From the NCBI GenBank assembly GCA_008080735.1, contig SHMW01000051.1, forward strand, positions 1 to 30,764: a DNA stretch of 30,764 nucleotides. The letters run 5' to 3'. Positions 1 through 30,764 of the stretch are shown piece by piece. Within the stretch, counting starts at the first letter, position 1, and every line of letters starts with the position of its first letter. This DNA comes from Promethearchaeota archaeon (lineage in GTDB: Archaea > Asgardarchaeota > Lokiarchaeia > Sigyniarchaeales > SOKP01). The position numbers and the translations under genes were made by a program. Below the pieces are notes generated by a model, which was not told the DNA's origin, made no database searches, and was given only the letters and a program-made list of their open reading frames with translations.

Positions 1-199
1 ATAAAAGTTAAAATATCAATATTATATTTATTAGATTAATAGAATTTGTATGAACTCCTTTAAATTTAAGTCGAAATGATGCCACACTAATCAAAAATTT
101 CTCCTTAGAATATAACAAAGTCAATGAATTGCATAAAGGCTTTTGTAGGAGTTTGATACAATCAAATTAGTCTTTCTCTAAAGCATACCTCTGAGTAAA

Positions 200-1597
200 A
201 TGAATTCAGAACCAGATCGCACGGGATTTTTAAACAAACTTGATATTGCTATAAATAATTTCGTTGATTATTCTTCTAATTTTAATAAGGTTATTACAAT
301 CTCACATAACGACGCCGATGGAATTTCATGTTTGCATCTAATCCAGAATTTGCTCTATAAAATGAATTTAAATTATGATTATTTTATTTATAACCGATCA
401 ACTTCATGGGCAGATTATCTAAAGGGAATATTTTCAAATAGAAGTACCCAAAGGTCCGCCTATATATTTACTGATGTGGGCTCTAACCTTTCAGAACTGA
501 TTCCAATAATAGAAAAACGACAAGAATTATTTTTCATTTTAGATCATCATGAAGTCGATTGTACCATCCCTCCCGAAGAGTATCCTGAAAATTTGTTTTT
601 TGTGAATCCTACTGTATACGGTTTTGATGGACTTGATCATATCGCAGGCGCAACATTAGCATATATGTTTGCCAAAAAAATTAAACCCCAGATCATTAAA
701 CAAGGATGGTTAGCAATAATAGGTATTGCGGGAGATTCCTTAAAGTCTATGGATAAGCTTAAATCATTCAATAGAGAAGTATATGAAGAATTGCTCTCTG
801 AGGAGATATTTATCGACAAATCGGGCTTAATTTTATTCGGTAGTATGCATGATACCATTAAAAATGGGCTGAGATATAGTATATTGCCTTTCGTTGAGGG
901 ATTTGGTGGAGGAAATGATAAAGACATTAAATATTTTTTAAATGATCTTAATATCAATCCGAATAAGAAAGTAAATAAATTATCGGAAACAGAGATAGAA
1001 AAAATTCAATCCAAAGGCAATTTTGAAAGCTATGGACATTACGCATTGCTTCCTGAAAAAAATGGATTATTAAAATTCGCCTTTGAGCATGCACTTCTGC
1101 TTAACATTCTTTGTTTTAAAAATATCAGCGCGGCAGTGTCTAGTATTCAACTAAAACGAATTACTAGATATGCAAAAAATGTATATCACGATTATGTCTC
1201 GAATCTGGCAAAAAACCTAAAGATCCTTTCCAACGATCTACCGCGTTACGAAACAGATAAAGCAATCTTTATTAATGTGAAAGGACAAATTCCCCCGAGT
1301 AATTGGTCTGATACCGCATCCTTTAGTAGCGTAAATGAATTATTAGATCCCCACAAAATACTCTTTTTGGGAGGTTTGGAACGAAAATCGCAGACCATCA
1401 AATTGAGCATCCGATGCACTCGTAAATTCTTAGAAAGTAATAATGGGGTAGGAGTTAATACAGTAATTACGAAGATTAAAGATGATTTAGGAGGAACTGG
1501 TGGTGGACACAAATTAGCCGGGGGAATTCGCTTATCCAGAGCATCTTATAAAAGATTAAAAGAAAATGCGGACGATTATATTGTAGATTCCAATTAA
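200..1597 (+). CDS. DHH-family phosphoesterase, archaeal RecJ/GAN (Cdc45-related) nuclease-like
   Basis: Motif I SHNDADG, motif II FTDVG, DHH motif ILDHHE and C-terminal DHHA1 motif GGGHKLAGG. The 465-aa length fits archaeal RecJ-like proteins. Confidence 0.85.
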   Translation: MNSEPDRTGFLNKLDIAINNFVDYSSNFNKVITISHNDADGISCLHLIQNLLYKMNLNYDYFIYNRSTSWADYLKGIFSNRSTQRSAYIFTDVGSNLSELIPIIEKRQELFFILDHHEVDCTIPPEEYPENLFFVNPTVYGFDGLDHIAGATLAYMFAKKIKPQIIKQGWLAIIGIAGDSLKSMDKLKSFNREVYEELLSEEIFIDKSGLILFGSMHDTIKNGLRYSILPFVEGFGGGNDKDIKYFLNDLNINPNKKVNKLSETEIEKIQSKGNFESYGHYALLPEKNGLLKFAFEHALLLNILCFKNISAAVSSIQLKRITRYAKNVYHDYVSNLAKNLKILSNDLPRYETDKAIFINVKGQIPPSNWSDTASFSSVNELLDPHKILFLGGLERKSQTIKLSIRCTRKFLESNNGVGVNTVITKIKDDLGGTGGGHKLAGGIRLSRASYKRLKENADDYIVDSN

Positions 1598-1618
1598 AGT
1601 TTATTTTATGAATTTCCA

Positions 1619-1915
1619 ATGAGTTATATCGAGAAAAAAACTGAAAAGAGCTATATTTTGACCATTTATGTAAAACCTAACTCTCACCACCAAAAAATTG
1701 AACAGGATGGCAAATTTTTGGCAGTATCCCTCAAATCTAAAGCACGCCGAAACAAAGCCAATAAAGAATTATTACGGCTCTTACAAAAAAAGTTAGGAAT
1801 TAATGCTAATCAGATTAAATTTTTATCAGGACTCTATAACGAGGATAAAATTATTCAAATAGATTTTATGGAGTCTATTGATGAAAATCAGATTGCAAAA
1901 AGATTATTGGAATAA
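1619..1915 (+). CDS. DUF167 / UPF0235 (YggU-like) protein
   Basis: 98 aa with the pattern IYVKPNS...VSLKSKA...KANKELLRLL...I.FLSG....K. Starts 21 bp after the DHH gene. Confidence 0.8.
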   Translation: MSYIEKKTEKSYILTIYVKPNSHHQKIEQDGKFLAVSLKSKARRNKANKELLRLLQKKLGINANQIKFLSGLYNEDKIIQIDFMESIDENQIAKRLLE

Positions 1916-1922
1916 AAATACA

Positions 1923-2276
1923 CTAAGAACCGATCTTAATCATTCTACCACACCGAAGACAGACAATAAAATGTGTCATTCCCTCGTCTGCACTTCTTGT
2001 TTGTCTTGTTTCTAGAGAAGCCTTATTATATCCACAATTAGGACATTTAAAGTCTTTGATGGTGCTTTTTAGATTCTTTTCCTTCCAATCGATTATCTGC
2101 TTCGCATTGACAACCTCATCCTTAAAATCACGCTCTATACGTGTGGAAATCTTATAATTCTCCGATTCCTCCTCAGAAAAGGAGACAACTGTTCCACATC
2201 TACATTTAAATACCTTGTTCCCCTTATCATCTTTCGAGGGAAGCATTAATGCCCCACACTCTGGACAGAACTTCAC
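1923..2276 (-). CDS. tfs: Transcript cleavage factor TFS (RpoM/TFIIS-like, two Zn ribbons)
   Basis: N-terminal FCPECG..CRCG ribbon and C-terminal CPNCG..QTRSADEG..CLRCG ribbon with the catalytic DE pair. GTG start. Confidence 0.92.
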   Translation of the reverse strand: MKFCPECGALMLPSKDDKGNKVFKCRCGTVVSFSEEESENYKISTRIERDFKDEVVNAKQIIDWKEKNLKSTIKDFKCPNCGYNKASLETRQTRSADEGMTHFIVCLRCGRMIKIGS

Positions 2277-2470
2277 TTTTTATCATTCTTTTAGCGTTAG
2301 ATAATAATAAAAATGGAACATTTTAGAAAAAATTTAGGGTAAAAGGTGATCTAAGGGGAGGTTTAACTCTATTAGCATTTTGACTTATTTTGTTTCCATT
2401 TTTTGTTGCTTGAATAGTTTTTAAAATGAACTCGAATATTACTAGATGTATAGGAGGAATAAACACGAGA

Positions 2471-3472
2471 ATGAAGACTCAAAAAGGAGAATTTCTATGG
2501 GCCATCGGAGGCAAGATCGAAAACAAGAACACGGTAGAGGATACAACTGTATATAATATAGCTGAAGATGAATGGTATAGTAGTGTGAATGAGCAATTAG
2601 CACCGATGCCCCACCCCGTGCAAGGAGCAGGATGGACATTTTTTCAGAATAAAATATTTTGTTTTGGTGGTAAAACTAAACCCCATTCTGGATGCTCTGA
2701 TTTTGTTCAAGTTTATAACATTGAAAAAGATGAGTGGGAACTTTACAATAATTTACCCAAAGCTCGAAGTAAATTAGGGAAATATTATCCCGTTGTTGAT
2801 AATCGCTATATTTATTTATTTGGTGGAGATGATGAGGGGGGACCTTTTAGCAGGGTTAATTGGAATTGGAAATATGATCTAAGAAATGATACATGGGACA
2901 CTGAAGTCGCGGATGCACCCCATACACAATCGTTTCCCCTTCCAACATATCATAATGGGTGGCTTTATTATTCAACTGGAAATACGGGACAGAATCCGGA
3001 ACAAAATTCTTATGAGGGTGCATTAAACCAGCGTTATAATCCAAAAGAAGATAAATGGGAAGTGATTACATCATGTCCAATTCCTACGACCGATGGTTCT
3101 GGGGATAAATGGAAAAATGAGCTGCATTTTATTGGGGGTTGGAATACAAATGAAAGTTTTTATAATCCAGACACGCCAAATTATAATGGACCTGTGAAAA
3201 AGCAACATTTAGTGTATAATTATGAGCATGATAAGTGGCGATTCGAAGCTGAATTGCCAGGGAATTGGCATCATGGAGGGACTCGGGGAACTAAACAGTA
3301 TCTCTGGCGATTCTTAGGTACAATCGATGAGGATATTGATATACGACAACGAAATCCCCATTCAAATAGGATCTTTAAATGGGATGGGAACAAATGGACT
3401 GAAATGGAGCCCGCACCGGTTCGGAAAATGAATTTTGGGACTATATATACCACAATCGGACCAAAACTTTAA
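2471..3472 (+). CDS. Kelch-repeat beta-propeller protein
   Basis: Repeated hydrophobic-GG...Y(N/D)...W units (AIGG, CFGG, LFGG, FIGG) with P-x-P/R linkers; about six blades. Start placed at ATG 2471 after AGGAGG at 2452-2457; the track start at 2426 is the alternative. Confidence 0.8.
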   Translation: MKTQKGEFLWAIGGKIENKNTVEDTTVYNIAEDEWYSSVNEQLAPMPHPVQGAGWTFFQNKIFCFGGKTKPHSGCSDFVQVYNIEKDEWELYNNLPKARSKLGKYYPVVDNRYIYLFGGDDEGGPFSRVNWNWKYDLRNDTWDTEVADAPHTQSFPLPTYHNGWLYYSTGNTGQNPEQNSYEGALNQRYNPKEDKWEVITSCPIPTTDGSGDKWKNELHFIGGWNTNESFYNPDTPNYNGPVKKQHLVYNYEHDKWRFEAELPGNWHHGGTRGTKQYLWRFLGTIDEDIDIRQRNPHSNRIFKWDGNKWTEMEPAPVRKMNFGTIYTTIGPKL

Positions 3473-3508
3473 TCAAATCTATAAGAATTAATATTTTTTA
3501 GAGGAAAA

Positions 3509-4486
3509 TTAAAATCGAAGGCCAAATAGCAAAGCCATAAAAATAACTCCAGCTATCAAATCTGCTGTTGTACCAGGATTTAGTTTTCCTTCTTTTTCTT
3601 GTAATTGCCCATCAAGATCATTGAGCAAATGTTTACCCTCTTCGGTCAAGAGCCCTCCAGCGTTTAGAATTTTTGATGATTTTTCCGATATCATTTCGGC
3701 CGATTTCATCCCAGACTTCCTGATAATCAAGGTATCTGGATGATTAGAGAGAATTTTGAGAAACGTGTGAACCGTCGCAATATTAATGTCTCGTACTTTG
3801 GCAAATATTTTTATGAAATAGGGGAAGCCTTCATTCAAAATAATATGAAATCCAGTGGCATATTCCTTACTAATCAAATCGTAATTTTGTGAGAATTCAA
3901 AGATTTGTTTTAAGGTTATCCTATCCCTCTTAAGTTCATTTATAGAATTTTCTTCAGTCAAGTCATATTTTTTCACTTTTCCCAACCCACCTGGGTTTGA
4001 AATTCTAATTGCATCATAAAGCTGTATTGTATCCGATACAGTCGCATCCGTAATGACATCATTTAAAATTTCTTTATATTTTTCCAGTGTGGTAATTCCC
4101 AATCTTAGTGAAATCACGGCGCTGGCAGCTAAGGGCCCCAAAATTAAAATATGTCCTAACATAATATTCCCTCCTTTTTGCCATCTCATCATTTCTTGAG
4201 TGGCAGCTCTAAAGAATTTTCCAAGATTAATATAACTAAAATTTTGGGATCTTTTACCTATTTTTGTAGATTTGTATATTCGATTGCAAAAATCAGAAAA
4301 AACAGGTTGTAAAGCTGCCACACCAGCAAGGAAATGCTCATAACGAGTTTCTTTATAATCTTGGGTTCGATGGATATTACCGGGTTTTGGATATCCAGAC
4401 AATTCTAGTAAACTGGATAATGTAGTACATCTAATAATATCTTCAACAGACTCCAGTTCAATAGGTGAATTTTCCCGAATGAACAC
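3509..4486 (-). CDS. citG: CitG-family triphosphoribosyl-dephospho-CoA synthase-like protein (archaeal type)
   Basis: LLELSGYPKPGNIHR, N.MLG, DTLIIRKSG and C-terminal LNPGTTADL motifs. GTG start. Confidence 0.85.
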   Translation of the reverse strand: MFIRENSPIELESVEDIIRCTTLSSLLELSGYPKPGNIHRTQDYKETRYEHFLAGVAALQPVFSDFCNRIYKSTKIGKRSQNFSYINLGKFFRAATQEMMRWQKGGNIMLGHILILGPLAASAVISLRLGITTLEKYKEILNDVITDATVSDTIQLYDAIRISNPGGLGKVKKYDLTEENSINELKRDRITLKQIFEFSQNYDLISKEYATGFHIILNEGFPYFIKIFAKVRDINIATVHTFLKILSNHPDTLIIRKSGMKSAEMISEKSSKILNAGGLLTEEGKHLLNDLDGQLQEKEGKLNPGTTADLIAGVIFMALLFGLRF

Positions 4487-4533
4487 ATCTAAAAAAAGCT
4501 AGCACTTAATATATTCTTTATTTTATGAATAGT

Positions 4534-4845
4534 CTAATAGTAATAAGTAAATTCGAATTGTTTTCGCTCTTTCACGGTGAATCCATCTCTATCATCTGTT
4601 CGGTACGCGATTGGCCGATAATCCTCCTTCAAATTGTTCTTGTAGAGAAACTTCTTAATTCTAAGTTTAATAGCTCTTTTCGATAGATCCGCTGGCATGG
4701 TTACTTCTATTTCATTTCCATCCCGATTTATGGTCAATTGAGGGATTTGCTCTGCTAAGAATTGGATTAAATCCTCTACATGTTGTTCGCTCTTAAAACT
4801 TAATTCCTTGACATTTATATAGATCGTTTTAGTGTCGTCGCTCAT
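4534..4845 (-). CDS. rpl22e: Ribosomal protein eL22 (L22e) homologue
   Basis: The segment SKRAIKLRIKKFLYKNNLKEDYRPIA aligns by eye with the eukaryotic eL22 signature [26 protein letters not shown]. 103 aa. Confidence 0.8.
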   Translation of the reverse strand: MSDDTKTIYINVKELSFKSEQHVEDLIQFLAEQIPQLTINRDGNEIEVTMPADLSKRAIKLRIKKFLYKNNLKEDYRPIAYRTDDRDGFTVKERKQFEFTYYY

Positions 4846-4956
4846 ATCTATATCACTTATTAAATGAATTAAAAATACTATAAATTTTTTATCATTTCCT
4901 TCTTTCCTAAATCAATAAAGTAATCCAATAACATTAGATTAAATGAAGTGAATTAT
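4846..4956. promoter_or_regulatory. Divergent promoter region between eL22-citG and rbcL-nucleoside hydrolase
   Basis: 111-bp AT-rich gap between divergent genes, with TATA-like TTATTAAA (~4857) and TATAAA (~4880). Confidence 0.4.
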
Positions 4957-6243
4957 ATGGTAGATTATGTAGATTTGGACTATGAGCCAAGCAAGAAGGA
5001 TTTAATTGCAATGTATTATGTTGAAAAATCGCCAGAATGTAAGGATATGGAACATGCGTGTATGGAAATCGCTAAAGAGAGCTCGATCGGAACATGGACT
5101 AAGATTCTTACCATGTCAGAAGAAATTGCCCAATCTCTTAAACCAGCAGCGTTTCATATTGACGAAGAGAATAATATTATTAAGATAGCCTACACGGAGG
5201 AGTTGTTTGAGGCGAATAATATGTCCCAAATCTTAAGCGCTATAGCTGGTAATATTTACGGAATGAAAAAACTAAAATACCTTAGGTTATTAGATGTGTC
5301 TTTTCCCGAAAATATAGTGAAATCTTATAAGGGACCGAAATTTGGAATAGAGGGAATCCGAAAATTAACTGGAATTGAAAATCGACCCCTCTTAGGGACG
5401 ATCGTAAAACCGAAAGTGGGATTAAACGAATCAGAACACGCAGAGGTGTGCGCCCAAGCCTGGCGAGGTGGGCTCGATATTGTAAAAGATGATGAAAATT
5501 TGACAAGTATGAAATTTAACCAATTTGACAAAAGAATTAAAACAACCCTTGAAAAAAGAGATCAAATCGAGGAGGAAACGGGAGATAAAAAGATCTATAT
5601 GCCTAATATAACCGCACAAGTAAGCACGATGAAAGAAAGAGCAGACCATGTGATAAACCATGGGGGTGAATATGTGATGATAGATATTGTCACGGTGGGA
5701 TTCTCTGCGCTAATGGAGATGCGAGATTATCTTGATTCAAAAAATGTAGTCATTCACGCACATCGCGCTATGCATGCTGCTTTTACTCGGATTAAACAAC
5801 ACGGATTAACGATGTTGGCTTTAGCAAAGATTTCCCGATTAATTGGGGTAGACCAACTCCACACGGGCACCGTAATCGGAAAAATGGAAGGAGAAAAACA
5901 GGAAGTACTTGATATTAATAAGACTATTACTCAGTCGAATATCTCTGGAAATGACACTTCTCTCTTAGATCAGAATTGGTATGATATTAAACCCGTACTT
6001 CCCGTAGCTTCTGGAGGATTAAGTCCTTTAGATATTCCAGAATTAATTCAAATTCTTGGAAAAGATATGGTATTCCAGTTTGGAGGAGGATGCCACGGGC
6101 ATCCCAGCGGAACGGAGGCAGGTGCAAAGGCTATAATCCAAGCGTTGGATGCTTCTTTAAATGGAATCTCCCTTAGAAAATATTCAAAGACACATAAAGA
6201 ATTAAAGCAAGCTCTCGAAAAATGGGAAGAACAATGTTATTGA
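4957..6243 (+). CDS. rbcL: Form III ribulose-1,5-bisphosphate carboxylase (RuBisCO) large subunit
   Basis: ESSIGTWT, AGNIYGMK, GTIVKPKVGL, GGLDIVKDDENL (carbamylated Lys), HAHRAMH, DQLHTGT, GKMEG (loop-6 Lys), ASGG and QFGGG are all present. No small-subunit gene nearby. ATG 4957 preferred over GTG 4948. Confidence 0.93.
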   Translation: MVDYVDLDYEPSKKDLIAMYYVEKSPECKDMEHACMEIAKESSIGTWTKILTMSEEIAQSLKPAAFHIDEENNIIKIAYTEELFEANNMSQILSAIAGNIYGMKKLKYLRLLDVSFPENIVKSYKGPKFGIEGIRKLTGIENRPLLGTIVKPKVGLNESEHAEVCAQAWRGGLDIVKDDENLTSMKFNQFDKRIKTTLEKRDQIEEETGDKKIYMPNITAQVSTMKERADHVINHGGEYVMIDIVTVGFSALMEMRDYLDSKNVVIHAHRAMHAAFTRIKQHGLTMLALAKISRLIGVDQLHTGTVIGKMEGEKQEVLDINKTITQSNISGNDTSLLDQNWYDIKPVLPVASGGLSPLDIPELIQILGKDMVFQFGGGCHGHPSGTEAGAKAIIQALDASLNGISLRKYSKTHKELKQALEKWEEQCY

Positions 6244-7199
6244 TGAATCAAAATAATATTTCACATCCAATTATTATAGACACGGATATGGCGCCAGATG
6301 ATTGGGCTGCAATTCTTTACCTAGCAAAACGTGAGGATGTTAGAATAAAAGGAATTACCATCACGGGCACTGGGGAAGTTCACGGTAAACAGGGTGCAAT
6401 CAATTGCTTGCGCTTGCTTGAGTTGCTTAATAAATCTCACATCCCCGTAGCATATGGCTCCTCCAAACCACTTAAATTCTCTCATAAATTCCCTTGGATA
6501 ATGAGATTTGCTGTCGATAGAAGATTATTTATAAAATTTCCAAAAACCAAGAAAAAACCTCTGGATATAAAAGCCTTAGATCTAATGAATAAAATAGTCA
6601 ATTCTTCTTCTAAAAAGATTTACTTAATTGCCTTAGGACCCTTAACTAATCTGGCCAAAGTTCTGCAAAAGTATTCAGAAACCAAAGAAAATATAGAAAA
6701 AATCTATATTATGGGCGGTGCGGTGGATGTAAAAGGAAACATTTCTGAGGTTAGCCGTTCAATTGATAATCCCTATGCGGAATGGAATATATATTGCGAT
6801 CCGCACGCTGCCAATATAGTCTTTCAATCTGGCATCCCCATTGTTTTGGTCCCGTTAGATGTAACTAATCAAGTGCCTATTGATAAAAAATTTATCAACC
6901 GATTGAAAGATAATCAAAATAATGTAATTTGTCAGTTTCTTCTTAAAATCATTAAAAGATTTGGTTCTCGGATAGAAAAGTCGTCTATTCCATTCTGGGA
7001 TTTAGTAGCGGCGTCAATTTTAGGCAACGAAGTAATAGTAAAGAAAGAAACCAGAAAAATTCGGGTGATTGCGCAAGAGGGACGCCAATCGGGCCGAATC
7101 ATTGAAGATCCCGAGGATGGTACTCTAATTGAGATATGTAAGAAAATTGATCGAGAAGAATACCTTAGAAATGTGTTCAATACAATATTATCTCGTTAA
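6243..7199 (+). CDS. Ca2+-dependent nucleoside hydrolase (IU-NH family), probably purine-preferring
   Basis: DTDMAPDD (DxDxxxDD), LGPLTNLA, IMGGA, AEWNIYCDPHAA, PLDVT and PFWD motifs. The ATG at 6243 overlaps the rbcL stop (TGATG). Confidence 0.9.
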   Translation: MNQNNISHPIIIDTDMAPDDWAAILYLAKREDVRIKGITITGTGEVHGKQGAINCLRLLELLNKSHIPVAYGSSKPLKFSHKFPWIMRFAVDRRLFIKFPKTKKKPLDIKALDLMNKIVNSSSKKIYLIALGPLTNLAKVLQKYSETKENIEKIYIMGGAVDVKGNISEVSRSIDNPYAEWNIYCDPHAANIVFQSGIPIVLVPLDVTNQVPIDKKFINRLKDNQNNVICQFLLKIIKRFGSRIEKSSIPFWDLVAASILGNEVIVKKETRKIRVIAQEGRQSGRIIEDPEDGTLIEICKKIDREEYLRNVFNTILSR

Positions 7200-7226
7200 A
7201 ATTCAAGGCAAGATTGGGCAGTCTTC

Positions 7227-8180
7227 CTAAAAAGTTTCTGCTAAATCGGGATATAGTTTGTTAAAATATCCGTGGACATGGCTTGAAGCAAATATCCCTC
7301 CTTCGCTGATTAGTGCGTCTATGTACCTCCTGCTTACCGTTTCGAAAGCGGGATTTATAATTTGTACTCCTTTTGGGGAATTTTTCCATATCTCTTCTGG
7401 ACTCCTCATTTCAATCTTTTCAAGAATCCCGAAACTCGTTTTTGGATTATATTTGAGCAAAGTGGTTGCCACATAAAAAGGGACATGTTCCTCATGAGCA
7501 ACAAGTGCAAGTAACCGAGATCCTATCTTATTAAGTACTGTGCCCTCAGAAGTAACAGAATCCGCTCCAATAAGTATCAAATCAACTTCATAATTATTAA
7601 CTGCCCAACGCATTGCGCTATCAACCACATGAATAACCTCTACGCCCACCTCGACTAATTTTTTTACTGTTTTTCTACCTTGCAGCTTTGGTTGGGTCTC
7701 GGTTGCGATAACTTTAAATCTTTTTCCTTGCGATTTTGCCTTCATTAAAATAGCATTAACAAATGAAGAGTGACAATGGGTCATAACGGTGAATTCATCC
7801 TCAGAGGAGTCATTAGGAAATCTCCTTGCCCCGATTTCGGCTATCTTTTCTCTTGCTGTTTCAATCATATTTTTATAATCTCCTTGAAAAGTCTCAATAA
7901 GATCAAGAATTTCTCCATTTTCTATTCTTTCCTTGTTTTTCTCTAACATTCGTGTTATATAATTAAGGCCGTTTCGCATAGCAGGCTCTGTTTCTCGTGT
8001 TTTAAACAATACTACTTTAGCTTCCTCTAATTTTTCCTTCCAATCTTCAAAAGTATTACATTTATTTTCGATCCGACAAGCATACTCCATTAACAATCTA
8101 ATTGCGTTTAATGCAACATTAGTCGCTCCTTGGATTTCTAAAGATGTAATCCGTTTCGCTTCTTCTTTTAATTTTTCCAT
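7227..8180 (-). CDS. Ribose-1,5-bisphosphate isomerase (eIF-2B alpha/beta/delta family)
   Basis: EIQGA, TRETEP, MTHCHS (catalytic Cys), TETQPKLQG, VVDSA, GADS (catalytic Asp), NKIGS and NPAFE; matches archaeal R15Pi. Close to RuBisCO. Confidence 0.85.
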   Translation of the reverse strand: MEKLKEEAKRITSLEIQGATNVALNAIRLLMEYACRIENKCNTFEDWKEKLEEAKVVLFKTRETEPAMRNGLNYITRMLEKNKERIENGEILDLIETFQGDYKNMIETAREKIAEIGARRFPNDSSEDEFTVMTHCHSSFVNAILMKAKSQGKRFKVIATETQPKLQGRKTVKKLVEVGVEVIHVVDSAMRWAVNNYEVDLILIGADSVTSEGTVLNKIGSRLLALVAHEEHVPFYVATTLLKYNPKTSFGILEKIEMRSPEEIWKNSPKGVQIINPAFETVSRRYIDALISEGGIFASSHVHGYFNKLYPDLAETF

Positions 8181-8231
8181 AACATATTTCCCTCCTGGTT
8201 GATTAGTAGGATTTCTATCTTTTTGCCATTA

Positions 8232-8432
8232 TTAATCTCCTTCACCAGCCTCATCTTTTATACTCTCATCTTCTTCCAACTCATAATCCTCAGAATCAAT
8301 TTCTACATAAAAAGAACCAGTATATCCACAATTTGTACATTCAAAACGTTCTGGACCTAACCATCCACTTACATTAAATGCTGGATGCAGAGTAGGGTTT
8401 TTACATTTGGGGCATATACGAATTTTAACCAT
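8232..8432 (-). CDS. Small Zn-ribbon protein with acidic tail
   Basis: CPKC...SGWL.P...CTNCGY.G, then an E/D-rich C-terminus. 66 aa, co-oriented upstream of R15Pi. Confidence 0.75.
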   Translation of the reverse strand: MVKIRICPKCKNPTLHPAFNVSGWLGPERFECTNCGYTGSFYVEIDSEDYELEEDESIKDEAGEGD

Positions 8433-8574
8433 AATATGACAATAAAGAAATTTCTGTTTAATATATTTATAATAGTTAGATTAAATCAAAAAACTTGAGC
8501 CATCATGTTCTTTATTTTTGATAATAGTAAAAAAAATTATATCTCAATTCTTATACAATCTGAGAAAGCAGATT

Positions 8575-10410
8575 ATGAGTGATTTGGATATTCAACGCAG
8601 GAGTCTTCCGAATGAACCAGGTATTTATCAGTTTAAAAATAAAAAGGGAAAAATCATCTACATTGGAAAAGCGAAAGATCTGAGAAAACGAGTTTCCTCT
8701 TATTTTACTAATAAACATTTTAATGATCCATATTATGAAGAAAAAATTATTGATCTGGTAAATCGAATCAATTCAATTGAATATATAGTAACGGAAAATG
8801 AAAAAGAAGCGCTTATCCTCGAAAATATTATGATAAAGAAGTATCGCCCTCGTTTTAATGTCTTTATGAGGGATTCTAAAAGTTATCCGTGGGTGATGAT
8901 TACTTATTCAGAGGAATATCCGAGAATTAGACTTATGCGAAATCCACGCCACTATGATTCAGACAACCTTTTTCTCGGGCCTTATACTGATAAACAAGAG
9001 ATTCAACGGATATTGAGAGATTTACGGAAGATTTTTCCTTATTGTTCGTGTAAAAAGAAGATTAGAAAAAAGGATCGCCCATGTTTATATCATCAACTAA
9101 AACTATGTCCAGGTCCTTGCATTGGAAAAATAGATGAAAAAGCTTATTTGGAAAATATAAAAAAAATTGATATGTTTCTTAAAGGTGAGACAGGCGAATT
9201 AAAAACAGAAATTGAGGAAAAAATGAAAAAAGCAGCTGAAAACAAAAACTATGAGGCAGCTGCCTATTGGCGTGATAAATTACAAGCAATTGAGAATACC
9301 ACTACGAAGCAACATGTTCTTCTCAATGATGAATTGGATAAGGATATCATTGGATATTTTAACAGAGATAACTATGCCGCGGTGGTTATTCTTCATGTAA
9401 GGGATGGTAAGTTTACTAATAAAAGCCCATTTACTTTAAATTTGGAAGAAAAACTGGTGAAAAAACAAGATATCTTAACCTCTCTCCTTGAACAATATTA
9501 TCAAGATACTCTACAAAATCTCCCCGATCTTATAATTCTCTCGGAATTGTATTCCAGTTTGGAATTGTTAAGAGATTATTTAAGAGATTCTAAAAAACAT
9601 CTACGCATTAGAACCCCGCAAGAGAGCGAAGAGTATGCCTTATTACGTATTGCTCAAAAAAACGCTAAAGTAATGGTGAATCAACAAATAGAAATGGAGG
9701 ATTTAAAAGTAAAAGAGGGTGAGGAGAGACAACAAATATTAGAAGAAATAAAAGAATTACTGGACTTATCTGAAATCCCCCGGATAATCGAGGGTTTTGA
9801 TATTTCAAATATAGAAGGGAAGGACGCGACAGGCTCAATGGTCTATTTTCTGGAAGGAAAACCATATAATAAGAAGTACCGCCATTATAATATTCGTTCA
9901 AAATCGACTCCAGATGACGTTGGAATGATGAAAGAAGTTGTTTATCGGAGATATTCAAAAATCTTAGAAAGAGATGGAACCTTACCCGATCTAATTCTAA
10001 TAGATGGTGGTAAAGGTCAATTGAATGCTGCAAAAAGCATTCTTGGGGATTTAGGTCTTGAAATCCCTGTCATTAGTTTAGCAAAGCGTCTGGAAGAAAT
10101 CTTTACCACGGAGAATCAAGAATCAATAATCCTCCCTGAAGATTCTCCCATATTGAAATTATTCCAACATATACGCGATGAGGCACATAGATTTGCTGTA
10201 CGGCTTCATAAGACGCGGAGAAAGAAGAGATATTCTGGATCGGTCTTAGAAGAAGTAAAAGGAATAGGTCCCGCAACCCGCAATAAGTTATTAAAACGAT
10301 TCGGGAGTATTGAGGGAATAGAAAAAGCATCCGATGAAGAATTGCTTGAGATCGTAAAAACAGACCTTATTACAAAGATAAGAAAAAAATTAGACTTGAG
10401 ACGAAATTAA
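8575..10410 (+). CDS. uvrC: Excinuclease ABC subunit C
   Basis: GIY-YIG domain (GIYQF..IYIGKA), Cys-rich CSC..CLYHQLKLCPGPC, UVR coiled coil (YEAAAYWRD), RNase H-like GFDISN/DGGKGQ/RDEAHRFA, and HhH GIGP. ATG 8575 preferred over the track TTG at 8518. Confidence 0.95.
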   Translation: MSDLDIQRRSLPNEPGIYQFKNKKGKIIYIGKAKDLRKRVSSYFTNKHFNDPYYEEKIIDLVNRINSIEYIVTENEKEALILENIMIKKYRPRFNVFMRDSKSYPWVMITYSEEYPRIRLMRNPRHYDSDNLFLGPYTDKQEIQRILRDLRKIFPYCSCKKKIRKKDRPCLYHQLKLCPGPCIGKIDEKAYLENIKKIDMFLKGETGELKTEIEEKMKKAAENKNYEAAAYWRDKLQAIENTTTKQHVLLNDELDKDIIGYFNRDNYAAVVILHVRDGKFTNKSPFTLNLEEKLVKKQDILTSLLEQYYQDTLQNLPDLIILSELYSSLELLRDYLRDSKKHLRIRTPQESEEYALLRIAQKNAKVMVNQQIEMEDLKVKEGEERQQILEEIKELLDLSEIPRIIEGFDISNIEGKDATGSMVYFLEGKPYNKKYRHYNIRSKSTPDDVGMMKEVVYRRYSKILERDGTLPDLILIDGGKGQLNAAKSILGDLGLEIPVISLAKRLEEIFTTENQESIILPEDSPILKLFQHIRDEAHRFAVRLHKTRRKKRYSGSVLEEVKGIGPATRNKLLKRFGSIEGIEKASDEELLEIVKTDLITKIRKKLDLRRN

Positions 10411-10517
10411 TTCAATTTTAAATATCTCTTTCAAAGAAAACAACCGAAATTTGCTAAACATTAGGGAAACTAAAATGAACAAAAATGAAATGTAGTCTAA
10501 TAAAACCTACTTAAATA

Positions 10518-10694
10518 TTATTCTCCCCAATCTTCTTCCGCCATTTCGGCAACTTCAGCTGAAGCTTGTTCATTTTCGATTACCGTTATTTCTAAGTCTA
10601 CGCCACAATCGGGACAAGGTATAACTTCACCTACGATCGTTCCCTCGTCGAGTTCGAATTCAAAAAAACAAGCTGGGCATTCACATTTTACCAT
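10518..10694 (-). CDS. lysW: Amino-group carrier protein LysW (58 aa; absent from the ORF track)
   Basis: Translated by hand: MVKCECPACFFEFELDEGTIVGEVIPCPDCGVDLEITVIENEQASAEVAEMAEEDWGE*. It has two CxxC pairs, is acidic, and ends in the diagnostic EDWGE. SD-like GGATGAGTGA upstream. Confidence 0.93.
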   Translation of the reverse strand: MVKCECPACFFEFELDEGTIVGEVIPCPDCGVDLEITVIENEQASAEVAEMAEEDWGE

Positions 10695-10807
10695 TAGTAT
10701 TGATCACTCATCCTTTTAATTTCAATTCAGATAAATAAGCATATTAACTATAGAAAATAAAATTTATGTTCAATCTCCCCGTGCTCTCAAGAAAAAAATG
10801 AAATGTT

Positions 10808-11254
10808 TCATAATCGTTTACTCATCTCATACGTGATTCCATAATTTTCCTCCTCAACCTTATTACCCAGTTCATATCCAATTTTTTTATAAAAATCTAA
10901 CGCATTTATGCTTGAATTGAGATTAACCTTCTTATGTCCGCATGTTTGAGCTTTTTTTTCCACATGTTTCATTAGATCTTTTCCTACACCCTTTTTTTGG
11001 AATTTCGGTAAAACAAATACAGAACTTATATAGTTTTTTTCCAAACCTACAACACCAACTATTTTTTTCCCATCTAAGGCAATAAAAAAATCTATTTTTT
11101 TTGAAAGGTTTTTAATGTGTTCTGAAGAATATTCGTCTGATAAAAATTTGATAACTGATTTTGGGTAATATTTACGATTAGATTCAGATAATGTTTTACG
11201 AATAAGATTGGAGACATCTCTCGCATTTTCCGAACGAAAAGGACAGATTTTCAT
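10808..11254 (-). CDS. GNAT-family N-acetyltransferase
   Basis: Motif A VFVLPKFQKKGVGKDLM and motif B NALDFYKKIGY. Confidence 0.9.
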   Translation of the reverse strand: MKICPFRSENARDVSNLIRKTLSESNRKYYPKSVIKFLSDEYSSEHIKNLSKKIDFFIALDGKKIVGVVGLEKNYISSVFVLPKFQKKGVGKDLMKHVEKKAQTCGHKKVNLNSSINALDFYKKIGYELGNKVEEENYGITYEMSKRL

Positions 11255-11283
11255 ATTTTATAATTCTAACTCAATTATACATA

Positions 11284-12729
11284 TTACATTTTATCTAAAA
11301 GTATTTGGACTAATTGAGCGGCGGCTTGCCCATGTATTCTTGCAAGAGAATCTCTTTTAGCTTCAGCTATGATTCTTATCACTGGTTCTGTATTTGATGG
11401 ATGAATTAATACAAACCAATCGAGATCTTTTCCAAATCTTAAATCGTTCTCTATTTGATACACATCTTCTCCTTCAGATATCAATTCTTGCTTTATTTGT
11501 TTAATTAATGGCTCTATTTTTATGCCTTCGATATTAATTTTTTCTCGGTAATTATAATATACGGGTAATTCTGATACTAACTCTGATATCTTTTTGCCTG
11601 AATGTACGATTATTTCTACGATCTTTGCCGCCGCAAAAATCCCATCTCTGGCATTGTTGAAAGAGGGAAGCATAACCCCCCCACAAGAACCTTCTCCGCC
11701 AAAAACAAGGCTATCTTTTTTTTGCTTTTTCTCATCAAGTAAATTGCGCATTTTTTCTGCTAAATAGCATTCTCCAATTGGAGTTCTTATAACTTTAGCA
11801 TTATATTTTTTTGCAAGCGTATCAAACCGAAGTGAAGAAGCGACATTAGTAATAAATACTGGCTTCTCAATCTTTTTATAGTAATGTTTCAAATACCAAT
11901 CCGTGATTAGTGCTAATCCTACATCTTCGGCATAGCATTTAAAATCATCGCCAACGATCCCAAGTCTATCAGCATCACAGTCATGGGCAAACCCTACATC
12001 GGCTTTCTCCTCCCACACTTTCATTATTAAATCTTCCAAATTTTTTTCAACTGGCTCAATACCCCTTGGAAAGTCTCCATTCTCATCAAAATCATTATTT
12101 ATTACTTTCACATCACATCCTAGTCCTTTAAGAAGTTTTGGAGTGACTAGTTTGCCTGACCCCGCACCCATATCAACAATAATCTTAAGATGATTTTTCT
12201 TTTTCACCTGCTTATAGTCGAGATTGTTATAGATTGCGTTAATATAATCTTTAATAGGAGAAATTTTTATAACATTTTTTTTTTTCTGCTTTATATTTGT
12301 GGGAATTTCGATTTTTTTATTTTCAATCCGGGATAAAATTAAAGATATTTCATCTAATTCGGATTGGTTAAGAAAAGTTGTTTCCGAAACTAGTTTTAGG
12401 GCGTTCCATTCTGGAGGATTATGAGATCCGGAGATGATAATAGCCCCCCTAATATTCGCTCTATTTTTCTCGTATAAAATTGTAGGGGTGGGACAAATAT
12501 CGGCGTCTATTACCATACAATCAGTATTAATAAGACTTTCAATCACTATTTCTTTAATCCATTTTCCACTAGGTCGTGTATCACGGCCAACTATTACATC
12601 TCTTTTACGACTTTTATCTCGATTTAACCATAGACCATAGGCGGTTGCGATATTTTGCACTGTATCTGTATTTAGGGTATCTCCGGCAATCCCTCTAATT
12701 CCACTAAATGAAAAAATTAGATTTTTAAT
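11284..12729 (-). CDS. Alpha-D-phosphohexomutase family protein (PGM/PMM/GlmM/phosphopentomutase-like)
   Basis: GRDTR, SGSHNP (phospho-Ser), HDCDADR (metal), GGEGS (sugar loop) and SNTEP. The N-terminal FSFSGIRG motif lies upstream of the track GTG (12660), so the start is placed at ATT 12729. Confidence 0.88.
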   Translation of the reverse strand: MKNLIFSFSGIRGIAGDTLNTDTVQNIATAYGLWLNRDKSRKRDVIVGRDTRPSGKWIKEIVIESLINTDCMVIDADICPTPTILYEKNRANIRGAIIISGSHNPPEWNALKLVSETTFLNQSELDEISLILSRIENKKIEIPTNIKQKKKNVIKISPIKDYINAIYNNLDYKQVKKKNHLKIIVDMGAGSGKLVTPKLLKGLGCDVKVINNDFDENGDFPRGIEPVEKNLEDLIMKVWEEKADVGFAHDCDADRLGIVGDDFKCYAEDVGLALITDWYLKHYYKKIEKPVFITNVASSLRFDTLAKKYNAKVIRTPIGECYLAEKMRNLLDEKKQKKDSLVFGGEGSCGGVMLPSFNNARDGIFAAAKIVEIIVHSGKKISELVSELPVYYNYREKINIEGIKIEPLIKQIKQELISEGEDVYQIENDLRFGKDLDWFVLIHPSNTEPVIRIIAEAKRDSLARIHGQAAAQLVQILLDKM

Positions 12730-12813
12730 ATTATCCCACCTAAAGGATGATTATTATATGCCAAAATTGTGTCTAAATAATTATTATTCTAATAAAATAT
12801 TGATTAATTTGAT

Positions 12814-13839
12814 CTAATATGAATATGATCGAACCACGGGATTATTCTCTAATTTGTATTTCACTAATGCTAAGGCACCTCGTATTCCAATTTCATCTTT
12901 ATAATTACTCACCCGAAGTTTTGGAGGATGATTTATCGTAAATTTAATTGCATCGTTTTCAAACTGATCTTGTAAGTATGGAATGATCTGGTCTTTATCG
13001 TTCATCATCGCCCCACCAAAATATATGGCCCTACAGTCATAAAAATTATTTATTAAACCAATCCCGATTTTTGAATAAAAGATACTCTCTTCTACTATTT
13101 TTTGAGACAAATCGTCTCCCTTTCTTGCTGCTTCAAACACTTCTTTTGCGCTAATTTTTGATATATCATTCTCTACCAATTCCACAAGGACATCTCCATT
13201 CAACTTTTCTTGTTCCAAGAAATCCAAAGTTCGTTTCCTTATTGCTGTTCCGGAACTATACGCTTCCCAACACCCATAGGCACCACAATTGCATTGATAT
13301 TTACTTTCCGGAACAACCTTCGCGTGACCGATTTCTGCTGCATTTCCATCTTTACCAAGTAATAACATCCCATTACAAATAACTCCCCCTCCTATTCCCG
13401 TTGACATCGTGATGTATACAACATCATTTTTTTCCTCTGCCGTTGCTTCGAAATAGTGGATCCCTAATACTGCCGCATTGCAATCGTTAATAAGGTAAAA
13501 AGGAATATCTGGAAACTTTTCTTCGATTGGCGTTTTTAGAGGAATTTCTCGAAATCCTAAATTGGCATTATTAAAAACGGTGCCTTCTCTCATATCTATC
13601 GGACCTGCTGAAGCGAGACCAATTCCCAACATCTGGGTTTTTTTTAATCCATGTTCTTCTAATAATTCATCTAATAGGGAACATACTTGATTACTTATTG
13701 AGGTTTTTGCTTTCTTAATTGTTCTTTCCTTTTTGATAAAAATCTTATCCTCATTTAAATCAAGATTGCTGAGCGCTACTCTAACCCAGGTCCCTCCAAT
13801 ATCAGACCCTCCAATATATTTTTCCGCCACCAAAATCAT
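12814..13839 (-). CDS. ROK-family sugar kinase (glucokinase-like)
   Basis: DIGGT, AGPID, NDCNAA, STGIGGG, EIGH and the Zn motif CNCGAYGCWE. No N-terminal HTH, so a kinase rather than a repressor. Confidence 0.9.
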   Translation of the reverse strand: MILVAEKYIGGSDIGGTWVRVALSNLDLNEDKIFIKKERTIKKAKTSISNQVCSLLDELLEEHGLKKTQMLGIGLASAGPIDMREGTVFNNANLGFREIPLKTPIEEKFPDIPFYLINDCNAAVLGIHYFEATAEEKNDVVYITMSTGIGGGVICNGMLLLGKDGNAAEIGHAKVVPESKYQCNCGAYGCWEAYSSGTAIRKRTLDFLEQEKLNGDVLVELVENDISKISAKEVFEAARKGDDLSQKIVEESIFYSKIGIGLINNFYDCRAIYFGGAMMNDKDQIIPYLQDQFENDAIKFTINHPPKLRVSNYKDEIGIRGALALVKYKLENNPVVRSYSY

Positions 13840-13873
13840 CTCACAATTTATTGAGTATTAAAATTGTTGATGC

Positions 13874-14674
13874 TTAATAACAATATATTTTTGTTGAATT
13901 TGAAAGCGATTTTTCTATTTTTTGCTTGATTTTCACTAGATTCTGATGATCTAAGGAATAGATAAAATATTCAGCGGGAATACGAGCTATGGAATATAGT
14001 TGGACTATATCGGGCTTTATTTTATTAATGGCTTTTGATAGACTCTCTATATTTTGCTTGTTGTTATTAGACTTAAAATCCTCGATATAGGATTGGTAAA
14101 ATAAACATTGAATTCCTAAGCGATGATTTTTAGGCATTTCAGATTTTAGATGTGTCAGAGCATCAATAATCGTCTCAATTGGTGGCACATCGCGATGAGG
14201 ACGGTTAATTCTTAAAAAATCTTCTTGAGTGGCAATATCTAATTTTCCAAGTACTAATTCAAATTTTTTAACTACATCTCTAATTTCTTGCTTGTAAAGT
14301 GTGCTAGAATTCGTAAATAACGTTAATTTTGGGGGAACTTCTTTCCAATTAGTTCTTTTTCTAACAATTTTAGCAACTTCATAGAAATCCTCCAAATAAG
14401 AATTCAGAGTAGGTTCTCCGTTATATCCAAATGTGATAGAATCGAGTTTTTTAATATATTTAAATAATGTAGTAAGTTCCTTTTCGAAATGTTTAACGTT
14501 GGAAGGTTCAGTAATCCTACATTGTGGAGATACCAAATTGGTTGGATCAGTAGCTCCTATTTCGCAATATACACAATTATATGTACATATTTTAGATCTC
14601 GGTAGTATGTCAACCCCTAATGATAATCCTAATCGTCTAGATGTGAAGGGACCATAGGTAAATTCTCGCGCCAT
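13874..14674 (-). CDS. Radical SAM protein (COG0731-like Fe-S oxidoreductase)
   Basis: YGPFTSRRLGLSLG, CTYNCVYC (CxxxCxxC), GEPTL and TNSS. Confidence 0.85.
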   Translation of the reverse strand: MAREFTYGPFTSRRLGLSLGVDILPRSKICTYNCVYCEIGATDPTNLVSPQCRITEPSNVKHFEKELTTLFKYIKKLDSITFGYNGEPTLNSYLEDFYEVAKIVRKRTNWKEVPPKLTLFTNSSTLYKQEIRDVVKKFELVLGKLDIATQEDFLRINRPHRDVPPIETIIDALTHLKSEMPKNHRLGIQCLFYQSYIEDFKSNNNKQNIESLSKAINKIKPDIVQLYSIARIPAEYFIYSLDHQNLVKIKQKIEKSLSNSTKIYCY

Positions 14675-14676
14675 TA

Positions 14677-15462
14677 TTAAAAGTTTTTGATCTTTTTTTG
14701 AACGAAGTTTTTTATCGCCTTGTTTACATGATCAGGTTTTTCAAGCATTAGGGAATGCCCAGCGTCCTCAATTACTTTTAAGGTGGAATTTTCGATGGTA
14801 TCATCAAAAAATTTAGAATATTTAACAGGTGTCAGCTTATCAGCATTTCCCACTAAAACTAAGCAAGGCACATTTATGCTGTCAATTTTATCCATTACAT
14901 CGAAATTATCGCATATTTTAAAATCATCATGAACAACTTGAGGCTCAATTTTCGATACTTCTTCCACATACGCTCTTTTTATCTCTTCTTTTGTTTTTCT
15001 ATAAAATGCTCCCACTGGGACATTATTAAGGAATGTATTAAAATTATGTAAGGTGTTTTCGAGAATAACCGGAAGAACACGGAGTTTCGCGCCCGTTGAG
15101 CATAATATCAATCCAACCACCCTCTCTGGATGATCGAAATAAAATTGTTGAGCTACTGCCCCTCCTAGGGAATGTCCGCACAAGACCGCTTTCTTTATCT
15201 CCAATTCCTCTATAAGTTTCTGCACTACTTCTACATAGATATTTAAATCTAATTTTTCAAACTTATCTGATTTCCCATGAGATGGAAGATCGATAGCAAT
15301 TAAATCCATATCCATATCTAAGTTTTTAAGCTGAGGTTCCCATACAAAAGAGTACTCTCCAGAACCATGAATGAATATAATAGTGCCATCACTCTTTGAC
15401 TCATTAATCTCATAATATATCTTTTTTTTGGAATATTCAAAATACGGAATTTTATTCACCAA
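14677..15462 (-). CDS. Alpha/beta-fold hydrolase
   Basis: FIHGS, IDLPSHGKS, GHSLGG nucleophile elbow, G.ADKLTP (acid) and AGH (His). Confidence 0.9.
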   Translation of the reverse strand: MVNKIPYFEYSKKKIYYEINESKSDGTIIFIHGSGEYSFVWEPQLKNLDMDMDLIAIDLPSHGKSDKFEKLDLNIYVEVVQKLIEELEIKKAVLCGHSLGGAVAQQFYFDHPERVVGLILCSTGAKLRVLPVILENTLHNFNTFLNNVPVGAFYRKTKEEIKRAYVEEVSKIEPQVVHDDFKICDNFDVMDKIDSINVPCLVLVGNADKLTPVKYSKFFDDTIENSTLKVIEDAGHSLMLEKPDHVNKAIKNFVQKKIKNF

Positions 15463-15560
15463 CTCTAAATAAATCTATTAATTTAGTAATGGAAGGAACA
15501 GAATTTAGATTTTCTGAAAAAAGAATTTAACAAAAATAAGTAAAAAATAAGATTGAAAAA

Positions 15561-16373
15561 TTAACTAATTTCCATTCTATTGAACGAGTAAGCTCCTATG
15601 GATATTAATACCGCTCCAAACACCGCAAGTACCAATAAATCCAGCCAAAATGGGAAAAAAGACACACCTAAGAGTATAAATCTAAAAATATCAACTCCGT
15701 AAGAAATTGGATTTATCATCATAATCACTTGCATTGGAAGTGGAACTGTATTAAACGCAAATAAAGCACCAGATAACCAGAACATCGGCATTATAAGAAA
15801 AGTTTGAATGAGCCCGAATCCTTGGAAATCGCTTATCTGTGTGCTGACTGTCATCCCAATGCCCACCACCCCCAAGGAAAATAACAATCCTACTGGGATA
15901 GTGGCAATTATTCTCACTATCAGGAGGAGATCATATCCATAATATCCCAAAGCGGCACTAAGCACCGTAATAATCATGAATTGAACTAATGTTTGAAGGG
16001 CCACTCCTAATGTTTTTCCCAACATCAAGGTCCTACGGGTTACCGGAGCTACAAGAAGCTCGTTCATAAAACCAAAAAGTTTATCCCGAATGATTCCCAA
16101 TCCACCAAACACTCCGCTAAATAAGACTGCCATCGCTGCGATCCCCGAAGCAACAAATGCCGTGGAACTAATTAATTTTCCTTCAATGCTAATCGGTATC
16201 TGGGAAAAACCCGCTCCAAAGACAAAAAGAAAAAGCAATGATTGGGCGATTGAGGTGATGATTCTGGATTTGTTTCTTACATATGCTAATAATTCTCTTT
16301 TCGCTAAATACCAAATAGACTCCCATCGTAAGCTTCCCTCTATTTTTACATAGTCCGAATTTTTTCTGCTCAT
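15561..16373 (-). CDS. ABC-2 type exporter permease (DrrB-like)
   Basis: Six hydrophobic segments, RD..FGFMNELLVAP, PMFWLSG and NPISYGVD. ATGA overlap with the ATPase gene. Confidence 0.9.
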   Translation of the reverse strand: MSRKNSDYVKIEGSLRWESIWYLAKRELLAYVRNKSRIITSIAQSLLFLFVFGAGFSQIPISIEGKLISSTAFVASGIAAMAVLFSGVFGGLGIIRDKLFGFMNELLVAPVTRRTLMLGKTLGVALQTLVQFMIITVLSAALGYYGYDLLLIVRIIATIPVGLLFSLGVVGIGMTVSTQISDFQGFGLIQTFLIMPMFWLSGALFAFNTVPLPMQVIMMINPISYGVDIFRFILLGVSFFPFWLDLLVLAVFGAVLISIGAYSFNRMEIS

Positions 16374-17707
16374 TTTTGTCTCAACTGCCTCATTTTTATA
16401 TGATTTTTAATTCCTTCTTTTAAATCAGATTTTTCTTCACGAATCTGAGACCCAGTAAAAAACAAGAACACATCCTCAAGCGTGGGATTATGCATATGGA
16501 TCGTTTTTATTTTAATAGAGTCTAACTCATTAATTGTTCGAATAATATCAGAAATCGATTTCCCGCCATCTTCGCAAGAGATGGTAAGGCTTGGTTCTTT
16601 CAGCTGCTGTTCTTTTTTATACTCTCCGGAGAGCACCTTCTTTATGGTAGATTTTATATTGGAAGGCAATTCCTCCAGTAAATCTGAGTCTTTAAATAAG
16701 TTTGCAACACGTTCCTTTGCCTCATATGGAGCTTTCTTGAAAAATTGATTTATCATCGGAAATTTCTGGGTTGCTTTTAGAAATTTTTCGGGTTCAGACA
16801 TGATTTCATTCATTTTTTTGCGTATCATTTCTGGATTTATATTCTTCATACCTGGAGGTTTTTGAAACATCTCGCCTGATTCTTGGTTCTTCTCGTGTTT
16901 TGTTCCCAGAGTAATGTCTTTTATTCCGGGAAGTTGCTTTAATTCCGCGATTATTTTTGGAATCATAGAAAAATCTTCAAGTTCCTCCAATACAATTTCG
17001 ATAATATCACCAGATAATTGCCGCTTCAAATTCTGAGGCGTATCCAAGGCAATGATTTTGCCATGGTCCATGATACAAATTCTATCTGCGAGTTCGTCTG
17101 CCTCTTCCATATAATGAGTGGTGATTAAAATAGTCATATTAAGCTCTCCTGAATTTAGCTCTTTAATTCGTTCCCAGATTTTTCTGCGTGTTTGCGGATC
17201 CAATCCGAGGGTTGGTTCATCTAGAAATAAAACCTTTGGAGTATGTATCAGTCCTCTCGCTATTTCCAATCGCCGCTTCATTCCACCGGAATAATTCTTT
17301 ACAAACATATCCGCTTTATCATCTAAACTTACCAATTTAAGCACTTCTCTGATTTTTTGACGTCTTTCTGATTTGCCCATTCCATACAAAACCGCATGTA
17401 ATTCAAGATTTTCCCAACCCGTCATATCGCCATCTAGAGAAGGCTCTTGAAACACAACGCCGATACTCTTCCGTATTAAATCTGGTTCATCCTCTATTTT
17501 GTGTCCGTTTACTATGCCTATACCTTCGGTTGGTCTGAGGAGTGTGGAAAGCATCGAGATGGTAGTGGTTTTTCCGGCTCCGTTGGGTCCTAAAAGCGCG
17601 AATATTTCACCTTCTCTTATATTAAAACTGATATTATCCACCGCCAACACGTCGCCATCTTCATAAATCTTAGTTAAATTTTTTACTTCTATTACATTTT
17701 CAGTCAA
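16370..17707 (-). CDS. ABC exporter ATP-binding protein (DrrA-like) with a large C-terminal-domain insertion
   Basis: Walker A GPNGAGKTT, signature YSGGM, Walker B LFLDEPT, H-loop TTHYMEEA and terminal PTLEDVFL. TTG start after GAGGT. Confidence 0.92.
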   Translation of the reverse strand: MTENVIEVKNLTKIYEDGDVLAVDNISFNIREGEIFALLGPNGAGKTTTISMLSTLLRPTEGIGIVNGHKIEDEPDLIRKSIGVVFQEPSLDGDMTGWENLELHAVLYGMGKSERRQKIREVLKLVSLDDKADMFVKNYSGGMKRRLEIARGLIHTPKVLFLDEPTLGLDPQTRRKIWERIKELNSGELNMTILITTHYMEEADELADRICIMDHGKIIALDTPQNLKRQLSGDIIEIVLEELEDFSMIPKIIAELKQLPGIKDITLGTKHEKNQESGEMFQKPPGMKNINPEMIRKKMNEIMSEPEKFLKATQKFPMINQFFKKAPYEAKERVANLFKDSDLLEELPSNIKSTIKKVLSGEYKKEQQLKEPSLTISCEDGGKSISDIIRTINELDSIKIKTIHMHNPTLEDVFLFFTGSQIREEKSDLKEGIKNHIKMRQLRQK

Positions 17708-17724
17708 ATTTACTTTACCTCTAA

Positions 17725-18294
17725 CTAGTCTTTAGTTCTATTTTGTAATCTCTCAATTTCAATATCAATATTTCTTAATCCCAACTTCATCTCTTTTATT
17801 CTCTGTTGCATCAATATTTTTTTAATTTCTAAGCTCCTAATTTTCTCCTCAACATCTTTTAGGTCTTCAACTCCGAAAATCGCATGCTTATTTGGAATAA
17901 AATTTTTCATTTTTTCTATATCTATATCATCAAATAGTTTTATACTCGAAAAGATCATCCTCCTCATCGCCTCTTGCATGTTTTTATACGTTTCAATCAA
18001 AATTTCCAATGCTTTTTCTCCTTCTTGTGTTATCTCGTAGATCTTTTTTTGGCGTCCTTTTTCTTCCTCTCGCAATACAGTTATGAGATTTTTTTCTCCT
18101 AAAGAATCAAGTACATGGTAGATGGTCGATGTGGAGGGATCCCACATCCCTTTAGTACGTCGATTTATTTCTTGAATGATTTTATAACCATAGGAGGGAT
18201 TATCTTTTAATACCAACAAGATTAAATGGCTGATATAGCCTTTTTTCATCTGTTCTCCGAGTCTTCGGGCCTCTTTTTCAACTTTCTCATTCAC
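17725..18294 (-). CDS. PadR-family transcriptional regulator
   Basis: ILLVL...YGYKIIQEI...STIYHVL..L....LI...KKIYEITQEG winged helix with a C-terminal coiled coil. Heads the ABC operon. Confidence 0.9.
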   Translation of the reverse strand: MNEKVEKEARRLGEQMKKGYISHLILLVLKDNPSYGYKIIQEINRRTKGMWDPSTSTIYHVLDSLGEKNLITVLREEEKGRQKKIYEITQEGEKALEILIETYKNMQEAMRRMIFSSIKLFDDIDIEKMKNFIPNKHAIFGVEDLKDVEEKIRSLEIKKILMQQRIKEMKLGLRNIDIEIERLQNRTKD

Positions 18295-18328
18295 GAGTGT
18301 TCGTTTTCTCCTATTGATATGAAATACT

Positions 18329-18358
18329 ATATATCGAAGATAAATATATCTAAGTTAA
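18329..18358. promoter_or_regulatory. Candidate PadR operator (tandem imperfect 15-bp repeat)
   Basis: ATATATCGAAGATAA followed directly by ATATATCTAAGTTAA. Each unit is an imperfect TATATC-N3-GATATA palindrome, 35 bp upstream of padR. Confidence 0.45.
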
Positions 18359-18664
18359 GAGTATTATTATTTTAAAATATAAATCTAAATAAAAAACTTG
18401 TGAATAGCTAGGCTAATCTAACTGATTCTAATATATTTCTCTTTAATATCTTTGAACTTTATGTCATTTTACAAACTTTTATCCCTCGGAAGGTCTGAAA
18501 TGATTTATACATAGAAAGGTAAATCTTCCATCTTCGCATTCTCCCATAATTTATAAAGATATAAGCTATTAGACCAAAAAGAAAGAAATATTAAGTATAA
18601 CAAATGAATGAAATTGTAGATCATGATTATATAATAATAATCAATAACTTGAGATTGACGCAAA

Positions 18665-20005
18665 ATGACAAATGTATATATCGAAGATAGTTCCGATGGT
18701 GTGAAAAAGGCAGCTCACAGAATTATTTCTCAAATAGAAACCACCTCTGGATCACTCCTTAAAGAATCAAAAGAAGTGTATATTAAGCCAAATGGAATCG
18801 ACTTTAAAAAGCATTGTTTTACCTCCCCTGCTCTTGTCGAGGCAGTTATAGAAATATTTTATGAAAAAGGAGCAGAAAAAGTATATGTTATGGAAAATTC
18901 TACTCAGTCCAACGCGACAAGGATCGTCTTTGCTATCAATGGATACAAAGAGGTATGCGACAGAACTGGGGCAGAACCAATATATTTAGATGAGGAAAAG
19001 ACAGAAACATTTACCTTTAAAGGCAAACCTTCTGTTGAAGACGATCCGAACGGTTATATTCTAAAAGAATTCAGACTTCCTCAGACCATCGTTAAAATAA
19101 TGAAGGAGCGGGAAAGGTATACATATATCGATCTTCCCAAGCTAAAAACCCATTCAATGGCAGTGGTCACTCTTGGAATGAAAAACCAATGGGGATTGCC
19201 ACAGCACGCTGATAGAGGAAAAGACCATAATTACAATCTTCATTCTAAACTTGTGGATGTATATGAATATATTAGACCCGATCTTACGATTATTGATGGC
19301 ACAGAAGGAACAATCCACGGTCATTATCCTCCAACCGCGTTTGAGGATGAATTGGTAATCGATTTTAATATTCTGATCGGTGGGACAGATACACTTGCGG
19401 TTGATGTAGTGGGTGCCAGAATTTTCGGGTTATCTCTAACGGACGTTCCTCATTTAAAGATAGCAAATGAAAGAGGTCTGGGACAAGGAGATCTCGAAAA
19501 GATAAATGTGATAGGAAAGGATTTAAGTCAATATGAGAAAACCTATGACTGGGATCTACTTCAAAAATTTCCTGATGATGTAAAGATCGTGAAAGGTGAG
19601 GAATTATTATGTAGAGAGGGATGCCAGAATAACCCTTTAGCGTTATTACAAGTGCTTGCGTATGATTTTGCCGAAAAATTTGAAGGAGGGTTTTTTATCG
19701 TGATGGGAAAGGGATATGACCAAGATCTTGTGAACGAGCTTCGGCAAGAGGGTTATACGAAAGGACTAGTTGCGGGATTCTGTGCCATTGATGAGGTAGG
19801 AGAGAAATTGCGAAATTCGTTTGGAAAAAAAAATGTGCATTTTTCCCATAATTGCAATAATCTTGCAGAAACAGCGACCGCACTATTTAAGCTATCAGGC
19901 GTATCTGCGCTGGACTTAGTGCCAATCTCCACTCTAAAACTTGTATGGCTTCTCATACTTTCGAAAATCAAAGGTTCGAAAGCTTTAACACCGGCAGTTT
20001 TCTAA
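18665..20005 (+). CDS. DUF362 family Fe-S protein
   Basis: YIKPN, DLPKLKTHS..TLGMKNQWG, IIDG..G and D.LAVD, plus C-terminal Cys residues (CREGC, GFCA, HNCNN). Confidence 0.8.
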   Translation: MTNVYIEDSSDGVKKAAHRIISQIETTSGSLLKESKEVYIKPNGIDFKKHCFTSPALVEAVIEIFYEKGAEKVYVMENSTQSNATRIVFAINGYKEVCDRTGAEPIYLDEEKTETFTFKGKPSVEDDPNGYILKEFRLPQTIVKIMKERERYTYIDLPKLKTHSMAVVTLGMKNQWGLPQHADRGKDHNYNLHSKLVDVYEYIRPDLTIIDGTEGTIHGHYPPTAFEDELVIDFNILIGGTDTLAVDVVGARIFGLSLTDVPHLKIANERGLGQGDLEKINVIGKDLSQYEKTYDWDLLQKFPDDVKIVKGEELLCREGCQNNPLALLQVLAYDFAEKFEGGFFIVMGKGYDQDLVNELRQEGYTKGLVAGFCAIDEVGEKLRNSFGKKNVHFSHNCNNLAETATALFKLSGVSALDLVPISTLKLVWLLILSKIKGSKALTPAVF

Positions 20006-20179
20006 CCCTTACCTTTTTTCTCCAATTATTTCTTTAAACAGAGATATTTTTTTCTGAAAACAATATTGTAATTTCAGATTTTAAAAATTTAACTCAAATT
20101 TTTTCACTTAATTCGTGATAATCATTGTCAAATATCCATGAAATGAAAACATTTAATAATATTTAGATCCATTAATTTT

Positions 20180-20926
20180 ATGATGGAAGCAGATTTAACA
20201 TTTAAATTTGATCAAATAAAACGATTTCTGTCAATTCCCGAAGATAACAAAGACCTAGAATCCATCTTCCATGATTGGTCAAAATCGGAAGATTTTAAAT
20301 TGGAATTACTTGAAAAGGTGCTTAATTTTATCTATCACTTCGCAATGTTTAAAGAAATTAAGCCCTTTATGAAATCGCTCTTTCTTACCATCAAAAAAAC
20401 TTTTGAATTTAAAACTGAATCCATCAAAGATTTTGAGCAATTACTCATCAAGAATTCGCTCATGCGCTTTATTCAAGAATACATCACCTACTCTAAGCTC
20501 TCACAGAAAGAAAAAGTATTAGATTATCTCACAGGCTCTCTAGAGCGCCTCCAGCTCCAGCCGCTCATCATCAATCTGGGATTATTAATCAAACCCATGT
20601 ATGAGGATAAGGAGTATGTTAAAAAGATTGAAGGATATGAAGAGGTCGAGGTTACTTACGTTCTTAATGATGATGAAGAAATTAACATCAAAAAATCCAT
20701 CGATAAATGGTTAGAATCCCAACATATCTCACTAAGTCGACAAGATGAGCTGCAAACTGACTTACAAACACAATTTGATACACTCATAGAGGAATGCGGA
20801 TTGAATAAAGACTCAAAGAAGTGTAAAAAATTGTGGACCGAAGTATGCGAAATGCTTAATATGAAATTGACGGTGATTAGTTTGATGGAATCAATCCCAG
20901 AAGAAGAAGCGATAGGAATCAAGTAA
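20180..20926 (+). CDS. Hypothetical soluble, predominantly helical protein
   Basis: 248-aa ORF with composition like neighbouring genes; no motif recognised. Confidence 0.7.
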   Translation: MMEADLTFKFDQIKRFLSIPEDNKDLESIFHDWSKSEDFKLELLEKVLNFIYHFAMFKEIKPFMKSLFLTIKKTFEFKTESIKDFEQLLIKNSLMRFIQEYITYSKLSQKEKVLDYLTGSLERLQLQPLIINLGLLIKPMYEDKEYVKKIEGYEEVEVTYVLNDDEEINIKKSIDKWLESQHISLSRQDELQTDLQTQFDTLIEECGLNKDSKKCKKLWTEVCEMLNMKLTVISLMESIPEEEAIGIK

Positions 20927-21003
20927 AAGGAATTTATTTTCATTGATACCTTATAAGTGGTGATATTTTCAATCCGTTAGATCTCTCATCGCTCTCGATT
21001 GAT

Positions 21004-21537
21004 TTATAAATCCAGATCTTTATAGAAAAATTTTGAGAGATCCGAATTATTCAGGTTCTTTTTGTAGCTCAATATTTCTTTGTCAATAATTCCGTTAAAA
21101 TGATTGATCTTATATTCAAACCGCCCATAAAAGTCTTCTAAAAGATTCTGAAGTATCGTCCGTTCAATAACGAGATTTGTCTTTTTGGTAAATCCTATCA
21201 CCATTAATCTTCCGCGGCGTTCATATAGGATTCGAGAATCTTTAAAATTAATTTCGCGTATTTCCTCCTCTGCATCCTCGTTATGATTTATTTCATTGAT
21301 AAAAAGGTTCAACGCATTTAAAAAACTCCCGATTAGATCTTCATTGGTTTCACAGAATTTAGACTGATCCGTGTATTTATTACTTAACAGTAAGGAACCC
21401 GTTAAATAATCTATAAAGTAGATTGCATGAAAACGTCCATTCGTATGATTCATTTGTTTCATTTGGCTCACATCAAATCCAAACAACCCCTTTCTGTATG
21501 GTTCATCAGAATCGGAAATATCTTTTTTGAATGCCAT
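21004..21537 (-). CDS. Longin-like domain protein (Asgard eukaryotic-signature type)
   Basis: Pattern AIYFID..GSLLLS...DLIGSFLNALNLFINEI...IREINF....ILYE....LMVIG...ILQNLLEDFY.RF, i.e. beta-beta-alpha-beta-beta-beta-alpha-alpha. Confidence 0.65.
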   Translation of the reverse strand: MAFKKDISDSDEPYRKGLFGFDVSQMKQMNHTNGRFHAIYFIDYLTGSLLLSNKYTDQSKFCETNEDLIGSFLNALNLFINEINHNEDAEEEIREINFKDSRILYERRGRLMVIGFTKKTNLVIERTILQNLLEDFYGRFEYKINHFNGIIDKEILSYKKNLNNSDLSKFFYKDLDL

Positions 21538-21807
21538 AGTAATTCAAATTTTTAAGAATTATGAGGAAAATCTTCCTATCTCAGTTATATAATCAAAATG
21601 AGATTGGTATAAAAAATATGAATATTATGTTTATGTTACACTGGAAATATTTTCTAATTTCTGATTAATTCAAGTCCCATTTTAATAATGACCTCCTATT
21701 TGGGGGGTTTTAAGAAAAAAAATTGAGACACTTATAAAAAAAAAATTAAATTAAAATTATATCGCGTTCTTAATAATACTTAATTAGTTCTAGAAATTCG
21801 ATAAAAA

Positions 21808-22269
21808 ATGGAATCTGAGAAAAGTAAGGACGCACAGAAAAATAAAATTTCTGTAGGGTTAATAATCGATAAAGAGGAACTCCAATCGAATGTCATATTT
21901 CCCGGTGAGATTAAAGAGGAAGTCATGGATGCTCCCTTTTACTTATTGATATTCATTTCACGAGAGGATGTGGTTAAAATTAGTTGCTTTCCCAGTACTA
22001 CCAATAATATTAAGAAGATTCTCATCAAATTGGAAGAATTCTCACCAAACCTTGTGAAGGGTATTTCAAGTGTATTAAGAGAATTAAATTTGAGCAAGGA
22101 TGTCCTTCACACCACAGGATTATGCTATGAATTGAGCGATTGTTATTATGAATCCTTTATTACCGGAGATGGGATGGATTCGGAAGACATCGAAGAAATT
22201 AAACGCGCGTTTATGGCAATTGAAAAAGTAAATGACGTTATTTTTGAAGAGGTTGAATTACTCTCATAA
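21808..22269 (+). CDS. ACT-like domain protein, possibly with an AbrB-like N-terminus
   Basis: C-terminal half I.L...PNLVKGISSVL.E...VLHTTGLC....CYYE...IEEIK..F..IEKV.DV fits the ACT fold. The N-terminal IIDK...VIFPGEIKEEV weakly recalls AbrB. Confidence 0.5.
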   Translation: MESEKSKDAQKNKISVGLIIDKEELQSNVIFPGEIKEEVMDAPFYLLIFISREDVVKISCFPSTTNNIKKILIKLEEFSPNLVKGISSVLRELNLSKDVLHTTGLCYELSDCYYESFITGDGMDSEDIEEIKRAFMAIEKVNDVIFEEVELLS

Positions 22270-22292
22270 TTATTTTTTCCCTTCTTTTTGTA
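22270..22292 (+). terminator. Oligo(T)-rich archaeal-type terminator
   Basis: TTATTTTTTCCCTTCTTTTTG immediately after the stop codon. Confidence 0.4.
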
Positions 22293-22357
22293 TGATTTGC
22301 CACTGAAAATAGAAAATTATTTTGTAGTTGGTGCCGTGATAATTATGATATTAACCT

Positions 22358-22756
22358 CTATTCTGATACCATTTCGATAGATTTGAGGCTTCTCCAAGCC
22401 TTCCAAAAGATAATCCATAATATCGCAAAAATAAAAAGCGTGGTTGCAAATGTGTAGCCTCCAATAAAAAGCTCTTCTATGATGGCGAAGGGGATCCCTG
22501 CTGTTGCAAATCCAAGAATATATCCATACCCCCAGAGGCGATTTTTTAAACCGATTCCGATGGTAGGGATAATCGTGGTAAATATGATCGTAAAATACCA
22601 AAAGATCTTTAATTGTTCATGGATATTGGCACTCTGCGCATCATGGATGAGTACCATATTGATCCATGAGGTAATGAATCCAATAATCGCGAATACTCCA
22701 GTTCCAATATCCAGTTTAAATTCGGGCTCTATATTTTGGTCTTGGTCTTCTTTCAT
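22358..22756 (-). CDS. Small integral membrane protein (about 4 TM), function unknown
   Basis: Four hydrophobic stretches in 132 aa, with charged termini. Confidence 0.7.
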   Translation of the reverse strand: MKEDQDQNIEPEFKLDIGTGVFAIIGFITSWINMVLIHDAQSANIHEQLKIFWYFTIIFTTIIPTIGIGLKNRLWGYGYILGFATAGIPFAIIEELFIGGYTFATTLFIFAILWIIFWKAWRSLKSIEMVSE

Positions 22757-22983
22757 TCTCTTATTCGTTCTCCACTCAGCTACAATTCATACTATACTCG
22801 ATATCCTAATAAATTTCTCATTTTTTTTACAGAGAAAATACCCTTGAGCTATTTCAATAAATATAAATATGTGATAGTTTTTATTATTAATAATAAGATA
22901 AAGATTAAATTTGATTAAATCTTTTATAATCCACTTAAAGAAGTCAATAAATCAAAAATAGGGATTAAAATAATAAAAAACCA

Positions 22984-23129
22984 TGGCTCTCAGTTCACAC
23001 CCTGGATTTTTGTCTTTTGGTTAGTGTAGAATATACACTTAGTTTCTCAGCGTAATGCTGAGATGATTCGCCCTCCTCCCCCTATTTTATTTTTGACCTT
23101 GTCTTTAGGTCTCCGTGGCTGAGAGCCAC
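22984..23129. ncRNA. Putative structured RNA element of unknown family
   Basis: Perfect 10-bp closing inverted repeat (TGGCTCTCAG 22984-22993 / CTGAGAGCCA 23119-23128) enclosing three hairpins. Higher GC than the surrounding AT-rich intergenic DNA. Confidence 0.45.
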
Positions 23130-23315
23130 CTTTTCTCTTATCATCTTCTATTCCTTTTATTTTCATCTCAATTTTCGTTTTAATAATTCGAAAGCTGCAG
23201 AAATATCCTATCTGATACCGAATCCCTTAAGTGAAAAATTGGATTCCTAAGGATTTTTAAATGTTTATAAAAATTCTCTCTAGAAATATGAGAACTTATT
23301 TAGAGGTCAAACCAT

Positions 23316-24176
23316 ATGAAAGGAAAATCATTAATTGAAGTTAGCCTCGTTTTTCTTGCGACACAGATCCTAAGCTGGATATTGAAACCCCTACAATTTT
23401 TTCGAGACGAAATCGCTATTCTGGGGTGGAGCTATACAAGCGGACTCATCTCTATGATAATTACATTCCTGGTCATCTATCTTTCTACATCAAATTTTAA
23501 AGAAAACGGTTTTACAAAAGAGGGATGGAAATTTGCGCTGGATATAGGTTTTACAGGATGGTTAGTATGGGTTATCCCGATCGCTGCCTTGCTCCTTTTA
23601 CAATTAACTTACACTAAACTTTTAGACAGTCTCATAATCTCGGCCTTTGTATTCCTAGCGATCTTTTTATTACTTTTAATAACCAAAGATAAAGATCGAG
23701 GAAAAGTGGAGTCGAATAAGCAAAAAGCATTACTTAATATAGTATTATTGACTCTCTTGTTGTTAATGCCCATATTTTTCGGATTATATCTACAAAAATC
23801 TCCGAATACCTTGCTTAAAGTAGTATCGACAGTAATTTGGCAATTCATCTTTTCTGGATTTGGTGAGGAATTTCGCTATCGAGGATATTATCAGCCGAGA
23901 GTCAATATGGAGTACGGAACACCGTACACACTACTTAATGTGAATTATGGGATTGGTTTATTGGTTGCTGCAGCGCTTTTTGGTCTCTCTCACGTGTTTA
24001 ATCCGTTTAGTCCTTTTGAAGGAGTCTTTGAACTTAATTGGGGGTGGGGGGTTTGGACATTTGCCGCAGGACTGTTTTTCGGATTAATCAAAGAGAAGAC
24101 GCAAAATATTATCGCACCCGGCATAGCTCACGGCTCTGACGCATTTGGAGAAGCCTTGGGGGTATTATTTGGTTAA
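23316..24176 (+). CDS. CPBP / type II CAAX (Abi) intramembrane metalloprotease
   Basis: GEEFRYRG (EExxxR), FGLSH (FxxxH), IAH and multiple TM segments. GAGGT SD and upstream TTTATAAA. Confidence 0.9.
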   Translation: MKGKSLIEVSLVFLATQILSWILKPLQFFRDEIAILGWSYTSGLISMIITFLVIYLSTSNFKENGFTKEGWKFALDIGFTGWLVWVIPIAALLLLQLTYTKLLDSLIISAFVFLAIFLLLLITKDKDRGKVESNKQKALLNIVLLTLLLLMPIFFGLYLQKSPNTLLKVVSTVIWQFIFSGFGEEFRYRGYYQPRVNMEYGTPYTLLNVNYGIGLLVAAALFGLSHVFNPFSPFEGVFELNWGWGVWTFAAGLFFGLIKEKTQNIIAPGIAHGSDAFGEALGVLFG

Positions 24177-24179
24177 TCA

Positions 24180-24220
24180 TTTAATCTTTTTTCGTTTCTT
24201 TATCATTTTCTTCTTTATTA
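24180..24220 (+). terminator. Oligo(T)-rich terminator
   Basis: Pyrimidine/T-rich tract directly after the CPBP stop codon. Confidence 0.4.
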
Positions 24221-24385
24221 TGGCCACTAAATAGAGAGAAAGAAGATTTCAGATTTTCAAATTAGATTAGTATATTACTATACAAAAAATGCAAGGTTTT
24301 TCGAATAGTATAGTGTAGATATCCCTTGGAGAGTCAAAAAAAATAGAAATAGATGGATATTTATTAAGAACTAAAATAGAAATGC

Positions 24386-24817
24386 CTAGCTACCAAGAAA
24401 GACGCCACCTGTTATCATAAGGATAACGGGAATCAAGATTAATGCGATGAGCATTCCGATATTAATCCCAGGTTCCAACACGGATTCCCAGACCTTTTCT
24501 GGATTATAATATGCCGTGAGTGCTTCGCCGGGCGCATACTTTTTTTTAAGCTCCCGTTTTTTTGACTGATAATTGACCAGTTTATCCTCTCCAGAATAGA
24601 TCGAGTCGCCCAATTGATATTCATAGCGGAGCTCAATTCTATAATATTTTTGATTATCATCATATTGCTTTTTCAAGCGCATATCAATAATTTCCCCCTC
24701 AACAGAGGGCCAATCTTTACTCTTCATAAGGTCTTGAATTCTATAAAAGGAGAAGACCAATACTAAAGCTCCAATCACCAGTAAAATAACCCCGACGAGT
24801 ATATTTAAAAGACTCAT
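24386..24817 (-). CDS. DUF3592 family membrane protein
   Basis: N-terminal TM, SKDWPSVEGEI, YEYQLG...Y.G, YYNPEK..ESVL and a C-terminal TM. Confidence 0.8.
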   Translation of the reverse strand: MSLLNILVGVILLVIGALVLVFSFYRIQDLMKSKDWPSVEGEIIDMRLKKQYDDNQKYYRIELRYEYQLGDSIYSGEDKLVNYQSKKRELKKKYAPGEALTAYYNPEKVWESVLEPGINIGMLIALILIPVILMITGGVFLGS

Positions 24818-25120
24818 AGGAAAATAAAGAAGGGATCTTATTTGTTATTAACGAAAGTGTAAATAATACTTCTTTTCCTCAGATTTTTGAAAAAGGTTCA
24901 TTTTATTTATAAAATAGAATATTATAAAATATTTTAATAGAGAAAAATAGGTTAATAATGGAAAAGAACGGATTTTATAAGCTTTTTTGTTAGAATTTCA
25001 AATTAAATAATATTCTTATTGATATTAAAAAATATTTAAAAGATTTAATCAATAATTGGTTAAACGAATTTTTAATTAAATATATTATTTTCGAAACAAA
25101 CTACAAATGGAGTTAACACA

Positions 25121-26821
25121 ATGACCGAAGAAATAATTAGAACGACGACTTCGCTTTGTCCAGAATGCCTCCACCAAATTCCCGCAGAAATCTATGTGGA
25201 TCCCGAGACTAACTGGGTGATGATGAGAAAGGAATGTAAAGATCACGGCGAATTCAAAGATAAAATTTCTATTAATCCAGACGAATACAAATGGTCGCAG
25301 GAATTTACCAAAAAGATGGGTTCAGTGGAAAATAATACGACAAAACCAGTGTATGTTTCATCCGGAATTAAATCTACCAAAAAAGGGTGTCCTTATGATT
25401 GTGGAATCTGCGAAAATCATAAGTCCGCTCCGTGTATCTGCTTGATTGATGTGACGAACCGGTGTAATCTGGCGTGTCCTATATGCTTCGCTAATGCGTC
25501 TGCTAAAGGATATATAGTCGAGCCAAGTTTTGACCAGATAGTCCAGATCATGAAACATTTCCGTTCCATGAAACCTCATCCCGCCCCTATGCTCCAATTA
25601 GCGGGTGGAGAACCAACGGTACGCGATGATTTACCTGAAATTATCCGTACGGGGAAAGAACTTGGCTTCATTGAAGTGATGGTATCCACCAACGGAGTCC
25701 GGATGGGGAAATCACTTGAATATACAAAGGCGTTACATGATGCTGGGGTGGATGCAATTTATTTGCAATTTGATGCAACTGATGATCCGGAAACATGGAA
25801 AAAAATCCGTGGTGTGAACCTTTGGCCGTTAAAAAAGAAAGTCATTGAAAACTGCCGTAAGGTGGGACAATATGGTGTGATGCTTGTTCCTACTGTTGCC
25901 AAGGGAGTAAATGACCATGAAGTTGGTGAAATTTTAGAATTCGCGAAAGAAAATGCGGATGTAGTTTCTGGTGTTGTATTTCAACCTGTTTCTCTATGCG
26001 GTCGAATCAGTTTTGAGGAATTGATGGACTTACGTTATACTACATCCGATTTGAAGGTCGCAATCAATAAACACACAAATGGCGCGGTAAATCGATTTTA
26101 TCCATTAGCAACGACGGGAAAACTGACCAAATTACTCGCGTGGTTTGACAGTAAACCGGAATGGGCAATGCTAAGTCATAAAGATTGTGGATTTGCGACA
26201 ATCTGTGTAATTAATGATAAAGGCGAATGGGAACCGATAGAGAATTTCTTTGATGTAGAGGGATTAATTAAATGGACCAATAAAGTCTATAATATGGTGT
26301 ACGAGAAAGATGTACCCAAACCAACCGGCTTTTTAAAAGGCATTGATTTATCCAAGTATGGGATACTGGCCGAAAAGGTTGGAAATTTTGTCGATGATAT
26401 GAGCGATTTGGGGTATCGCCAATCAATGAAAGCCTACTTTTTTGCCGGTTTGGTGAAGTATGTGAAGAATCCCCAGAAAATTTTTACCAGCAAGACTTAT
26501 CAATCCTTCGCAAAGCTAGTCTTCAACCCTAGCCTTGAAACCGCGGGCAACTTTTTACATACCAAGAATTTGATGATTGGAGCGATGCATTTCCAAGACG
26601 CATATAACTTCGATCTCAATAGAGTGCAACACTGTCTTGTTCATTATGGGGTAATCGATCCAAATGATCCTGAGAGAGTGCTTGAAGTTCCCTTCTGTGC
26701 TATGAATACCGTTCACCGTGAAAATATTGAACGCCAGCTTGCCTTGCAAGATGAAGAGGCAGAAAAGCCAGAAGTTATCCAAGGAAAAATTGAATCATAC
26801 TTAGATTCTATTGAAGAGTAA
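25121..26821 (+). CDS. tes: Tetraether lipid synthase Tes / GDGT-MAS (MJ0619-like radical SAM enzyme)
   Basis: N-terminal rubredoxin-like SLCPEC..KECKDHG, auxiliary CPYDCGICENH, radical SAM TNRCNLACPICFANA, GGEPT, YLQFD, FQPVS, and C-terminal HKDCG..MHFQDAYNFD..CLVHY..PFC. Confidence 0.85.
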   Translation: MTEEIIRTTTSLCPECLHQIPAEIYVDPETNWVMMRKECKDHGEFKDKISINPDEYKWSQEFTKKMGSVENNTTKPVYVSSGIKSTKKGCPYDCGICENHKSAPCICLIDVTNRCNLACPICFANASAKGYIVEPSFDQIVQIMKHFRSMKPHPAPMLQLAGGEPTVRDDLPEIIRTGKELGFIEVMVSTNGVRMGKSLEYTKALHDAGVDAIYLQFDATDDPETWKKIRGVNLWPLKKKVIENCRKVGQYGVMLVPTVAKGVNDHEVGEILEFAKENADVVSGVVFQPVSLCGRISFEELMDLRYTTSDLKVAINKHTNGAVNRFYPLATTGKLTKLLAWFDSKPEWAMLSHKDCGFATICVINDKGEWEPIENFFDVEGLIKWTNKVYNMVYEKDVPKPTGFLKGIDLSKYGILAEKVGNFVDDMSDLGYRQSMKAYFFAGLVKYVKNPQKIFTSKTYQSFAKLVFNPSLETAGNFLHTKNLMIGAMHFQDAYNFDLNRVQHCLVHYGVIDPNDPERVLEVPFCAMNTVHRENIERQLALQDEEAEKPEVIQGKIESYLDSIEE

Positions 26822-26827
26822 ATCCAA

Positions 26828-26882
26828 ATCCTTTTTACTCTACTATTAGAGTTTTTTTCTTATTCCTTTTTATCTTTTAATT
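26828..26882 (+). terminator. Oligo(T)-rich terminator
   Basis: Several T5-T7 runs after the tes stop codon. Confidence 0.4.
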
Positions 26883-26944
26883 TAATCTGGGAGCAAATGT
26901 CATATTTGAGCTTGCTATATCAGATATATCAGAAAGTAAATCAC

Positions 26945-28933
26945 TTAAGCTTTGTTTAGAAAAATATAGTTATGTGCGATTCTCCGTTTATCTTTTCCCG
27001 CGAGGATATGAATATGTTTTATGGTTTTAAGCGATTCTTGGGAAAAATTATCTAAGGGAATATAGACTATATTTCGATGCTTGACTCCCGCTAAAGAATT
27101 AAAATAGGTTCGAGGAGGCTTCTTTGCCACATAAACGATATGTTTTTCTCGTGAATATAGAATCGCAGCTTTCAGCAATCGTTCAGCCTTATTTTTCATA
27201 TCCTTATATAAATAATCGTTATGTGTTGCAAAGACTTGAGCTAAATAGACTGGAGGAAAAATTGAAAGCAAACCTCCAACTTCGACGTGTGATATTCCCG
27301 GACCAATGAGGTATTCTCCGGGATTGGTGGAATAGAAAGCCAAATTACTCTCTTTATCATGCTCAGCCCACCAGGTAAGCTTATAGGGATAGTTTTCTTC
27401 TTTCCCATCATCCTCGTCAAAAATAACCACTAGAGTATCAACTTTTCCTTGGATTTGCTGTTCATTTTTTACATATATCTTTTGTTTGATGCCCCAATCT
27501 CGAATGGTTTCTTTAATGGCGATCCCATCCTTGATGCTAGATTGAAATTCTTCGATTTTAATTCGCTGATCTTTCAAATTCTTAATTGCTTTTTTCCTAA
27601 TAAACGCAAAATAATCTTCTTCTAATCTGTCTTCGGGAGGATAGGAAACAGTATTCCATTTACCCTCTTCCCACTGGTCTTTCCACTCTCCAGGATAATG
27701 CTCTTCTGGGCGCTCTTTTAAAGGGATATCTTTCTGATCTTCCGTATAAGATGGTTGAGATCTTCGCAACTTGATATAACGGCCCTCAACATCATATCCA
27801 CCTTCCATTGTCAGTTCTAAGGTTTCATATTTATCACTATCATCATTATAGGGATAGTGTGTGGCGATTTCCAATACTTTCCACGCATAATTATCATCTA
27901 CAACGTTTTTAGCTGCGATTAGAAGATGAAAAAGATGAGGTAAAAGACGATCCTCGGTAATAGCTAAGTTTCGTGTATATTGGAATAAAGTTTTAAGCTT
28001 GTGTAAGTCGAGGATTTCTTTATATTCCTCTTGATACGCGTTTCTTGCTTGTAAGAGAATCTCCCTAATATGAAGATTTTTATCAAATGTTTCAATTAGT
28101 GTATGGAGTTCTTCTGGAGTTTTTATGCTGGAAAACACAGTATCCGCAAGTTCAGTTCGAAAATTCACCCATTGATCAGTATGATATGGTAATTCTTTTA
28201 GAATAAAACGGGCATCAGAACCACGTATGTTATAAATTTTAATATACTTATGTGGGATAACATCGATATCTACCTCTTCCACAAGAGAAGTATGCTCAAG
28301 ATAAAATCTAATCCCTTCCCAGTGTGCCATCCCGCAGACAAATAAAATTCGATGGTATAAGGGCATCAATTCTAACAAATTAGATGCCATATATTGTTCT
28401 CTTAGAATATCTATCTCCACATTATCATATCCACCAACCTCCTCATTATGCACATATTCATTAAAATCGATCGAAGTTCGCAATGATTCTTTCTCTTGGC
28501 TCCATCCCTCCTCCAAGCAATTTTGGACAATGTTATAGAATTCGGTGAGTTCGATCGAGCTTAATGCGTGATCATCGGGTAATTGCATGCTTTCAGGATG
28601 ATAATCTTTCACAGAAAAATCAACAAATTCTAAATCCGTTTCATGCTCATGGCTAATACGGATGGCTTCGATGATCGAGTCTCCAGGATCTATTGGGATA
28701 AAATTGAGCCTTTTCGGTTTTAACGAGTCAGCATACCCGATTAAAGATAAATAAGGCAATCTGTCAACGGCTTCGTTAATTTCTTCATAGATATTTATGG
28801 GTAACTCTACCGCAATTAAATCGGGATAGACCTGGTAAAATGCTTCCTTGACCAGTTTGGCAAACTCGATTCTAGAGTGGAAGCTGGGGATCACATAAAT
28901 ATTTTTATATTTGATAAATGGTTGACTTTCCAC
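26945..28933 (-). CDS. Large uncharacterised protein with an N-terminal TraB/Tiki/EreA-like domain
   Basis: IPSFH, IAVELP, LREQYMA and FVCGMAHW match the H/E/R-M/GxxH pattern. The C-terminal region (SYPPED, WWAEH) was not recognised. GTG start. Confidence 0.6.
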   Translation of the reverse strand: MESQPFIKYKNIYVIPSFHSRIEFAKLVKEAFYQVYPDLIAVELPINIYEEINEAVDRLPYLSLIGYADSLKPKRLNFIPIDPGDSIIEAIRISHEHETDLEFVDFSVKDYHPESMQLPDDHALSSIELTEFYNIVQNCLEEGWSQEKESLRTSIDFNEYVHNEEVGGYDNVEIDILREQYMASNLLELMPLYHRILFVCGMAHWEGIRFYLEHTSLVEEVDIDVIPHKYIKIYNIRGSDARFILKELPYHTDQWVNFRTELADTVFSSIKTPEELHTLIETFDKNLHIREILLQARNAYQEEYKEILDLHKLKTLFQYTRNLAITEDRLLPHLFHLLIAAKNVVDDNYAWKVLEIATHYPYNDDSDKYETLELTMEGGYDVEGRYIKLRRSQPSYTEDQKDIPLKERPEEHYPGEWKDQWEEGKWNTVSYPPEDRLEEDYFAFIRKKAIKNLKDQRIKIEEFQSSIKDGIAIKETIRDWGIKQKIYVKNEQQIQGKVDTLVVIFDEDDGKEENYPYKLTWWAEHDKESNLAFYSTNPGEYLIGPGISHVEVGGLLSIFPPVYLAQVFATHNDYLYKDMKNKAERLLKAAILYSREKHIVYVAKKPPRTYFNSLAGVKHRNIVYIPLDNFSQESLKTIKHIHILAGKDKRRIAHNYIFLNKA

Positions 28934-29138
28934 AATTAACAGTAAGGTTTGATAAATTATTATTGTTTTCGATTAGAGAGATCGCAATTTGGTTATTATA
29001 ATTGTATAGTTAGGATTTGAAAGTAGCGAAGAAAATTTTTGAAATGAAAATACATGATTTATAATCAGAAACAAATATTAACGAATATTAATACATTCAC
29101 CTATATGTTAAATAAATCAAATCTAAGATTATTATAAT

Positions 29139-30650
29139 ATGAATGTAATTGTAATTGGTTCTGGGCTCTCTGGGCTTACTTCAGCGGCTTTAATGGCTCA
29201 GAAAAATCACTCGGTAATTCTTTTTGAGCAAAATGAAACTATTGGAGGGATAACTGCTACTATAGAGAAAGATGGCTATAAATGGGATTGGGGGCAGATG
29301 CTAATTCCCGACTTAAGCCAAGGAGAACCGGGAAGAAAGATACTTGAACAATTAGGCGTCTCGGACATGGTCCAAGTCGTTAAGTCTTATAGAGAAAATT
29401 ATTTTCCTGATTTCCGTATTAGTAGACCAGAAACCTATAGAGGAATTTATTGGAGGAAAGACTATTTTAAAGAATTATTTCCAGAAAATGCTGAAGGATT
29501 AGAAAAATACTACAAGATATATGATAGGATTCATGATATAATGGCCTTGTCCAATAAAAATGACCTTTTATCAAAGATAAAGTTATTTGTAAAGTTTCTT
29601 CCATTGATGAGAAAAAAGAATTGGAGCGCTTACGAGCTAATGGAATATTGTTTTCCTGGGAATGAGAAACTACATATGGTCTTTATGGGAATTTTGGCTG
29701 ATTATGTTTCTTCCCCCAAAACATTTCCTGGGTTAATCATTCCGACGATAAATGCAGAATCCCAATATGATGAGCGTGTTCCCCTTGATTACGGAAAACA
29801 CGAGCATCGCTCTTCATGGACATATATTATTAATGGAACGGGTTCATTGGTAGAAGCCTTAGCTACTGCTGCGAAGAAGTATAATGTTGAGATAAAAACT
29901 AATAGAGCAATTTCTAAAATTAGAATTAAAAACGGAAAGGTGATTGGAACTGAAACTGAGAATGGAGAAGTGTTTGATACCGATATTGTGATAGCCAGCG
30001 GAGGAGCACGAGAATTATTCTTAGAACTTGTTGGAAAAGAACATTTATCTCAGGAATATATCAATACATACCTTCAAAATCTTGAAATTACCGAATCCGT
30101 CTTTATGGTTCATCTTGGAGTAGATTATGACCCATCAGTTTATCAAAACAGTGCTGCACTTTGTTATTATTACTTGGGATATGATATAGAAAATACAATA
30201 AAAGAATGTAAAGAGGGAAAATACCATGAAGGGGAAGAGGGCTTTCTTGCCTATATTCCTTCGAAGCATAGTCCACAGATGGCGCCCTCGGGTCAACATT
30301 CAATTACTATTTATACCATAGCACCAAATAATCCAGTAAATGGTACTTGGGAAAACAACAAAGTCGAATGGGCTGAAAAGCTTTTGGATATTGCCGAAGA
30401 ATTTATTCCTGGATTACGAGGGCATGAACAAACAAGAATCGTTCTTACTCCCGAAGATTTTAGAGAGAGAACCTATCTTGATTATCATGCGTTCGGTGGA
30501 ACGGTGCCCCATCTAAAAGTACCTCCTCCACCGCACAAAACCCCAATCGAAGGATTATGGTTTGTTGGAGCTCAGAGTGAAAACTTTGGAGGCGTTACAG
30601 GTGCAATGACAGGTGCCCTTGATACAGTAAATCAAATTTTTAAAGATTAA
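29139..30650 (+). CDS. FAD-dependent oxidoreductase, phytoene desaturase (CrtI)/COG1233 family
   Basis: VIVIGSGLSGL..A..E....GG Rossmann motif, GYKWDWG, S.FMVHLG, P.MAP.G, TPEDF and GLWFVG...GGV.GA. Confidence 0.85.
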   Translation: MNVIVIGSGLSGLTSAALMAQKNHSVILFEQNETIGGITATIEKDGYKWDWGQMLIPDLSQGEPGRKILEQLGVSDMVQVVKSYRENYFPDFRISRPETYRGIYWRKDYFKELFPENAEGLEKYYKIYDRIHDIMALSNKNDLLSKIKLFVKFLPLMRKKNWSAYELMEYCFPGNEKLHMVFMGILADYVSSPKTFPGLIIPTINAESQYDERVPLDYGKHEHRSSWTYIINGTGSLVEALATAAKKYNVEIKTNRAISKIRIKNGKVIGTETENGEVFDTDIVIASGGARELFLELVGKEHLSQEYINTYLQNLEITESVFMVHLGVDYDPSVYQNSAALCYYYLGYDIENTIKECKEGKYHEGEEGFLAYIPSKHSPQMAPSGQHSITIYTIAPNNPVNGTWENNKVEWAEKLLDIAEEFIPGLRGHEQTRIVLTPEDFRERTYLDYHAFGGTVPHLKVPPPPHKTPIEGLWFVGAQSENFGGVTGAMTGALDTVNQIFKD

Positions 30651-30764
30651 GAAAATCATTTTGATTATTTTTTCATTTTTATATAATAAATCGATAGAGC
30701 AACAACCGAATAGACAATTATTATTTAAATTATAAATTATATTATATTCTGTAATTAAGCAATA

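Follow-up and report, generated by a model that had tools for sequence, protein, structure and literature searches.

The locus described here is a narrow variant of the known AMP/pentose-bisphosphate salvage pathway, in which a nucleoside hydrolase gene (NH) is placed between the gene for a form III RuBisCO (rbcL) and a convergent gene for a ribose-1,5-bisphosphate (R15P) isomerase-type protein (e2b2). Most likely, NH supplies that pathway as an optional feeder and is no sign of a new one. Our preferred reading, to which we give about even odds (a probability of roughly 0.5), is that NH is a functional, cytoplasmic, purine-preferring hydrolase that was derived from Chloroflexota-type bacteria, is co-transcribed with rbcL and serves as an optional feeder of AMP/pentose-bisphosphate salvage. 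The locus lies in a window of 30,764 nucleotides (the whole stretch of DNA that was analysed), and its features are as follows.

4846 to 4956, no strand: intergenic region between the divergent eL22 and rbcL genes, the probable rbcL-NH promoter region on the ORF layout only.
4957 to 6243, plus strand: rbcL, form III RuBisCO large subunit, 428 aa (ORF and TIGR03326).
6241 to 6245, plus strand: TGATG junction, one base of which belongs both to the TGA stop of rbcL and to the ATG start of NH (read from the sequence).
6243 to 7199, plus strand: NH, IU-family nucleoside hydrolase, group-II-like (Trp-Asp), predicted to be purine-specific, 318 aa (PF01156 and motifs).
7200 to 7226, no strand: spacer of 27 bp between the convergent NH and e2b2 stops (ORF layout).
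7227 to 8180, minus strand: e2b2, R15P isomerase-type protein, 317 aa (structural relatives and best model TIGR00511).

The arrangement proposed in an earlier note on this DNA was confirmed by direct reading: an intact form III rbcL overlaps the start of NH by one base, and a convergent R15P isomerase-type gene ends 27 bp after NH (stops at 7199 and 7227). Both junctions were bridged, with zero differences, by contigs of two public marine-sediment DNA runs, which may be the source sample. Further in-frame ATGs for NH are located at 6222 and 6234, and orthologues align from residues 1-3 of the 6243 start. In relatives, rbcL and NH are separated by 9-57 nt, compared with the 1-base overlap found here, and the eL22/rbcL divergence is syntenic. 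Co-transcription of rbcL and NH is plausible from this layout. When the region was scanned for promoters and terminators with a bacterial consensus, which does not apply to archaea, the counts equalled those of shuffled sequence; the same kind of scan, equally inapplicable to archaea, gave no terminator-like site in the 7200-7226 spacer. Position 8432, given as the end of the locus in the earlier note, falls inside the e2b2/uvrC intergenic region, the start of e2b2 being at 8180.

The identities previously proposed for the three genes also held. rbcL scored 579 bits against the form III model TIGR03326, above the equivalog cut-off of 497, and all of its catalytic and phosphate-binding motifs (TIVKPKVG, DIVKDDEN, HAHRAMH, GKMEG, ASGGL, and FGGGCHGHP) are present; orthologues in the family share 65-83% identity. 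For e2b2, the best solved relatives were the R15P isomerases of T. kodakarensis and P. horikoshii (3A11, 5YFJ; 176 bits, versus 107 bits for MtnA 1T9K), and the THCHS (Cys133) and GADS (Asp202) motifs, aligned to the catalytic residues of Tk-R15Pi, are kept. Its best model was TIGR00511, at 234 bits and below the equivalog cut-off of 314, and it passed the eIF-2B_rel subfamily model (192 versus 186). Moreover, e2b2 and rbcL converge throughout the family, and the adjacency of the two is conserved in both family and order, which fits, in a supportive way only, a predicted role in converting R15P to RuBP. Phosphoribulokinase (PF00485), the Calvin-cycle partner of RuBisCO, was also considered as an alternative source of RuBP and was rejected, since searches of this genome (93% complete) and of five relatives did not find the gene.

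NH scored 210 bits against PF01156 (cut-off, 34). It contains the Ca-binding fingerprint DTDMAPDD (residues 13-20) together with the motifs AEWN and FWD and a GGAVDVKGN insert, and no orthologue has lost any of the Ca-binding or catalytic motifs. The FWD motif aligns to AWD (Trp260-Asp261) of the T. vivax IAG-NH, and this Trp-Asp pair was kept in 44 of 44 aligned members of the NH clade. Purine specificity in group II NHs is associated with a Trp just ahead of the final Ca-binding Asp (PMC8910321), and NH is predicted to be a group-II-like, purine-specific enzyme. The group II purine NHs of Trypanosoma vivax and T. brucei (IAG-NH; PDB 1HOZ, 3B9G, 3EPW, 4I71) have DxDxxxDD, AEWN and a GGAVDV(R/K)GN insert in common with the Loki NH, and in both a Trp-Asp pair replaces His-Asp at the final Ca ligand. 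However, overall similarity between the two is low (E about 1e-19 to 1e-20), and the Loki NH orthologues do not conserve the second stacking Trp that IAG-NH has in its beta3-alpha3 loop. At this position (Trp83 of T. vivax), NH itself carries W85 (FPWIM) and its orthologues carry R, K or L; in the relatives from Chloroflexota and from other Asgard archaea, a Trp stands two residues further on.

NH fell below all NCBIfam equivalog cut-offs (the best model, RihC, gave 162 bits versus 382), and some proteins of the NH fold act on non-standard substrates or have none assigned (PMC8910321). It could thus be imagined that NH is a salvage clean-up enzyme acting on nucleotides, on ribosides such as that of nicotinamide, or on nucleosides that are damaged or modified. 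We consider this very improbable, given that the full Ca- and ribose-binding set (DxDxxxDD, AEWN, W-D) is conserved along with the IAG-NH-type insert, which is the signature of a true purine nucleosidase.

The origin of NH was assessed through a quick IQ-TREE run with SH-aLRT support. The NHs of genera g1 and g9 formed a clade (support of 100) that fell within the Chloroflexota NHs (91-92) and away from those of other Asgard lineages, and the nearest sequence relatives were uncharacterised Chloroflexota proteins with about 40% identity. These data suggest that NH was probably acquired from Chloroflexota-like bacteria.

The distribution of the gene bears on whether its position behind rbcL is meaningful. 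In 11 related genomes from 9 genera, rbcL and e2b2 are directly tail-to-tail. NH is adjacent to and co-oriented behind rbcL in five species (G000, G001, G002, G003, and G006), all of one genus, so that the linkage is no single case, but is confined to this clade; in the neighbouring genus g9, NH orthologues are unlinked to rbcL and are found beside genes for an ArsR regulator, a peptidase, and an alpha/beta hydrolase. Neither rbcL nor e2b2 was found near NH in 18 related NH loci of other Asgard families or in 20 bacterial NH loci, nearly all from Chloroflexota. Within the NH-bearing species' own genus, G005 lacks NH, and 60 nt separate its rbcL and e2b2. Because the slot between rbcL and e2b2 holds unrelated genes in other genera (a DEAD-box helicase gene in one of g3 and g8, and glycosyltransferase, methyltransferase, and corrinoid-protein genes in the other), adjacency at this locus is weak evidence. 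Similarly, because ribokinase is nearly family-wide (22 of 24 genomes), with or without NH, co-occurrence of the two genes carries no signal; across relatives, NH presence was not tracked by ribokinase, the number of PNP-family genes, or transketolase. All of this is compatible with NH being an ordinary base-recycling enzyme of purine salvage that sits in a permissive slot, has no specific tie to RuBisCO, and releases ribose that follows the usual fate of the ribokinase product. We regard such an incidental placement as a possible but less probable account. NH lies on the same strand as rbcL, 9-57 nt behind it or overlapping it by 1 nt, in five species whose NHs are only 58-65% identical. This low identity indicates that the pairing has long been retained, and such closeness in five diverged species leaves little room for a separate NH promoter, favouring retained co-expression. 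The substrate class of NH, nucleosides, also fits the theme of the pathway.

According to the earlier note, the window contains no candidate for AMP phosphorylase or for a nucleoside phosphorylase with R1P kinase. This was borne out, as neither AMP phosphorylase nor any PNP-family or PfkB gene was found on the RuBisCO contig. The further idea that phosphorolytic entry is missing from the pathway was not supported. An AMP phosphorylase gene is located on contig C49 and scored 570.7 bits against TIGR03327 (cut-off, 535), but this score requires reading through an insert of 30 nt with three stops, located around L001:2497-2526. In 11 genomes the insert has a conserved, covarying hairpin, as tRNA-type introns do, and alleles without it occur in the same genus. 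The gene is interrupted by a 30-nt tRNA-type mini-intron, the putative splicing of which would give a message reading DKHSTGG. AMP phosphorylase was found in 41 of 41 relatives searched. With this enzyme encoded on C49, the canonical route from AMP through R15P and RuBP to 3-PGA would therefore, once the mini-intron is spliced out, be complete. Of the two results that were expected to speak jointly against a hydrolytic variant, a sporadic NH and a complete AMP-phosphorylase route elsewhere in the genome, the second was obtained, given such splicing, and the first only in part, NH being linked in five species but unlinked in the neighbouring genus and placed in a slot that takes up unrelated genes elsewhere.

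The genome also encodes ribokinase (TIGR02152, 311 bits; cut-off, 300), PRPP synthase (251 bits; cut-off, 113), APRT (198.5 bits; cut-off, 186), and HGPRT (209 bits; cut-off, 150). Ribose released by NH can thus reach R15P by known steps (ribose to R5P, PRPP, NMP, and R15P), and the unassigned R15P-forming enzyme postulated in the earlier note is not needed. The whole-genome search proposed there returned AMP phosphorylase and ribokinase; none of the 11 PfkB proteins passed the R1P-kinase models (best scores of 143 on NF053626, with a cut-off of 330, and 129 on NF041134, with a cut-off of 500). A new hydrolytic branch that bypasses AMP phosphorylase would require unassigned enzymes, for example a kinase yielding R5P, an archaeal phosphopentomutase yielding R1P, and a PfkB R1P kinase yielding R15P. 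Such a sequence from R5P through R1P to R15P is suggested by E. coli genetics (PMC9700705); several PfkB paralogues of unknown specificity are encoded on C35, C81, C112, and C10, including those at C35:36864-37805 and C81:2005-2982, and the window also contains, 3-6 kb away from the locus, a PGM/PMM-family mutase gene at 11284-12753 and a ROK kinase gene. We nevertheless judge this branch to be unlikely, as no PfkB came near the R1P-kinase models and AMP phosphorylase is present here and in all relatives searched. Moreover, the ROK kinase and phosphomutase were rejected as NH-specific partners, because they belong to a block of about 15 kb that is syntenic throughout the family, including genomes without NH.

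In the reading that we favour, the NH gene would have landed between the convergent rbcL and R15P isomerase genes in an ancestor shared by some species of a Promethearchaeia (Loki-type) genus, and would now most likely be co-transcribed with rbcL. The hydrolase would cleave purine nucleosides to the base and free ribose, ribokinase would convert ribose to R5P, and PRPP synthase would convert R5P to PRPP. APRT or HGPRT would then rejoin the released base with PRPP to yield AMP, IMP or GMP, from which the (spliced) AMP phosphorylase would form R15P; e2b2 would convert R15P to RuBP, and RuBisCO would convert RuBP to two molecules of 3-PGA. Cost also counts against a feeder role, as the hydrolytic route would consume about 3 ATP equivalents per ribose, versus about 1 for a phosphorolytic or kinase route.

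A transketolase N-domain was not found in this genome (93% complete). As neither this domain nor phosphoribulokinase was detected, no other outlet for R5P to glycolysis was found. An apparent disruption of the transaldolase/FSA gene was dismissed, because the supposed stops fall past the end of an intact 223-aa ORF. It is conceivable, though rather doubtful, that NH is a real hydrolytic entry in transketolase-poor Loki-type archaea, with RuBisCO as the main outlet for free ribose and nucleotides and the purine base as a recycled carrier. In that cycle, a nucleoside would yield base and ribose, ribose would pass through R5P to PRPP, base and PRPP would form an NMP, and the NMP with Pi would return the base and give R15P. 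Three NH-bearing relatives (G003, G014, and G024) lack e2b2; in a stronger form of this idea, they would feed RuBisCO through another, undescribed isomerase activity, such as a promiscuous MtnA.

Marine sediments are rich in Loki-type Asgard archaea, part of whose nutrition is believed to come from nucleic-acid debris, and the RuBisCO salvage pathway is their proposed route from ribose to glycolytic carbon. If NH is co-expressed with RuBisCO as in our preferred reading, the salvage pathway would extend from nucleotides to free purine nucleosides, and a bacterial gene would have been recruited into an archaeal operon. There is also a practical lesson. The phosphorolytic enzymes are not missing, and one of them is hidden by a mini-intron, so that gene predictions made automatically for these genomes can show a false gap in the pathway. 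In the searchable literature, no paper was found that combines a nucleoside hydrolase with AMP phosphorylase and RuBisCO or with the pentose bisphosphate pathway, or that links hydrolytic nucleoside entry to RuBisCO salvage genes.

The AMP/pentose-bisphosphate pathway of Thermococcus kodakarensis, as outlined by PMC9700705 from Sato 2007 and Aono 2015, consists of AMP phosphorylase, R15P isomerase, and form III RuBisCO, and Lokiarchaeota are already among the lineages known to hold all three core enzymes (PMC9700705). The same three are encoded here, namely a form III RuBisCO, an e2b2-type isomerase with Cys133 and Asp202, and an AMP phosphorylase, although the gene for the last requires removal of its mini-intron. 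Nucleoside entry in Thermococcus is phosphorolytic, through nucleoside phosphorylases and an ADP-dependent R1P kinase, whereas here no R1P kinase passes the models and a hydrolase gene is found in the cluster. The non-carboxylating pentose-bisphosphate pathway of haloarchaea employs guanosine phosphorylase, an ATP-dependent R1P kinase, an RuBP phosphatase, and an aldolase, with no RuBisCO (PMC9700705); none of its accessory genes was seen here, but it is likewise a lineage-specific remodelling of genes around R15P isomerase. Finally, a link from PRPP through AMP and R15P to RuBP, via APRT, was proposed for CPR bacteria (Wrighton et al. 2016, PMC5113843). That proposal includes no nucleoside hydrolase and concerns bacteria whose RuBisCO is of form II/III or III-like; however, by bringing PRPP-derived ribose into the AMP-phosphorylase/RuBisCO route, APRT would provide the very link that we infer here downstream of NH and ribokinase.

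The locus lies on contig C51 of a 4.15-Mb metagenome-assembled genome of a Loki-type Asgard archaeon (G000; 93% complete, 7% contaminated) and comprises three open reading frames:

4957-6243, plus strand: rbcL, large subunit of form III RuBisCO (form III model)
6243-7199, plus strand: nucleoside hydrolase, NH (PF01156)
7227-8180, minus strand: IF-2B-family gene, e2b2 (best model, ribose-1,5-bisphosphate [R15P] isomerase)

Reading of the sequence at 6241-6245 gave TGATG, so that the stop codon of rbcL and the start codon of NH have one base in common, and 27 bp separated the convergent stops of NH and e2b2; the overlap and the gap described in an earlier note were thus both seen in place. Alternative NH starts are possible at in-frame ATGs (6222 and 6234); alignments of NH orthologues began at residue 1-3 counted from the 6243 start. 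Moreover, both junctions were spanned with zero differences by contigs of two marine-sediment DNA runs.

The rbcL product scored 579 bits against the form III equivalog model (cut-off 497) and contained the complete set of catalytic and phosphate-binding motifs, which bears out its earlier description as intact. For e2b2, the R15P isomerase model gave the top score yet remained under its cut-off (234 vs 314); the closest solved structures were those of R15P isomerases from Thermococcus and Pyrococcus, at 176 bits (MtnA, 107), and catalytic Cys133 (THCHS) and Asp202 (GADS) were matched in the alignment. NH passed PF01156 (210 bits) and none of the NCBIfam equivalog models. It carries the motifs DTDMAPDD and AEWN, an insert (GGAVDVKGN) resembling T. 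vivax IAG-NH, and an FWD aligned to Trp260-Asp261 of that enzyme. Group II, purine-specific enzymes are marked by Trp, instead of His, ahead of the final Ca-binding Asp (PMC8910321). Because this signature is present and the second group-II Trp varies across NH orthologues, NH is termed group-II-like, and a purine preference is predicted only.

When window positions 200-13839 were compared with seven loci of relatives (L080-L085 and L088), a family-wide syntenic block of ~15 kb was found, containing RecJ, two small ORFs, CitG-like, eL22, rbcL, e2b2, UvrC, a PGM/PMM-type mutase, and a ROK kinase. The CitG-like gene (triphosphoribosyl-dephospho-CoA synthase family) and eL22 were always divergent from rbcL. 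In 11 genomes from 9 genera of the family, rbcL and e2b2 were directly tail-to-tail, 10-60 nt apart. NH was located between rbcL and the e2b2 position only in G000, G001, G002, G003, and G006, all of one genus (g1), always on the strand of rbcL and at spacings from a 1-nt overlap to 57 nt behind it. Of the neighborhood that the earlier note had proposed to trace across Asgard genomes, the rbcL-NH linkage was found in these five species only: NH was not found in G005 of the same genus, the orthologue of sister-like genus g9 (54-57% identity) was encoded at an unrelated locus, and rbcL and e2b2 were absent near NH relatives at 18 loci of four other Asgard families, as well as at 20 loci of Chloroflexota and other bacteria. 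The slot was occupied by a DEAD-box helicase in genus g3; in genus g8 it contained a duplicated piece of e2b2 together with glycosyltransferase, methyltransferase, B12-binding protein, and URO-D genes. Slot insertions were located at:

L080:5035-6216 (genome G008)
L081:4758-5939 (genome G020)
L082:6099-11795 (genome G013)

The short convergent gap is thus an insertion hot spot. In a quick maximum-likelihood tree with the root placed on a long branch, the NHs of g1 and g9 formed one clade (SH-aLRT 100) within Chloroflexota sequences (91-92), apart from other Asgard NHs, which suggests one bacterial acquisition.

Given that the slot takes unrelated genes and that the g9 orthologue is unlinked, the fact that NH adjoins rbcL is, by itself, weak support for a dedicated role in the pathway. 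The main rival reading, that NH is an incidental neighbor engaged in ordinary base salvage, is possible and the less probable one. No co-occurrence of NH with ribokinase, with PNP-family genes, or with transketolase was detected among the relatives compared. The catalytic residues and the position behind rbcL have been kept despite substantial divergence (identity among the five linked species, 58-65% for NH and 73-83% for rbcL), and NH is therefore likely co-expressed with RuBisCO in its clade.

The earlier note had proposed a hydrolytic entry to the pentose-bisphosphate pathway, the phosphorolytic enzymes being absent from the window. An AMP phosphorylase gene, and with it a probable phosphorolytic entry, was found on contig C49 (570.7 bits; cut-off 535):

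C49:13354-14916 (L001:1498-3069), minus strand: AMP phosphorylase (TIGR03327), insert at ~L001:2497-2526

Within its DKHS-T/GGVPGNK motif, an insert of 30 nt that contains three stop codons divides the gene into two ORFs. Inserts of 29-31 nt were present at the same site in ten relatives from nine genera, and each contains a hairpin of 9-10 bp in which base changes compensate one another, as well as a 4-bp helix that covaries (YAGY/GCUR) and a bulge of sequence ACA; in three species of g1 the gene is insert-free, AGCACA being followed directly by GGT. The insert is a putative tRNA-type mini-intron, and the gene of G000 is presumed functional after splicing. AMP phosphorylase was matched in 41 of 41 genomes searched, in 32 of them over the curated cut-off.

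Ribokinase (311 bits; cut-off 300), PRPP synthase (251; 113), APRT (198.5; 186; its gene adjoins MTAP), and HGPRT (209; 150) were all detected in G000, so that a route from ribose through R5P, PRPP, and AMP/IMP/GMP to R15P is available; the link from PRPP through AMP to R15P has been proposed for CPR bacteria (PMC5113843). With these known steps complete, the unassigned R15P-forming step of the earlier note is unnecessary. Such a branch is possible and quite improbable: the ROK kinase and mutase on which it might have relied are parts of the family-wide synteny. No R1P kinase in G000 exceeded model cut-offs (best 143 vs 330). Phosphoribulokinase was not found in the genome search, and the transketolase N-domain was found neither in G000 nor in several near-complete relatives (G003, G005, G006, G013, G014, G019). 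Transketolase is patchy (13 of 24 family genomes, about half); ribokinase is nearly universal across the family. The absence of another R5P outlet, provisional because G000 is just 93% complete, fits RuBisCO-directed flow.

The ribokinase gene (C6:79153-80145, plus strand) is opposite in strand to a gene (C6:76520-78400, minus strand) for a 626-aa protein of the type I phosphodiesterase/nucleotide pyrophosphatase family, with one 118-aa ORF between, an arrangement suggestive of scavenging of nucleic acids or nucleotides. In NH-bearing G001, an NT5C-family 5'-nucleotidase gene (L037:558-1013, minus strand) lies ~600 bp upstream of rbcL; with NH, it would complete a hydrolytic sequence from NMP through nucleoside to ribose.

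Three relatives, G003 (L038), G024 (L088), and G014 (L089), have kept NH, form III rbcL, and AMP phosphorylase. Loss of e2b2 from their rbcL locus has brought rbcL, or rbcL-NH, up against uvrC. In these genomes e2b2 was not matched anywhere at E<=1e-30 and phosphoribulokinase was not found; true MtnA was present (366-377 bits; cut-off 279):

L104:4985-6007: MtnA of an e2b2-less relative
L106:2620-3648: MtnA of an e2b2-less relative

Taken together, the best explanation, to which we assign a probability of about one half, is that NH is an accessory purine nucleosidase. It would add purine nucleoside intake to the nucleotide salvage pathway, widening it from nucleotides to nucleosides, and the ribose released would be led back to AMP phosphorylase by ribokinase, PRPP synthase, and APRT/HGPRT. 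No description of a nucleoside hydrolase within a RuBisCO/R15P-isomerase cluster was found in the searchable literature. All three protein families are already known, as is the core pathway in this lineage, Lokiarchaeota being among the lineages with the trio of AMP phosphorylase, R15P isomerase, and RuBisCO (PMC9700705).
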